From a virus: a stretch of DNA of 64,000 bases. Position numbers and translations under genes: made by a program. This document shows, piece after piece, positions 1 through 64,000 of the stretch (position 1 is the stretch's first letter; each line of letters begins with the position of its first letter). The notes beneath the pieces are model-generated. The model was not told where the DNA came from and ran no database searches. It saw nothing but the letters and a program-made list of their open reading frames with translations. The stretch spans positions 96,001 through 160,000 of the IMG/VR virus record IMGVR_UViG_3300037336_000025. One strand, given 5' to 3'.

Positions 1-1
1 T

Positions 2-919
2 ACTGATGTTAAAACTACAGTTTTAAATGTTACAGGTCAAGCACGTATTGATAATATCTTAATCAATGCAGACGGCTCGTTTGGATCATACACCGGTCCT
101 ATTATTATTTCTACTGCAATACCTAATTCAGTTATCTCAATGGGTAAGCTAAAAAGCGATTATTTAGAAATATATAATGGTCGAATTGATAGCATAGCTA
201 ATTCTAATATTAAATTTGACCCTAACGGCACTGGTCGAGTTGTAGCTGAATCAAATGTACAAACTTATGGTAATGTCACAGTACAAGGAACCGGTACTGG
301 TAATATTGTTATGGGAGGCAATTTACAAGCCGACGGCACTATTACAGTTGGTGACAACATATTAGATACTGTAACAGTTAACACTGATTTTACACAGAGC
401 ATTATTCCGGGAACTGATATTACTTATGATCTAGGTAAGAGCAATAAACGTTGGGCTGAACTATACTCGCCAGTTTGGCAACAGATAGATAATATACTTC
501 CGTCTACAGTTAGAGTTAGCGACCAGATGCTTATAAACGGAGTTGACAATAAGATTAGCGGTTTGCAATCTAATGAAGATGTACTACTAAACCCAGAGAC
601 TGGCGTTGTTTATATTGAAAACATTAAATGGCAAGAAAATGACATTACTAACTTGCTTAATACTGCATTAACATTTAGAAATAATGGAGGTATTGGATAT
701 GTAAAATTTGTTGGTACAAATGCGTTAGCAATCCCAGCAGGTGATAATGCTAGTCGCCCAGCTGTTCCTGAATTAGGCGATACTCGATGGAATACTGAGA
801 TAAGCTACCTAGAGTGTTTTGACGGTAATGTATATGTTATTGCTACTGGCGGTGGTGAAGAAGTTACTCAAGGTGTTATGGAAGATTTAGGTAACGTTTT
901 TAGCCTCATACTTGGCTAA
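2..919 (+). CDS. Fibre-like virion structural protein, 5' truncated by the window edge
   Basis: The frame is open from nt 2 through the ORF-track ATG at 140. Beta-repeat G/T/N/I-rich body; the C-terminal PAGDNASRP...GDTRWNT...LECFDG module is shared with the next gene. Confidence 0.65.
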   Translation, partial: TDVKTTVLNVTGQARIDNILINADGSFGSYTGPIIISTAIPNSVISMGKLKSDYLEIYNGRIDSIANSNIKFDPNGTGRVVAESNVQTYGNVTVQGTGTGNIVMGGNLQADGTITVGDNILDTVTVNTDFTQSIIPGTDITYDLGKSNKRWAELYSPVWQQIDNILPSTVRVSDQMLINGVDNKISGLQSNEDVLLNPETGVVYIENIKWQENDITNLLNTALTFRNNGGIGYVKFVGTNALAIPAGDNASRPAVPELGDTRWNTEISYLECFDGNVYVIATGGGEEVTQGVMEDLGNVFSLILG

Positions 920-933
920 AATGTCCTTTGGGC

Positions 934-939
934 TAAATA
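934..939 (+). promoter_or_regulatory. T4-type late promoter core TAAATA, followed by an about 100-nt leader
   Basis: TAAATA at 934-939; GGAG Shine-Dalgarno at 1032-1035; ATG at 1041. Confidence 0.55.
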
Positions 940-1040
940 CTATTACTGTAAAGACTGACCAAGTTTTTACGATACTCAACAGCGCAGGACCGCTATGTAA
1001 GGTGTCCGTATCCGTGTAAGTCGGTGGAAATGGAGAGCAC

Positions 1041-2093
1041 ATGGCTATTGGTCGAATTAGTGGTCCGCTCTTAAAGGCTAACCTCATCAGAGATGGTGTG
1101 GATCTTGCTTTTGAGACTGACCTGTTATACCTAGATGTTACTAACTCACGCATAGGCGTGAATAACTCCAATCCGACCACAGACCTAGATGTTATCGGTA
1201 CAACCCGTACTACAACACTTTCTGTAACCGACCAACTAGATGTAGGCAATTTACATATCACTGGCAATACAATTTCCAGTGATATCGATACTATTAGTTT
1301 TGTTGCCAGCGCAGGGAATCCTGTAATCTACAACGCAATTTTACAAGTTGATGATATACAGATTACTGGTAATGTAATATCTACTTTTGTTTCAAACAGT
1401 AATTTAGAACTTCAACCTAATGGGTCTGGCATTGTTGAAATTACTGGTAACACTCAAATCACTGGTAATTTAGATGTTGCTGGAAATATTTCAGCAACAG
1501 GTAACGTTACTATTGGCGGCAACATTGTAATTGGTGATGCACTAACTGATAACATTGTTATTAACGCTGCTATTAAAAGTGATTTAATTCCCGAAACTGA
1601 CACGCTATATGATTTAGGTAGCGCCTCTTTTAGATGGAATAATTTATACGTTAACAATTTCTACACAACTTCAGTTACATTACCTACACTAGATGTTGGT
1701 AATTTAATATTTCGTGATAATGAAATTACAACAACTTCCGGCAGCGATTTATACATAGATGGAAGTGGCGTCGGCGGCGTTAGATTAGGTAATTTTAGAA
1801 TTGTTGACAACGTTATTACAAACGTATCAAATAATGCAATTACTCAAATTGCGCAAACCGGAACCGGCTATTTTAAAATAGCAACCACTAACGGATTTGT
1901 ACCACCTGTAGGCAATGATGCTCAACGTCCAACTGCTTATGCAATAGCTGGTATGACACGGTATAACACGAACTCGAAAGCTCTTGAAATTTGGGACGGA
2001 TTTGCATGGGCTAGCCCAGCAGGCGCATCAGGTGCAGTTAGCGGTATCCAAGCAGAAGATATTGCAGTTTCGTTCGCACTAACATTAGGATAA
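1041..2093 (+). CDS. Fibre-like virion structural protein, paralog of the upstream gene
   Basis: Repeated xGNxxITGN beta motifs; C-terminal PPVGNDAQRP...GMTRYNT...LEIWDG module; both genes end in L-x-L-G. Confidence 0.65.
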   Translation: MAIGRISGPLLKANLIRDGVDLAFETDLLYLDVTNSRIGVNNSNPTTDLDVIGTTRTTTLSVTDQLDVGNLHITGNTISSDIDTISFVASAGNPVIYNAILQVDDIQITGNVISTFVSNSNLELQPNGSGIVEITGNTQITGNLDVAGNISATGNVTIGGNIVIGDALTDNIVINAAIKSDLIPETDTLYDLGSASFRWNNLYVNNFYTTSVTLPTLDVGNLIFRDNEITTTSGSDLYIDGSGVGGVRLGNFRIVDNVITNVSNNAITQIAQTGTGYFKIATTNGFVPPVGNDAQRPTAYAIAGMTRYNTNSKALEIWDGFAWASPAGASGAVSGIQAEDIAVSFALTLG

Positions 2094-2100
2094 TTATAAT

Positions 2101-2433
2101 ATGCCAACCGTATTTAGACATGCACTAGTAACAGAAATAGGAACTGTTCCTCAAGATCTAGTAACTATTGATGCAGGAGTTAGAGCAACTGTAATTGGTT
2201 GTAACCTTGCAAATATAACAGATTATGATACTGTTGTTGCTGACCTACAAGTTGTAGGAGCAGACACCACAGTAAGTTATTACATACGAGGATTAGTAAT
2301 TCCTCCAAATACTAGTGTTAAAGTAATTACACAGGGAGAAAAGTTAATTCTTCCGTCAACAACAGGGTTAAGATTAGTATGCGATACCCCTGACAGCATT
2401 GATGCTACGGTAAGTTACGTAGAGATATCATAA
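2101..2433 (+). CDS. Small beta-rich virion protein, probable paralog of 15844..16164
   Basis: 110 aa of alternating hydrophobic strands; similar size and layout to 15844..16164. Confidence 0.5.
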   Translation: MPTVFRHALVTEIGTVPQDLVTIDAGVRATVIGCNLANITDYDTVVADLQVVGADTTVSYYIRGLVIPPNTSVKVITQGEKLILPSTTGLRLVCDTPDSIDATVSYVEIS

Positions 2434-2443
2434 GGAAAAACTA

Positions 2444-2809
2444 ATGCCAAGCCCATATTATTTAGGTACCAGTCCAGATGAAGCCCTAGGAGATAGTCCT
2501 AGGTACTGGTACGCACTTCGTAGAAACGATGACGGTGAATTATTTTTACTGCGTAGTGATCAATTAAAAGATAAAGATTCGATTGAATTAAATACTGCAG
2601 GAATTCCTTCAGAAAATTTTGAAGATTTTGAACCTGGTGTTGATTATTTTGAAGGTGTTACTGCCGATCATGTAGTTGAGTATGACAATTTAAATTGGAC
2701 TCAGTATCGATGGGATAATAGAAATATGCTGTACTATATTGGTGCAGAAGGTCGATTAGTACAACGAATAAATCAAGGATACGTGTATCCAACAGGTACA
2801 TCAAGTTAA
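2444..2809 (+). CDS. Hypothetical protein in the structural operon
   Basis: 121-aa ORF with AAGGA Shine-Dalgarno, co-oriented with its neighbours. Confidence 0.6.
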   Translation: MPSPYYLGTSPDEALGDSPRYWYALRRNDDGELFLLRSDQLKDKDSIELNTAGIPSENFEDFEPGVDYFEGVTADHVVEYDNLNWTQYRWDNRNMLYYIGAEGRLVQRINQGYVYPTGTSS

Positions 2810-2821
2810 ACGGAATATATT

Positions 2822-5800
2822 ATGGCAGAATTTAAGATCAGTAGATTACGATATACCTGGAAAGGAACATGGGTTCTTTCAACTGAGTATAATAGAGATG
2901 ATGTAGTACAATACGGTGGTTATTCTTGGGTATGTTTTAGACAACATACTGCCGGGGCATTTGCTGCTGACCAAACATTTTTAGCAAATCCTAACGATAC
3001 AGATCCAACACCAGCATGGCGCAAAATGACCGACGGTTATGCGTGGCGTTCAGCTTGGACAGGATCTACGTTATATAACCCCGGCGACATCGTATTAAAC
3101 GGTGGTAACTTATATCTGTGTGCAGTTAGCTATACCTCAACTAGTATATTTGATGACGATATTAGTAATTGGATTGTGTACACTGAGGGTTCAGCATTTA
3201 AATCAGATTGGATTGATAGTACACGGTATGGTGCAGGCGATGTTGTAAAATACAATGGTATTGTGTATCGTGCTATTACTGGACATACTGCAAGCTCAAT
3301 TAGCGACGGATTAGAAGCAGATCAAGAAAAGTGGGAACTTGTTTACGACGGCGTAGAATATGTAGGACAGTGGGCAAATGGCACTCGATATCGTAAAAAT
3401 GATCTAACAACATTTGGTGGAACATTATTCCGTTGTAAGAAAGGACATACTGCTGGCAGCGACTCAACTTTAAACTTTAATCAAGAAGAAAATTGGGAAA
3501 TTGAATTTCCAGGATTTCAGTTTAGTAACGAGTGGAACACTACTACGGTATATCAAGTCGGTGACTTGGTTAAACATGGTGGGTACTTATTTTATAGTTT
3601 AACTAATAATTACGGTAGCAATCCAAGTAACAGCATCTATCAATTAGAAGATAGAGTTGATGCAATAGATTGGCAAATTGCAGCTAAGAATATTAATTTT
3701 AGAGGCGACTGGAGCGTTACTGGATTATATAAAACAGGCGACCTAGTCCGCCGAGGCGGAAACACTTATAGTGCATTACTAGATACAACAGCCGACGGCA
3801 GTAGTCTAGATTATCTAGACGATACAAACTGGGAACTTATTACTGTTGGCCAAAACTGGCGTAATTTTTGGGCTGACGGCAATCGCTATTCTCCTAACGA
3901 TCTAGTAATTTTTCTAGGAAGCACATATAAATCGATAACTGAGCATGTGTCAACGGATCAGAATTATCCTGGAGATAACGGCTCAGGATATTTCTACTGG
4001 GAGTTAGTACTATTAGCTGGTTCTGAATCAGGTCTTAGACTTCGAGGAGATTTATTAACTTATGATCTTAGTCGTGGCGCAGCAGGCGACGGCAGTACAT
4101 TTGGCGCAGCAGCAGTTAATATTGGAACTCCTGGACAGGTAGTTGCTATTAACAATACAGATAGTGTTATCTATAAAACCTTCGGACAAGCTAACAGAGT
4201 TGTTTACGTAAATATCAATGGCACTGATGATACCTCTGATCCACAACAAGGAAACAGTCAATTTAAACCATGGCGCACAATTAGATTTGCCTGTGATCAA
4301 CTAGACGACGGATTTGCCGGAACATCTACAGTAAAAGTTGGCGCTGGCACATACGATGAAATTTTGCCAATAAGTGTCCCTGCAAGAACAGTGGTGTTAG
4401 GCTCAGAGTTAAGAACTACTGTGATAAATGCCGCTGGACCGATTGCATCATTGGCATTAGATAGTGCTTACACTATTGCAGCGTTAACTAGAATTTCACA
4501 AGTAATTGAAGGAGTAATTGGAGGTACAGAATTAATACCGCCAAAAACTGTTGGAAATTTAAAAGATCAAGTAATATTAACTGAAACAGTTTCAGAAACA
4601 GTTATAGATGAGTATGGTATTTCTATAACATCAACTTCTACAGGGGTGGTAGTAGCTGATCAACAAGCCGCAACTGATATTCAACTATTAATTTTAGATA
4701 TTAAAAATTATATTAATTTTTATGTTAATTCAACTGGAATTGATCCGATATTAGTCGGTAGTAACGTTGCGATTACATCAGCTGGATACGTAAATGCTGT
4801 GCGTATTCTCGAAGCTAACAGACAGTTCATAATTGCTGAAGCTGTTGCATTTATTGAATTTACTCACCCAGACTACAATTTTGATAGCGAGCTAGTTAAA
4901 GCAGACTTAAGTAGATACGTTGATGCATGGAAGTATGACATTATCTATACTGGTAATTATAAATCAAAATTAGCAGCAAGATGCTATCGTAATTCGGTAT
5001 TAGGCTCAGCAACTGAAGATATGTTTTACTGCCGCGATACTACTGGAGTTAGAAACTGTACATTAACAGGGTTAGCTGGAGTCTTAAATCCGTTAGGAGT
5101 GGCTGATATTTTTAGAGTGCCCACTGCTGGAGCATATATATCATTAGATCCAGGCTGGGGTCCAGCTGATAATCGTACTTGGATTATTAATCGTTCTCCT
5201 TATATTCAAGGAGTTACTACATTTGGTACTGGATGTACTGGGCAAAAGATCGACGGTAACTTACATAATGGCGGAAATAGATCTATTGTATCTAACGACT
5301 TTACACAAGTAATCAGTGATGGTATTGGTGCATGGGTTACGAATAATGGTAGAGCAGAGCTTGTATCTGTTTTCTCGTATTATGCACACATTGGCTACTT
5401 AACTCAAAACGGCGGAATTATTCGTGCAACTAACGGTAACAGTTCATACGGTACGTTTGGAGCCATTGCATCTGGAGTTGACCTAACAGAAGTACCTGTA
5501 GCAGCAGCAGTTGGTACTAGAGCCAACGAGGCAATTATATCATCGGCGTTTGCCGGCGACTTCGTTGATGAGATTCAAATATTTGAGTGGACTAATGCTG
5601 GACAAGATTATACACAAGCAACTGCTACCTTTGTAGGAGCTGGAGTAGACGCTGAAGTATTATTTGAAGAATTTAGAGATGACGCAGTGTTTGAAGCACG
5701 TCGTTTAGATGTCAGTGAGACTATCACACAGGATATCGGCGGCGGCGGCTACATCATTGTTCAGAACAACGCACAAACAGGAAACGCAACAACTATCACT

Positions 5801-8401
5801 CTAGCAACTAATGATCCAAACGCACAATCTAATTATCTAGGCATGAGAATTGTGTTAACTAGCGGACCAGGTACTGGACAATATGGTTACGTAACAGCTT
5901 ACAATAATACAAGTAAAGTTCTCACAGTTTATAGAGAAAGTGACGATCAGCCCGGCTGGGATCATGTTGTTCCGGGAAAGCCAGCAACTATACCGTTAAC
6001 TACTGGAACTACATATCGAATAGAGCCAAGAATTATCTTTGCAGCTCCTCAGTACATTGCTGCTGAAGTTACTACTCCTGTTAGTACTACTTGGACTGAT
6101 ATTGCCTACGGTGAAACTACTGAAACATATACAGAGTTAACAGCCGGTACAGGCACTGGCGGTGTCGATGGTAGTGATGGCCTAGTAGTAACTGCCGCAA
6201 CTTTTACTATTACTAAAATTGGAAGAGATTACACTGTTGATATTGCAACGGCAGGTTCAGGGTACCTTGTTGGCGACCAGTTAATAATTACTGGAGAAAA
6301 AATCGGCGGAGAAACTCCATTAAACGATTTGTTACTTGTAGTAACTTCTACTAGTGATGACAGCACTAACTCAATTTTAGCTATTGATCAGAGAACATTC
6401 GGAGCAGGAAACGGCATCGAAGCATCAAGCGGTAAATTTGTTGTTATCTCGTCAGGCGGAACAGCAGGCCTTTATAGCGGCGACGGAGACACATGGGAAT
6501 CATTTACTTTACCTACTGCGGGAGACTGGAAATGTACAGCCGCAGGCGATAACAAATTTGTAGCCATCCGTACAGGAAGTAATGCCGCAGCTAGTTCATT
6601 GGACGGAATAACATGGACTGCTAGAACGATGCCAGCAAGTAGGCTTTGGAACTCAGTTGTTTACGGTAACGGTATATTTGTTGCAGTTGCTGGTGATTTA
6701 GATGCAGGAGCTATTAGTACTAACGGAACTACTTGGACATCAACTAATTTACCAGAATTTGGCGACTCAAGTTTTAGCGAATGGGTTGACATAGCCTACG
6801 GCGCAAGAAAATTTGTAGCATTGTCAAATAGTGGAAACTATGTTGGAATTGGAGTATATAACAGTGAAGACGGTATTATTACATGGACTCCTCGCACAAT
6901 GGATGTTATTGCTGACTCATCTAACAAGTCTTGGCAAAGTATTGCATATGGCAATAATAGATTTGTGGCAATATCATCTACTGGTGACGTCGGATACAGC
7001 TTTGATGGAGTAGAATGGTATCCAGGAACGATGCCAAGTCAGGACGGATCAACTTCACACAATTGGAAGAAAATTAGATACGCCCAAGGCGTATTCTTTG
7101 CTATTGGCGATACTGGAGCACGATTAGTCGGCGCTGATGCTACTGCAGGACCTACAACTTTCGCAGCAACATCATTCGACGGCATAGTTTGGACTAACAG
7201 AGAATTAGCATCAGAGCAATCATGGGAAGCAGTTGGCTTTGGAAATCCTTACATTGCGTCAAGAGACTCGTCTATAGGAAAACGTTCACCAATGTGGGTA
7301 GTAGTTCCTGCGGCTACTGATAAATTTAACAAAGTGTTAACAGGAGCTAGAGCGTTAGGAAGAGCAACTGTTGTAGCAGGTAAAATATCAGAGATTAGAT
7401 TATGGGATCCGGGATCAGGCTATCTTGATGGTCCTGCGATTACGCTAATTGATCCAAATAATACATCTGATGTGCTACTTGAAAGTAGAGTCGGAGACGG
7501 AGTATTACCTAATCCAACATGGATTAACCGAGGGTTGGGATATCGTACTAATTCTACTAAAATTACAATAGCTGGAAATGGATTCGCTGACCTTATTCCG
7601 TCCGGTAAATTTATTGTTATAAACGAGTTGGAAAATTATCCAGGACCTGGCGCACAGCTAACTATTGCTGGTCTCGAGGGTATTTTCACATTAGTTGCAA
7701 TTACACCAATTGGGCAAACTGATCAAGGACTTGCTGCAAGGATTCGAATTAGTCCGGAAATTACAGTTAGAGATAACCTACAACACAAGACTCAGGTATC
7801 CATTAGATCACGATATAGCCAATGTCGAATTACTGGACACGACTTTTTAGACGTCGGAACTGGCAATTTTCAAGAAACTAATTACCCACTATTATATTCA
7901 GGATTTTATACACCTTCTCCAGAAAACGAAATTGTTGAAATAGGCGGTGGCCGCGTATTCTATACAAGTACTGATCAATCAGGTAATTTTAGAACAGGCG
8001 AATTATTTGCTGTAGAACAGGCAACTGGTACTGTTACAATTAGTGCAGACTTCTTTGACTTTAGCGGATTGACAGAATTGACCTTGGGTGGTATTAGAGT
8101 AGGAGGTACTGGAGCAGTAGTTAGGGAATTTTCAACAGATCCGTTATTTACTGCAGATTCTAATAATGTAGTTCCTACACAACGAGCAATTCGTGCGTAC
8201 TTGGCAGGAAGATTAAGTATTGGTGGATCAGAAATTGCAGTGGGAAGTTTTATTGCAGGTACAGTACTAGTAGGTCCAGATAAAATGGGAAATACTGCTG
8301 GGTCAAAAATAATCTTTCCTAAACTCGCAAAATTTGAAGGCGAGTTTGCAGGCGTCAGCGGCAGTATACTAGCACAAACTATGTTTTATAAATCATTCTA
8401 A
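2822..8401 (+). CDS. Giant multidomain virion protein (1859 aa): CBM5/12-like repeats, beta-helix-like region, propeller-like repeats
   Basis: N-terminal W-x4-Y-x2-[GN]D-x-V repeats; YVNINGTDD...KPWRTIRFA and GAGTYDE motifs; SxDGxTW / IAYGxxxFVA repeats; C-terminal RITGHDFLDVGTG block shared with the next gene. Confidence 0.7.
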   Translation: MAEFKISRLRYTWKGTWVLSTEYNRDDVVQYGGYSWVCFRQHTAGAFAADQTFLANPNDTDPTPAWRKMTDGYAWRSAWTGSTLYNPGDIVLNGGNLYLCAVSYTSTSIFDDDISNWIVYTEGSAFKSDWIDSTRYGAGDVVKYNGIVYRAITGHTASSISDGLEADQEKWELVYDGVEYVGQWANGTRYRKNDLTTFGGTLFRCKKGHTAGSDSTLNFNQEENWEIEFPGFQFSNEWNTTTVYQVGDLVKHGGYLFYSLTNNYGSNPSNSIYQLEDRVDAIDWQIAAKNINFRGDWSVTGLYKTGDLVRRGGNTYSALLDTTADGSSLDYLDDTNWELITVGQNWRNFWADGNRYSPNDLVIFLGSTYKSITEHVSTDQNYPGDNGSGYFYWELVLLAGSESGLRLRGDLLTYDLSRGAAGDGSTFGAAAVNIGTPGQVVAINNTDSVIYKTFGQANRVVYVNINGTDDTSDPQQGNSQFKPWRTIRFACDQLDDGFAGTSTVKVGAGTYDEILPISVPARTVVLGSELRTTVINAAGPIASLALDSAYTIAALTRISQVIEGVIGGTELIPPKTVGNLKDQVILTETVSETVIDEYGISITSTSTGVVVADQQAATDIQLLILDIKNYINFYVNSTGIDPILVGSNVAITSAGYVNAVRILEANRQFIIAEAVAFIEFTHPDYNFDSELVKADLSRYVDAWKYDIIYTGNYKSKLAARCYRNSVLGSATEDMFYCRDTTGVRNCTLTGLAGVLNPLGVADIFRVPTAGAYISLDPGWGPADNRTWIINRSPYIQGVTTFGTGCTGQKIDGNLHNGGNRSIVSNDFTQVISDGIGAWVTNNGRAELVSVFSYYAHIGYLTQNGGIIRATNGNSSYGTFGAIASGVDLTEVPVAAAVGTRANEAIISSAFAGDFVDEIQIFEWTNAGQDYTQATATFVGAGVDAEVLFEEFRDDAVFEARRLDVSETITQDIGGGGYIIVQNNAQTGNATTITLATNDPNAQSNYLGMRIVLTSGPGTGQYGYVTAYNNTSKVLTVYRESDDQPGWDHVVPGKPATIPLTTGTTYRIEPRIIFAAPQYIAAEVTTPVSTTWTDIAYGETTETYTELTAGTGTGGVDGSDGLVVTAATFTITKIGRDYTVDIATAGSGYLVGDQLIITGEKIGGETPLNDLLLVVTSTSDDSTNSILAIDQRTFGAGNGIEASSGKFVVISSGGTAGLYSGDGDTWESFTLPTAGDWKCTAAGDNKFVAIRTGSNAAASSLDGITWTARTMPASRLWNSVVYGNGIFVAVAGDLDAGAISTNGTTWTSTNLPEFGDSSFSEWVDIAYGARKFVALSNSGNYVGIGVYNSEDGIITWTPRTMDVIADSSNKSWQSIAYGNNRFVAISSTGDVGYSFDGVEWYPGTMPSQDGSTSHNWKKIRYAQGVFFAIGDTGARLVGADATAGPTTFAATSFDGIVWTNRELASEQSWEAVGFGNPYIASRDSSIGKRSPMWVVVPAATDKFNKVLTGARALGRATVVAGKISEIRLWDPGSGYLDGPAITLIDPNNTSDVLLESRVGDGVLPNPTWINRGLGYRTNSTKITIAGNGFADLIPSGKFIVINELENYPGPGAQLTIAGLEGIFTLVAITPIGQTDQGLAARIRISPEITVRDNLQHKTQVSIRSRYSQCRITGHDFLDVGTGNFQETNYPLLYSGFYTPSPENEIVEIGGGRVFYTSTDQSGNFRTGELFAVEQATGTVTISADFFDFSGLTELTLGGIRVGGTGAVVREFSTDPLFTADSNNVVPTQRAIRAYLAGRLSIGGSEIAVGSFIAGTVLVGPDKMGNTAGSKIIFPKLAKFEGEFAGVSGSILAQTMFYKSF

Positions 8402-8446
8402 ACAATAGTAATAACAGATACATAAATATAAGATACGGAGTAGAAA

Positions 8447-11400
8447 ATGGCAGAATTTAAATTAGGTAGAATTAGATTTGTATGGAAAGATGTATGGATC
8501 ACCGGTACAACATATTATGTTGACGATGTAGTTAGAAACGGCGGCAAAACCTATATTTGTACTGTAGGACACACAGCCGCTGCCGACTTCTATACCAATC
8601 TTGATTACAATCCAACAAAATGGAATCAAATGACAGACGGTCAAGAATGGAAAAGTGACTGGACTGTAGGTACATTTTATAAAGATAACGATGTTGTAAA
8701 ATACGGAGCTCTTTTATATATCTGTACAAATTCTCACACATCGGCTGCTACCTTAGCACTAGGGCTTGAAGCTAATTTGCCAGGCAATTGGGATGTATTT
8801 GCTGAAGGTACCGAGTGGAAAAACACCTGGACAATTAGTACTCGATACAAAATCGGCGATCTAGTTAGAACCGGCGCATACACATATGTTTGTAAGACCG
8901 GACATACTTCAGCAGCTACTGAACTATTAGGATTAGAAGCCAACGCCGCAAATTGGGACGAGTTTAACGCCGGATTAGAATATAAAGGCGCATGGAGTGG
9001 AAGCTCAGTACTTTACAAACTTAACGATATTGTTAAACAAGGTGCAGGATTATGGATTTGTGTAGATAAACACACTTCTACTACTAACTTCATTACTGAT
9101 AGTTCCGCGTACTGGAGTCAGTTTGTTGAGGGTGTACAATTTGAAGATAATTGGAACAGTTCAACAGTCTACCAGATAGGTGATATTGTACGTTACGGCG
9201 GCAATCAATATATTGCAATAACTAACCATTTCAATGCAACGCCTAGTACAAGTACTGCTATCTGGTCATTATTTAGTGAAGGCATTACGTTCGAATCAGA
9301 ATGGAGTAGTGCAACTGCCTATCGTGTCGGTAATGTAATTAGCCAACGCGGATACACATATATTGCCACCGCAGACAGTACAAATCAAGAACCGCCAAAC
9401 TTAACATACTGGCAAAAACTTAATTCTGGTATTTCATGGCAAGCCGAGTGGGTAGATGATGTTATATACAAATTGGGAGATGCAGTCCGTTACGGATCAA
9501 ATGCTTATATCTGTGTATTGGGTCATAAATCTGAAGCAGACGATGGATCAACTATTGGCAATGATCCACAAGGCGGCGGCAATGTAAACAGCCGTCCAGA
9601 CCAAGATATTAGTGGTACGTACTGGAATCTGTTATCTATCGGTACAGAAGTATCTGTATTAACTACTCGTGGCGATTTAGTGTACTTTGGCGGAGCAGGC
9701 CCAACTAGGTTACCAATTGGTACTGAAGGACAAGTTTTACGTGCAGGAGCAGACGATCCAGAATGGGTGTCATTAGGTGCTGCTGACCAAGTGTATTATG
9801 TTGCACCACATGGTTCCGACGCACCAAGTCCAGTACAAGGCAAAACTTTAGATAAGCCGTTTAAAACAATCCGATACGCATGTGAGCAAGTTGAAAACGG
9901 ACCACGTAACCCTAGCGCACAACGACTATTAGAACTGAACCGCGTGTTTATTCAACGTGAAGTTACTAGCTGGATTGACTATCAAGTTGCAAATGCAACT
10001 TCTGGCAGCATTTGGGAAAACTTTGTATACGAAGATGCCAAGTGCGCAAGAGATACTGGGTTCGTTGTTGACAGACTACAGTGGGATATTGGGCATGGAG
10101 GCAATTTAAAGATTAGAGCAGCAGCTCAATCTTTGCTAGGACTTTTAGTCGATGGACCATTTTCAGTAGCCGAAGAAGATGCACCATATTCTACATTATC
10201 GTCAGAAACAGCTCAAGGAATCGCAGCATATAATTATCTGCTAGTGGTTGTTGCAGCAGTGTTAGCTAACCAAGCACCTGCAGTTGCATATCAAAATGTA
10301 ACAGATGATTCTACAGCAATTGCTGGACAATTTATTGATATTACATTAGTTGCAGAAGCAGGAGTACTAACAACTATTACTTTACTAGTGGCCATTATTA
10401 CCGATGCACTAGCTAATCCTACACAAGTTGGACCGTTACCTACAATTCCTGCAAGATACGTACCGTTCACATTAATTAATGTAGCAACTGGGCAGTATCG
10501 TGAAACATTGCCAATTATTGTACCAGCAAACACTTGTATACAAGGTGACGAACTACGTTCTACTAATGCTGGTCCAGCAGGCAGCTTAGTTGATATTTCA
10601 GATAGCTACTACAGCCTTAGCTCTCTGGCACACATTAGTGGATTTATTGGCAATATTGTTACAGGCAGCACAGTCACACCGACAACCGGAAACATTGTAG
10701 CACAAAGCGCAAATTGGCCATTCGCTGATGTAGCAGAAAATGTTGCCGTTACTCAATTAGTTGACGTAATTAAGTTGCAAAGTGATTATCGCTTAGGCAC
10801 ATTGCATACTACAAATCTTATAGATCCTGTGGGCTACAATGCCGGCTATCTAGCAGGATATGGTAATGCTAGAAAATTAATTAAAGAAAACAAAAAGTTC
10901 TTGCAAGAAGAAGTAATTACGTATCTTAAAAATTCATACAGTTCTCTAGCATTTACTGGATCAATTGCTGGAAATGTGTTAACTGTTACTTCAGTTGAAA
11001 GTGGCGTGGTTACTAATGATGCATTAATTCACGGTCGAAGTGTAATTCAAGGCACACGTATCGATAAACAACTTTCAGGCGCTACTGGTGAAATTGGTAC
11101 ATACGAAGTAAGTAAGTTTCAAACAGTGACATCTACTATAATTAAAGCTGATACAAAATATAGTAGAACTGCTAATCGAAGAGATACTGGGTATGCAATT
11201 GATGCCGTGATATATGACTTAACTTACGGCGGAAACTCTCAAAGTGTTACTGCTGGTCTAGCATATTTTGATGGCGACAGTGCTGACAGTACTATTGCTA
11301 AATCAATACTTTCTGCATCATTTAAACCAGCAACACTTGCCGGACTTGCATTTTTAAAAACTAGAATGCAGGCAGTTGCACTCGGTAGCGCATTTACTCC

Positions 11401-14400
11401 ACTACAGACTGTGATTACACCGTATACTGATACAGTAGGCAGTGCAGAATCGTCAACACTTATTGGTAATAGTTTAGATGCAATTATTGAAATTATCGAT
11501 ACTGGTCCTGGCGCAGTTGGATCTACCGTAACATTATCTGACCCAGCTACTACTGACGGAGTAAGCTCTACTACTGCATTAATTGGTGCATATAGTGCAT
11601 TGAATTCAGCAGCAGCAACTATTAGAGCAAATACAATCTCCTATATTAATGCACAATATCCGGCATTAACATACGATAGTGCAAAGTGTTCAAGAGATAT
11701 TGGTATTATTCTAAAAGCTGTTGGCTACGATTTTATGCTTGGTAATGTTGCAGCTAATAATGTGTCTACTAACTTTAAATCAATTATTGCAGCACAGTCT
11801 TATTTGAGAGATAACGCTGCTGAAGTATATACTTTAGGACAAAAGGCAGTTACTATAGAAGCAATTGAGTATGCTCGAACACAGGCTATTGCTAATGTGA
11901 GTAGTGATGCAACTGCGATTGCACGTATAAACATATTGATGCCTTTGATTACTACGATTATCTACAGCGGATCAAATGAAGGAAATGTTTGTTCAACAGA
12001 ATTACGTAACAGAGATTATGCAATCTTACAACTTGAACTTAACCGATCATTTATTGTAGCAGAAGTTAATGCATATATTGCTAATACCTTTAGTGATACT
12101 GCTACCGCTGTGACTACTAACGTAATTACAATTAGCGATACTAGCTGGTTAAAAAGAAACGCTGAGATTGTATTCAGTGGCACAACATTTGGCGGGATTA
12201 CCGTAGGTACTAGGTATTATGTTCAAAGTGTAGTTAGCTCAACTACCTTTACAGTATCCACAACACGTTATGGAACTGCTGCATTATTTACTGACGATAC
12301 AGGGTCAATGGCTGTTAATTTAGCTTACAACACAGAGTCATGCGCACGAGATGTTGGTACATACATTGACGCACTAAAGTGGGATTTGAAATATACTTCT
12401 AACTATCAATCAAGATTTGCTTCACGTTATTATGCAAATGCAGTGCTTGGAAGTCTAGAAGAAGATATGTATTATCTACGTGATGGCACTGGATTACGAG
12501 ATCAGACATTAGTTGGACTAACAGGTGACATGTTAGCAGAAAATGAATTTGGCACTAGCCGCGTGTCAGCTGGAGCATATGCAAGTTTAGATCCAGGTTG
12601 GGGACCAAATGACTTCCGTACATGGATTATCAGCCGTTCACCGTATGTGCAAGGGTTAACTACATTTGGTAACGGAGCAGTAGGACAAAAAATTGACGGC
12701 GCATTGCATAATGGCGGTAACGATTCTATAGTATCTAATGACTTTACGCAGGTAATATCAGACGGTATCGGTGCCTGGATCACCAACAATGGTCGTGCAG
12801 AGTTAGTATCTGTGTTCTCATACTATGCACACATAGCATACCTAGCTGAAAACGGCGGACGAATCAGAGCTACTAATGGCAATAACTCTTATGGAGATTT
12901 TGGTTCTGTAGCAGAAGGATTCGACGATCGCGAAACACCAAACACTGCGGTAGTCGATAACGTATTGCAGTTTGTTGCAACAGTCGGTAATGTAACTACA
13001 ACTGGCGCACAGTTTATTGGTTTAGAGTTTAGTAATGCAGGTATAGACTACACTGATGCACAATTTGTACTAACGGGCGGCGGAATTAATGCTACTTCTG
13101 AAGCGGACGAGTTCCGAGACGATGCAGTTTACCAAGTTAGATTGGTGCAATTAGCAGAAGATGGGCTTAATGGCGAGTTTGGCGGCTCAGGATACCTAAC
13201 TAACTCCAACACAGCTCAAGCAGGATCTACTACGCAAATTACACTAGCTGCTACTGATAGTACAATTAGTACAGGATATATTGGAATGAAGGTAGTAATT
13301 ACTGGCGGAACAGGAGTAGGCCAGTTTGGTATCATCGATACATACAACACCGGTACCAAAATTGCCACAATAATTACCGAATCTACAGGCGCAGCAGGGT
13401 GGGAACATTTTGTAGCAGGAACTACTATTGCTTCTCCGGATGCAAGTACTACGTACACTGTTGAACCAAGATTAACGTTTACAGCACCATCATATGCTTC
13501 TGCGGCAGGAACAGGGCTTCCAACTGCTGGTACATACACTGATGTAAAATTTGCATCAGCAGTAACTACTTACCTCGGAGTTGCTGGCACAGGCGGCACA
13601 GGAACTGGCGCTACATTTAATGTTATCAAGAAAGGAACCAAGTACCTTGTAAGTATTGCCGCTGCCGGAACTGGATATGTTAGATTAAACACTCTAACAA
13701 TTGCAGGGACATCGCTAGGCGGTGTTAGCACAACCAATGATATCACTATCACTATCACAGCAATTACCAGCCTATCTGGTGCAGTACTTGCAGTTGACAC
13801 TACTGGTAGCGGAGTTGGCGGCAATTTTGTTGCATTGTTGTCAGGAAGTGCTACAGCTGAAACATCAATCGGCGGCACATGGACCTCAAGAACACTATCT
13901 GCTAGCAGAGATTGGATTGCCGCTGCATCTGGACAAGATATTACAGCTATCACCGCTGACAGTCTAGTAGCTGGAACAGCATATAAGATTACAGTATTAG
14001 GTAATTCGTTGTTCAATACAGTAGGAGCAGTAAACAACTTTGTTGGAACTACATTTATTGCCACAGGCGCTACTACAGGCACTGGAACAGTTGTAGCAGT
14101 TAATTCTATAATAGTTGCAATTGCAACTGGCTCTAACACAACTACACGCTCAGTCGATGGCGGAATTAATTGGACAGCCGGCGGAAACTTACCTGCAACT
14201 ACTACTTGGACTAGTATTGCCTACGGTGGCGGAGTATGGGTTGCAGTTGCTACGGGCGGAACTGCAAATGCATATAGCACAAACGGCGGACTAACATGGG
14301 TAGCCGGAGCAGTATTGCCTGCAAGCACTACTTGGACTAGCGTTACTTACGGTGCTGGAAAATTTGTTGCAGTAGCTTCAGGCGGAACTCAAGCAGCATA

Positions 14401-15823
14401 CTCTATAAATTACGGTTTAACCTGGGTTACGGCTGCTTTACCATCTAGCACTAACTGGAAGAGTGTTGAATTTGGCAATAATAGATTTGTTGCAGTATCA
14501 AGTACTAGCGGAACAGCAGCAGCTTTCAGCTTAGACGGCATTACTTGGGTAGCTAGCACTATTATTAGTGCTGCTTACCTGTCAGTTGCTTACGGCCAAG
14601 GAACATTTGTTGCAGTAGGCGCAGGTACAACAGCAGCTAGCTCTCCAGACGGAGTTGTTTGGACTTCAAGAACTATTAGTACAAGTAACAGTGTAGCCGT
14701 AGTATTTGGAAATACAAATAGAATTGGTAAATTTGTAACAATTAGTAACAGCGGCGCATCTAATGTTAGTGTGATAACTGCTAGCACCCGTGCCCGAGCA
14801 AGAGCGCAAGTAGCTAACGGTAAAATATTTGCAATTAATATCTTAGAACCTGGATCGGGTTATGCTTCATTGCCAACAATGACCATTACTGACCCTAACA
14901 ATATCTTCGAAGCACCATTTACAGTCAGAACAGGTAAAGGAACATTAGCCAACCCGTCATTTATTAATCGCGGAATCCAGTACGAAACAGCAAGTGCTGA
15001 GATAGGTAGTGGCGACGGATTTGCTGATAACTATCAACCAGGTAGTTTTGTTGCAGTTCGACAACTAGCAACACGTCCAGTAGCTGGATCTAACGTAGTG
15101 TTCGATGGTGTACCAGGAGTAACTTTTAAGTTAGTAAATATTGTAACTTTCCTTGGTACGAATGATGGAGAATATACAGCATTCTTACAAATAAGTCCTC
15201 AATTAACAATCAGTCAAGCTCCTGAACATTTAGAGGGTGTAACTACTAGATTGCGCTACAGTCAGGTACGATTAACTGGACACGATTTCTTAGACATTGG
15301 TACAGGTAGCTTCACAGAAAGTAACTACCCTAATGATCCATTGCAAGATCCAATACCGGGTAACGAGACGGTTGAAGCTGACGGCGGACGAGTATTCTTT
15401 ACTTCAACTGACCAAGACGGCAACTTCCGAGTTGGTAGTTTGTTTGCTATTGAGCAGTCGACTGGTATTGCTACATTGAATGCTGATGCGTTTAATATTA
15501 GTGGTCTACAGGAACTTAATCTAGGTAATGTTACACTTGGTGGCGGATCAGCAACTATTACAGAATTCTCAACAGATCCGTTCTTTACAGCAGATAGCGA
15601 TAATATTGTACCAACACAGCGAGCAATTAAAGCATTTATTGCTTCACAAATTGGTGGCGGTGGCGCATCGTTGAACGTAAATAGCGTAACAGCAGGTGCT
15701 ATTTTTATTAGCAGTAATGTAATTACTACAGTTACAGGTACACCGATTAAGATGAATGCAACTTTTGAATTCCGTGGTGGAGTAATAGGCTTACCACTAG
15801 CATTCAACTACTTTTTAAACTAA
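8447..15823 (+). CDS. Giant multidomain virion protein (2458 aa), paralog of 2822..8401
   Basis: Both start MAEFK. Shared blocks: SLDPGWGP, SIVSNDFTQVISDGIGAW, GHDFLD[IV]GTG, FSTDPxFTADSxNxVPTQRAI. TAAATA at 8423 and a GGAG Shine-Dalgarno upstream. Confidence 0.7.
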   Translation: MAEFKLGRIRFVWKDVWITGTTYYVDDVVRNGGKTYICTVGHTAAADFYTNLDYNPTKWNQMTDGQEWKSDWTVGTFYKDNDVVKYGALLYICTNSHTSAATLALGLEANLPGNWDVFAEGTEWKNTWTISTRYKIGDLVRTGAYTYVCKTGHTSAATELLGLEANAANWDEFNAGLEYKGAWSGSSVLYKLNDIVKQGAGLWICVDKHTSTTNFITDSSAYWSQFVEGVQFEDNWNSSTVYQIGDIVRYGGNQYIAITNHFNATPSTSTAIWSLFSEGITFESEWSSATAYRVGNVISQRGYTYIATADSTNQEPPNLTYWQKLNSGISWQAEWVDDVIYKLGDAVRYGSNAYICVLGHKSEADDGSTIGNDPQGGGNVNSRPDQDISGTYWNLLSIGTEVSVLTTRGDLVYFGGAGPTRLPIGTEGQVLRAGADDPEWVSLGAADQVYYVAPHGSDAPSPVQGKTLDKPFKTIRYACEQVENGPRNPSAQRLLELNRVFIQREVTSWIDYQVANATSGSIWENFVYEDAKCARDTGFVVDRLQWDIGHGGNLKIRAAAQSLLGLLVDGPFSVAEEDAPYSTLSSETAQGIAAYNYLLVVVAAVLANQAPAVAYQNVTDDSTAIAGQFIDITLVAEAGVLTTITLLVAIITDALANPTQVGPLPTIPARYVPFTLINVATGQYRETLPIIVPANTCIQGDELRSTNAGPAGSLVDISDSYYSLSSLAHISGFIGNIVTGSTVTPTTGNIVAQSANWPFADVAENVAVTQLVDVIKLQSDYRLGTLHTTNLIDPVGYNAGYLAGYGNARKLIKENKKFLQEEVITYLKNSYSSLAFTGSIAGNVLTVTSVESGVVTNDALIHGRSVIQGTRIDKQLSGATGEIGTYEVSKFQTVTSTIIKADTKYSRTANRRDTGYAIDAVIYDLTYGGNSQSVTAGLAYFDGDSADSTIAKSILSASFKPATLAGLAFLKTRMQAVALGSAFTPLQTVITPYTDTVGSAESSTLIGNSLDAIIEIIDTGPGAVGSTVTLSDPATTDGVSSTTALIGAYSALNSAAATIRANTISYINAQYPALTYDSAKCSRDIGIILKAVGYDFMLGNVAANNVSTNFKSIIAAQSYLRDNAAEVYTLGQKAVTIEAIEYARTQAIANVSSDATAIARINILMPLITTIIYSGSNEGNVCSTELRNRDYAILQLELNRSFIVAEVNAYIANTFSDTATAVTTNVITISDTSWLKRNAEIVFSGTTFGGITVGTRYYVQSVVSSTTFTVSTTRYGTAALFTDDTGSMAVNLAYNTESCARDVGTYIDALKWDLKYTSNYQSRFASRYYANAVLGSLEEDMYYLRDGTGLRDQTLVGLTGDMLAENEFGTSRVSAGAYASLDPGWGPNDFRTWIISRSPYVQGLTTFGNGAVGQKIDGALHNGGNDSIVSNDFTQVISDGIGAWITNNGRAELVSVFSYYAHIAYLAENGGRIRATNGNNSYGDFGSVAEGFDDRETPNTAVVDNVLQFVATVGNVTTTGAQFIGLEFSNAGIDYTDAQFVLTGGGINATSEADEFRDDAVYQVRLVQLAEDGLNGEFGGSGYLTNSNTAQAGSTTQITLAATDSTISTGYIGMKVVITGGTGVGQFGIIDTYNTGTKIATIITESTGAAGWEHFVAGTTIASPDASTTYTVEPRLTFTAPSYASAAGTGLPTAGTYTDVKFASAVTTYLGVAGTGGTGTGATFNVIKKGTKYLVSIAAAGTGYVRLNTLTIAGTSLGGVSTTNDITITITAITSLSGAVLAVDTTGSGVGGNFVALLSGSATAETSIGGTWTSRTLSASRDWIAAASGQDITAITADSLVAGTAYKITVLGNSLFNTVGAVNNFVGTTFIATGATTGTGTVVAVNSIIVAIATGSNTTTRSVDGGINWTAGGNLPATTTWTSIAYGGGVWVAVATGGTANAYSTNGGLTWVAGAVLPASTTWTSVTYGAGKFVAVASGGTQAAYSINYGLTWVTAALPSSTNWKSVEFGNNRFVAVSSTSGTAAAFSLDGITWVASTIISAAYLSVAYGQGTFVAVGAGTTAASSPDGVVWTSRTISTSNSVAVVFGNTNRIGKFVTISNSGASNVSVITASTRARARAQVANGKIFAINILEPGSGYASLPTMTITDPNNIFEAPFTVRTGKGTLANPSFINRGIQYETASAEIGSGDGFADNYQPGSFVAVRQLATRPVAGSNVVFDGVPGVTFKLVNIVTFLGTNDGEYTAFLQISPQLTISQAPEHLEGVTTRLRYSQVRLTGHDFLDIGTGSFTESNYPNDPLQDPIPGNETVEADGGRVFFTSTDQDGNFRVGSLFAIEQSTGIATLNADAFNISGLQELNLGNVTLGGGSATITEFSTDPFFTADSDNIVPTQRAIKAFIASQIGGGGASLNVNSVTAGAIFISSNVITTVTGTPIKMNATFEFRGGVIGLPLAFNYFLN

Positions 15824-15843
15824 ATACATTGGAGAAATAAATT

Positions 15844-16164
15844 ATGGCAACAGGAAGATTAGGAACAGCAGATTTAACAGCAGCAACTAACACTACGGTG
15901 TATACTTGCCCTGCTGATACATTTGCAGTAGTAACAGTTAGTGTATGTAATCGCGGAAGTGGTTCGGCAACAGTTCAACTGGCAATTTGTGATACCTCAA
16001 CTCCGGGTGGAGACGAGTATCTAGAATTTGATATAACTTTACTAGCAAAGGGTGTGTTAGAGCGTACTGGTATTGTACTAGATGCAGGAAAGTTACTGGT
16101 TGTAAGATCAAGTGCTATTAGCGTTAATGCAATAGTATATGGTATTGAAACCGCCACAGTTTAA
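15844..16164 (+). CDS. Small beta-rich virion protein
   Basis: 106 aa; TAAATA at 15821 overlaps the upstream stop; GGAG Shine-Dalgarno. Confidence 0.55.
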   Translation: MATGRLGTADLTAATNTTVYTCPADTFAVVTVSVCNRGSGSATVQLAICDTSTPGGDEYLEFDITLLAKGVLERTGIVLDAGKLLVVRSSAISVNAIVYGIETATV

Positions 16165-16178
16165 AAAAGGATAATATC

Positions 16179-17069
16179 ATGGCAAGAAAAATCACAGGCG
16201 GACTGGCAGGTAGTTCGACATTTGTAGGAACTATTCAGATTTCGGCCAATGCAGAACTTGCTACAGCAGACGATCAAGATATTACCATTAGTCCTGGAGC
16301 TGGCGGCATATTAATTTCTACCACGGCTTTTGAGTTAAGCACCCAGAGCGAGTTAAGATTTTCAGATGCTGATAGTTCAAATTGGGTAGGTTTTAAACCT
16401 CCTGCAACTATTGTATCAGACGTAATCTGGACATTACCGGCAACTGACGGATCTATCGGTCAGGTATTAACTACAAATGCAGCAGGTACACTAAGTTGGT
16501 CATCGAAGTCAGTTATAATTGGTGATGAAATTACTACAGCAACTTTTCAGTATCCGTTGTTTACCACTGCTACATCAGGCGCAGCAACATCAGTTAGTGT
16601 GTCGAGTTCAAAACTGACATATCAACCTAGTACCGGAACAGTATCTTCCTCTGAACTAAGAGCTAGTGCTTCTACAGGGTCATCAAGTAAGACTACGGGC
16701 GCATTAGTTGTAACTGGCGGAGCAGGCATTGGTGGATCACTATATGTAGGCGGCGATATTGTTGCATTTGCTGCTTCTGATATTAGACTAAAAGAAAATA
16801 TTACAAAAATTGATAATAGCTTAGAAAAACTATTAAAAATATCAGGATATGAGTATTACTGGAATAGCATTGCGCAAGAACTACATCCAGAGCGAACTAC
16901 GCTAGACGTGGGAGTTATTGCTCAAGAAGTAAAGGAAGTATTGCCATCAGCTGTAGTCCAAAGAGACGACGGGTATCTTGCTGTAAATTATGATAAGATA
17001 ATTCCTTTGTTAATAGAGTCTATTAAAACTCTAAAAGAAGAAATTGACAATATTAAAAGAGAGATTTAA
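16179..17069 (+). CDS. Tail fibre with C-terminal intramolecular chaperone (peptidase S74-like)
   Basis: SDIRLKENI...GYEYYWN...GVIAQEV...LAVNYDKIIPLLIESIKTL followed by a coiled coil, the S74 autocleaving chaperone pattern. Confidence 0.85.
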   Translation: MARKITGGLAGSSTFVGTIQISANAELATADDQDITISPGAGGILISTTAFELSTQSELRFSDADSSNWVGFKPPATIVSDVIWTLPATDGSIGQVLTTNAAGTLSWSSKSVIIGDEITTATFQYPLFTTATSGAATSVSVSSSKLTYQPSTGTVSSSELRASASTGSSSKTTGALVVTGGAGIGGSLYVGGDIVAFAASDIRLKENITKIDNSLEKLLKISGYEYYWNSIAQELHPERTTLDVGVIAQEVKEVLPSAVVQRDDGYLAVNYDKIIPLLIESIKTLKEEIDNIKREI

Positions 17070-17071
17070 TA

Positions 17072-17899
17072 ATGGCAGTGCAACTATCAAATTGCGGTAT
17101 TATTTATTCCAACAATCAACATAAGTGTACGATTGAAGAAAAAATAGAAGTTTATGTTTATAACGGAAACCATTGGTCGCCTGCAAATGGTGGCAGATGT
17201 TGTGGCTGGGTTGTGCCTACAGGGACTACTTCTATAAAGTTTGAAATACTATCAGGCGGCGGGCCAGGTGGCTCATCAGGCGGCGACTATGATTATGGTA
17301 TAGGCGGACAGGGCGGCAATTATACTGCAAAAACACTACAAAAATCAGTGCATGGATTTACAGATGGTCAAACATATACAGTATGCGCCGCTGGCACATC
17401 GGATTGTAGTTGCTGTTGTTCGTGTAACGTAAACTGCCGTCATGGATGCACAGGTTGGGTCCAAGGAACAGGTCTAAGTAATTTCTGCGCTATTGGCGGC
17501 ATGGGTGGCCCAACGATCTGGGACAAGATGAGTCAATGTTATAACTGTCACATTGGCAATGTCCAGTGTGATCTAGGATTATACAACGATAGCTGGCAGG
17601 CAAATGCCTGCAACTCACCGACTTATGGCGGCGATATGGAATTTAGAGGTACAGCTGGATCTATGAACCGACAGTACGACTGTTGTGCAGACCACTTCTC
17701 AGTTGCAGGTTCTCCATCAGGACCAATAAGTGCTGCCCACGGCGTAGGCGGAAAGCATCCATGTGTTGGCAACTTAGCCTGTTGTTCTGCACATGCGGCT
17801 TATCCAGGTGGCGGCGGAGCAGGTCACTCAACAATGTCATCAAGTGCATGTTGGGGCAGCTTTGGTGCCGGCGGCCTAGTTAAAATAACATATAGTTAA
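17072..17899 (+). CDS. Cys- and Gly-rich putative fibre-tip adhesin, copy 1
   Basis: 275 aa with 23 Cys by hand count; GGGPGGSSGG and PGGGGAG runs; ends GAGGLVKITYS; directly after the S74 fibre. Confidence 0.55.
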   Translation: MAVQLSNCGIIYSNNQHKCTIEEKIEVYVYNGNHWSPANGGRCCGWVVPTGTTSIKFEILSGGGPGGSSGGDYDYGIGGQGGNYTAKTLQKSVHGFTDGQTYTVCAAGTSDCSCCCSCNVNCRHGCTGWVQGTGLSNFCAIGGMGGPTIWDKMSQCYNCHIGNVQCDLGLYNDSWQANACNSPTYGGDMEFRGTAGSMNRQYDCCADHFSVAGSPSGPISAAHGVGGKHPCVGNLACCSAHAAYPGGGGAGHSTMSSSACWGSFGAGGLVKITYS

Positions 17900-17914
17900 G
17901 AGGAAATAAAAAAA

Positions 17915-18742
17915 ATGCCAGTACAATTATCAAATAACGGTATAGTATATGCTAATGGACAGCACCAATGCGCAATTGCTGAAGTTAAAGAAATATGGGT
18001 ATATAATACAAACAACTGGACGCCAGAAAACGGCGGAAGATGCTGTCAATTTATAGCCCCAGCAGGAACTACTTCTATAAAGTTTGAAATATTATCAGGA
18101 GGCGGCCCAGGCGGCTCCTCAGGTGGTGACTATGACCACGGTGTAGGAGGCGCAGGCGGCAATTATACCGCAAAGACATTGACTAAATCAGTGCATGGAT
18201 TTGGAGATGGTACTGGGTATACTGTGTGTGCTGCTGGTTCGTCAAACTGTAGCTGCTGCTGTTCATGTAACATGAACTGCCGTCATGGATGTACTAGTTG
18301 GGTTCAGGGAACTGGCCTAAGTAATTTCTGTGCAATTGGCGGCATGGGCGGCTCAACTAGCTGGGATATGACATCAAACTGTTATAACTGTCATATTGGT
18401 AATACTCAATGTGACTTAGGTAACTACAACGCAGGTTGGGTCAACCATAGCTGCAACTCACCAACTTATGGCGGCGATATTGAATTTAGAGGAACTACGG
18501 GATCATTTAACAGGCAGTATAACTGTTGTGCAGATGCATTCTCAGTAGCAGGTGGACCAAGTGGACCATTTACTGCTCCTCATGGCGTAGGCGGAAAACA
18601 TCGATGTGTTGGGAACTTAGCCTGTTGCTCTGCACACGCGGCGTTCCCAGGTGGCGGGGGCGCGGGACACGCAACAGACGCAACAAGTGCATGTTGGGGT
18701 AGTTTTGGCGCAGGCGGCCTAGTTAAAATAACGTATAGTTAA
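17915..18742 (+). CDS. Cys- and Gly-rich putative fibre-tip adhesin, copy 2
   Basis: 275 aa with 22 Cys; collinear with copy 1; identical CSCCCSCN and GNLACCSAH motifs. Confidence 0.55.
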   Translation: MPVQLSNNGIVYANGQHQCAIAEVKEIWVYNTNNWTPENGGRCCQFIAPAGTTSIKFEILSGGGPGGSSGGDYDHGVGGAGGNYTAKTLTKSVHGFGDGTGYTVCAAGSSNCSCCCSCNMNCRHGCTSWVQGTGLSNFCAIGGMGGSTSWDMTSNCYNCHIGNTQCDLGNYNAGWVNHSCNSPTYGGDIEFRGTTGSFNRQYNCCADAFSVAGGPSGPFTAPHGVGGKHRCVGNLACCSAHAAFPGGGGAGHATDATSACWGSFGAGGLVKITYS

Positions 18743-18752
18743 GGAGAATAAA

Positions 18753-19469
18753 ATGGCAAAAATAACTAAAATGCTAACATATAGCGTACCAGATGAAATG
18801 TACTCAACTGCAACTACGTTGGGTAAAACTAGTACACAGTTTTACAACGGTCCAGCCGAATTGATACTTTGGATTAGTAAAGATACCGGCCGGGTTACAC
18901 AATCGTGGGAAGCAGAAAATGAGCCAGCACAACCGCTGCCATTGGATCTTAAAAGAGAGATCTTAAAAGCAGACACTGACGAAAACTGTATTAGAATTGG
19001 ATTAATACACAGCGGATTCGACAAGCCAAAAATTTACGAAGTTGCAGTTGGCCCAGCCGATGCGGCAAATGCTACAGTTGTAGATCCGTCCGATGTTAGA
19101 ATAGTTTACAATAGAGAGACTGTAGATAGCGACTATACTGCACCTCTTTCGTTCTTTGAGTACCTACGAGATAGGTCAATAGAGTTTACTAAAATTGGAA
19201 GAAACTCACTATTAGCAGCTAGTGACGGTAGACTTGCATCAGATATGCCTGCTGCATTAAAAGAACAATGGATGACATACAGACAAAAACTTAGAGATTT
19301 GCCAGCTGATTGGGCAGGAGTTCCAGGCTACCTAATAAGATTTCCAATGAGCCCCGATGACTCTGTTGATATGGAATTTAATGACCCATACGTTGATGTT
19401 ATTAGAATTGCTGATAGAACTGATATAGACAATGATGCATTGTCACAGCTACCTGCTGGCGTTAAGTAA
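18753..19469 (+). CDS. Tail fibre assembly chaperone-like protein
   Basis: RNSLLAASD...WMTYRQKLRDLP matches the R-N-x-L-L-x-x-S-D...W-x-x-Y-R-Q-x-L-R-D-L-P pattern of phage tail assembly chaperones. Confidence 0.75.
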   Translation: MAKITKMLTYSVPDEMYSTATTLGKTSTQFYNGPAELILWISKDTGRVTQSWEAENEPAQPLPLDLKREILKADTDENCIRIGLIHSGFDKPKIYEVAVGPADAANATVVDPSDVRIVYNRETVDSDYTAPLSFFEYLRDRSIEFTKIGRNSLLAASDGRLASDMPAALKEQWMTYRQKLRDLPADWAGVPGYLIRFPMSPDDSVDMEFNDPYVDVIRIADRTDIDNDALSQLPAGVK

Positions 19470-19585
19470 TCTTAAATAGTATTATGCTGGAAACGGCACA
19501 ATACTTAACAGCCACATTGTTCTTAGAGGTACATACTTCACAATAAATATTATAATACGATGAGTTATCAAAGGTTATAATATTA

Positions 19586-20572
19586 ATGAAAAAAGCATTT
19601 TTTATAAATGGCGGCGCAGGCAGAGTACTATGTGCAATTCCCGCACTAGAATATTACGTCAAACATATCGATCCGACTGTAGTTATTATTGTCGAAGGTT
19701 GGATCGATTTATATTTAACTAGCAAAATCTTAGCAAGTAATGTACATCCTGCTAACGACCCGAATCTTTTTGAAAAATTAAAAGACAGAGAAATAATTAC
19801 TCCCGAACCGTACAAACTAAACGCATACTTTACTCAACGATGCAATCTTGTCCAAGCATTTGATATGTTGATTAACTACGACGTTCCGCCCGAAACTATT
19901 CCAGAAACAAAAGAATACAATATCTTTATTGGTAAAAAAGACATTGTAACATCAAACGAACTAGTTAATGAAGCTAGGAATCATTTTAAAAAGCAACAAG
20001 TAGTAATATTTCAACCATTCGGATCTACAGCTAGAATACAAGGCGATGTTATAATTGACGAAAGTGGTAGATCATTTGAAGTTGACGATATTATAAAAAT
20101 ACTCGAAGAACTGAATAAAAATTACGCCGTTATAATGATGAGCGAGTTAAAAATTCCTACAAATAAAGCATTAGGAGTAATGGTTCCGGAGAGTGTTAGC
20201 CTATTACAATGGACCGGAATTGTTAATGCTGCTGATTATTTTTTAGGTTGCGACTCAGTTGGACAACATATTGCACATGCTCTAAACAAACCAGGTACAG
20301 TGGTTATAGGCAGCACATTCCCAGAAAATATTTCGTATCCTAGTAGCAGTACACTTACGATACTAGATAATGGCAAAGACGAAAGACGATATTCTCCAAT
20401 AAGAGTTGTAGTAGATATTAGAATTGATAGGCATAACGAAAATTTAATGAAACTTAATGACGAAACTATCAAGACACTTACTAAAGGAATTAAAACTACT
20501 TTAAGTAAAACTACCAGTACATATACTGAACCTAAACAACTTGCTGGTTGTTCTACTCCCGGTTGTTCTTAA
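19586..20572 (+). CDS. GT-B glycosyltransferase, GT9 (heptosyltransferase)-like
   Basis: GGAGRVLCAIPAL N-terminus; VIFQPFGS; ADYFLGCDSVGQHIAHALNKPGTVV. Confidence 0.7.
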   Translation: MKKAFFINGGAGRVLCAIPALEYYVKHIDPTVVIIVEGWIDLYLTSKILASNVHPANDPNLFEKLKDREIITPEPYKLNAYFTQRCNLVQAFDMLINYDVPPETIPETKEYNIFIGKKDIVTSNELVNEARNHFKKQQVVIFQPFGSTARIQGDVIIDESGRSFEVDDIIKILEELNKNYAVIMMSELKIPTNKALGVMVPESVSLLQWTGIVNAADYFLGCDSVGQHIAHALNKPGTVVIGSTFPENISYPSSSTLTILDNGKDERRYSPIRVVVDIRIDRHNENLMKLNDETIKTLTKGIKTTLSKTTSTYTEPKQLAGCSTPGCS

Positions 20573-20595
20573 AATAAATGCTACAAGGAAAAATA

Positions 20596-22407
20596 ATGCA
20601 AAAAACAGGTTATATCGCAGGTATTGCTCGAGGACATAATGCAGGAGTTTGTCTTTTAAAAGATGGAGAAATTGTATTTGCTATCGAAGAAGAAAGATTA
20701 ACTCGACAGAAGTATGACGGCGGCCCGTTTGCTAGCATTTTAAAAATACTTGACTATACTGATAAAATTGATTATTTGGTAATTTCACACACTGATGAAT
20801 GTAATGCAAGAGTTGATTACACTGGTGAAAATATTTATTCTTCTCTAGCAAGAAAAGTTGGGCTGATTGATGATGTTAGTACACAAGTAGCTGAGTACCA
20901 TGATCAACATCATAGAAATCATGCTGCATGTGCATTTTATAGATCTGGGTTTGATAAAGCAAGTGCTATTATTGTAGATGGTGCTGGCACTTTTATTAAA
21001 CGTCACGATGGCGACACAATGTGGGAAGTAGAAAGTATATATGACGTATCATATCCTTCAGTGTTTACAGAAGTGTATAAACACTGTGCTGGAAACGGAC
21101 CGTGGGCAACTGAGATTCACCATAACGGATGTGAAGTTGTAATTAGTGATAGAGCAGGCATTGTTAAAGCATACGAAGCCGTTACTAGATTTTGCGGGTG
21201 GCATTCAATCGAAGCAGGTAAAACTATGGGACTATTCCCATACGGTGAACCAAATAAAGCACCAAAGATTTATGAAAAAATTGGTGCAAATAAGAATTTA
21301 ATCGTACCAACCTATCCCAATGGAGCATTGGTCAATGAAGAACTATACGACGAGCTAGATGATAGGCTACATAATCCAACAGTAATTCATAGAGCAGTAA
21401 CAGACCCTACTGATCAACAACAGAGGCAGCGTTACGAACAACAAATGCTTGAAGCTAATGCAGAAGATGTAACGCTATTGTCCTCTAGAAGAAATATGGC
21501 GTACAATGTTCAAACTGAATCTCAGCAATTGGTGCTAGACTTAATTCTAAAATCAATTGAACGTACTGGCAATAAAAATATTGTTATTAGCGGAGGATAT
21601 GCTTTAAATTGCGTAGCTAACTATTTCTATCTACAGCACTTACCAAAAGGCGTAAAGATATATGTTGAGCCAATATCAAGCGATGCTGGCACCGCAATGG
21701 GTGCAGCACTTTATCATTACTATAAAGTTACACAAGATAGGAAAATTAGAGATAAAGACGAAGGACTATATCTTGGGCCAGTGCAGCGCATTACTGAAGA
21801 TGCAGTGATAGAGACTGCAAGCAAATACGGCGGAAGCGTAACACTAGATGTTGATTACAAAGACATTATTAATACTATCCGATCAAAGAACATTGTAGCA
21901 TTATTTCAAGAAAGATGTGAAAACGGACCGCGTGCATTAGGCAATCGATCACTGATGTTTGATCCAACATTTACAGATGGTAAAGATTTTGTTAATTTAA
22001 TTAAGAAGCGAGAATACTTTAGACCATTTGCTGCATCTGTACTACAGGACGATGTGCATGATTGGTTCGATCTAAGAGGCATGGAAGATTCTCCTTCGAT
22101 GATGTATGCTGTTAATTGTCAGCCGGGAATAGAAGAAAAGATTCCAGCAGTTATACACATCGATGGTACATGTAGAATTCAAACTGTAACTGAAGAGCAA
22201 AACTTTCATTGGTATAATTTAATTAAAGAATTTAAAAATCAAACAGGAGTTCCTGCATTGTTTAATACTAGTTTTAATTTAGGCGGTGAGCCATTAGTTG
22301 AAACTATTGACGATGCTATGCGTACTCTGTATAATTCCGGAATTAATTACATCTATTTCCCGGCAGTTAGAATGCTGGTAGAGATTGAGCATAATGCTAG
22401 AGCATGA
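20596..22407 (+). CDS. Carbamoyltransferase (NodU/CmcH/TobZ family)
   Basis: GHNAGVCL, EEERLTRQK, HHRNHAACAF, VDGAG, GKTMGL, SGGYALNCVAN, SDAGTAMGAA, GPRALGNRS, KKREYFRPFA, HIDGTCRIQ, NTSFN. Start moved to 20596 because of the AAGGA Shine-Dalgarno. Confidence 0.93.
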   Translation: MQKTGYIAGIARGHNAGVCLLKDGEIVFAIEEERLTRQKYDGGPFASILKILDYTDKIDYLVISHTDECNARVDYTGENIYSSLARKVGLIDDVSTQVAEYHDQHHRNHAACAFYRSGFDKASAIIVDGAGTFIKRHDGDTMWEVESIYDVSYPSVFTEVYKHCAGNGPWATEIHHNGCEVVISDRAGIVKAYEAVTRFCGWHSIEAGKTMGLFPYGEPNKAPKIYEKIGANKNLIVPTYPNGALVNEELYDELDDRLHNPTVIHRAVTDPTDQQQRQRYEQQMLEANAEDVTLLSSRRNMAYNVQTESQQLVLDLILKSIERTGNKNIVISGGYALNCVANYFYLQHLPKGVKIYVEPISSDAGTAMGAALYHYYKVTQDRKIRDKDEGLYLGPVQRITEDAVIETASKYGGSVTLDVDYKDIINTIRSKNIVALFQERCENGPRALGNRSLMFDPTFTDGKDFVNLIKKREYFRPFAASVLQDDVHDWFDLRGMEDSPSMMYAVNCQPGIEEKIPAVIHIDGTCRIQTVTEEQNFHWYNLIKEFKNQTGVPALFNTSFNLGGEPLVETIDDAMRTLYNSGINYIYFPAVRMLVEIEHNARA

Positions 22408-22994
22408 TTAAAAAAATAAATGAATGCGACATATTTGCAATCAATCCTAATTTTAAAGTATGTGTACATCAATTAGGCGATTCCAAATGCGTTATTGTTG
22501 ATGACTTTTATGTTAATCCTGAAAAGATTAGAGAATTGACCCTTTCTATTCCTGCATCAAAAAGCATGATTAGAAATACTTACCCAGGATTATCAATCAG
22601 TCTTGGAATTAATCTAACAGGGTTAGCAGAAACATTTGTTAAATTAATCAATGAGAATTTTAATGATGGTCCTCGAAAGACTAGTAACGATATACGTGAA
22701 GCGTTTAATTTCATGCCATTTTTAGTAAATGTAATGCAAGGACAAGACCAGCCAACGCCTCATCGAGATAGTGCAAATCCTGGAAGATTTGCAGCATCGA
22801 TATATTTAAATTACAACAACGAATCACGCGGCGGCACTGCGTTCTATTCTGAAAACGGGCAGGAACTAGGTTATGCAGAAATGATGTTTAATAGATTAGT
22901 ATTATATAGACAGACTGATGTACATACAGCAGTAATGCAACCTGATTGGTTTGTTGGCGATTCTTATAGAATTAATCAAATGATGTTTATTTAA
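22404..22994 (+). CDS. 2OG-Fe(II) oxygenase-like protein
   Basis: PHRD...IYLN...GGTAFY...FNRLVLY...H...RINQ double-stranded beta-helix pattern. Confidence 0.65.
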   Translation: MIKKINECDIFAINPNFKVCVHQLGDSKCVIVDDFYVNPEKIRELTLSIPASKSMIRNTYPGLSISLGINLTGLAETFVKLINENFNDGPRKTSNDIREAFNFMPFLVNVMQGQDQPTPHRDSANPGRFAASIYLNYNNESRGGTAFYSENGQELGYAEMMFNRLVLYRQTDVHTAVMQPDWFVGDSYRINQMMFI

Positions 22995-23008
22995 ATACGG
23001 AATAAAAT

Positions 23009-23638
23009 ATGAACAACGAAAATGAAGCTAAAATTTATTCGTTATTTCCTACGCCTTTTTATACCTATAAAACAGAAAATAGGGAATATGCTGAGATACA
23101 AACCGAATTGCAAACTGTAGTTGATAAACTTTATTTAGAAGATCAATGGGGGCAAAATCCACATTGGAATTCTAACACCAATTGTCTGTCTAATAAAGGT
23201 AATTTTGGAGAGTCTATTTTACGAGTCGAAGAAATGAGGGCAGTTACGTCATGTATTATGCATAATTGTCTCAATTATATGAGAATGATGAATGTTAAAC
23301 CTCTTTATAAGCCTGCAATTGAATCCTCATGGCTAACACTAACCAAACCCGGTCAGTATGTTCATCTTCATGATCACGGGACCAGTCATATTAGCGGAGT
23401 ATATTGGTTCAAGACAAATGGTCAAGATGGTGATATAGTTTTTAGAAATGCGCTTAAAGCATTAAAATGTAATCCAATCGGAAGTTCATATGCTCATGAA
23501 AACGCATTCTCTCCGGATCAAGGCAGAATAAGTATGTGGCCATGCTATTTAGATCATAGCGTTGATGAAAATAAAACTAATGAAGATCGTATTAGTTTAT
23601 CTTTCAATATTTTATTAGAAACCGGAGCAACTAATTAA
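23009..23638 (+). CDS. Putative 2OG-Fe(II) oxygenase (TIGR02466-like)
   Basis: LFPTP; SW...HLHDHG..ISGVYW...GDIVF...GRISMWPCYLDHSV..N.TNEDRISLSFN. Confidence 0.8.
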   Translation: MNNENEAKIYSLFPTPFYTYKTENREYAEIQTELQTVVDKLYLEDQWGQNPHWNSNTNCLSNKGNFGESILRVEEMRAVTSCIMHNCLNYMRMMNVKPLYKPAIESSWLTLTKPGQYVHLHDHGTSHISGVYWFKTNGQDGDIVFRNALKALKCNPIGSSYAHENAFSPDQGRISMWPCYLDHSVDENKTNEDRISLSFNILLETGATN

Positions 23639-24363
23639 TGTTATATATTTTCGGCGACAGTTTTAGTTTACCCAATGCTCATAAGGATGAAGTTATTGGG
23701 ATTAACGGCCCGGTAACGTTCATGCCTTTAGAAAAGAATTGGACCGATATTGTTTTTGAAAGTTTTACTGGAGATAGCGATTATATAAATGACGCTGTAG
23801 CTGGCTGTGCCAATGAGTATATTTTCCATACCCTAAGAAGTCGTGAACCGTCATTTAAAAGTGGTGACTATGTTATAATACAACTTACTTCTTATTACAG
23901 AGAATGGTTCTTTGAAGATAACCCAGACATGGGAAACTTCCTAAATGCAAAATTTGTGCCCGGAATTCATGTTACAAAAGAACAAGCCGAAGCATTAGAA
24001 ATGTATAAAAAATATTTATATTCCGATCACCGCCTTTTAATACACTATGATGCAATTCTTGATGCGATAACTTTTAGAACTAAACTATATGCACAGCAAG
24101 GTGTTCGATGTTTGATTCTACCAGGGTTTCACTCCGTTACAGGAGTAGAAGGCACTATGTTTAACACTTCAAGCTCTGAGTTTGACTACGATGAAACGGC
24201 TGCGATATATCGTGCAGCAACTGGCGACCTGCGTTTTAATCACTTTTCAGAAGTTAATCATAAAATTTTAGCAGACAAAGTAATTGACTTCTTTAACACT
24301 GGTAATACTGTAGATCTCACAAGTAATTTTAAAACTGGCTTGTACACCAAAGACAATATCTAA
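23638..24363 (+). CDS. SGNH/GDSL-like protein
   Basis: N-terminal LYIFGDSFS; AVAGCAN; late NHFSEVNHKILA (histidine block). Confidence 0.55.
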   Translation: MLYIFGDSFSLPNAHKDEVIGINGPVTFMPLEKNWTDIVFESFTGDSDYINDAVAGCANEYIFHTLRSREPSFKSGDYVIIQLTSYYREWFFEDNPDMGNFLNAKFVPGIHVTKEQAEALEMYKKYLYSDHRLLIHYDAILDAITFRTKLYAQQGVRCLILPGFHSVTGVEGTMFNTSSSEFDYDETAAIYRAATGDLRFNHFSEVNHKILADKVIDFFNTGNTVDLTSNFKTGLYTKDNI

Positions 24364-24974
24364 TGAAAATACAACTTGAAGGATACCCAATAAGCATTTC
24401 TCGATTGAATCCTGTAGATCTAAAAACGCTACAAGATCATTATCTTCCATTAATACTAAATGGAGAAGAAGATGAATACAAAGGCGATGAAAGTAGAATT
24501 TCTAAAAATGCATCTCAACGCTGGTGCGATGCTGAATTCTTTAAAAAATGGAATGATACAGTACTACCTGGACCTTACATTCAGTCCTACATAGATTCTT
24601 TTATGTTTCAATTTCCGTATAAAGTTGAAATAGATACATGGTATAATGTTCATAATCAATACGATCACCAACAATTGCATAATCATATAACAACTAATGT
24701 ACCAGCATTTTCATGTATAGCGATATTAAAACAACCTAATTTGAATTCGGGCCAGCTTGTTTTTAGGACTCCTAATCTATCGAATCATTTGAAATATTTA
24801 GAATTGGATCCACTAGATCAATATCCGAATGTATATAAGCCACCAATGGAAGAGGGAATATTAATAATATTTCCATCATGCCTCGAACATTATGTATTCT
24901 ATAATCAAACAACTGAATCGAGAGTTGTGTTTGCATCAAACATAGTAATAACAAGACAAGGTAACTTATATTAG
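24363..24974 (+). CDS. Putative 2OG-Fe(II) oxygenase (TIGR02466-like)
   Basis: WYNVH...HQQLHNH...FSCI...GQLVF...EGILIIFPSCLEHYV...SRVVFASN. Confidence 0.75.
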   Translation: MKIQLEGYPISISRLNPVDLKTLQDHYLPLILNGEEDEYKGDESRISKNASQRWCDAEFFKKWNDTVLPGPYIQSYIDSFMFQFPYKVEIDTWYNVHNQYDHQQLHNHITTNVPAFSCIAILKQPNLNSGQLVFRTPNLSNHLKYLELDPLDQYPNVYKPPMEEGILIIFPSCLEHYVFYNQTTESRVVFASNIVITRQGNLY

Positions 24975-24991
24975 TAGATCAAATAAGCATA

Positions 24992-25264
24992 TTATTTTTT
25001 TAAAGTTTTCAACTCTTTACAAAGAACATCAAGTTTTTTCCGTAACTGAGTAATCCCCAATCTAGAGTCTCCTAGCGCCATAGGAATTTGATTACCGGAA
25101 AACATTTCTTGATGTTGATTATCAAGTTTTCTCACTTCGTTAACTAAACTTTTAAGTAATATCTCTGCTTGTGCTCGAATATCACTATTAGCTATAGCAT
25201 CAATACTAGCTTGATACATTTTATATTCTTCTTGAAATCTTTCAGATTTAAGTATTTCTAACAT
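24992..25264 (-). CDS. Hypothetical helical protein
   Basis: 90-aa ORF overlapping the end of the upstream minus-strand gene. Confidence 0.55.
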   Translation of the reverse strand: MLEILKSERFQEEYKMYQASIDAIANSDIRAQAEILLKSLVNEVRKLDNQHQEMFSGNQIPMALGDSRLGITQLRKKLDVLCKELKTLKK

Positions 25265-25635
25265 TTTTCTAACTCCAATATAGTTTCAATTTTAGTTCTT
25301 ATAACTGAATTATTTAATGTAATTTTTAATCCAGTATGTAATTGCTTAGGCAAATATTCTAGGTTACTCCAAGCAATAGTTGAGGCAGCAGTTGTTAAAA
25401 ATTCTTCATCAACGAGACAAACATACGTACCATATTCAAATCCCCGGTCTTCTGATAGGTACAATTCAATAGGCAAAATACGTCCTTCAGAATACCTGTC
25501 TAATAATACATCAGCATCTTCTAGGAGCGATCGGCTACGAGGGAAGGTAGGAACTGTCCATTTAGATTCTTCTAATATAAGAAGTACCCTACCTGTTGTT
25601 TTTGCTAAGAATAGTAATCCGGCACGCTGTTGCAT
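25258..25635 (-). CDS. NUDIX-fold-like protein lacking a canonical Nudix box
   Basis: AGLLFLAKTTGRVLL N-terminal strands and YVCLVDEEF...AW...LPKQLHTGL C-terminus; no GX5EX7REUXEE motif. TAAGTA lies 5 nt before the ATG. Confidence 0.45.
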   Translation of the reverse strand: MQQRAGLLFLAKTTGRVLLILEESKWTVPTFPRSRSLLEDADVLLDRYSEGRILPIELYLSEDRGFEYGTYVCLVDEEFLTTAASTIAWSNLEYLPKQLHTGLKITLNNSVIRTKIETILELEKC

Positions 25636-25749
25636 ACCAATACTTATCGTTAGCAGTTAACTACCCTATAGTATAATGGTAACTACCCCAGTATTGGCAC
25701 ACAATTCTATGTTGTATTATGAATAAATATATTGATACGGGAATTATAC

Positions 25750-28041
25750 ATGTCAAACAAAGCACCTATACTAAACAGCGTAAGAATTATTCCTAGAGAA
25801 TCTGACTTTCTAGACAGGAAAGTTGGGAGCAGGGGAGAAATTTTTTACGATAGAGATTCAAATACACTTAGATTATTTGATGGTGATCTGTCAGGCGGAA
25901 TTTCGCTTGCTAAGGCTGATCTTTCTAATATAGATAATATAGGATTTAGAAAAAAATCTGTAGAATCTAGAGTGTCAACTGTTGTTTATACAGTAACTGT
26001 TACTGGACCACAGGAGGCCGACTCGGGAAACAAATACAATCTTAACAATATTTATCGTGCAAGTCCAACTCTTGTAGTAGGATACACTTATGTATTTGAT
26101 CAAGGCGATGCTACTAATGTATACTTTCCAAATGCTACCAACTCTACTCCTAATCCTCATCCTTTGAATTTTTCCGATGACAATTTAAGTGGATCGTTGG
26201 GCGGCGGCACACGTTATTTGTCCAACGTAAGATATTTTCTTAATGGGCTTACTGTAACTGAGACTGTATATAATAGTTCAGCGTTCAACTCAGCCACCTC
26301 TAGACAAGTTTGGATAACAATAACCAACTCAACACCAGCGACTCTTTACTATTGGTGTTCTAACCATTTAGTTATGGGAAATGCCATATCAGTAGCAGAT
26401 CCAGGATCAGGTGGAATTGCTAATATAACCCCAGGTAGTGGCATTTCTGTAGCAGTAGTTGATAATGTAACTACTGTGACTAATACAGGTGTATTAGATA
26501 TTCAAGCTGCCGCAGGGATTGCAGTTTCTGAAACCGCAGGTGCATTTACGGTATCTAATACAGGAGTGTTAAGCATTACTGCAGGTACCGGAATCACACT
26601 AACTACTAATCAAGGAGTAGTTACTATAAATTCTTCTGCTGCCGCAGGCGACTTAATTTTCTCTACTAACACTATAGATTTGTCAACAGGCAGCAGTATA
26701 TCCTTTTTAACCGATGTAAGTTTTTCAGCAGATGTGGAAATAGGCAGCGAAATCGTATTTGGGGACGGTAGTAGACAAAGCACAGCAACGTTAGTAGGGC
26801 CGCAAGGCGATGAAGGCCCTCCTGGTCCTACAGGTAGCGGCGCAGGCGATGTTAGCTCAGTAAATGGCGGCTATGCAGATAACAACCTTGTCCGGTACAA
26901 CGGTGTATCCGGTACATCTATACAAACTAGTTTGGCTTCTATCAGCGATACTGGAATATTATCAGCAACATCATTCAGCGGTATAGGAACAAGTCTAACG
27001 GCATTAAATGCTAGCAACTTAGCAAGTGGTACAGTTCCTAATGCTAGATTTCCTGCTACGCTGCCTGTTGCCAGCGGAGTAAACTTAACAGCATTAAATG
27101 CTAGCAACTTAGCAAGTGGTACTATGCCAGATGCTAGATTCCCTGCTACGCTTCCAGTAGTAAGCGGAATAAACTTAACAGCATTAAATGCTAGTAACTT
27201 AGCAAGTGGTACTGTGCCAGTTTTGAGGTTAGGCACTGCTGGAACTAGAGATACTACCACGTTCTTGAGAGGCGATAATACTTGGACAACCGTAGCTGGC
27301 GGTGGCGCACAATCAGATAGTTTTGCAACAATAGCAGTAGCAGGACAGACTAGTGTTGCAGCAGATTCAGCTACTGATACGTTAACACTAGTCGCTGGCA
27401 CCGGTATCAGTATAACTACAGATGCAGGCACAGACACTGTGACTATTACTAACAGTTCTAGCTCTGCTAATGCTTTTGCAACTATTGCAGTTACCGGACA
27501 AAATGATGTAGTAGCAGATAGTGCTACTGATACGTTAACGATCTCCGCTGGTACAGGTATTAGCATAACTACAAATGAGAGTACAGACACAGTAACTATT
27601 ACAAGTACAGTAGCCTCTGGAGCCACTGCATTTACAGGATTAAGCGATTCGGCCGGCGCAACTATAGATCAAATCTACTTACCAGCAATGACAATGTTGT
27701 TAGTAACAAATAACGGAGCATCGGCATATAGATTTGATCAATACGGATCTACTGATAACCCAACAGTATATGCAATTACAGGAATGACTATTGCTTTTAA
27801 TTTAAATGTAAGCGGCCATCCTTTCCTAATACAAACACCAAGCGGTATAAATTATAATACTGGATTAATTCATGTATCAACTGGTGGTACAGTATCAACT
27901 GGAACTAATGCACAAGGTAAGGTTTCTGGAACATTATATTGGAAAGTACCATCGGACATATCAGGTGGATACCGATATCAGTGTAGCGTACACGGCTCAA
28001 TGGTAGGGCTGATTACTGTTAAAACTATCTCTACTCTTTAA
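25750..28041 (+). CDS. Repeat-containing fibre-like virion protein
   Basis: Collagen-like GPQGDEGPPGP; NTGVLxIxAxxGI repeats; 30-aa and 51-aa internal repeats; related YWCSNHLVMG and YQCSVHGSM motifs. Start placed at ATG 25750 after TAAATA 25724. Confidence 0.65.
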   Translation: MSNKAPILNSVRIIPRESDFLDRKVGSRGEIFYDRDSNTLRLFDGDLSGGISLAKADLSNIDNIGFRKKSVESRVSTVVYTVTVTGPQEADSGNKYNLNNIYRASPTLVVGYTYVFDQGDATNVYFPNATNSTPNPHPLNFSDDNLSGSLGGGTRYLSNVRYFLNGLTVTETVYNSSAFNSATSRQVWITITNSTPATLYYWCSNHLVMGNAISVADPGSGGIANITPGSGISVAVVDNVTTVTNTGVLDIQAAAGIAVSETAGAFTVSNTGVLSITAGTGITLTTNQGVVTINSSAAAGDLIFSTNTIDLSTGSSISFLTDVSFSADVEIGSEIVFGDGSRQSTATLVGPQGDEGPPGPTGSGAGDVSSVNGGYADNNLVRYNGVSGTSIQTSLASISDTGILSATSFSGIGTSLTALNASNLASGTVPNARFPATLPVASGVNLTALNASNLASGTMPDARFPATLPVVSGINLTALNASNLASGTVPVLRLGTAGTRDTTTFLRGDNTWTTVAGGGAQSDSFATIAVAGQTSVAADSATDTLTLVAGTGISITTDAGTDTVTITNSSSSANAFATIAVTGQNDVVADSATDTLTISAGTGISITTNESTDTVTITSTVASGATAFTGLSDSAGATIDQIYLPAMTMLLVTNNGASAYRFDQYGSTDNPTVYAITGMTIAFNLNVSGHPFLIQTPSGINYNTGLIHVSTGGTVSTGTNAQGKVSGTLYWKVPSDISGGYRYQCSVHGSMVGLITVKTISTL
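26995..27219 (+). repeat. Coding tandem repeat, 90-bp unit, 2.5 copies
   Basis: LTALNASNLASGT units start at 26995, 27085 and 27175. Confidence 0.9.
27322..27603 (+). repeat. Coding repeat, 153-bp period, 2 copies
   Basis: FATIAVxGQxxVxADSATDTLTxxAGTGISITT starts at 27322 and 27475. Confidence 0.85.
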
Positions 28042-28053
28042 ACTTTAGAATTA

Positions 28054-29481
28054 TTACCCGTTAACTATTCCCCAGTATCCTGGAGCGTACTCGCCTTCAA
28101 ATGCTTTCATCCATTGAGTACCGTCCCAGCGATATTGGATACCTGTACGATAGTTTTGAATATAAGTTGGAACAGTAGCAGTAGCAGGATCCCAAACTTC
28201 AACCCAGTTAGTGCCGTTCCATTCAATAATACTGTTGGCTTTGATAACTGGGTCACTAAGGTCGAGATTCTTCCAGCCATCGGGTCCATCTGCATTTGCA
28301 CTATTAGGATTGACATCGTCTAACATTAGATATCTAATCTCAGGTATATTTGCCTGTCCGTTAAATGTAGTAACAGGATTGAATCTATAAGGATCAATGA
28401 TTGCATCTACATAAGTTTTGCCTGCAATAACAGTATTAGAAATTTGGTTAGGATCGTCTGCAAACGACACAGTTAGAATAGTTGGATCAGTAGGGTTAAT
28501 ATCAAATGTGCCTACCATGTCAAAGCCGCTAGCCTGCTTAAAGAAAATATGGTCTCCAGCTTTAAACCCACCGGTAGCTGATAACAAACTATTCCAATCA
28601 ACTGGTTCACCTAACTTGAATGCTTTTTGATCTAACCCTTGTGCAATAACAGCAGCACCTGGATTGACTAGTGTAAGATCGTAAATATTATCACTGATAT
28701 TACCAGTATTAGATTTAAACAATAGTACACGAAAGCGCAACGGATTAGTCTGGAAAGATCCCTTATCCCGATTAAATGCTAAATCTTCAAGATTAACAAT
28801 ATCACCGGCTTCTGTGAACACATTAGCAATAACTGATCTAACCACGCCTAACTTCTTGACCTTGGCTGGCGGAGATAACCATATAGGCATATCAAACTCA
28901 ACAGAACAAATGTCAATGTCACTGTCAGTGCCTTGTGGTATTGTTCTAGAACTAAAATTAGTTGTCTTTATATTTAGAACGCTTAAACTAGTCCAATCAA
29001 TATAGTTGTCCGTTGTTTGTAACTCAAGACTAGGATTAAACAATACCATAATCTGTTCAAATAATTGTAACTTTTGATCAGTGTTACTGGTCCAGATGTC
29101 TGCTTTCATAGACAGTGTGAACGGAGTAGGCATTAGCCGTTCGACGGTATAGTTGCCGCCTTGTGCATTTTGATAATCAATTGTACCGTCGATATCGTCA
29201 TATCTACGTTCTCTAATATTAACCTTACTAACAAACGTAGCATCACTCATCCGACTCATATCCATGTCAACGCCACTGATATAACAGGCAATGCGAGGAA
29301 CGGTAGACATTTTGTTTTCGCTGTTATCTTTAATAATACTAGCAACTTGCCTGGTCATATCTCCGTACAGCACCGGAACACTTAATTGATTGCCTTCTCC
29401 GTCTTGATACTTAAATCCTATAAACACACGCATGAATTGCGTTACATATCGTCTTATTTGTCCGTCATAAAAATAGTCGAT
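28054..29481 (-). CDS. gp15: Tail terminator (T4 gp15-like) with C-terminal extension; start codon uncertain (ATC at 29481 or ATG at 29433)
   Basis: In-frame DYFYDGQIRRYVTQFMRVF resembles the T4 gp15 N-terminus (YFY..S.RRY); VPVLYGD and VPRIA motifs follow. Confidence 0.7.
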   Translation of the reverse strand: MDYFYDGQIRRYVTQFMRVFIGFKYQDGEGNQLSVPVLYGDMTRQVASIIKDNSENKMSTVPRIACYISGVDMDMSRMSDATFVSKVNIRERRYDDIDGTIDYQNAQGGNYTVERLMPTPFTLSMKADIWTSNTDQKLQLFEQIMVLFNPSLELQTTDNYIDWTSLSVLNIKTTNFSSRTIPQGTDSDIDICSVEFDMPIWLSPPAKVKKLGVVRSVIANVFTEAGDIVNLEDLAFNRDKGSFQTNPLRFRVLLFKSNTGNISDNIYDLTLVNPGAAVIAQGLDQKAFKLGEPVDWNSLLSATGGFKAGDHIFFKQASGFDMVGTFDINPTDPTILTVSFADDPNQISNTVIAGKTYVDAIIDPYRFNPVTTFNGQANIPEIRYLMLDDVNPNSANADGPDGWKNLDLSDPVIKANSIIEWNGTNWVEVWDPATATVPTYIQNYRTGIQYRWDGTQWMKAFEGEYAPGYWGIVNG

Positions 29482-29483
29482 GA

Positions 29484-30032
29484 TTATACAGTAGCGTTAG
29501 CCACAGCCTCCTTAGTTAACCACACTCTTTTACCATCTATAACTTTCCAAGTTTTTCCAGTATAGTGCTGTGCTTTTAAATGTGCTTCTCGTTTTTTTTG
29601 TTTATTTTCTTCGGAACAGATTTTTCCTTTCATAGGCCCGCCATCTTTCCTTTTCCATCCGCTATCTCTTCCTTCTAATCTTCTCTGTAAATGAGCAGCT
29701 TTTTGAGCATCACTCATCCGTTGTTTACTCTCTTCAGAATGTAGCTTGTTGCCGCCTGCTTGTCGAATATTAAACCCATTGTTAATAGAATCGTATTGAT
29801 TCACATATTTTTCCTCTAACAAGTTTAATTCTTCCAACGATTTCGCTTCTGCAATAACTTCAAATATAAATGATTCTGATCCGTATTTTTTTAAAGCATT
29901 GTGAAAGTGATATGTTCTTGGAGTATTCCTACTATCGGCAATATGTTCAAGCCGACGCCGATTTGGATTTTGTATAGTTTGCCCTATATACGCTCTTCCG
30001 CTTTCGGTATGTATAAATTTATAGATATACAT
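29484..30032 (-). mobile_element. Free-standing GIY-YIG homing endonuclease with NUMOD3-like motifs
   Basis: MYIYKF...AYIGQT...RRLEH...FHNALKKYG..F.FEVI...E...NGFN; HSEESKQRMS and CSEENKQK. Sits between the gp14-like and gp15-like genes. Confidence 0.88.
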
Positions 30033-31297
30033 TATACATCCGCCTGTGGTCTAAGCGCCTTGCTAAGGCTTTGTTTCTCTTCAACAGTATGCCCGTCGAT
30101 GACTGCTGTATTTGTATTGTTAATAAATGTACCTTTCTGTGTTTGACGAACATCTTTACCTTCAAATGTATCGCCAACTCCAGTATCGCTAGCACCTAGA
30201 TTGTTCATAGTCATACGCTGTATATCTTCCATCTTAACCCATCTTGTTCCGTTGAACCTAAACAGTCTGTTAGGCATGTAATCTTTTCTTAGGCAATACT
30301 GTCCGTCTACGCCTGACAGTGGAAATGCAATGCCAGCAGTAAACGGCGCACCGTTTGAAGGAATGCCATCTCCTGTTAGGTAACCTTGGTAGCCATTGCC
30401 CTTGGCAGTTTGTAACATTGTGCTGGCTGTTGGCCCAACATATATTGGGTCGTTGTTGGCATCAAACAACAAGTTGCCATCAGCATCAGTGGCCTGGGTT
30501 TGCAAGCTAGCATCAATAGTTTCATTGTCAACAGTTACGAGATCAGCATTTCCGTTTTCATCCAGTTGAACAGTCCAGAATTTAGTAGTATCGTATCCGC
30601 TCTTAGGAGCATCTGCTTCTGCTTGGTTAAGAACTGCTTGGGTAATCTGCATTTCTTTTTCATACGTAGACATAATGTCACGTAAGGTAGTGGTAGTATC
30701 GTTACCATCTCCGTCAGCGAGACCGTTGAGAATGTCTTTAAATTCTTGACTGTCTACTAGTGGTTTACATTTAGCACGATATAGGTGCGGATACCAAGTT
30801 ACTGAATATCCTTCCGCTGCACGATTGACTTCCTCAACAACGTAAAAACGTTTTAGAGCAAACTGCAAATCGTTAAGTGCATACTCGTCTTTTAAGTGCG
30901 GTAGCTCAATTACATCGCCCGACATAATTTTACGTCCAAGTTTTTCGACAGTATCGTTAATATGAAACGTCATGAATACTGTGTCATTTTGTAGAAATAG
31001 ACCAAACTGACTTAGGTTAAAGTCAATGTCTTGAATATTATAAACACCTCGCAGCCTATATATATCCGGATCATACTTGCGATCTCTATTTTCTAAGAAT
31101 AGTAAATCTTGTATTTGTAAAGGATTGTCTGTGGTATATGCAGGAGTTGTCGGAGTAACTTCACTGCTAGAACCAGGTCCTATATACTTGTGAACAAGTA
31201 CATCGACTCCGCCGACTTGGAACATTTCCCAAACGGTTTTATCGATGAATTTAAAATCATTGCCCTTTTGGGCGCGGTAGAGGCTTAATCTTGGCAT
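30032..31297 (-). CDS. gp14: Neck protein (T4 gp14-like) with insertion
   Basis: MPRLSLYR...FQVGGVDVLVHKYIG...DLLFLENRDRKYD...LSQFGLFLQND...GDVIELP...FYVVEEV. Start at 31297, 4 nt after a minus-strand TAAATA. Confidence 0.65.
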   Translation of the reverse strand: MPRLSLYRAQKGNDFKFIDKTVWEMFQVGGVDVLVHKYIGPGSSSEVTPTTPAYTTDNPLQIQDLLFLENRDRKYDPDIYRLRGVYNIQDIDFNLSQFGLFLQNDTVFMTFHINDTVEKLGRKIMSGDVIELPHLKDEYALNDLQFALKRFYVVEEVNRAAEGYSVTWYPHLYRAKCKPLVDSQEFKDILNGLADGDGNDTTTTLRDIMSTYEKEMQITQAVLNQAEADAPKSGYDTTKFWTVQLDENGNADLVTVDNETIDASLQTQATDADGNLLFDANNDPIYVGPTASTMLQTAKGNGYQGYLTGDGIPSNGAPFTAGIAFPLSGVDGQYCLRKDYMPNRLFRFNGTRWVKMEDIQRMTMNNLGASDTGVGDTFEGKDVRQTQKGTFINNTNTAVIDGHTVEEKQSLSKALRPQADV

Positions 31298-31327
31298 ACT
31301 ATATTTACCGTAACGATAAATACTTGT
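31298..31327. promoter_or_regulatory. Back-to-back divergent late promoters
   Basis: Minus-strand TAAATA at 31302-31307 with ATG at 31297; plus-strand TAAATA at 31317-31322 with ATG at 31328. Confidence 0.75.
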
Positions 31328-32083
31328 ATGAGCCAAATAGATATTACCAAACAAAGCGTTTACGACTACTGTAAAGCCATGCTGGGTGACGGCATGATTG
31401 ATATAGAGCTAGATCCTATCCATTACGAAACTGCGCTAACACGCAGTTTAGCAGTATTTCGACAACGTGCAGATAATGCTGTTGAAGAAAGTTACATCTT
31501 TTTGAATCTTGAAGAAGATCAAAACGAGTATATTTTGCCAAAAGAAATACAGGTTGTCCGACAGATTTATCGTAGAACTATTGGTTCGCGCACAGGCGGA
31601 GGAAGCGGCGGTACCGTATTTGAACCGTTTAACTTAGCCTACACAAATACCTATTTGTTATCATCAACAAACATGGGTGGGCTAGCAACATACGAACTGT
31701 TTGCAGGCTATCAAGAAATGGTTGGTAAGATGTTTGGATCTTTTATTAACTTTAATTGGAATCCACAAAACCGTAAACTAACAATTCATCAACGTCCTCG
31801 CACTCAAGAGTCAGTTATGTTGTTGGTTTATAACGTTAAACCTGATCACGCAATTATCGAAGATACGTATGCAGGACAATGGATTAAAGATTACACCCTT
31901 GCTAATTGCAAAATGATGCTTGGTCAAGCCCGTGAAAAGTTTGCCAGCATTGCAGGTCCGCAGGGCGGCACAGCGCTTAACGGGGCAGCAATGAAAGCTG
32001 AAGGACAATCTGATATGGATAGACTAAGTGAAGACCTTAAGACTGGTATTACTACACAAGGTTGGGGATGGGTGATCGGATAA
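31328..32083 (+). CDS. gp13: Neck protein (T4 gp13-like)
   Basis: YCKAMLGDGMIDIEL...V.QI.R...WIKDYTLANCKMMLGQAREKFASIAGPQGGTALNG. Confidence 0.8.
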   Translation: MSQIDITKQSVYDYCKAMLGDGMIDIELDPIHYETALTRSLAVFRQRADNAVEESYIFLNLEEDQNEYILPKEIQVVRQIYRRTIGSRTGGGSGGTVFEPFNLAYTNTYLLSSTNMGGLATYELFAGYQEMVGKMFGSFINFNWNPQNRKLTIHQRPRTQESVMLLVYNVKPDHAIIEDTYAGQWIKDYTLANCKMMLGQAREKFASIAGPQGGTALNGAAMKAEGQSDMDRLSEDLKTGITTQGWGWVIG

Positions 32084-32421
32084 TGAAAGCTAATGAATTT
32101 ATTTTTGAAGATGACGAAGAGTTATATACTGAAACTGCTAAAATGGTTTGGGGTGTTGGCAAGCACACTGCTCGTGGCGGCACAACTAAATTAAAATTCC
32201 GTTGTTCATCAGGACCAAGGAAGAGCCGACAAGTTAGTCATCCATCAAAATGCCACCAGCCTATGGATATGGCACAGGCCCAGAAGATGAAAACTACTAG
32301 AGCACGTACTGCTCCTCAAGCAGCTAGAAGAACTCAAAGAACTAAATCTATCAATACTGCAAGTGTATTAGCTAATAGATTGAACACTAACAAACCAAAA
32401 CAACCAAAACCTTATAGATAG
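32083..32421 (+). CDS. Basic hypothetical protein
   Basis: TAATG-coupled to gp13; K/R-rich. Confidence 0.55.
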   Translation: MKANEFIFEDDEELYTETAKMVWGVGKHTARGGTTKLKFRCSSGPRKSRQVSHPSKCHQPMDMAQAQKMKTTRARTAPQAARRTQRTKSINTASVLANRLNTNKPKQPKPYR

Positions 32422-32422
32422 G

Positions 32423-32451
32423 TTGACCCTATATCATTATTATAGTATAAT
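32423..32451 (+). promoter_or_regulatory. Sigma70-type promoter
   Basis: TTGACC (32423-32428), 17 nt, TATAAT (32446-32451), then a GGAG Shine-Dalgarno. Confidence 0.75.
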
Positions 32452-32470
32452 TGTCGTATAGGAGATAGTT

Positions 32471-33124
32471 ATGATTATAGGTGTATGCGGGTTTATTGGC
32501 AGTGGTAAAGATACCGTTGCAGATTACTTACAAAACTTCCACGAATTTAGACGAGAGAGCTTTGCATCAACTCTTAAAGATGCAGTGGCAGCAGTATTTG
32601 GTTGGGACCGAACTATGCTAGAAGGTCGTACTAAGGAAGCTCGCGAATGGCGAGAACAAGTAGATCCGTGGTGGGCAACTCGCCTAGCAATGCCTACACT
32701 AACTCCTCGTTGGGTTCTCCAATATTGGGGTACAGAAGTATGCCGCAAAGCATTCCATGACGATATCTGGATCGCTAGCTTGGAAAACAAACTCCGTCTA
32801 AGTAAAGATAGTGTAGTAATTAGTGATTGTAGATTTCCTAATGAAATTCAAAGTATTCGAAATGCAGGTGGTAAGATTGTCTGGGTACAACGTGGAGAAT
32901 TACCTGATTGGTATCAAGTGGCTCTCGACGCAAACACAGGCCGCAATTATGCAATTCAAGAATTAAAGATGCGAAAAATTCATGCTAGTGAAACAGCATG
33001 GGTGGGCACAGACTTTGACGCTGTTCTAGACAACAATCATACTATTGACGCATTGTACAAGCAGGCCGCTTCAATAGTCAGCGATGAGGTCACCCTGCTT
33101 CCAGGCAATTCCTTCTTTGCCTAG
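32471..33124 (+). CDS. gp1: Deoxynucleoside monophosphate kinase (T4 gp1-like)
   Basis: IIGVCGFIGSGKDT P-loop; SFASTLKDAV; TPRWVLQYWGTEVCR; VISDCRFPNE; HASE. Confidence 0.9.
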   Translation: MIIGVCGFIGSGKDTVADYLQNFHEFRRESFASTLKDAVAAVFGWDRTMLEGRTKEAREWREQVDPWWATRLAMPTLTPRWVLQYWGTEVCRKAFHDDIWIASLENKLRLSKDSVVISDCRFPNEIQSIRNAGGKIVWVQRGELPDWYQVALDANTGRNYAIQELKMRKIHASETAWVGTDFDAVLDNNHTIDALYKQAASIVSDEVTLLPGNSFFA

Positions 33125-33406
33125 TACTTGAGCACAGTTACAGCAAACAGTTTTTAGATTGTTAGGACGGCAGTTGTTTAAATTACCGTCTACGTGAAAT
33201 ACTCTAAACACTTCTTTATGCGGTGATCGAAACCCGCACTTATCGCATTGCAACTTTATCTGATACCCTGCTCTAACCCAGCGGGGTATTCCATGACCAA
33301 TTCCGTTGGACATGCAGATTTCACAGAGACTTCGGTAGTATACTCTGTCATTTTTCTTGTAATTTACTGCTTTAGGGCGATATCCGCACTTGCAAAGTGG
33401 TCTCAT
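33071..33406 (-). CDS. Small zinc-binding HNH-like protein
   Basis: CKC..CEIC, CDKC, FHVDGNLNNCRPNNLKTVCCNC; TAAGTA 5 nt before the ATG. Confidence 0.7.
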   Translation of the reverse strand: MRPLCKCGYRPKAVNYKKNDRVYYRSLCEICMSNGIGHGIPRWVRAGYQIKLQCDKCGFRSPHKEVFRVFHVDGNLNNCRPNNLKTVCCNCAQVLGKEGIAWKQGDLIADY

Positions 33407-33512
33407 AAAAATACTTAGCCTTTTCTGCCCCTTTTTCAGGGGTTATAACGGACTATTTTTCCTGCATTCAGGTAAATACTTTGAGTAAACTATTACCAGG
33501 AGAATAGGGAAT

Positions 33513-36500
33513 ATGGCACTACAATCACCAGGCGTACAAGTTACAGTTATCGACGAGAGTTTTTACACACCAGCAGAGCCTGGTACTACTCCTCTTATCG
33601 TAGTAGCTACAGCGCAAGACAAAACGAACGGATCAGGGACAGCGGTTGCCTCATCCACAACAAAAGCAAATGCCGGCAAGGCATTTAAACTAACTAGCCA
33701 ACGCGATCTTACTGATCTGTTTGGAGTACCATTCTTTGAGAAGACTGCGTCTTCAAGTCCAGTACACGGCGGTGAAAGAAACGAATACGGTCTGCTAGCA
33801 GCTTACAGCTTGCTAGGAGTCAGCAACGCAGCATTTATTGTACGTGCTGATGTTGATCTATCAGAGTTAGAAGCCCAAGCAACTGCTCCGGGAGCGGCCC
33901 CGAATAACGGCAAATGGTGGGTTGATACGCAAGCGACTACTTGGGGCATCCAAGAGTGGAACAGTGCAGATGTTAGCACTACCGGTGGACAGAAGTTTGC
34001 AGCAAAAACTCCAATAGTACTAACAGACGACGACAGTTCTAAAATTGAATCAGGCGGTGTTCCAAAAGCATCTATTGGCTCTATCGGTGACTACTGTGTT
34101 GTGTTCCAAACAGTGCAAGGAAGCGGCGCAGGTAGCGAAGAAGCTAAAATTTATTTCAAGAGCGCTGGACTACCAGTCGCTGGTGTTGTTGCAGGTGCAT
34201 GGGCACTAGTTGGTTCTACAGAGTGGGCATTAAGCCACGCAACTGTAACTGGCTCTGGCTTTGGTACTCCTACAGCAGGCAACTTTACAATTAACGGAAC
34301 AACTATTACATTGACCGGTGGCGAAACTGTTGCAGCAACAGTTGCACTTATTAATGGATTAACTATTGTTGATGCTGAAGAAGCAAGAGGCGTATTTGCT
34401 AGAGCAGTTGGCGGCGAAATTTATCTTTATACTTCCGGTACTAACGATCAACCAGCTACTGTTGATTCTAGTCTGTCAACAACAATTACCATTGGTGCAG
34501 GCACTACTACACTATCCTTATTAGGTTTAGTTGCTGGCACATTTTATGCTCCAGGTCTACAGCAAACTCCACATACACAAGTTCCAACATGGAAGAGCAA
34601 CGATGCAACTGCACGCCCAACAGGTTCAGTATGGTTAAAGACAACTGAGCCAAACAATGGCGCACGTTGGAGAGTTAAGCAATGGAATTCAGCGACTGCT
34701 ACTTGGGTAGCAAGCGAAGCTCCTATCTATGCTACTACAAATGCAGCATTGTACTACTTAGACCGCAGCGGCGGCGGAATCAACATTAGTGCTAACGCAT
34801 TAATGGTTCAAACAAACAGCCAAGAAGGCTCGTTCAATGACATAGTGCCTGATAGTGTTACATTTAGAATGTGGAGACGGTCTGTTGCGGCCGGACAATA
34901 CACAACAATTGCTACTAGCATAACAGTAGGATCAGTTGCATCTACTGGTCCAAAGTCATTCACAATTGCAGAAAGTGTTAAGGGTGTTATTGCATTAGGT
35001 ACAGCAAAGACTATTTCATTCACTGCTACCAACGACATGGACGATGCTGAACTAATTGCTCAAGCAATTAACGCAGCAGGATTTGCAAACATTGAAGCAG
35101 AATCAGTAGCAGCAAGTACCGCGCCTACTAATGCAACTAACGTATTGAGCATTTACCACAAGTTAGGAGGCGACTTTAGAATTGTCGACACTGACAGTGT
35201 ATTTGGTAACTTGTTTGCCAGCGCACTAAATGTATATGCTGCGCCTGCAGGTTCAAGTGATGACTATGTTGTCTCAGCCTGGGCACCATTTACAACTACT
35301 GCCTTTAGTGCATCTGCTAGCGCTCCTCTAAACGAAGCAGATGATGGACAATTATGGTACAGCTCTAGTGTTGGCGATGTTGACATTATGATACATGATG
35401 GTACAACTTGGGTTGGTTACAGAAACGCTGCATCAGATTTTAATAGCGTAGATACAACACGTATTGGATACACTCCAGTGGTATCAGCAAGCAATCCTTG
35501 GATAGCCGGAACACTAACAGGCGACTTGTGGATTAGCACAGCCGACTTAGAAAATTATCCAACAATTTACCGTTACAATTCAGCAAGAACTGATATTGCC
35601 GACGGAAAGAATCGTTGGGAATTAGTTGACAAGACTGATCAACAAACTGAAGAAGGTATCTTGTTTGCCGATGCACGTTATGACTTGAACGGCGAAGAAA
35701 CTATTGCAGCTTCTATTAGCGATCTAGCTAACAGTAACTTCTTAGACTTTGATGCTCCAGATCCAGATCTATATCCAAGAGGCATGTTGCTGTGGAACTT
35801 GCGCAGAAGTGGCGGCAACGTTAAGCGTTACCAAAACAACTACGTGAATACAGCAAGTGATAATGTACGTTTTAACAACAACGAATCTATGGCAGACTAT
35901 GCAACTGATCGTTGGGTTACAGCTAGCCCAAATAATGAAGACGGTTCTGGATCATTCCTACGTCATGCACAACGTGGTGTTGTAGTTGCTGCGCTTAAGA
36001 GTGCAGTTGATACAAGCAGCGAGATCCGTGACGAAGAAAGACGTAACTTTAACATTATTTCTTGCCCAGGATATCCTGAGCTAATGAGCAATCTAGTTAA
36101 CTTGAATATCGATCGTGGAATTACAGCGTTTGTAGTTGGTGACACTCCACTACGTTTAGCTAGCGATGCTACAACATTAACTAACTGGGGTTCAAATGCC
36201 GAGCTAGTTACTGATAACGGCGATAAAGGGCTTGTTACTTACGACGAATACTTGGCTACGTTCTACCCAAGTGGATTTACCACAGACCTAAGCGGCGCCA
36301 ATGCAGTTGTTCCTAGCTCACACATGATGCTTAAGACTATTGCACTAAGCGACAACGTTTCTTACCCATGGTTTGCTCCAGCAGGTACAAGACGCGGTGG
36401 CATTACTAACGCTACAGCCGTTGGTTACATTGATGCAGCAAGCGGTGAATTCCAAACTGTTGCACTCAATGAAGGTCAACGTGATACGTTATATGACTTA

Positions 36501-36893
36501 AAAATTAACCCAATTACATTCTTTAATGGTGTTGGACTAGTTAACTATGGTCAGAAGACTCGTGCAAGAAACGCATCAGCATTAGATCGTATCAACGTAG
36601 CACGTTTAACAGTATACTTACGTAGTCAGTTAAACAAATTAGCTCGTCCGTTTATCTTTGAACCAAATGATAAGATTACTAGAGATGAAGTTAAACAAGC
36701 ATGTGAAAGTCTATTGTTAGAATTGGTAGGCCTACGTGCATTGTATGACTTTGCTGTAGTGTGTGACGAGTCAAATAACACAGCGGCAAGAATTGATCGC
36801 AACGAGCTTTGGGTAGATATCGCTATCGAACCCGTCAAGGCAGTTGAGTTCATTTACATTCCATTGCGTGTCAAGAACACAGGAGAGATTTAA
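33513..36893 (+). CDS. gp18: Tail sheath protein (gp18-like) with large insertion
   Basis: MALQSPGVQVTVIDES N-terminus; C-terminal PWFAPAG.RRG, INPITFF..G...YGQKT, SALDRINVARL, FEPND, ELWVDIAIEP.KAVEFIYI. Confidence 0.95.
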   Translation: MALQSPGVQVTVIDESFYTPAEPGTTPLIVVATAQDKTNGSGTAVASSTTKANAGKAFKLTSQRDLTDLFGVPFFEKTASSSPVHGGERNEYGLLAAYSLLGVSNAAFIVRADVDLSELEAQATAPGAAPNNGKWWVDTQATTWGIQEWNSADVSTTGGQKFAAKTPIVLTDDDSSKIESGGVPKASIGSIGDYCVVFQTVQGSGAGSEEAKIYFKSAGLPVAGVVAGAWALVGSTEWALSHATVTGSGFGTPTAGNFTINGTTITLTGGETVAATVALINGLTIVDAEEARGVFARAVGGEIYLYTSGTNDQPATVDSSLSTTITIGAGTTTLSLLGLVAGTFYAPGLQQTPHTQVPTWKSNDATARPTGSVWLKTTEPNNGARWRVKQWNSATATWVASEAPIYATTNAALYYLDRSGGGINISANALMVQTNSQEGSFNDIVPDSVTFRMWRRSVAAGQYTTIATSITVGSVASTGPKSFTIAESVKGVIALGTAKTISFTATNDMDDAELIAQAINAAGFANIEAESVAASTAPTNATNVLSIYHKLGGDFRIVDTDSVFGNLFASALNVYAAPAGSSDDYVVSAWAPFTTTAFSASASAPLNEADDGQLWYSSSVGDVDIMIHDGTTWVGYRNAASDFNSVDTTRIGYTPVVSASNPWIAGTLTGDLWISTADLENYPTIYRYNSARTDIADGKNRWELVDKTDQQTEEGILFADARYDLNGEETIAASISDLANSNFLDFDAPDPDLYPRGMLLWNLRRSGGNVKRYQNNYVNTASDNVRFNNNESMADYATDRWVTASPNNEDGSGSFLRHAQRGVVVAALKSAVDTSSEIRDEERRNFNIISCPGYPELMSNLVNLNIDRGITAFVVGDTPLRLASDATTLTNWGSNAELVTDNGDKGLVTYDEYLATFYPSGFTTDLSGANAVVPSSHMMLKTIALSDNVSYPWFAPAGTRRGGITNATAVGYIDAASGEFQTVALNEGQRDTLYDLKINPITFFNGVGLVNYGQKTRARNASALDRINVARLTVYLRSQLNKLARPFIFEPNDKITRDEVKQACESLLLELVGLRALYDFAVVCDESNNTAARIDRNELWVDIAIEPVKAVEFIYIPLRVKNTGEI

Positions 36894-36895
36894 AA

Positions 36896-37534
36896 ATGGC
36901 TATTACATCATTAAATAATTTTGGTATCCCGACAGGCGGCGCCGGTAGTACGCAAGTACTATTGATGCCAAAACTGAAGTATCGCTTTAGAGTGACTCTC
37001 CTAGGTTTTGGTGTTGCAGCAGCTACTGAGCTAACCAAGCAAGTACAAGACGTTACTCGTCCAAAGGTAAACTTTGAAGAGATTATGTTAGACGTTTACA
37101 ACAGCAAGGTTTACCTTGCTGGTAAGCCTAGCTTTGAAACATTATCATTAACATTACGTGATGATGCTAGTGGTGAAGTTCAAAAGTTAGTCGGTCAGCA
37201 AATTCAGAAACAGTTTGACTTTATGGAACAATCATCTGCACGTTCAGGTATTGACTATAAGTTCACAACTCGTGTTGAAGTACTAGACGGTGGTAACGGT
37301 AACTACGTATCAAACGTTCTAGAAACTATGAACATGTATGGTTGCATCTTAATGAATGCAGACTACGGCGATATGAATTACGCTACTAACGAAGCAGCTA
37401 CTGTGGCACTAACAATCCGCTTTGATAACATGGAACAATGGGGTGCAGGAGCATCCAGTGTTGGATCTGGTATTGGTGCAGCAGTTGGTCGTACACTTGG
37501 CGAGGCAGTTACTGGAGCAGGTACGCCAGTCTAA
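36896..37534 (+). CDS. gp19: Tail tube protein (gp19-like)
   Basis: Follows the sheath gene; PKLKYRFRV...VTRPKVNFEE...YLAGKP...LTLRDD tube fold. Confidence 0.85.
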   Translation: MAITSLNNFGIPTGGAGSTQVLLMPKLKYRFRVTLLGFGVAAATELTKQVQDVTRPKVNFEEIMLDVYNSKVYLAGKPSFETLSLTLRDDASGEVQKLVGQQIQKQFDFMEQSSARSGIDYKFTTRVEVLDGGNGNYVSNVLETMNMYGCILMNADYGDMNYATNEAATVALTIRFDNMEQWGAGASSVGSGIGAAVGRTLGEAVTGAGTPV

Positions 37535-37550
37535 TCTACGCAGTACTAGA

Positions 37551-37580
37551 AAAAGCTCGGACATATTCCGGGCTTTTTTT
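37551..37580 (+). terminator. Rho-independent terminator
   Basis: AGCTCGGA-catat-TCCGGGCT stem followed by a T run. Confidence 0.85.
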
Positions 37581-37597
37581 ACGGCATAAATATTATT

Positions 37598-38674
37598 ATG
37601 GCAAACTACTTTACTCGTTTTCTAAATGGCGTAGGCACAGGGTTAACTACTCCTAAGGGAATAGTTTCTAACTGGCAGCATGCCACGCGTCTGTTCATAG
37701 ACGATACTATGAGATTAGCTCCCCGTACAAAGTTTAATTACTATGTGCGATTTGAGATTGATCCAACTGCCCACGCAGCACAAGCATTTACAGCTAAACA
37801 TTCTCAAGAAGTTGGTATGCTGGTTAAAACTACAGAACTTCCTAAATTTAAATTTGATACTCTTACAAAAAATCAATATAATAGAAAAAAGATTGTTTAC
37901 AAAAACATCAACTACGAACCTATATCAATTACCATGCACGATGATGCAGCAGGTGTAACTAATGCATTATGGGCAATATACTACGGATACTATGTTGCTG
38001 ATAGACACTTGCCAACTTCTGCGTATAACGAAAATAAATTCAGGCCTACAAAGACACCACTAGATAATTTTAGATACGGTATGGATAATAATATTTCTGT
38101 TCCTTTCTTTAAAAGCATTAGCATATACACTATGGCACGCAGACGCTTTACCGGATACACGTTAATTAATCCAAAAATTACTAACTGGAATCACGGATCA
38201 TTAGATTATGCAGCAGGTAGTGAAGTACTAGAAAGTCAAATGACTTTAGAATATGAAGCGGTAAAGTATAGTGCGGGTAATGTAGGATATGATAGTCCAA
38301 AAGGATTTGCCACACTACACTATGATACTGTACCAAGTCCATTAAGTGTAGCAGGCGGCGGCGTAAGCAACTTAACAGGCGACGGTGGAGTCCTTGATGG
38401 ATTAGAAAGTATATTTGGCGATTTAGCTAATGGTAATACTTTTGACAGTTTTGGGGGATTCTTAGGAACTGCTATTAAAACAGTTAATACTTACAAAAAT
38501 TTTAATGGTCTTAGTAAAGCTGGTCTTAAGAGAGAAGCAATAAATGTTTTAAGCAACCCAGCAAATATTGCAACCGCAGTAAGCACCGTGGGCGGCCTTG
38601 TAGGAACAATATTTCCTAAAAGCTCCAGCAACACAGAAACAACTACTGCTTCACCAAAGAACCTAGCACCGTAA
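37598..38674 (+). CDS. Tube-fold baseplate/tube initiator (gp54/gp48-like)
   Basis: LPKFKFDT..KNQYNRK...YEPISITMHDD...LxYE tube-paralog pattern; TAAATA 5 nt before the ATG. Confidence 0.6.
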   Translation: MANYFTRFLNGVGTGLTTPKGIVSNWQHATRLFIDDTMRLAPRTKFNYYVRFEIDPTAHAAQAFTAKHSQEVGMLVKTTELPKFKFDTLTKNQYNRKKIVYKNINYEPISITMHDDAAGVTNALWAIYYGYYVADRHLPTSAYNENKFRPTKTPLDNFRYGMDNNISVPFFKSISIYTMARRRFTGYTLINPKITNWNHGSLDYAAGSEVLESQMTLEYEAVKYSAGNVGYDSPKGFATLHYDTVPSPLSVAGGGVSNLTGDGGVLDGLESIFGDLANGNTFDSFGGFLGTAIKTVNTYKNFNGLSKAGLKREAINVLSNPANIATAVSTVGGLVGTIFPKSSSNTETTTASPKNLAP

Positions 38675-38675
38675 T

Positions 38676-39044
38676 ATGGCAACTACTAATCTCCCCGCAC
38701 AAATTAAACAGGATAGTGCAGCAGGAACAAAACTATTCTTTGATAGTTATGGGCAAGCACCTTTAGAATTTAATGCTGATGATGTCAATGCAACTATTGC
38801 ATTCTTTAGATCAAAAGGATTCGAATTAGATGCAGCACAAACAGTATCAACTGTTTTATTAAAACAGGCAAAGTTAGACGGTACTCCTATATTTCAAATA
38901 TTAGACAGCTTAACTGGGTTTGATAATCTAGGGTTAAGTCAAGTAGTCGGAGAAGTTCTTAATAATAATAGAACTCCTAGTAGTACACTAGGATTTAGAA
39001 CTGCTGATGTAAAACCAACTCAAATTAGGAATATTGCAGCATAA
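38676..39044 (+). CDS. Hypothetical protein
   Basis: 122-aa ORF within the operon. Confidence 0.6.
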   Translation: MATTNLPAQIKQDSAAGTKLFFDSYGQAPLEFNADDVNATIAFFRSKGFELDAAQTVSTVLLKQAKLDGTPIFQILDSLTGFDNLGLSQVVGEVLNNNRTPSSTLGFRTADVKPTQIRNIAA

Positions 39045-39484
39045 TGGCAAAGTTTGCACAAGGTAGATATGAAGTAAAAAATCCCGAAAAGTATGTTGGG
39101 AAGAAAACTCCTATGTCTCGCAGCTCTTGGGAATTTATCTTTATGAAAATGCTAGACGAACATCCTAGCGTTGAGAAGTGGGCAAGCGAAAGCGTACAAA
39201 TACCGTATAGGGATCCGCTCACTGGCAAATATACCATTTATGTTCCTGATTTCTTTGTAGTGTACAACGATAAAAACGGCGCGAAACATGCAGAGCTAAT
39301 AGAAGTAAAGCCGTCTAGTCAAACATTTATAGATAAAGTAGGAAAGAGTCAATACAATCAGCAACAGTATGTTAAGAATGTAGCCAAATGGGAAGCTGCT
39401 ACTGCATGGTGCAAACAGCAAGGTATCAAATTTCGAATAGTAAATGAAGGCGATATTTTCCACCAAGGCAGTAAACGTAGATAA
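39044..39484 (+). CDS. gp4: Head completion nuclease (T4 gp4-like)
   Basis: GRYEVKNPEKYVG...RSSWE...WASE...IPY...YVPDF...LIEVKP...AKWEAA..WC...KFRIVNE. Confidence 0.88.
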   Translation: MAKFAQGRYEVKNPEKYVGKKTPMSRSSWEFIFMKMLDEHPSVEKWASESVQIPYRDPLTGKYTIYVPDFFVVYNDKNGAKHAELIEVKPSSQTFIDKVGKSQYNQQQYVKNVAKWEAATAWCKQQGIKFRIVNEGDIFHQGSKRR

Positions 39485-39492
39485 GTAATTAT

Positions 39493-39969
39493 ATGACCAA
39501 AAAGTTAGAAGAATTGTTCAACCTAGACTCAGCAGAGCCAGAAGCTAAGCCAGTTATTGAACCTCCTACCCATTCTCAAGTTAAAAGCATAACTGATAGT
39601 TACAACGCAGTAGCAGAGATCACTCGAACATTACCGCAGATTACAGAGTTGGACGACTTAGGCGACGACGAACTTGACGATCTAGCAGCAAAAGCAGAAA
39701 AAGCCTATGACGAACTAATGGATCTAGGTATGAACGTAGAAGTACGATATTCTAGCAGAATATTTGAAGTTGCTAGCAGTATGCTAGGACATGCTATCAC
39801 CGCAAAGACTAACAAAGTAGATAAAAAGCTCAAAGCTATTGATCTACAGTTAAAGAAACTAAAAATGGATAAAGATTCACCAGAAGACCCTAACGATGTG
39901 CTAAAAGGTTCAGGTTATATAATCACAGACCGTAATGCATTGCTCAAGAGTTTGGGTCAAAAGGACTAA
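39493..39969 (+). CDS. Putative terminase small subunit (gp16-like)
   Basis: Helical core AEKAYDELMDLG...RIFEVASSML...KxLxLQLKK, similar in layout to T4-like TerS; close to terL. Confidence 0.5.
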   Translation: MTKKLEELFNLDSAEPEAKPVIEPPTHSQVKSITDSYNAVAEITRTLPQITELDDLGDDELDDLAAKAEKAYDELMDLGMNVEVRYSSRIFEVASSMLGHAITAKTNKVDKKLKAIDLQLKKLKMDKDSPEDPNDVLKGSGYIITDRNALLKSLGQKD

Positions 39970-39977
39970 ATACTGAT

Positions 39978-40565
39978 ATGAAAACTTTTAAAGAATATCT
40001 TGCTGAAAGCAAAAAAGCATACCCTTTTAGAGTAAAAGTCGCAGGCGAATTGCCTAAGGATTTTGAAAAAAAATTAAAGGAAATGCTCGGGGCAGCTAAT
40101 CCAACAATCATTGAAAAGTCTAAAACATCTGCTCAAGCGATTCCGTTGGATTTCCCAGAACTTGCAAACATGGAAGTGTACACATTCGAAGTGGTTTGTG
40201 AATATCCAATTACTGCACCCGAACTTGCTGTACACGTTGGCCACTTAGTGCCTGAATCTAATTTCAGAGTGCGTAACGGCGGCGACCCAGCTGAAGCAGA
40301 ACATGCTACATTTGACCTAGACCCTAGCGGTGAAGCAGTACTAGATGAAGCAGAGTACAAAAATGAAAAAATTAAACACAAAGATTATTTTGGGGATGAT
40401 TTTAACAAGAGTTTCTTAAAAGATTTAGAGAAAACGGCTAAAGCCCGTAAGAAAGAAGACGGTGTTGGGGAATACAAATTACCTAAGGCAAAACAAGACA
40501 AAGCTGGATCTATGGCTCCTATGAGCAAGATTAGTAATCCAGATCCACTTAAAGGAAAAGTATAA
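39978..40565 (+). CDS. Hypothetical head-associated protein
   Basis: The MKTFKEYLAES start is typical of T4-like internal or head proteins processed after xxE sites (inference). Confidence 0.5.
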   Translation: MKTFKEYLAESKKAYPFRVKVAGELPKDFEKKLKEMLGAANPTIIEKSKTSAQAIPLDFPELANMEVYTFEVVCEYPITAPELAVHVGHLVPESNFRVRNGGDPAEAEHATFDLDPSGEAVLDEAEYKNEKIKHKDYFGDDFNKSFLKDLEKTAKARKKEDGVGEYKLPKAKQDKAGSMAPMSKISNPDPLKGKV

Positions 40566-41371
40566 TGGATTTTAATAAATTAATGCAAACAATGCGTGAC
40601 TTAGATCGCCCGGTCAGTAACGTAGCAGTAGAAGCCTGCGGTGATTCTATGATGAGTGGAATGATGCCCCCAATGTCATCTACTCCTGCAGTAACTCCAC
40701 CATCAATGAGTGTTAATCTTAATGCACAAGGTATGGACAGCATTGAAAGTTTACTAAAGTTAATGACTAAAGTAAATCCGGATATGATCAATCAACCAAT
40801 GCCTAGTTTAACTCCTCCTGGACCTAGCATTGCACCTTTAAGTTTAGGTAATCTAGATAAAGGTCCGTTGAAGATGTTACCAGACTTTGATAAAGCAATG
40901 GGCGACCAAGATGGTGATGGTGATCACGACATGGACGATCACGATATGGAGAAAGATGAAGGCCATATGGACGCTATGCAGAAAGCAATGGGTGACCAAG
41001 ATGGTGATGGTGATCACGACATGGACGATCACGATATGGAGAAAGATGACAGTCCAATGGACGCTATGCAGAAAGCAATGGGCGACCAAGATGGCGATGG
41101 TGATCACGACATGGACGATCACAAGCTAGAAAAGAAGATGCGTGATAAAGAAAAAGACGAATCATACGCAAACGAGCCAGATCCTGAAGTTAAAAGTGTT
41201 GACTATATGAACAACCAATTAGCCGGTGGCATGAATAAGCCTAAAGGAACACATCCTAAAGTGGCTGGCGGCGACAACCCAATGAACCGTGTTAGAGAAG
41301 GCACCGACCTACGTGCTAGTATCCGTGCAGAACTATTACAAAGATTAGCAGAAGCTAAGGGAGCAAAATAA
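40565..41371 (+). CDS. Acidic protein with Asp/His/Met-rich tandem repeats
   Basis: Three KAMGDQDGDGDHDMDDH units. Confidence 0.7.
   Translation: MDFNKLMQTMRDLDRPVSNVAVEACGDSMMSGMMPPMSSTPAVTPPSMSVNLNAQGMDSIESLLKLMTKVNPDMINQPMPSLTPPGPSIAPLSLGNLDKGPLKMLPDFDKAMGDQDGDGDHDMDDHDMEKDEGHMDAMQKAMGDQDGDGDHDMDDHDMEKDDSPMDAMQKAMGDQDGDGDHDMDDHKLEKKMRDKEKDESYANEPDPEVKSVDYMNNQLAGGMNKPKGTHPKVAGGDNPMNRVREGTDLRASIRAELLQRLAEAKGAK
40892..41123 (+). repeat. Near-perfect coding tandem repeat, 90-bp unit, about 2.6 copies
   Basis: AAAGCAATGGG(C/T)GACCAAGATGG starts at 40892, 40982 and 41072. Confidence 0.92.
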
Positions 41372-41811
41372 TGGCAGATTTATATGGAACAACCGCGGGC
41401 GGCACAGCAGTTAATGTTGACGCCAATGCAAGAAGAGTATTAGGAGATGGCGCAGCAGGAGTTGGACCATATACAAGTTTTGGTACTCCTACGCTAACGG
41501 CAATTAAGATTGTTTCAGCAACTATTAACTTTACCACAACACCTACAGTTGCTAACAGTAATATGTCTAAGGCACTTACAGGACTTCAAAGCCGTGCAGA
41601 GATTTATTACGCAGGCAAGCCAACAGCATCCGGTGCTAATCAGTTTGTAGCGCTAATTCACTCTGAAGATACTGGAGACGGCTACGGAGCATCAACAAGT
41701 TTTGACGGATCTTATGAAAATCTTGAAGATGCAATTGGCGCAGCACTTGGTGTTGCAGAAAATGATATCACAATTACTGAAGTGGCATTGACTGGGTTAT
41801 CTTTCGCTTAA
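41371..41811 (+). CDS. Hypothetical, possibly virion, protein
   Basis: 146 aa, Ala/Gly/Thr-rich; TAATG-coupled; followed by a terminator. Confidence 0.55.
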   Translation: MADLYGTTAGGTAVNVDANARRVLGDGAAGVGPYTSFGTPTLTAIKIVSATINFTTTPTVANSNMSKALTGLQSRAEIYYAGKPTASGANQFVALIHSEDTGDGYGASTSFDGSYENLEDAIGAALGVAENDITITEVALTGLSFA

Positions 41812-41826
41812 TACAGCTATAAAACC

Positions 41827-41854
41827 AAATAGGCTCTTCGGAGCCTATTTTTTT
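41827..41854 (+). terminator. Rho-independent terminator with cUUCGg loop
   Basis: AAATAGGCTC-TTCG-GAGCCTATTT followed by TTTT. Confidence 0.92.
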
Positions 41855-41868
41855 CAGTAAATAACAAT

Positions 41869-42507
41869 ATGGCAAAATCACTAGACGGTAATTTAATTAA
41901 GAAAGCACATGCTCCGATCCGATACACGTTAGAGGAAGTTAAGCATCTTGAAGCATGTATGCATCCGGTAGACGGTCCGTTATACTTCTGTAAAAACTTT
42001 TTAAAGATTCAACATCCTGTACGTGGATCGATTAAGTTTGAACCGTATGAATACCAAGAGAGGCTAATACAGTCATACCACAACTACAAACAGTCTATTG
42101 GTATGCTGCCTCGTCAGATGGGTAAGACTACTTGCGCTACGGGATATTTACTATGGTACACAATGTTTGTGCCAGAAGCACAAGTATTAATTGCTGCTCA
42201 TAAGTACGAAGGTGCGCAGGATATTATGAATCGTTACCGATTCGGTTATGAGAACTTGCCCGACTTTATTCGTGCAGGTGTATACAGCTACAACAGAAAC
42301 ACAATTGAATACGACAACGGCGCACGTATTCAAGCAACTACTACAACAGAAAACACTGGTCGTGGTAAGTCTCTATCTCTAATTTATTGCCTAGATGGAG
42401 ACACTACTACGGTTCGAGTTCGAAGTAAATTAACATTAGTTGAAGAGGATATAACGTTGACTGCGCTGTATGCTAGGCTAAACAGCAATGCTAAAATTAT
42501 CGAATGA
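41869..42507 (+). CDS. terL: Terminase large subunit N-part (173 aa) fused to split-intein N fragment
   Basis: YQERL adenine-binding motif, PRQMGKTT Walker A, TGRGKSLSLIY, then CLDGDT; ends 39 aa later. TAAATA at 41858. Confidence 0.93.
   Translation: MAKSLDGNLIKKAHAPIRYTLEEVKHLEACMHPVDGPLYFCKNFLKIQHPVRGSIKFEPYEYQERLIQSYHNYKQSIGMLPRQMGKTTCATGYLLWYTMFVPEAQVLIAAHKYEGAQDIMNRYRFGYENLPDFIRAGVYSYNRNTIEYDNGARIQATTTTENTGRGKSLSLIYCLDGDTTTVRVRSKLTLVEEDITLTALYARLNSNAKIIE
42388..42504 (+). mobile_element. Split intein N fragment (IntN, 39 aa)
   Basis: Block A CLDGDTTTV starts at TGC 42388, exactly at the Walker B Cys position; includes EEDITLTALY. Confidence 0.88.
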
Positions 42508-42521
42508 CGAGTTCGCATTTG

Positions 42522-42529
42522 TATAAATA
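42522..42529 (+). promoter_or_regulatory. Full T4 late promoter TATAAATA for the HNH gene
   Basis: Exact TATAAATA, 4 nt before ATG 42534. Confidence 0.75.
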
Positions 42530-42533
42530 CTGT

Positions 42534-44799
<2,266 letters not shown>

Positions 44800-44810
44800 T
44801 AAATATAACT

Positions 44811-46550
44811 ATGGACGCAACTAACAACATCGCAACAGATTTATTCTACAAAATTCGTAGCAGATTCTCTGGTCTAAAATTAGGTACAGAAATTGGCGAA
44901 ATTACTATAAATCCACAAGACGCACGTTTCTTTGATTTTGACTATATGGAAGGTGAAACTCCTATTGGTCATGTTAGCATTAGTCTAGCAGAAGATAATT
45001 CCATAAAGATTTACTTCAGTCACGGAATTACAGAATCAATGGACGCAGAGCAAAAAGATAATTGGTACGGATTCCTAAAAGAATTACGTATGTTTGCCAA
45101 GCGTAGATTACTAAACTTTGACACTAGAGATATTGCCAAAGACAACCTAGATAAAAGAGATTACAAATTTTTAACTCGTAATGCTCAACCTAAACAAGAA
45201 GCACAAAATTCAGTTCCAGTCGGAGAAGGCGTTATGGCAGAAAGCACAATGTACGGTACTAAAAGCGTTAGTTACCAAAAATTAGAAAATACACGATTGA
45301 TTGTTAAACACAGTCAAAAGTTAAATGACGATATGGCACCGGGTGCCAGAAGTCGTAATATCGCTGGCTTGTTTGTAGAAAACGCAGACGGTGAAAGATT
45401 TAAATATCCATTCATTCACTTAGCAGGCGCCCGTGCTATGCAACGCCATGTGGCTAACGGTGGCTTACCGTACGATGCCATTGGTGAAAGCATCATTAAG
45501 ATGAGTGAAGAGATTGCACAATTAAAGAGCTTTGGCAATTATGTTGTACGCAATGATCTAATGAACAGCGACACGAACAGTGTTGTTGAGCGTAGTACAC
45601 AAGCACTTAACGGATTACGTGAGCAAATAAAAGCACTATCAAAACAAGGCCACTATGAGGCTTACAAAGAAAGTTTCCAGGCACAGCAACCTATGGAAGT
45701 TCCGCAAGAAATTGCAGAACAATTTAAAGATCAATTTACAGTGAAGAATTTCAAAGAAGATATGGCCGCAGTATTTCCTGTACTGTATCGTTTAATGAAA
45801 GAAAGTGAACTAGGCTACGACGACATAGTCGCCATGACACAAGAAGAAATCCAAACTGAAGACGAGGATTTCAACGCAGACCGCTATGACCCATTTGCAA
45901 AGTTTGAACAATGGGCTATGAATTTAGGCGAAGAAAGCGCAATACAAAGCCAAGATGAAGAAGAACAGGCAGCAGCAGCACAACAATTACAAGAGTTAGT
46001 TAGCCAGGCATTCCCCGCAGGCGTAGACGGTTCTAATGCAATTGAAAGTCTTAAAGGCATCATAGATGATCCACGATTAGAAGAAGAAATTAAGACGCAA
46101 TCTAAAGAAGATCCGGAAGCAGATGTAAGAGGCCTAGTACAAGTATGGCTGGAAGCCAATGCTCCAGAAGTGTTAGAGGTATTAGATTTTGGTGATTTTC
46201 AACCAGAACCAGTGGGCGGTGAGCCGGCGACAGACCAAGGGGGTGAAGAAACTGCGCCAGAAGAAGTCCCACAGGAATCGGAAGAACAATCGCCGGAAGA
46301 ACATAGTGGCAAGATGAACGTACAAGAATTAGCTGAGTTTATGCACAGCTTTTATGATAAAGATTCAGGCACATTTCCCAAAGGCCCAGAAGGCGTTTGC
46401 ACTATGGTAGGTAAGAAGTTTGGTGAGCAGGCAGAAACGGTGGCTCGTAAGATGGCTGAAAGAATGGCGCCGCAACAACAAGCCCCAGAACCAGCAGAGA
46501 ATCCAGAGCTAGCTCGTATTAAAGCACTATCAGGCATGTACAGTATGTAA
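44811..46550 (+). CDS. Hypothetical protein with acidic C-terminal half
   Basis: 579 aa from ATG 44811, 5 nt after TAAATA 44800; no motif recognised. Confidence 0.6.
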   Translation: MDATNNIATDLFYKIRSRFSGLKLGTEIGEITINPQDARFFDFDYMEGETPIGHVSISLAEDNSIKIYFSHGITESMDAEQKDNWYGFLKELRMFAKRRLLNFDTRDIAKDNLDKRDYKFLTRNAQPKQEAQNSVPVGEGVMAESTMYGTKSVSYQKLENTRLIVKHSQKLNDDMAPGARSRNIAGLFVENADGERFKYPFIHLAGARAMQRHVANGGLPYDAIGESIIKMSEEIAQLKSFGNYVVRNDLMNSDTNSVVERSTQALNGLREQIKALSKQGHYEAYKESFQAQQPMEVPQEIAEQFKDQFTVKNFKEDMAAVFPVLYRLMKESELGYDDIVAMTQEEIQTEDEDFNADRYDPFAKFEQWAMNLGEESAIQSQDEEEQAAAAQQLQELVSQAFPAGVDGSNAIESLKGIIDDPRLEEEIKTQSKEDPEADVRGLVQVWLEANAPEVLEVLDFGDFQPEPVGGEPATDQGGEETAPEEVPQESEEQSPEEHSGKMNVQELAEFMHSFYDKDSGTFPKGPEGVCTMVGKKFGEQAETVARKMAERMAPQQQAPEPAENPELARIKALSGMYSM

Positions 46551-46565
46551 GCAGCGATGCTTCAT

Positions 46566-46595
46566 GAAAAGGACTTTTCGAAGTCCTTTTCTTTT
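46566..46595 (+). terminator. Rho-independent terminator
   Basis: GAAAAGGACTT-TTCG-AAGTCCTTTTC followed by TTTT. Confidence 0.88.
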
Positions 46596-46629
46596 GGCTT
46601 AATAAAACCAATAAAGTAGTAGATAATCG

Positions 46630-46658
46630 TTGACAATACTAAATAAAAAGCGCATAAT
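46630..46658 (+). promoter_or_regulatory. Sigma70-type promoter with a TAAATA nested in the spacer
   Basis: TTGACA (46630-46635), 17 nt, CATAAT (46653-46658); TAAATA at 46640-46645. Confidence 0.7.
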
Positions 46659-46719
46659 AGCTTATGTGCATTAAGGCATATACAACATTTTTATTTTAGG
46701 CTATAGGAGGCATACAAAA

Positions 46720-47724
46720 ATGGCATCACTCGCAGAAATCCGTGCTAAACTCGCAGAAGCACAATCAAAGTCCACAGGACAATCCACCGGCGGTGGAGAC
46801 AACGCAATTTACCCACATTGGAACATGGCTGAAGGTAAGGAAGCAGTAATTCGCTTGCTACCCGATGGCAATTCTGCCAATACATTCTTCTGGGTAGAAC
46901 GTGCAATGATCAAGTTGCCGTTCGCAGGTATTAAAGGTGAAACTGACAGTCGTCCAGTTCAAGTACAAGTTCCTTGTATTGAAATGTACAATGACGGTAC
47001 TGTTTGTCCGATCTTATCAGAAGTACGTGGTTGGTTTAAAGATAAATCTTTAGAAGACATGGGTCGTAAGTACTGGAAAAAGCGTTCATACATTTTCCAA
47101 GGCTTTGTTGTTGAAGATCCTATTCGTGAAGAAAAGACTCCGGCAAACCCAATTCGTCGATTCATCATTGGTCCTCAAATCTTTCAAATTATCCGTTCAG
47201 CATTGATGGATCCAGAATTGGAAGAGTTGCCAACTGACTACCTGAAAGGTGTAGACTTTCGTATTGCTAAGACATCTAAAGGTGGCTTCGCTGATTACTC
47301 TACTTCAAAGTGGAGCCGTCGTGAACGTGCATTGACAGAAGTTGAAGCAAGTGCATTGGCAACAAATGAGTTGTACACTCTCAGCGACTTCCTGCCTAAA
47401 AAGCCAACTGATGTTGAGCTTAAGGTCATGAAGGAAATGTTTGAAGCATCAGTTGATGGCGAAGCATATGACCTGGAACGTTGGGGTCAGTATTACAAGC
47501 CAGCGGGTATGGGTCAAGCAACTGGCGATCCGCATCGTGCAACTGCTAACACAGCTACACCAGCTGCTAAAGCTAGTGCAGACTATGCAGACAGCGAGCC
47601 TGCTCCTGTAGCAAGAGTTACTCAAGCACCAACACCAGTAGCTGCACCAGCAGCAACAACAGGTGGCGATAGTCGTGCGCAAGACATTCTTGCAATGATT
47701 CGTAATCGCAAAGCAGCAGAGTAA
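46720..47724 (+). CDS. gp32: Single-stranded DNA-binding protein (gp32-like)
   Basis: AVIRLLPD, CP.C-like VCPIL, RKYWKKRSY, FIIGPQIF, GVDFRIAKT..GGFADYSTSKW; GGAGG Shine-Dalgarno. Confidence 0.85.
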   Translation: MASLAEIRAKLAEAQSKSTGQSTGGGDNAIYPHWNMAEGKEAVIRLLPDGNSANTFFWVERAMIKLPFAGIKGETDSRPVQVQVPCIEMYNDGTVCPILSEVRGWFKDKSLEDMGRKYWKKRSYIFQGFVVEDPIREEKTPANPIRRFIIGPQIFQIIRSALMDPELEELPTDYLKGVDFRIAKTSKGGFADYSTSKWSRRERALTEVEASALATNELYTLSDFLPKKPTDVELKVMKEMFEASVDGEAYDLERWGQYYKPAGMGQATGDPHRATANTATPAAKASADYADSEPAPVARVTQAPTPVAAPAATTGGDSRAQDILAMIRNRKAAE

Positions 47725-47733
47725 GCAACATAA

Positions 47734-47762
47734 AAGAGTGGGACAGGTTCCCACTCTTCTTC
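47734..47762 (+). terminator. Probable terminator hairpin
   Basis: AAGAGTGGGA-caggt-TCCCACTCTT followed by CTT. Confidence 0.7.
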
Positions 47763-47778
47763 ATTTACAGGGACTAAT

Positions 47779-48858
47779 ATGGCAAAAGCATTTGATATTT
47801 CTAAATTTAGAAAGTCAATCACTAAATCAATCGAAGGTTTAAGTATTGGCTTTAACGACCCAACAGATTGGGTTAGTACAAACAACTACGCATTGAACTA
47901 TCTTATCAGTGGACACTTTGATCGAGGCATTCCACTAGGCAAGGTTACAGTATTTGCTGGAGAATCTGGTGCAGGTAAATCTTTTATCTGTTCGGGCAAT
48001 CTAGTTAAGAACGCACAAGCACAAGGCATCTATCCTATCTTGATTGATACAGAGAATGCGCTTGATGAAAAATGGCTACATGCTCTTGGTGTTGATACAA
48101 GTCCAGATAAGTTGCTAAAACTTAACATGGCTATGATTGACGATGTAGCAAAGACTATCACAGAGTTTATTTCAGAGTACAAAACAATGGACGAACTTGA
48201 TCGTCCTAAAGTATTGTTTATCGTTGATAGCTTGGGCATGTTGTTGACTCCAACCGATGTTAATCAATTCCAAGCAGGTGATATGAAAGGTGATATGGGC
48301 CGTAAGCCTAAGGCACTAACCGCACTTGTTCGTAACTGTGTTAATATGTTTGGTGCTTACAACATTGGTATGGTATGTACTAATCACACATACGCATCAC
48401 AAGATATGTTTGATCCGGATGATAAAATCAGTGGCGGCCAAGGCTTTATCTACGCAAGTTCAATTGTTGTCGCTATGCGCAAGTTAAAGTTGAAACTTGA
48501 TGCAGACGGTAACAAAACTTCAACTGTGCAAGGTATTCGTGCAGCTTGTAAGATTATGAAAACACGTTATGCAAAGCCGTTTGAAAGTGTACAGGTTGAG
48601 ATTCCTTATGAAACAGGTATGAGTCCATATAGTGGATTAGTCGACTTGTTCGAAGCTAAAGGGATGCTCAAGAAAGAAGGTAACAGCCTAGTATACATAA
48701 CCAGTGATGGCGAAATTATCAAACAGTTCCGTAAGCCGTGGGAACGTAATGAAAAGAAAGGTCTCGATGTTATTATGGCAGACATTTCGAAACATGGCGA
48801 AAAATCCGATTCAGAGATAACTACTATTGTTGAACCTGAAACGGAGATTACTGAATGA
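47779..48858 (+). CDS. uvsX: RecA-like recombinase UvsX
   Basis: GESGAGKS Walker A, LIDTENA, IVDSLG, TNHTY, ISGGQGFIYASS, KTRYAKP. Confidence 0.95.
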   Translation: MAKAFDISKFRKSITKSIEGLSIGFNDPTDWVSTNNYALNYLISGHFDRGIPLGKVTVFAGESGAGKSFICSGNLVKNAQAQGIYPILIDTENALDEKWLHALGVDTSPDKLLKLNMAMIDDVAKTITEFISEYKTMDELDRPKVLFIVDSLGMLLTPTDVNQFQAGDMKGDMGRKPKALTALVRNCVNMFGAYNIGMVCTNHTYASQDMFDPDDKISGGQGFIYASSIVVAMRKLKLKLDADGNKTSTVQGIRAACKIMKTRYAKPFESVQVEIPYETGMSPYSGLVDLFEAKGMLKKEGNSLVYITSDGEIIKQFRKPWERNEKKGLDVIMADISKHGEKSDSEITTIVEPETEITE

Positions 48859-49085
48859 AAGAAGATTTAATTACGGATATTTGGACTATTGTTATTGAAC
48901 ATATCCCTGAGAAAGCAAGAAAAGATGTTGCAGCAGATTTTGTAAACGCTTTGCTCGATCATGGGATTAAAGAAAGCGTACTAGAAAGTTTAATGGGCGT
49001 AGATCCATATCTAGATCAGGCTATTGAATATGCAGTAGACGGTGAAGAAATCGAAGAACAAGACGAAGAAGATTACGAGGATTAA
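48855..49085 (+). CDS. Small acidic hypothetical protein
   Basis: 76 aa; ATGA-coupled to uvsX. Confidence 0.6.
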   Translation: MKEDLITDIWTIVIEHIPEKARKDVAADFVNALLDHGIKESVLESLMGVDPYLDQAIEYAVDGEEIEEQDEEDYED

Positions 49086-49541
49086 ATGAACTGGTACCAC
49101 AAGGTTAGTAAAGATATAAGCAATATTCCCGATGCTGTGGCTTATTATGAAGCTGAATTAATTCATGCAAAACAAGATGTCCGCATAGCGGGAAACATTG
49201 AGAAGGCAAGTTCGCAAATGCCCGGCATTGTAGAAAATCGCTTTAATCAACTTCAAGAAATTGAAGGTATCCTTGAGTACTTACACATTGAACTTCGTAG
49301 ACTTCGTAGTCAATATTTTCGCAAGTATCTTGAAAATTATCAACGAGCTTTATCTTCTAGGGACTGTGAAAAGTTCGTAGAAGGTGAAGCTGACGTTGTA
49401 GACTTTGAAAAAATTATCAACGATTTTGCCCTATTACGTAACAAGTGGTTGGGCATTATTAAAGCACTTGATCAGAAACAATGGCATCTAAGCAATATTG
49501 TTAAATTACGAGTATCAGGATTAGAAGACGCCAGTCTTTAA
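49086..49541 (+). CDS. uvsY: Recombination mediator UvsY-like
   Basis: Helical; YFRKYLENYQRALSSRDCEKFVEGEAD...KALDQKQWHLSNIVKL. Confidence 0.75.
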   Translation: MNWYHKVSKDISNIPDAVAYYEAELIHAKQDVRIAGNIEKASSQMPGIVENRFNQLQEIEGILEYLHIELRRLRSQYFRKYLENYQRALSSRDCEKFVEGEADVVDFEKIINDFALLRNKWLGIIKALDQKQWHLSNIVKLRVSGLEDASL

Positions 49542-49574
49542 ACACAGCTATAATAGTAGCAGATAAATATCTGC

Positions 49575-50336
49575 ATGAAACGTATTATACTTGTCACTGG
49601 TGGATTTGATCCACTACATTCTGGGCACATTGCCTACTTCAACGCAGCAAAAGAGTTAGGCGATGTTTTAGTCGTTGGTATCAATAGTGACGGCTGGCTA
49701 GAGCGTAAGAAGGGCCAAGCCTTTATGCCTAGCGCAGAGCGTGTTACGATTATAGAAAACCTAAAAATGGTTAGTCATTGCATCCTGTTTAACGATGATG
49801 ACAACACTGCTATAGAAGCCATCCGCAATGTTAAGATGCTGTATCCCAATGATCGTATTATTTTCGCCAACGGCGGAGATCGAACATTAGATAATATTCC
49901 AGAAATGGATAGCGGTGTAGACAACATAGAATTTGTATTCGGAGTCGGCGGCGAAGATAAAAAAAATTCTAGTAGCTGGATATTGCAAGAATGGAAGGCT
50001 CCTAAAACTGAACGACAATGGGGATATTATCGAGTCCTGCATGAAGTTCCGGGAATGAAAGTTAAAGAACTTACAGTTAATCCCGGATGCAGTCTTAGTA
50101 TGCAGCGGCATCAACTACGTGCAGAATATTGGATTGTTAGCGAAGGCAATGCAGTAATTAATAGCCAAATGAGCAGCGGTTATGTATTGCCTGCAACAGT
50201 CCTAGTACCACATGAAGAATACAATGTACCTGTTAGAGAATGGCATCAATTAACAAACCCGTTCGATGTTCCTGTTAAAGTTGTTGAAATACAATACGGC
50301 AATAGTTGTGTCGAAGAAGACATTGAAAGAAAATGA
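49575..50336 (+). CDS. Cytidylyltransferase-like (HIGH) domain fused to a mannose-6-phosphate isomerase-type cupin
   Basis: TGGFDPLHSGH, VVGINSD.WL.RKKG, FANGGDR, KNSSS, then ERQWGYY...LSMQRH..RAEYW...WHQL.N...VEIQYG. Confidence 0.88.
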   Translation: MKRIILVTGGFDPLHSGHIAYFNAAKELGDVLVVGINSDGWLERKKGQAFMPSAERVTIIENLKMVSHCILFNDDDNTAIEAIRNVKMLYPNDRIIFANGGDRTLDNIPEMDSGVDNIEFVFGVGGEDKKNSSSWILQEWKAPKTERQWGYYRVLHEVPGMKVKELTVNPGCSLSMQRHQLRAEYWIVSEGNAVINSQMSSGYVLPATVLVPHEEYNVPVREWHQLTNPFDVPVKVVEIQYGNSCVEEDIERK

Positions 50337-51007
50337 TTAACGTATTCATTGGGTACGACACTCGTGAGGACATTGCATATCAGGTGTGTAAACACAGCAT
50401 TCTGAGCAAACAGTCCAATGCGGTTGTTACGCCGTTAGTACAAAAAGAACTTAGAGATTCTGGTTGGTATACGCGATCAATTGACAAACTTGCAAGCACT
50501 GAATTTACATTTACACGATTTTTAGTCCCGCAACTTTGCAATTTTAACGGTTGGGCAGTGTTTATGGACTGTGATGTGATCTTAACTACAGATATTGAAG
50601 AACTAGTTGCACAAGCAGATGACCGGTATGCAGTTATGTGTGTGCAACATGACTATACTCCTAAAGAAGGCACTAAGATGGACGGCCGGGCTCAAACGGT
50701 TTATCCCCGCAAGAATTGGTCAAGTGTGATGCTAATAAATTGCGGGCATCCTAGTAATCGAGTACTGAATATAGATCTTGTAAATGATCCCGAAATTAAT
50801 GGTGCATATTTGCATCGTTTTAGTTGGCTCAAAGATGAGGAAATTGGAAAATTAGATCATACTTGGAACTATCTAGTAGGAGTTTATAACGACATTACCC
50901 GTCCTAAACTAATACACTATACAGAAGGCGGCCCTTGGTTTGAAAACTACCGTAATTGTGAATTCCATAATGAGTGGAAAGACGAATTGTTTGAAATGAT
51001 GAAATGA
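50333..51007 (+). CDS. GT-A glycosyltransferase (GT8-like)
   Basis: VFIGYD.RE, STEFTFTRF, FMDCD (DxD), KNWSSVML, WNYLVG, IHYTEGGPW. Confidence 0.8.
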   Translation: MINVFIGYDTREDIAYQVCKHSILSKQSNAVVTPLVQKELRDSGWYTRSIDKLASTEFTFTRFLVPQLCNFNGWAVFMDCDVILTTDIEELVAQADDRYAVMCVQHDYTPKEGTKMDGRAQTVYPRKNWSSVMLINCGHPSNRVLNIDLVNDPEINGAYLHRFSWLKDEEIGKLDHTWNYLVGVYNDITRPKLIHYTEGGPWFENYRNCEFHNEWKDELFEMMK

Positions 51008-51798
51008 TATTTCTAAGTAAAGACGGACAAGACGAATATATTAATATGTTTGCCAAGGGATGCAACGGCGTTCCGATAGACACTGAAAAGTTTGTCTACG
51101 CAGAATCTACTGATCCTATAGTATTACGTGGCATTCTCAAACATAAAATAATGAAACAATGCTGGCAAGATAGTAGAGATTTCTACTACATTGATACTGG
51201 TTATTTTGGAAATGAACGCAACACTAACAATCCTAACGGATGGAAATATTGGCACCGCATTGTAAAGAATGACTTACAACACAGCAATATTATTACTAGG
51301 CCCGACGACAGATTTAAACAGTTTGATAAAAAGTTTAGACCATGGAAAAAAGACGGACGTAAGATTTTAATTGCGGCTCCGGACGAAAAACCTTGTAAGT
51401 TCTACAGTATTACTAAAGACGAGTGGATAAAACAAACTGTAGACAATATCAAGCAATACACTGATCGTCCTATTGAAGTTAGAGAACGAGCAGCAAAGCG
51501 CATTGATAGAATTGCTAATGACACTCTTCAAAATGCATTAGATAACGACGTATTTGCTCTAGTTACTTACAATAGCGTAGCCGCAATAGAAAGTATATTT
51601 CATGGTATACCTGCATTTACATTAGCTCCGACTAATGCTGCGAGTCCTGTAGCATTACAGGACCTAAGTCAGATAGACACGCCCTACTATACAGATCACG
51701 ATAAATTATATGCATGGGCTTGCCATTTATCGTATGGTCAGTTCCATAATGATGAAATGAAAAATGGAAAAGCATGGAGAATATTACGTGAAAGTTAA
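51004..51798 (+). CDS. Capsule-biosynthesis (KpsS/KpsC-like) GT-B protein 1
   Basis: YYIDTGY, EVRER, LVTYNSVAAIESIFHGIP, WACHLSYGQF. Confidence 0.6.
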   Translation: MIFLSKDGQDEYINMFAKGCNGVPIDTEKFVYAESTDPIVLRGILKHKIMKQCWQDSRDFYYIDTGYFGNERNTNNPNGWKYWHRIVKNDLQHSNIITRPDDRFKQFDKKFRPWKKDGRKILIAAPDEKPCKFYSITKDEWIKQTVDNIKQYTDRPIEVRERAAKRIDRIANDTLQNALDNDVFALVTYNSVAAIESIFHGIPAFTLAPTNAASPVALQDLSQIDTPYYTDHDKLYAWACHLSYGQFHNDEMKNGKAWRILRES

Positions 51799-52783
51799 AA
51801 TTTTTATGAATACTGCCGGCACAAATCACGAAAGAGACATTCTTCGTATGATGCACGACGGTATCAAAGATAAAGTAGAACCAAAATCTAAACAAAAGTT
51901 TAACGAGTGGAAACAAATAAACAAAGAATTAGGTCTAGGTGCCGGAGTCGAATATGCATACAACGAAAAGTATTCTACATGTGACGTAGGAGTCATGTTA
52001 GGCAGTTGGAAAACAGATCGTTCTAATATACATCATATTGTTAGATGTAGCATTGCTGATCAATCAACATGTTTTATTTGCGTTGAGACACCGTTATTAG
52101 GACGTCAAGTACTTAAAGAAAATACACATCAGCGTGTAGGTATAAACGGATTTTTAAATCGTGCTGCTATTTTTGGAGAAGAACTAGATTACCCAGATGA
52201 TCGATTAATAGATTTAAAAATTAACTATGCAGGATGGAATAAAAATAAAGGCAATAAAATTGTAGTTGCCTTACAACTTGCCGGTGATGCTAGTTTAAGA
52301 CATAACGATATTAACGAGTGGTGTAAAGACACTGTAGATGAGCTTAGACTCCATACAGATAGACCTATAGAAATAAGAACGCATCCGGCAATGAGTGCAA
52401 AAGGATGGGGTAGTCACGAAGAATTATTTAGAGACTTTTTGTTTGGTAATTATAAAAATATTTCTTTTGTGAACGGCCGAGAAGTTCCTTGGGAAAAACA
52501 AATATTAGACGCATACTGTGTAATTACATATACTAGCGGGCTAGCAATTGATGCAATAGTAAGAGGTATTCCAGTTATAGCATGTGACGAAGGAAACTTT
52601 GCTTGGAATGTAGCTGAACGCAAATTAAGAAATATAGAAAGTTTAAATCTAGCTAAAGACGAACAAGTAAATCAATGGCTTAAAAATTTAGCCTACTGCC
52701 AGTGGACTCCGGCAGAAATGGAAAGTGGTAGGTGTTGGGATCATTTAAAAAGTTCAATCGATAAAGTAATCAACGATCAATGA
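51788..52783 (+). CDS. KpsS/KpsC-like GT-B protein 2
   Basis: ALQLAGDAS, IEIRTHP, VITYTSGLAIDAIVRGIP, LAYCQWT; GTG start inferred at 51788. Confidence 0.6.
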   Translation: MKVKIFMNTAGTNHERDILRMMHDGIKDKVEPKSKQKFNEWKQINKELGLGAGVEYAYNEKYSTCDVGVMLGSWKTDRSNIHHIVRCSIADQSTCFICVETPLLGRQVLKENTHQRVGINGFLNRAAIFGEELDYPDDRLIDLKINYAGWNKNKGNKIVVALQLAGDASLRHNDINEWCKDTVDELRLHTDRPIEIRTHPAMSAKGWGSHEELFRDFLFGNYKNISFVNGREVPWEKQILDAYCVITYTSGLAIDAIVRGIPVIACDEGNFAWNVAERKLRNIESLNLAKDEQVNQWLKNLAYCQWTPAEMESGRCWDHLKSSIDKVINDQ

Positions 52784-53715
52784 AAACAGTAGCATGTTAT
52801 CACCGAACGGTACCTAATGCTAAAAGTCAAGAAAAAATAGATATATTAAGACTTTTTTCTTTAGGTGTACAAGCTGCGGGTGATAAATCAATAGATGTTA
52901 ATGATTGTAATTATACTTCGTCCGACGTTGGAATTATACAAGGTTGGCTAGGACATAATGCGGGACTAACCTCGCATTTAAAATTAAGAAATACTGTAAT
53001 TAAAAACCAACTAAAAAATAACAAATATGTTATTACAGCAGACAGTAATTTATTTTTATATGCTAATACATCTAATAAACCTCACCATTATCTAAGGTAT
53101 AGTTTTAACGGAGTATTTCCTAGTACTGGCATATATTGCGACACACAAGTAGATACTAATCGCTGGAAACAAGTAAGCAAAGACTTAAACATATCATTAA
53201 AAGATTATAGAACTTCAGGTAATCATATATTGCTTTGCTTACAGCGTAATGGCGGGTGGAGTATGGGCAATACCAATATACAAGACTGGACTATTAGCAC
53301 TATAAACAAAATAAGACAGTATACTGATAGGCCAATTATTATCAGACCTCATCCTGGAGACAAGCAAAGTAAAGCAATACTAACTCCTGGAAATCCTCAC
53401 TGCAGATTACCGTTTTCTAATAATATTACATTGTCTACCAATCAATCAATTATAGATGATTTAAAAAATTGTTGGGCTGCTGTTAATTATAATTCAAGTC
53501 CCGTTGTAGGAGCAGCAATTGAAGGTGTTCCTATATTTGTTGCAGACAAAGAAAAAAGTCAATGTGCAGAAATTGCCAACGCAGATCTAGCACAAATAGA
53601 AACTCCAGTATTATACGAAAGACAACGTTGGGTAGAGAGATTAGCAATGTTTCATTGGAACTTTGACGAACTAAAAAGTGGCGAGTGTTGGTCACATATG
53701 AGGCAATATATATGA
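52780..53715 (+). CDS. KpsS/KpsC-like GT-B protein 3
   Basis: LLCLQR, IIIRPHPG, VNYNSSPVVGAAIEGVP, LAMFHW. Confidence 0.6.
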   Translation: MKTVACYHRTVPNAKSQEKIDILRLFSLGVQAAGDKSIDVNDCNYTSSDVGIIQGWLGHNAGLTSHLKLRNTVIKNQLKNNKYVITADSNLFLYANTSNKPHHYLRYSFNGVFPSTGIYCDTQVDTNRWKQVSKDLNISLKDYRTSGNHILLCLQRNGGWSMGNTNIQDWTISTINKIRQYTDRPIIIRPHPGDKQSKAILTPGNPHCRLPFSNNITLSTNQSIIDDLKNCWAAVNYNSSPVVGAAIEGVPIFVADKEKSQCAEIANADLAQIETPVLYERQRWVERLAMFHWNFDELKSGECWSHMRQYI

Positions 53716-54662
53716 AAGTAATTATGCGAGGATTTGAGCCTCCAGTTAGTAAAGTTTATTATCACTGGGATCACGGTCTAGAAAAACATGGCGACAAATA
53801 CGAAATTATACATAACCCAGTATCATATCCGTTAGTTGATGATGCTGATTGTTATTACCAGACAAATTTGCTTAAACCAAAACATAGTTCTAAAGGCAGA
53901 GATGCTACGCAGGGAAATCATTATAAATTTATTTTAGATAGTGAGAAACCGTTTGTTGTATCCGAAAGTAATCCTTTTAGAAAATACGCCGGATATTCTA
54001 GATTTGGGTGGACCAGTTATAAATGGACAGACGCAAACTGCAACAATTCAAATGTCGGAGATGAGAGATGGAATCAGTATCAGTCCGCTACTAACATCAC
54101 TATTAAAGACTGGCATAGTCCTGGAAATAACATCATTATCATGGGACAAAAAGAAAATGACAGTTCATTGATTTCTCTTTACGAAAAATACGATACATTT
54201 TGGGATTGGGTCATAGAAGTGGTGTTGACTGTAAGAAAATATTCAGATAAGCCTATTAAAATTAGACCTCATCCTAAAAATATTATAAGAAGTGTTCGCG
54301 GAATTAAAGAAACTATTTCTAGATTAAACATTAAAAATGTAGAGTTAGCAGAACATACGCCTGAAGGCGGAAATCAAGGCGGTGAGTCATTAGATAAAGA
54401 ATTATCCAACGCTCACTGTGTTATTACATATAATAGTTTAAGTGGCGTAGAATCAGTATGTGAAGGAATTCCTACGTTTGCCTTAGATAACGGTAGTATG
54501 GTATGGCCGGTTGCACACACTGATTTAAGCCAGATAGAAAAGTTAAACTACAACATGCCAATGCAAGAATGGAAAAATAAAATTGCCTATACTATGTGGA
54601 ATAAAGAAGAAGTTAGCTCCGGAGCTTGTTGGGCTCATTTAAAAGGCGTGTATTTTAAATGA
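53712..54662 (+). CDS. KpsS/KpsC-like GT-B protein 4
   Basis: IIMGQKEND, IKIRPHP, VITYNSLSGVESVCEGIP, IAYTMW. Confidence 0.6.
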   Translation: MKVIMRGFEPPVSKVYYHWDHGLEKHGDKYEIIHNPVSYPLVDDADCYYQTNLLKPKHSSKGRDATQGNHYKFILDSEKPFVVSESNPFRKYAGYSRFGWTSYKWTDANCNNSNVGDERWNQYQSATNITIKDWHSPGNNIIIMGQKENDSSLISLYEKYDTFWDWVIEVVLTVRKYSDKPIKIRPHPKNIIRSVRGIKETISRLNIKNVELAEHTPEGGNQGGESLDKELSNAHCVITYNSLSGVESVCEGIPTFALDNGSMVWPVAHTDLSQIEKLNYNMPMQEWKNKIAYTMWNKEEVSSGACWAHLKGVYFK

Positions 54663-54672
54663 ACGTTTACAT

Positions 54673-55245
54673 TTATCTTTTTACAAAGAATAGTCCGTTG
54701 TTTTGAATCCATGCCTTTTTACTGACTTTATCTTTCTTTACATTCATCGTAGTTACTTCTCTAATTTTTTTAGTTGTGTTTGCATCGTAACTAAATCCAT
54801 AATGATCAAATACACTAATCCAATATTCTTCAGTATTGCAGTTAACATGATGGTGACCGGCCTTTCCGGGCGGCGCAAAGGTAATTAGCGCATACTTTCC
54901 TTTTGCGAAGTCTTGCATATAGTTGTCTTGATATTCTTCGTATACATGTTCTAAAAATTCCACACTCCAAACTAAGTCTACAAACATGTTAAGAGGACTC
55001 GGCCCTACGGTATAATCGTGTATAGTAATCCATAAAGGATCAATATCTCTTTCAACTGTAAAATCTCCATCAATACCAGAAGCCGCAATTCCGTTCTCTC
55101 TTGCAAGTTTTACCATTCCTGCAGGACCGCAGCCAATGTCTAGCATTGTTTTAATATTAAACTCTTTTTTAAGAAAATCAAGTGTACCTTGATCAACGTG
55201 TGTGCGACCTTTATGTCCGCCAAGGTGTTCAGGTAATTTATTCAT
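54673..55245 (-). CDS. Class I SAM-dependent methyltransferase
   Basis: MLDIGCGPAG, GIDG, LVWSVEFLEH, TFAPPGKAGHHHVNC. Confidence 0.85.
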   Translation of the reverse strand: MNKLPEHLGGHKGRTHVDQGTLDFLKKEFNIKTMLDIGCGPAGMVKLARENGIAASGIDGDFTVERDIDPLWITIHDYTVGPSPLNMFVDLVWSVEFLEHVYEEYQDNYMQDFAKGKYALITFAPPGKAGHHHVNCNTEEYWISVFDHYGFSYDANTTKKIREVTTMNVKKDKVSKKAWIQNNGLFFVKR

Positions 55246-56048
55246 TTCCAATATTCCTCTGTTCTTTTAATTTTTAAATCGCTTAATTTGCTGCGGCCAA
55301 TTGATTTGCGATCACCTTTTAAATGATCTAAGTAGGCTCCCCATTCACTATTAATTAATGGGTGTCCTTCGCCTGATATTAAATGACTGCTCCAATCTAA
55401 ATTGTTTAATGTCTTAAATTTTGTCCTAGCGGCATCAAATACAAAACTATCATGCCATTCATTTAATGTAAAAATACCCGATTCTGCATCATCATACATG
55501 CGCTGAAATTCTCGTAAGAATGATCTTACTAATGGAGATTTAAGATTCATTGAGTACAGACCACACTCGGTATATTTTCCTTTACGACCAAGAAAGCATA
55601 AATCTTTATCGACAGGAATTAATTGCTCTAAACGCTCTTTAGTAATAGGACTATGACAAATTGTGTCAGCATCCATCCATACTAACACATCTGCATCTGA
55701 ATACTTTGCACAATCAAAAATAGCATAAACTTTATGAGCAAAGCGTACAGCATCCCATTTAAACCCTTTACCTGAATCTTTACGTTTACTACGAATAGGA
55801 TCAGCGCTAACGTCTCCATTTGCTTTAGGAACGTTCTTCCATTTTTCTTTAAATTCTGTTAATCCTTTAACGTCGTCTAAACTAGTTAATGAAACATGTC
55901 CGTGATGGTTGATGATTGGATAACATTTTTCAGGATAGATATGAAGTGTAACTTCTCCAGGCCAATTTTTACAAAAGGTGTCTATCATCTTTTGTGCATA
56001 CGTCTTTAACCCTTTTTCGTGAAAGGTTGTTACTACTGCTATTTTCAT
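55242..56048 (-). CDS. GT-A nucleotide-diphospho-sugar transferase-like protein
   Basis: VVTTF, RFAHKVYA, LVWMDAD (DxD), ECG, WHDSFVFD, HLKG. Confidence 0.7.
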   Translation of the reverse strand: MKIAVVTTFHEKGLKTYAQKMIDTFCKNWPGEVTLHIYPEKCYPIINHHGHVSLTSLDDVKGLTEFKEKWKNVPKANGDVSADPIRSKRKDSGKGFKWDAVRFAHKVYAIFDCAKYSDADVLVWMDADTICHSPITKERLEQLIPVDKDLCFLGRKGKYTECGLYSMNLKSPLVRSFLREFQRMYDDAESGIFTLNEWHDSFVFDAARTKFKTLNNLDWSSHLISGEGHPLINSEWGAYLDHLKGDRKSIGRSKLSDLKIKRTEEYWK

Positions 56049-56452
56049 GGTTGAAATTTCCATATGTGGTATACACTATGTTGATCGACACAGCGATAAT
56101 GATTTTTATATAATGTTTGAGATTTATCTCTACCAATAGGATCATTGCCCTCTATTAAAATTAAAGGGCGCCATTGATGCCATAACGGTAAAGTTTGTTC
56201 TAGGCTAGGCAAGTATTCTAAATCTACAAGAATTGCAGTTACATTTATAGCATTCAATATTGAGATTATCGATTCTTTAGGAACTAAGTTCTTAGCCTTA
56301 ATACTACTAAGCTCATTGGAGAATATAAAAACAGTTTCAAATATATCTAACAGATCAGTTAATCGTTTGAACCCATTGCCGATGACTACTGCATTTTGTG
56401 GATGCTTTGATAACTTAGATAATCTTTTTTTAAACTTGTCCATAAGAATCAT
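56045..56452 (-). CDS. Hypothetical protein (Rossmann-like)
   Basis: AVVIGNG; ATGA-coupled to the downstream GT gene. Confidence 0.5.
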   Translation of the reverse strand: MILMDKFKKRLSKLSKHPQNAVVIGNGFKRLTDLLDIFETVFIFSNELSSIKAKNLVPKESIISILNAINVTAILVDLEYLPSLEQTLPLWHQWRPLILIEGNDPIGRDKSQTLYKNHYRCVDQHSVYHIWKFQP

Positions 56453-56479
56453 TAAATACTACTATATTTATAGGATCTT

Positions 56480-57313
56480 ATGCGCTTCAGATTATATCGA
56501 GAACACGGTGCCCTAAATAGTCAACCCATCTTTGATGCGTTTGAAGCTGGCTTGAAATTGCTTGGGCACGAAAGTGTAAAAACCGGAGATGCTATTCCGG
56601 TAATTTGGTCAGTATTGTGGGCCGGCCGAATGGCTGCTAATCAAAAAATTTATGATGAAAGTCGATCCGCCGGAACTCCTATAATTATACTTGAGGTGGG
56701 CAGTCTTGTAAGAGGTACTACTTGGAAAGTTAGTGTTAATCATATTAATGGACTTGGAATATTTGGTAATGATATTAACTTAGATACTGATCGTCCAACT
56801 AAGTTAGGAATTAAGTTAAACCCAATACAAGAAAAAAGACGGGGAGATATTTTAATTGCTACCCAACATTCGCACAGCCTTCAGTGGGCCGGAATGCCAT
56901 CTATGAAGCAATGGACTGAAGATACTATTGAAAAAATTCGACAATATTCTAAAAAAAGAATTGTGGTTAGATATCATCCTAGATCTCCTTTTCCATTAAA
57001 AATTAGAAATATTTTTATAGAAACTCCAAAAAGAATAATTGGGTCGTACGACGATTTTGATATTTTTTATGGGTATCATTGCGTTATAAATTATAACAGC
57101 GGTCCTGCAGTTCAAGCAGCAATAAATGGTATACCAGTTATTTGTGACCATTCAAGTTTAGCAGGTCCGTTATCTGGTACAATTGAAAACATCAACAACA
57201 TTGTACTACCAGATAGAGAAGACTGGTTCTTAAGGCTTTGTCACACAGAATGGACTATTGGTGAAATTACTAAAGGTATACCATTAACAAGATTGTTGGG
57301 TAAGATTAGTTGA
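56480..57313 (+). CDS. KpsS/KpsC-like GT-B protein 5
   Basis: IILEVG, LIATQH, VVRYHPR, VINYNSGPAVQAAINGIP, LCHTEWT. Confidence 0.6.
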   Translation: MRFRLYREHGALNSQPIFDAFEAGLKLLGHESVKTGDAIPVIWSVLWAGRMAANQKIYDESRSAGTPIIILEVGSLVRGTTWKVSVNHINGLGIFGNDINLDTDRPTKLGIKLNPIQEKRRGDILIATQHSHSLQWAGMPSMKQWTEDTIEKIRQYSKKRIVVRYHPRSPFPLKIRNIFIETPKRIIGSYDDFDIFYGYHCVINYNSGPAVQAAINGIPVICDHSSLAGPLSGTIENINNIVLPDREDWFLRLCHTEWTIGEITKGIPLTRLLGKIS

Positions 57314-57338
57314 CATCTGTGTTGGGCGGTGCTATAAT
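57310..57338 (+). promoter_or_regulatory. Consensus sigma70 promoter with extended -10
   Basis: TTGACA (57310-57315), 17 nt ending TGC, TATAAT (57333-57338); ATG at 57345. Confidence 0.88.
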
Positions 57339-57344
57339 AGTTAA

Positions 57345-58520
57345 ATGCTATCATCACCTCGCTACATCGAAGACATTTTTTCTGATTTTTATCACGCCTC
57401 TATTTTTGACATAGACATCCAGCATCAAGATCAAAGTGCTAGCCAAAGTTTCTATGCGTCTATCTTAGACAGTAAACCGTTGACTCAGAATCAAGCAAAC
57501 TTCTTGCTAAAGATACTAGACAAGTATAAAGTAGTAATGGCACGGCACGGCCTTGATTATCAAGACGATATCAAAACACCAAAGTGGAAAAGTCCTTTTA
57601 GGATTATTGATCTAACCAAAAGCATTTGGGTTGAGCAAGATGAGCACACGGTCCCTGTGGTTTGTATGAAATTTCCTTACCAGATCAAAGCTGCATTTGA
57701 ATCTGAATTTAGAGATTTAGTTAATGGCACTTGGGATCACGAAAGGAAGATGCGCCGTGTGTCAATTTATAAATGTAACTTAATCCAACTGCATGACTTT
57801 TCTGTAAAACACAATTTTGAAATTGACGATACCTTGCTAATAGCACTAGGTGAAGTTGAAGAAATTTGGGCTGCTCCTGAAGAGATTTCACCAGCATCTG
57901 CCTTAATTGCAGATTGGGTAACCTTACTGAACTCTAGTAATGAAACTAATTTATGGTGGAACGAACACTGCACAGGAAACTACTCAAAAGATCTAATGTT
58001 GGCAAAGAGTATGGGCTATTGCTACGAGGGCATGCCGTTTAGCACTGTTGAGAAGATTGCAGCATCGCAGTCTAATGCGTTTTGGATTAAAACTAATAAA
58101 GAGCTACTGGACCTGCACCATCGAGTAGGCGGCAAGATGTGCATTGTGCTGGATCGTGTAAGTGATACTATTAATTGGTTAACAAAATTTGCAGAAGATA
58201 TTGATCGGTCGGATATTAATCGCAACAAAGTTAGAGTTTGTTTCAGAGCAGAAAAAGGAGCAAAGACTGACATAAATGAGTGGATTAAAGATAATGGTTT
58301 CGGCGGCAAGGTTGAAGATGGTGACATTTTAATCTTTGAACAAAAGCCGGCAAAGTGGTTGTTTAAAGAACAAGATTCTGTTACACTATTAGTTACAAAC
58401 AACATTTATCCGCCTACAAGCATGATAGCAAAGGATTGGTTCAATACTCATCCTTGCGTAATTTTCCTAGGCGATATTAAGCCATCAGAACAAAAAGGAC
58501 AACCAATTGTCGAGCTGTAA
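57345..58520 (+). CDS. Hypothetical protein upstream of uvsW
   Basis: 391-aa ORF; no family recognised. Confidence 0.6.
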   Translation: MLSSPRYIEDIFSDFYHASIFDIDIQHQDQSASQSFYASILDSKPLTQNQANFLLKILDKYKVVMARHGLDYQDDIKTPKWKSPFRIIDLTKSIWVEQDEHTVPVVCMKFPYQIKAAFESEFRDLVNGTWDHERKMRRVSIYKCNLIQLHDFSVKHNFEIDDTLLIALGEVEEIWAAPEEISPASALIADWVTLLNSSNETNLWWNEHCTGNYSKDLMLAKSMGYCYEGMPFSTVEKIAASQSNAFWIKTNKELLDLHHRVGGKMCIVLDRVSDTINWLTKFAEDIDRSDINRNKVRVCFRAEKGAKTDINEWIKDNGFGGKVEDGDILIFEQKPAKWLFKEQDSVTLLVTNNIYPPTSMIAKDWFNTHPCVIFLGDIKPSEQKGQPIVEL

Positions 58521-59961
58521 ACTTACAATCAGAGACGAAGTAAACATTAAGGTAGACGGACTTAGCGTAGAGACACGACGTAAGATTGTCAACAAATTAA
58601 AATTTGAGCTGCCATATGCACGACATATGCCGTCATATAAATTAGGAAGATGGGATGGAACTAAAACCTATTTCAGTATTGGTGGTACTGGTTATCTTGC
58701 ACATTTGGATGTTATACTACCTATTATAGAAGAAGCCGGATACGAAATTGAAGTAGAAGATCTACGTGAACATCATGAACTAAAATTTCCACAGATTGAT
58801 GGGAACTATTGGGCCGATCGAGGTAAGACTTGGCCTAAAGGACATATAGCAGCAGGACAACCAGTTGTACTTCGAGACTATCAATTTGATGTAGTTAATA
58901 AGTTCTGCGAGAATCCGCAAGCATTGCAAGAAGTTGCAACTGGCGCAGGCAAGACGCTTACCACAGCAACATTAAGTCATTTGTGCGAGCCATATGGTCG
59001 AACTATGGTTATTGTTCCTAACAAAAGTCTCGTTGTGCAGACTGAAGAAGATTATAAGAACTTAGGTCTAGACGTTGGAGTGTACTTCGGCGATAGAAAA
59101 GAACTAGGAAGAATGCATACTATATGTACATGGCAAAGTCTAAATGTGCTTGATAAGAAAAGCTACGATACCGCAGTATTGAGCCTAGCTGAATTTATTG
59201 AAGGCGTGGTTGCAATTATCATTGACGAAGTACACCAAGCTAAAGCAGAAGTTCTAACAAAACTACTAACTGTTAACTTTAAAAATTGTGCTATTCGTTG
59301 GGGATTGACCGGTACAGTACCTAAGGAAGCATTTGAGTTTCAAGGCATCCTTGCAGCTATTGGTCCAGTTATTAATCGAGTATCTGCACACGACTTACAA
59401 GAAAAAGGTGTGTTAGCACAACTAAACATTAATGTATTACAGACTAACGAAGTAGAAGTGTTTAGAAGTTTCTCAGACGAATATACCTTCTTAGTTACGG
59501 ACGATAGTCGATTGACCTGGATGGCAAATAAAATTAAAGAGCTGTCGTTGACTGGCAATACTCTAGTATTAATCAATCGTATCGATACTGGTAAGCAACT
59601 AATTGAAAGAATACCAGAAGCCGTCTTTGTCAGCGGCGGTATGAAATTAGATGATAGGAAAGAATCATATGATGAAATTAAAACAAGTACTAATAAGATT
59701 ATTGTGGCGACTTATGGTGTGGCCGCTGTGGGCATTAATATTCCTAGGATTTTTAATCTGGTTCTTTTGGAACCCGGAAAGAGCTTTGTTAGGGTTATCC
59801 AGTCTATTGGACGCGGTATTAGGAAAGCGGAAGACAAAGACCATGTAGAAATTTGGGATATTACATCAGCTTGCAAATACAGCAAGAGACATTTGACAGA
59901 AAGAAAAAAGTTTTATAAGGATGCACAGTATCCTTTTACAATTACCAAGGTAACTAGATGA
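58507..59961 (+). CDS. uvsW: SF2 helicase UvsW-like (TTG start)
   Basis: LRDYQ, ATGAGKT, IIDEVH, GLTGT, ATYG, GINIP, IQSIGRGIR. Confidence 0.92.
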   Translation: MSSCKLTIRDEVNIKVDGLSVETRRKIVNKLKFELPYARHMPSYKLGRWDGTKTYFSIGGTGYLAHLDVILPIIEEAGYEIEVEDLREHHELKFPQIDGNYWADRGKTWPKGHIAAGQPVVLRDYQFDVVNKFCENPQALQEVATGAGKTLTTATLSHLCEPYGRTMVIVPNKSLVVQTEEDYKNLGLDVGVYFGDRKELGRMHTICTWQSLNVLDKKSYDTAVLSLAEFIEGVVAIIIDEVHQAKAEVLTKLLTVNFKNCAIRWGLTGTVPKEAFEFQGILAAIGPVINRVSAHDLQEKGVLAQLNINVLQTNEVEVFRSFSDEYTFLVTDDSRLTWMANKIKELSLTGNTLVLINRIDTGKQLIERIPEAVFVSGGMKLDDRKESYDEIKTSTNKIIVATYGVAAVGINIPRIFNLVLLEPGKSFVRVIQSIGRGIRKAEDKDHVEIWDITSACKYSKRHLTERKKFYKDAQYPFTITKVTR

Positions 59962-60464
59962 GAATTTTAACACTAAACAATAGGTCATTTGACCTTAACG
60001 ACTTACCAGATGAGGTAGATGAAGATACTAGATTTTCAGTATTAGATAATTCTAATCCTAACGATCCTGACTTCTTTTTCATGCCACTGATCTTTTTAGA
60101 ATCTTTTAATAGTCCGGCTATTTTGTTAAATATTGGCGGACACGAAATTCAAATGCCTTTAGATTGGTGCATGGTAGTTGGCGATAAAGAATGTGGGCTT
60201 GATCCAGAAGTATTGCCATTGACTAGCATTAACGAACGTGGATTTGATGCATTGTGTTTTAATCCGATAAACGGATTTAGAGCAGAGTTTATGCCGATTG
60301 AGATTGTAAATATATACCAAGACGTAAAATGGTATTTCCCTAAAATGAAAAACGGACACTTGCTTACTGTTCCATTGCATGACGGTCCAAGCCCTCCTTG
60401 TGTTTATTTTGTTAAAGAAATATCAAGGCAAAGTGAAATTGTACAACTAGATAAGGTGATTTAA
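59958..60464 (+). CDS. Hypothetical protein
   Basis: 168 aa; ATGA-coupled. Confidence 0.6.
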   Translation: MRILTLNNRSFDLNDLPDEVDEDTRFSVLDNSNPNDPDFFFMPLIFLESFNSPAILLNIGGHEIQMPLDWCMVVGDKECGLDPEVLPLTSINERGFDALCFNPINGFRAEFMPIEIVNIYQDVKWYFPKMKNGHLLTVPLHDGPSPPCVYFVKEISRQSEIVQLDKVI

Positions 60465-60679
60465 TGCCTCAATCATATATGGTTGATCACCGGAGAATAT
60501 CTAGCGAAGTAAAAACATCACTGCTTCCTAGACGGTGTTATCTCAGTGGAAAAAAATTATGGCTTAAACGGTGTCGAGTAATATATACAATACTAACTGG
60601 CCCCGGCGATGCGATATATGAAACGCATTGGTGCGACCCAGCAGAATTTTTATTATATGAATTAAGGAGAACAAAATGA
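60464..60679 (+). CDS. Small hypothetical protein
   Basis: 71 aa; TAATG-coupled. Confidence 0.5.
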   Translation: MPQSYMVDHRRISSEVKTSLLPRRCYLSGKKLWLKRCRVIYTILTGPGDAIYETHWCDPAEFLLYELRRTK

Positions 60680-60750
60680 AAGCAGGCAAGGTTTATAAAA
60701 GCAGGAAAAATGCTAAATACTTTTATGAAAGTATACTGGATAAAAAATAA
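60676..60750 (+). pseudogene. Relic 5' end of the cupin gene (MKAGKV...) cut off by endonuclease insertion
   Basis: AAGGAGA Shine-Dalgarno, then ATG AAA GCA GGC AAG GTT, matching the AGKV of the intact gene at 61312. Confidence 0.65.
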
Positions 60751-61312
60751 AGAACATAATGATATAATGACTCAAGGATATATTGGCATAACTGTAACCG
60801 AAGGACGTGGCAATAGAATCTGGGGTCATTTTAATAAATTACAAAATAAGTCTCATCCTAATCCACATTTACAAAATGCTTACAACTTATATAAAGATTT
60901 AGAAGTAGATATTATATTTGAAGGCACTGAGGAAGAATGTATTGCCAAAGAAGTTGAGCTGAGACCTACTAAAGAAACAGGTTGGAATATATTAGAAGGT
61001 GGTGGCATGCCACCGAACCATAACGGAAAACATTGGTTTACTAATGGTAAGAAAAATACTTTAGCAGAAGATTGTCCTATAGGATTTCGATTAGGTAAAA
61101 CACAAATAGGTGGCGAGCAACACGGGCACTATAATAAGCCTAAAAAATATAAAACAGTACAAGTTCACTCTTTTGCTGATAGAAACATTCCGTGGAATAA
61201 AGGAATTGTCGGAGACAAAAAAGAACAAATTAGTTGTCCTCATTGTAATAAAAAAGGAGGTAAACCGTCTATGACTAGATGGCATTTTAATAGTTGTAAG
61301 GAGAAAAAATAA
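60725..61312 (+). mobile_element. Free-standing GIY-YIG-like homing endonuclease with C-terminal zinc finger
   Basis: MKVYWI...GYIGIT...R...H...E...GWN...GG; CPHCNKKG...RWHFNSC; TAAATA at 60714. Confidence 0.8.
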
Positions 61313-61674
61313 TGGGAATTCGCGCTGGTAAAGTATGGGGGGCCACTGAACTCCTCGAAGCAAACGGTGTATTAGAATTTCACCGTATTGAAGCGTCGGC
61401 AGGCGGCGTATGCTCAAAGCATCGACACAAATACAAATGGAATGGCTTCTTTGTAGAGTCAGGTGAAATGATTATTCGAGTGTGGAAGAACAACTACAAT
61501 CTAATTGACGAAACAGTATTAACTGCCGGCCAATATACCAAAGTTGCTCCAGGTGAATATCATCAATTTGAAGCTGTCACTGATTGCATTGCCTTTGAAT
61601 TATATTGGGCAGAGTTTGATCATGCCGATATCGAGCGCGAAACAGTAGGACATGCAAAAGATGGGAAGTCTTAA
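61312..61674 (+). CDS. Cupin-domain protein (sugar isomerase-like)
   Basis: KVWG, CSKHRH...FFVESG...PGEYHQF. Confidence 0.75.
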   Translation: MGIRAGKVWGATELLEANGVLEFHRIEASAGGVCSKHRHKYKWNGFFVESGEMIIRVWKNNYNLIDETVLTAGQYTKVAPGEYHQFEAVTDCIAFELYWAEFDHADIERETVGHAKDGKS

Positions 61675-61948
61675 ACCTGGAGCAACATATATCTACGAGC
61701 GTAATGGTGAGGAAATATATGCTCGCGAGTTCGGCGAAACAGATCGTACATTAGTTGGATACAAATACGAAATGGGAAGAACTCCTGATCCTCGAACAAG
61801 TGACGGACGCCCGCTAATTGATCACATACGAGAAGATAAACTTTGGGGCAGCATTCGGAGAGAAGCAAAGACAAATACAGCTTTACAAGCAGCATTAGAC
61901 CATGCTATACTAATATATCACTTGAGTAAAGACGATGGGCAAAAATAA
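61652..61948 (+). CDS. Hypothetical protein
   Basis: 98-aa ORF within the operon. Confidence 0.55.
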   Translation: MQKMGSLKPGATYIYERNGEEIYAREFGETDRTLVGYKYEMGRTPDPRTSDGRPLIDHIREDKLWGSIRREAKTNTALQAALDHAILIYHLSKDDGQK

Positions 61949-62414
61949 ACACGTAGATCTTTTTAATGACATGATTCCTGCTGTTGATCTCGGTATCAAA
62001 GAATTGTGGGACGCTGCTACTGATGAAGGCAAAAAAGAAATTAAAGGCGACTTCTTCAATCTTACTAGATATATCAGCAGTGTTAAGAGCAATAACAGAG
62101 AGCTACAAGAACATTTTGTATTGACTGTCAATGAATTCTACAATAAGAATTGGAATGACATCCAGAAGCATCCTAAGTTAGTATGGCAGACTTTATGTTC
62201 GTGTAGTCATGAAAGCAAGAAGAAACAGTTCCACGAATGGATTCCGTTAAAGAAGCAGAAGAATAAAAAAGTAGCGTTCTTAGCGGAACTGTTTCCCGAT
62301 ATGAAAATGTCGGACGTTGAAACTATGTCTATAATTACAACCGATAAAGAAGTAAAAGCATACTGTGAGAAACTTGGTTGGGATAAGAAAGAAATCAATG
62401 CAATTAAATTTTAA
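61935..62414 (+). CDS. Possible clamp-loader small subunit (gp62-like)
   Basis: Helical; LTRYIS...VNEFYN...HPKL.W...KQFHEWI pattern reminiscent of gp62; weak. Confidence 0.4.
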   Translation: MGKNKHVDLFNDMIPAVDLGIKELWDAATDEGKKEIKGDFFNLTRYISSVKSNNRELQEHFVLTVNEFYNKNWNDIQKHPKLVWQTLCSCSHESKKKQFHEWIPLKKQKNKKVAFLAELFPDMKMSDVETMSIITTDKEVKAYCEKLGWDKKEINAIKF

Positions 62415-63081
62415 GTGCGAACATTGTGAAAAACTATTTGCTAAAGAAAAGACTTTAGTAGTTCACATCTGCGAACAAAAACGTAGGCATTTAAGCAAGG
62501 GCGAGAAACATGTTCAGATGGGGTTGTTAACATTCCAACGTTTCTACGAGCTTACACAAAAAGCAAAACAGGCAAAGACATTTGATGAATTTGCATCAAG
62601 TAGTTTCTATACAGCCTTTGTAAAGTTTGGCAGCTTCACTGTTAATACTGCTCCTATCTATCCAGAACGGTTTGTTGACTTTGTTATCAAGAGCGGAGTT
62701 AAACTGGATCACTGGTGTAGAGACGAATTGTATGACAAATATATTAGCGAGCTTATTAAGATTGAGCCAGCCGATGGTGCAATTCAGCGTACTATAAAAA
62801 CTATGATGGATTGGGCTGATGATAATAAATCACAGTGGGAGCATTACTTTGCCTATGTCAATTTAAATAGAGCTACGCATGATATCAAAGAAGGACTGGT
62901 CAGTCCTTGGATTATATTAAATACCAAAGCTGGTAAAGAGATGCTGAAAGGCATGAATGATGAGCAACTGGCAATTGTAGGGCCAGTTATCGATCCGCAG
63001 TTTTGGATGAGACGTTTTAAATCTCTGCCAGCAGATACAGAATTAGTTAAAGACGTCATCAAGGAGGCGAAGATATTATAA
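62398..63081 (+). CDS. Protein with N-terminal C2H2/C2HC-type zinc finger
   Basis: FKCEHCEKLFAKEKTLVVHIC; start placed at ATG 62398. Confidence 0.65.
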   Translation: MQLNFKCEHCEKLFAKEKTLVVHICEQKRRHLSKGEKHVQMGLLTFQRFYELTQKAKQAKTFDEFASSSFYTAFVKFGSFTVNTAPIYPERFVDFVIKSGVKLDHWCRDELYDKYISELIKIEPADGAIQRTIKTMMDWADDNKSQWEHYFAYVNLNRATHDIKEGLVSPWIILNTKAGKEMLKGMNDEQLAIVGPVIDPQFWMRRFKSLPADTELVKDVIKEAKIL

Positions 63082-63305
63082 TGGCAAAACGACCTGAAGA
63101 AGAAATTAAAGAAATAGAGTTAGCTGAAAACGAAACTTTTATTTCAGATGACGACATTGATGTTGAAGTTGTAGTAACTGAAGATACTAACGAAGTTTTT
63201 GTAAAGTTTTCTGGCTTTGCTGACAGCGAGGATGCTGAGGAATACGCACAGTTCCTAGCAGAAACATTACCTTTACTTTTATTCGAAACAACAAGAATAC
63301 AATAA
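63081..63305 (+). CDS. Small acidic hypothetical protein
   Basis: 74 aa; TAATG-coupled on both sides. Confidence 0.55.
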   Translation: MAKRPEEEIKEIELAENETFISDDDIDVEVVVTEDTNEVFVKFSGFADSEDAEEYAQFLAETLPLLLFETTRIQ

Positions 63306-63883
63306 TGCCAGATATTGATATTGACTTTTTAGATAGAGAACACGCATTAACATTGTTTAAGCACGTTGGTGCTAGTCGTGTTGACAATAACAAACTAGTT
63401 AAACATAACACTGGAGTTTACATGCACGAAGTTCCAGTTGACGCAATTACTGGACTGTGCAGTGTTCCTTATAATGAAGCAGATAACGAAGGATACTTTA
63501 AAATTGACTTTCTTAATGTTGGCATTTACAAAGGTGTAAGAGATGAAACTCATCTTGTAGAATTAATGAACAACGAACCACTATGGGACTTACTAGAGCA
63601 GGACGATTTCAGTAATCTGCTGTTTCATGTAAACGGTCATGGTTCTATTCTGAGATCAATGAAGCCAACTAGTATAGAACAATTAGCGGCAATTTTGGCA
63701 ATGATCCGGCCTGCGAAACGTTATCTAATTGGAAAAGATTGGACTACGGTAATGAACGAGGTATGGACAAAGCCAGCGGGCGATGAATACTTCTTTAAGA
63801 AGTCCCATGCCACTGCATATGCTGTTGCTATTGTGGTGCAGATGAATCTAATCTGTGAAGGAATTAGTTACGGATTTAGTTAA
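63305..63883 (+). CDS. Miniature DNA polymerase III alpha (DnaE)-like core
   Basis: PDIDIDF, KHNTGVY, KIDFLNV, AMIRP and FKKSHATAYA occur in the correct order within 192 aa. Confidence 0.8.
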   Translation: MPDIDIDFLDREHALTLFKHVGASRVDNNKLVKHNTGVYMHEVPVDAITGLCSVPYNEADNEGYFKIDFLNVGIYKGVRDETHLVELMNNEPLWDLLEQDDFSNLLFHVNGHGSILRSMKPTSIEQLAAILAMIRPAKRYLIGKDWTTVMNEVWTKPAGDEYFFKKSHATAYAVAIVVQMNLICEGISYGFS

Positions 63884-63999
63884 GTAGGTTTTCTGACTAG
63901 AGTAATTGATTTACGTTTGATACGTTTTACAATAATATTGTTTAGGCTTGTGCATGGGCCAAACATAACTTTTACATCCTTAGTTGAAAAGTTTTTAAT
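63880..63999 (-). CDS. 3' end of a basic hypothetical protein, truncated by the window edge
   Basis: Open frame IKNFSTKDVKVMFGPCTSLNNIIVKRIKRKSITLVRKPT-stop, convergent with the DnaE-like gene. Confidence 0.5.
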   Translation of the reverse strand: MKNFSTKDVKVMFGPCTSLNNIIVKRIKRKSITLVRKPT

Positions 64000-64000
64000 A

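Follow-up and report, generated by a model that had tools for sequence, protein, structure and literature searches.

A copy of the homing target half-site ahead of a free-standing endonuclease gene in a split-intein terminase locus: a candidate autorepression operator

Atypically split inteins of the AceL-TerL type combine a very short IntN with a long IntC and are inserted in terL, as is the intein described here. The studies of this type known to us deal with splicing chemistry, and the DNA between the intein halves was not their subject. Homing endonucleases need to be held at low levels to spare the host. To our knowledge, self-repression through a mimic of the target has been demonstrated experimentally for I-TevI only. 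In the td intron of phage T4, the I-TevI operator matches the homing site at 15 of 20 positions, overlaps a late promoter and mediates autorepression, as outlined in a review of the system (Edgell et al., 2004, reviewed in PMC2988022). The operator itself is left uncleaved, the cleavage determinant being missing, and I-TevII and I-TevIII share the same layout (PMC2988022). In the same review, no effect on viability is reported for removal of the I-TevI operator from T4, and late promoters lie inside translation-blocking hairpins for I-TevI, segB and Aeh1 mobE (PMC2988022).

The locus described here lies in a window of 64,000 nucleotides, the whole stretch of DNA that was analysed, which is part of a 186-kb viral record. 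In this record, terL is found in three ORFs (Table 1). The IntN ORF (41869-42507) ends with the codons ATC GAA TGA. The arrangement is that of a fractured gene, with ORFs on the same strand in which SLSLIY is followed by Cys1 and SHQ by CDEFAFV, sequences that are joined in relatives. The homing endonuclease gene (HEG) is located between the intein halves, and its 3' end overlaps the start of IntC (43396) by 23 nt. The intein insertion point falls within the Walker B region of TerL. For the atypically split TerL inteins, the defining features used were an IntN under ~40 aa, an IntC of >100 aa, Cys1 and Cys+1. With an IntN of 39 aa, an IntC of 112 aa and both cysteines, the intein can be assigned to this class on its sequence. 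In the contiguous relatives L090 and L108, the IntN sequence runs on into IntC.

Table 1. Features of the fractured terL locus, in window coordinates.
Feature	Position	Strand	Database match
TerL N-extein, residues 1-173, C-terminal SLSLIY	41869..42387	+	Pfam Terminase_6N E 3.7e-8; PHROG terminase families
IntN, 39 aa, Cys1 to IIE, with TGA stop 42505-42507	42388..42507	+	
Copy of the target 3' half-site: T + six DEFAFV codons + TAA	42505..42526	+	
TATAAATA, T4-type late-promoter motif, 4 nt 5' of the HEG ATG	42522..42529	+	
Predicted weak RNA hairpin over the HEG AUG	42518..42538	+	
Free-standing homing endonuclease gene (HEG), 294 aa	42534..43418	+	phrog_5104 E 3e-16
Long IntC, 112 aa, C-terminal SHQ	43396..43731	+	
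Cys+1 + genuine DEFAFV codons (Walker B region), the half-site mimicked by the copy	43732..43752	+	
TerL C-extein	43732..44799	+	PHROG terminase large subunit E 2.6e-82

The organization closely follows that of the fractured genes described by Dassa et al. (2009; PMC2677866), which include a terminase from Lake Gatun. In both cases, IntN, a free-standing endonuclease and IntC are located on one strand, the terminase intein has an unusual split point that results in a long IntC, the 3' end of the endonuclease gene overlaps the start of IntC, and TATAAATA is present in the endonuclease leader. The overlaps between endonuclease and downstream ORF in those genes range from 6 to 69 bp (PMC2677866). 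In contrast, the endonuclease is HNH-like here, while the types described there are GIY-YIG and Vsr-like. In a term search, Dassa et al. (2009) were not found to mention any copy of extein sequence in the leader, and the terminase is absent from their list of hosts with hairpin-bearing endonuclease leaders (PMC2677866).

The N-terminal ~135 aa of the HEG product are common to all cassettes, and the C-terminal half is HNH-like. The protein has 133 relatives. An invariant HIDH ... N ... N pattern is shared by 13 homologues, and phrog_5104 matches residues 163-249. Searches against Pfam found nothing even at E 10, and a profile search of PDB sequences likewise found nothing. The AF2 model (pLDDT 81) yielded only weak fold matches, such as the GVE2 HNH protein (Z 3.5, rmsd 6.4, 82 aligned), and structure searches with Foldseek and VIA-align returned only weak rows and no significant match. 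Lacking a Pfam or significant structural match, the enzyme is therefore called HNH-like on motif evidence only. No other inteins or endonuclease paralogues were found in the genome of the window.

Directly after IntN, DEFAFV is encoded at positions 42506-42523, in frame +1 relative to the IntN ORF, and TAA comes next (42524-42526). As the sequence-only reading of this DNA had pointed out, these are the residues that follow Cys+1 (43732-43734) in the genuine C-extein, at 43735-43752. The copy shares 13 of 18 bases with its own C-extein, and its differences affect five of the six codons, all synonymously, which was also as claimed. Moreover, its 18 coding bases are identical (18/18) to the natural intein-less allele of L049. 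A chance match was rejected: when all six frames of the 186-kb genome were searched, the DEFAFV at 42506 was the only recurring hexapeptide of the first 40 C-extein residues, and none of 60 shuffled genomes contained such a repeat. At its 5' edge, the copy agrees to within 2 nt with the intein insertion point. At its other end, the TAA is one change away from the Gln codon CAA of the target, the bases beyond the Val codon match the Gln-Pro codons of the target at 6/9 positions by eye, and the last two bases of the copy fall within TATAAATA. By inspection, the tail of IntN has no likeness to the N-extein side of the target beyond TGT.

The T at 42505 had been described as an extra base and flagged as a possible assembly error. 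An error was rejected, since assemblies made independently from different metagenomes agree on this base, with the T found in 17 of 18 independent lineages. This T does form the TGA that stops IntN, together with the GA that opens the copy, but a better reading makes it the last base of a TGT (Cys) codon, and this codon precedes the copy in full in L102, L105, L110 and L126. The ATG at 42504 is present and shares the frame of the HEG ORF, but is not conserved as a start: the spacer of relatives differs by 1 nt, which places a stop in that frame. The real HEG start is at 42534.

To examine conservation, a search with IntC yielded 37 loci and one with the endonuclease yielded 10 loci, from which 18 non-redundant lineages with a HEG of ~294 aa formed the conservation set. 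Although the HEG proteins of these lineages are only 47-89% identical, the ATG is preceded in all 18 by a block consisting of T, the six DEFAFV codons and TATAAATA, so that DEFAFV-like coding after IntN, which the earlier reading had proposed to look for in relatives, is indeed retained. The block takes the form T (often GT or TGT), GAY RAR TTY GCN TTY GTA, TAAATA and a gap of 4-5 nt. Its mean pairwise identity is 0.88, compared with 0.56 for the last 48 nt of IntN and 0.63 for the first 60 nt of the HEG. In the 18 copies, all six wobble positions vary and 10 of the 12 other positions are invariant (p ~0.0015 by the hypergeometric distribution for all six wobble positions among the eight variable ones, on our own count). 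Of the two non-wobble positions that vary, one turns the Glu codon into Lys in four lineages and the other is changed in L112. The positions that differ among the copies also differ among natural targets, and the lineage L112/116 is the only one with a Leu (TTG) target and also the only one with a G there in the copy. At the wobble positions, the copy shows no correlation with the C-extein of the same locus (2.22 vs 2.40 of 5, n.s.), and ongoing gene conversion between the two was rejected for want of a signal.

Presence of the copy follows the state of the endonuclease gene. It is absent from the HEG-less intein alleles L085/086, L090-092 and L108/109; in L085/086 (L085:2716-2881), the intein is still split and the IntN stop overlaps the IntC start. 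In L100/101 (L100:1545-2261), an internal deletion starts at position 16 of the copy and reaches into the HNH motif, TATAAATA is gone and a dead 3' remnant of the HEG is left. Conversely, the copy is kept in L001, L126 and L127 despite a different C-terminal nuclease domain joined to the same N-terminal ~135 residues and IntN. This combination points to the swapping of domains or modules within the cassette. In these three loci (L001:5666-6589, L126:4001-4759 and L127:4001-4781), the C-terminal domain is unrelated in sequence and possibly Vsr-like, and the IntC end of L001 is also different, with TKN before Cys. More distantly related, long-form HEGs of 412-488 aa (L128-L131) are likewise located in fractured terL genes and possess neither the copy nor TATAAATA. 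They carry an N-terminal extension of 120-190 aa with repeated motifs, and no trace of the copy was found inside them. Their ATG overlaps the IntN stop or lies within a few bases of it, which suggests translational coupling in place of a promoter of their own. The HEG homologue of the Salicola phage SCTP-2 also lacks the copy. Given these absences, the copy is not essential to the endonuclease family.

The promoter component of the block was evaluated by a census of the genome. TATAAATA is found before the HEG in 17 of 18 lineages. In the whole genome it has 10 sites, where ~20 would be expected, and at least 6 of the 10 are located near ORF starts in non-coding DNA, which makes up 6% of the genome. 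Its core, ATAAATA, is similarly depleted, with 37 sites against ~70 expected. Eleven of these 37 are followed after 4-12 nt by an ATG with an open frame of 60 or more codons, and in eight the distance is exactly 5 nt, compared to 0.3 in shuffled genomes. No permuted heptamer came near the ATAAATA count before ATGs. The ATAAATA-N5-ATG starts include those of the portal and other structural genes. Overall, the motif has the properties of a gene-start signal, for which the simplest explanation is a T4-type late promoter that yields leaderless messages, and the HEG start conforms to it. Its distribution suggests that leaderless late transcripts are general in this phage. Because the signal recurs at gene starts, the earlier proposal that the Val codon and stop of the copy form a TATAAATA promoter holds, in so far as the motif fused to the copy is promoter-like in this census. 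Within the window, ATAAATA at 31316, 37586, 44799 and 49563 leads to ATGs at 31328, 37598, 44811 and 49575, respectively. The portal start is thereby placed at ATG 44811 and not at TTG 44796.

The leader may also fold. A hairpin is predicted in which an inner stem pairs 42518-42525 with 42531-42538 and an outer stem pairs 42506-42513 with 42544-42552, so that the Phe-Val-TA bases are set against the AUG region and the outer stem reaches HEG codons 4-6. Of the hairpin cells, 79% are paired, compared with 25-52% in slid controls, and the inner helix reaches 87%. The folding z-score is -2.2 in the window and ranges from -6.1 to +0.1 in other lineages. RNAalifold found no consensus structure across the lineages and no covariation was detected, 150 of 500 shuffles reaching the observed score. 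With both results null, a conserved RNA structure was rejected, and what remains is a weak hairpin that is conserved in sequence. A leader hairpin that hides the HEG AUG is therefore plausible but weak as a prediction.

Comparison with intein-less relatives indicates how the copy came to this locus. Among the closest TerL-N relatives in viral contigs, 79 of 80 have an uninterrupted SLSLIY-CDEFAFV junction. One of these 79, the intein-less sibling L002, has 99-100% identity with the window across ~10 kb, in almost all bins of 100 columns (window 41869-44799 was compared with L002:1-10522; L003 and L004 are further siblings). Near the junction, the differences between L002 and the window are clustered within ~20 nt to each side of the insertion point, in the final ~18 nt of the N-extein and the initial ~15 nt of the C-extein. 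This pattern looks like a very recent homing event with short co-conversion tracts; none of the loci compared has the flanks of the donor. The copy differs from the resident allele of L002 at 4 of 18 bases and from the copy in the cassette of L082 at only 1 of 18. Given the near-isogenic sibling and the closer L082 copy, the copy is best regarded as cargo of a mobile cassette, and the IntN-endonuclease-IntC cassette, copy included, is considered to have come by recent homing. The same two comparisons contradict the proposal that the copy is a fossil of how this phage's own terL was fractured, and a local scar of that kind was rejected.

How the copy first arose is a separate question. Since its edge coincides with the insertion point and the adjacent bases resemble the Gln-Pro codons, it is reasonable but unproven that the copy represents target DNA captured when the short-form cassette arose. 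If so, the 5' edge of the copy would mark the end of the break, TATAAATA would have evolved inside the captured Val-Gln-Pro codons, and the variable and invariant bases of the 18 copies would be a natural read-out of the DNA specificity of the enzyme. A broader idea, put forward tentatively and with some doubt, is that endonucleases of fractured genes may come to regulate themselves by taking up a fragment of the target that they cut. If this were general, target mimics would be expected in the leaders of many free-standing endonucleases. As a test of generality, a short query for the gp41-1 fractured gene gave no match among cultured phages.

For the function of the copy, the preferred reading, to which an even chance may be given, is that it is a homing half-site mimic overlapping a late promoter that acts by analogy with I-TevI as an autorepression operator, supplemented by a weak AUG-sequestering hairpin. 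According to this operator model, the copy would be a conserved cis-acting leader of the cassette, built from or mimicking the 3' half of the target. It supplies the stop of IntN in most lineages, and its last bases join TATAAATA 4-5 nt before the ATG. Judging from the genome census, TATAAATA would drive a leaderless or near-leaderless late HEG transcript. The endonuclease would bind the half-site copy through the N-terminal module, which is a natural candidate for the binding domain because it is common to cassettes with different nucleases. Only the C-extein half of the target is copied, and the cleavage determinants on the N-extein side would therefore be absent. If the analogy with I-TevI applies, the copy would escape cutting because it lacks the N-extein half, and the bound endonuclease would occlude its own promoter, thereby keeping endonuclease levels low. 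In transcripts that read through from terL-N, the copy is tentatively predicted to pair with the AUG region, which may lower translation further.

The operator model is favored because the copy occurs in all 18 short-HEG lineages and with a different nuclease domain in three, because the block is better conserved than either flank, because its frame relative to IntN varies, and because its variation, which covers all wobble positions and includes the G of L112/116, matches the natural variation of targets. Loss of the copy with loss of the HEG, its decay with HEG decay, the promoter census and the precedent of I-TevI also favor it. On the other hand, the stop codon, promoter and hairpin can explain part of the conservation, and the period-3 variation could reflect past exchange with target DNA. 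These elements, specifically the stop, the promoter and the inner hairpin, explain some of the invariant bases but not those in the first eleven positions of the copy. Furthermore, since removal of the I-TevI operator had no reported effect on viability, conservation as strong as that seen here is not predicted by the I-TevI precedent alone.

A translated product of the copy was the second alternative offered by the sequence-only reading, which took the synonymous changes as a sign of past protein-level selection and envisaged a tail that mimics Walker B. In this scenario, a +1 frameshift or readthrough would add DEFAFV to the TerL-N-IntN protein, where it might act as a Walker B mimic or modulate splicing. 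The period-3 variation of the copy and the stop context TGA-C or TGA-T are compatible with such a tail, and in one lineage (L113-115), the only one in which the copy is in frame and translated, IntN does end in DEFAFV. That part of the proposal stands. However, 14 lineages have the copy in the +1 frame, while L102, L105 and L112 have it in frame but preceded by a stop, and a frame that varies in this way across lineages argues that selection is not on the peptide. Slippage is also unlikely, because the codon before the stop varies (GAA, AGG, GAG, AGT, GGG, GTG or ACA) and no slippery codon is conserved across the lineages, as a programmed +1 frameshift site of the prfB type would have. In L093 and L110 a stop located a few codons upstream interrupts the +1 frame, in four lineages the Glu codon is changed to Lys so that DK is encoded in place of DE, and no conserved ORF covers the frame of the copy among the lineages. 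A translated tail thus appears highly improbable as the function of the copy, and the selection is judged to act on DNA or RNA and not on a protein tail.

Two further explanations operate at the nucleic acid level. The copy might be a co-opted fossil without protein binding, a captured piece of target kept only because it ends IntN, provides the TATAAATA promoter and forms the 5' side of a hairpin that would hide the HEG AUG on read-through transcripts, the arrangement known from I-TevI, segB and Aeh1 mobE. The TGA made by the copy in 14 lineages, the conservation of TATAAATA, the pairing of the inner helix together with z-scores of -2.2 to -6.1 in several lineages, and U/C changes opposite the G of AUG that keep the pairing are all in line with this explanation, as is the finding that 15 of 16 endonuclease leaders of fractured genes have TATAAATA hairpins (Dassa et al., 2009; PMC2677866). 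Yet in half of the lineages folding is no stronger than in shuffled sequences (z -0.9 to +0.1), both tests for a conserved structure were null, and the invariant copy positions 1, 2, 5, 10 and 11 lie outside the well-supported inner helix and the promoter. In addition, the other ATAAATA-N5-ATG sites of the genome have no upstream sequence in common with the copy. A co-opted fossil is accordingly a possibility to be held with some doubt. Alternatively, the copy could be refreshed from the target or pair with it during homing, and may help the cassette to move or rearrange. The concentration of variation at wobble positions that also vary in natural targets would fit such recapture, as would the L112 copy, which follows the Leu codon of its target, and the modular nature of the cassette, in which the HEG C-terminus and IntC have been swapped in L001. 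Recapture is nevertheless improbable, given that the wobble states are uncorrelated with the C-extein of the same locus, that the Glu-to-Lys codon of four lineages cannot derive from a working terL, that if the broken end of a target paired with the copy, the product would lack IntN and presumably be dead, and that 18-22 nt is short for strand invasion.

The closest known system is I-TevI. Both systems have a sequence like the homing site just 5' of the endonuclease ORF, here with 13/18 bases shared with its own C-extein and 18/18 with the L049 allele, and this sequence overlaps a late promoter in I-TevI and the promoter-like TATAAATA motif here, with a hairpin over the translation start that is predicted in the present case. 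I-TevI is a GIY-YIG enzyme encoded in a group I intron. By contrast, a free-standing gene within a split intein encodes the present endonuclease, which is HNH-like, or possibly Vsr-like in some cassettes. The half-site is almost exact (18/18 with a natural allele, compared to 15/20 for I-TevI), and the mimic also makes the stop of the upstream IntN; repression here is proposed by analogy. As with Aeh1 mobE and T4 segB (PMC2988022), a late promoter would lie in a hairpin that limits translation of a free-standing endonuclease. These genes keep a ribosome-binding site, whereas the gap between motif and ATG is 4-5 nt here, and the present leader differs further in that it copies the target. As read from the sequence, this would be a modified form of a known regulatory design, with an endonuclease family and a genetic context that are both new for it. 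An I-TevI-like layout would then exist in an unrelated endonuclease, within the split intein of an essential packaging gene, and be kept through deep divergence. The copy offers a testable case together with a free prediction of the target bases read by the enzyme, which would be useful for characterising or re-using the endonuclease or the atypical TerL split intein.

The natural forms of the locus represent a full homing cycle in one gene: empty, freshly invaded, with a decaying HEG, split without a HEG and re-fused. The last of these are the contiguous mini-inteins at L090:3857-4052 and L108:719-944, which keep the Met of IntC, in L090 with a 3' remnant of the HEG, and look like split inteins re-fused by deletion. 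In SCTP-2, a cultured jumbo phage (L132; MF360958.1 215233-222132), the HEG homologue lies directly 5' of the annotated terminase ORF, which begins with an IntC of the same family, then has CDEFAFV and, apparently, a second, contiguous intein further in. No TerL-N gene adjoins this ORF, and so the N half must be elsewhere in that genome. Lastly, just 5' of the terL region in the window, a 268-aa ORF (40565-41371) encodes three near-identical acidic, His-/Met-rich repeats (DGDGDHDMDDH... units).
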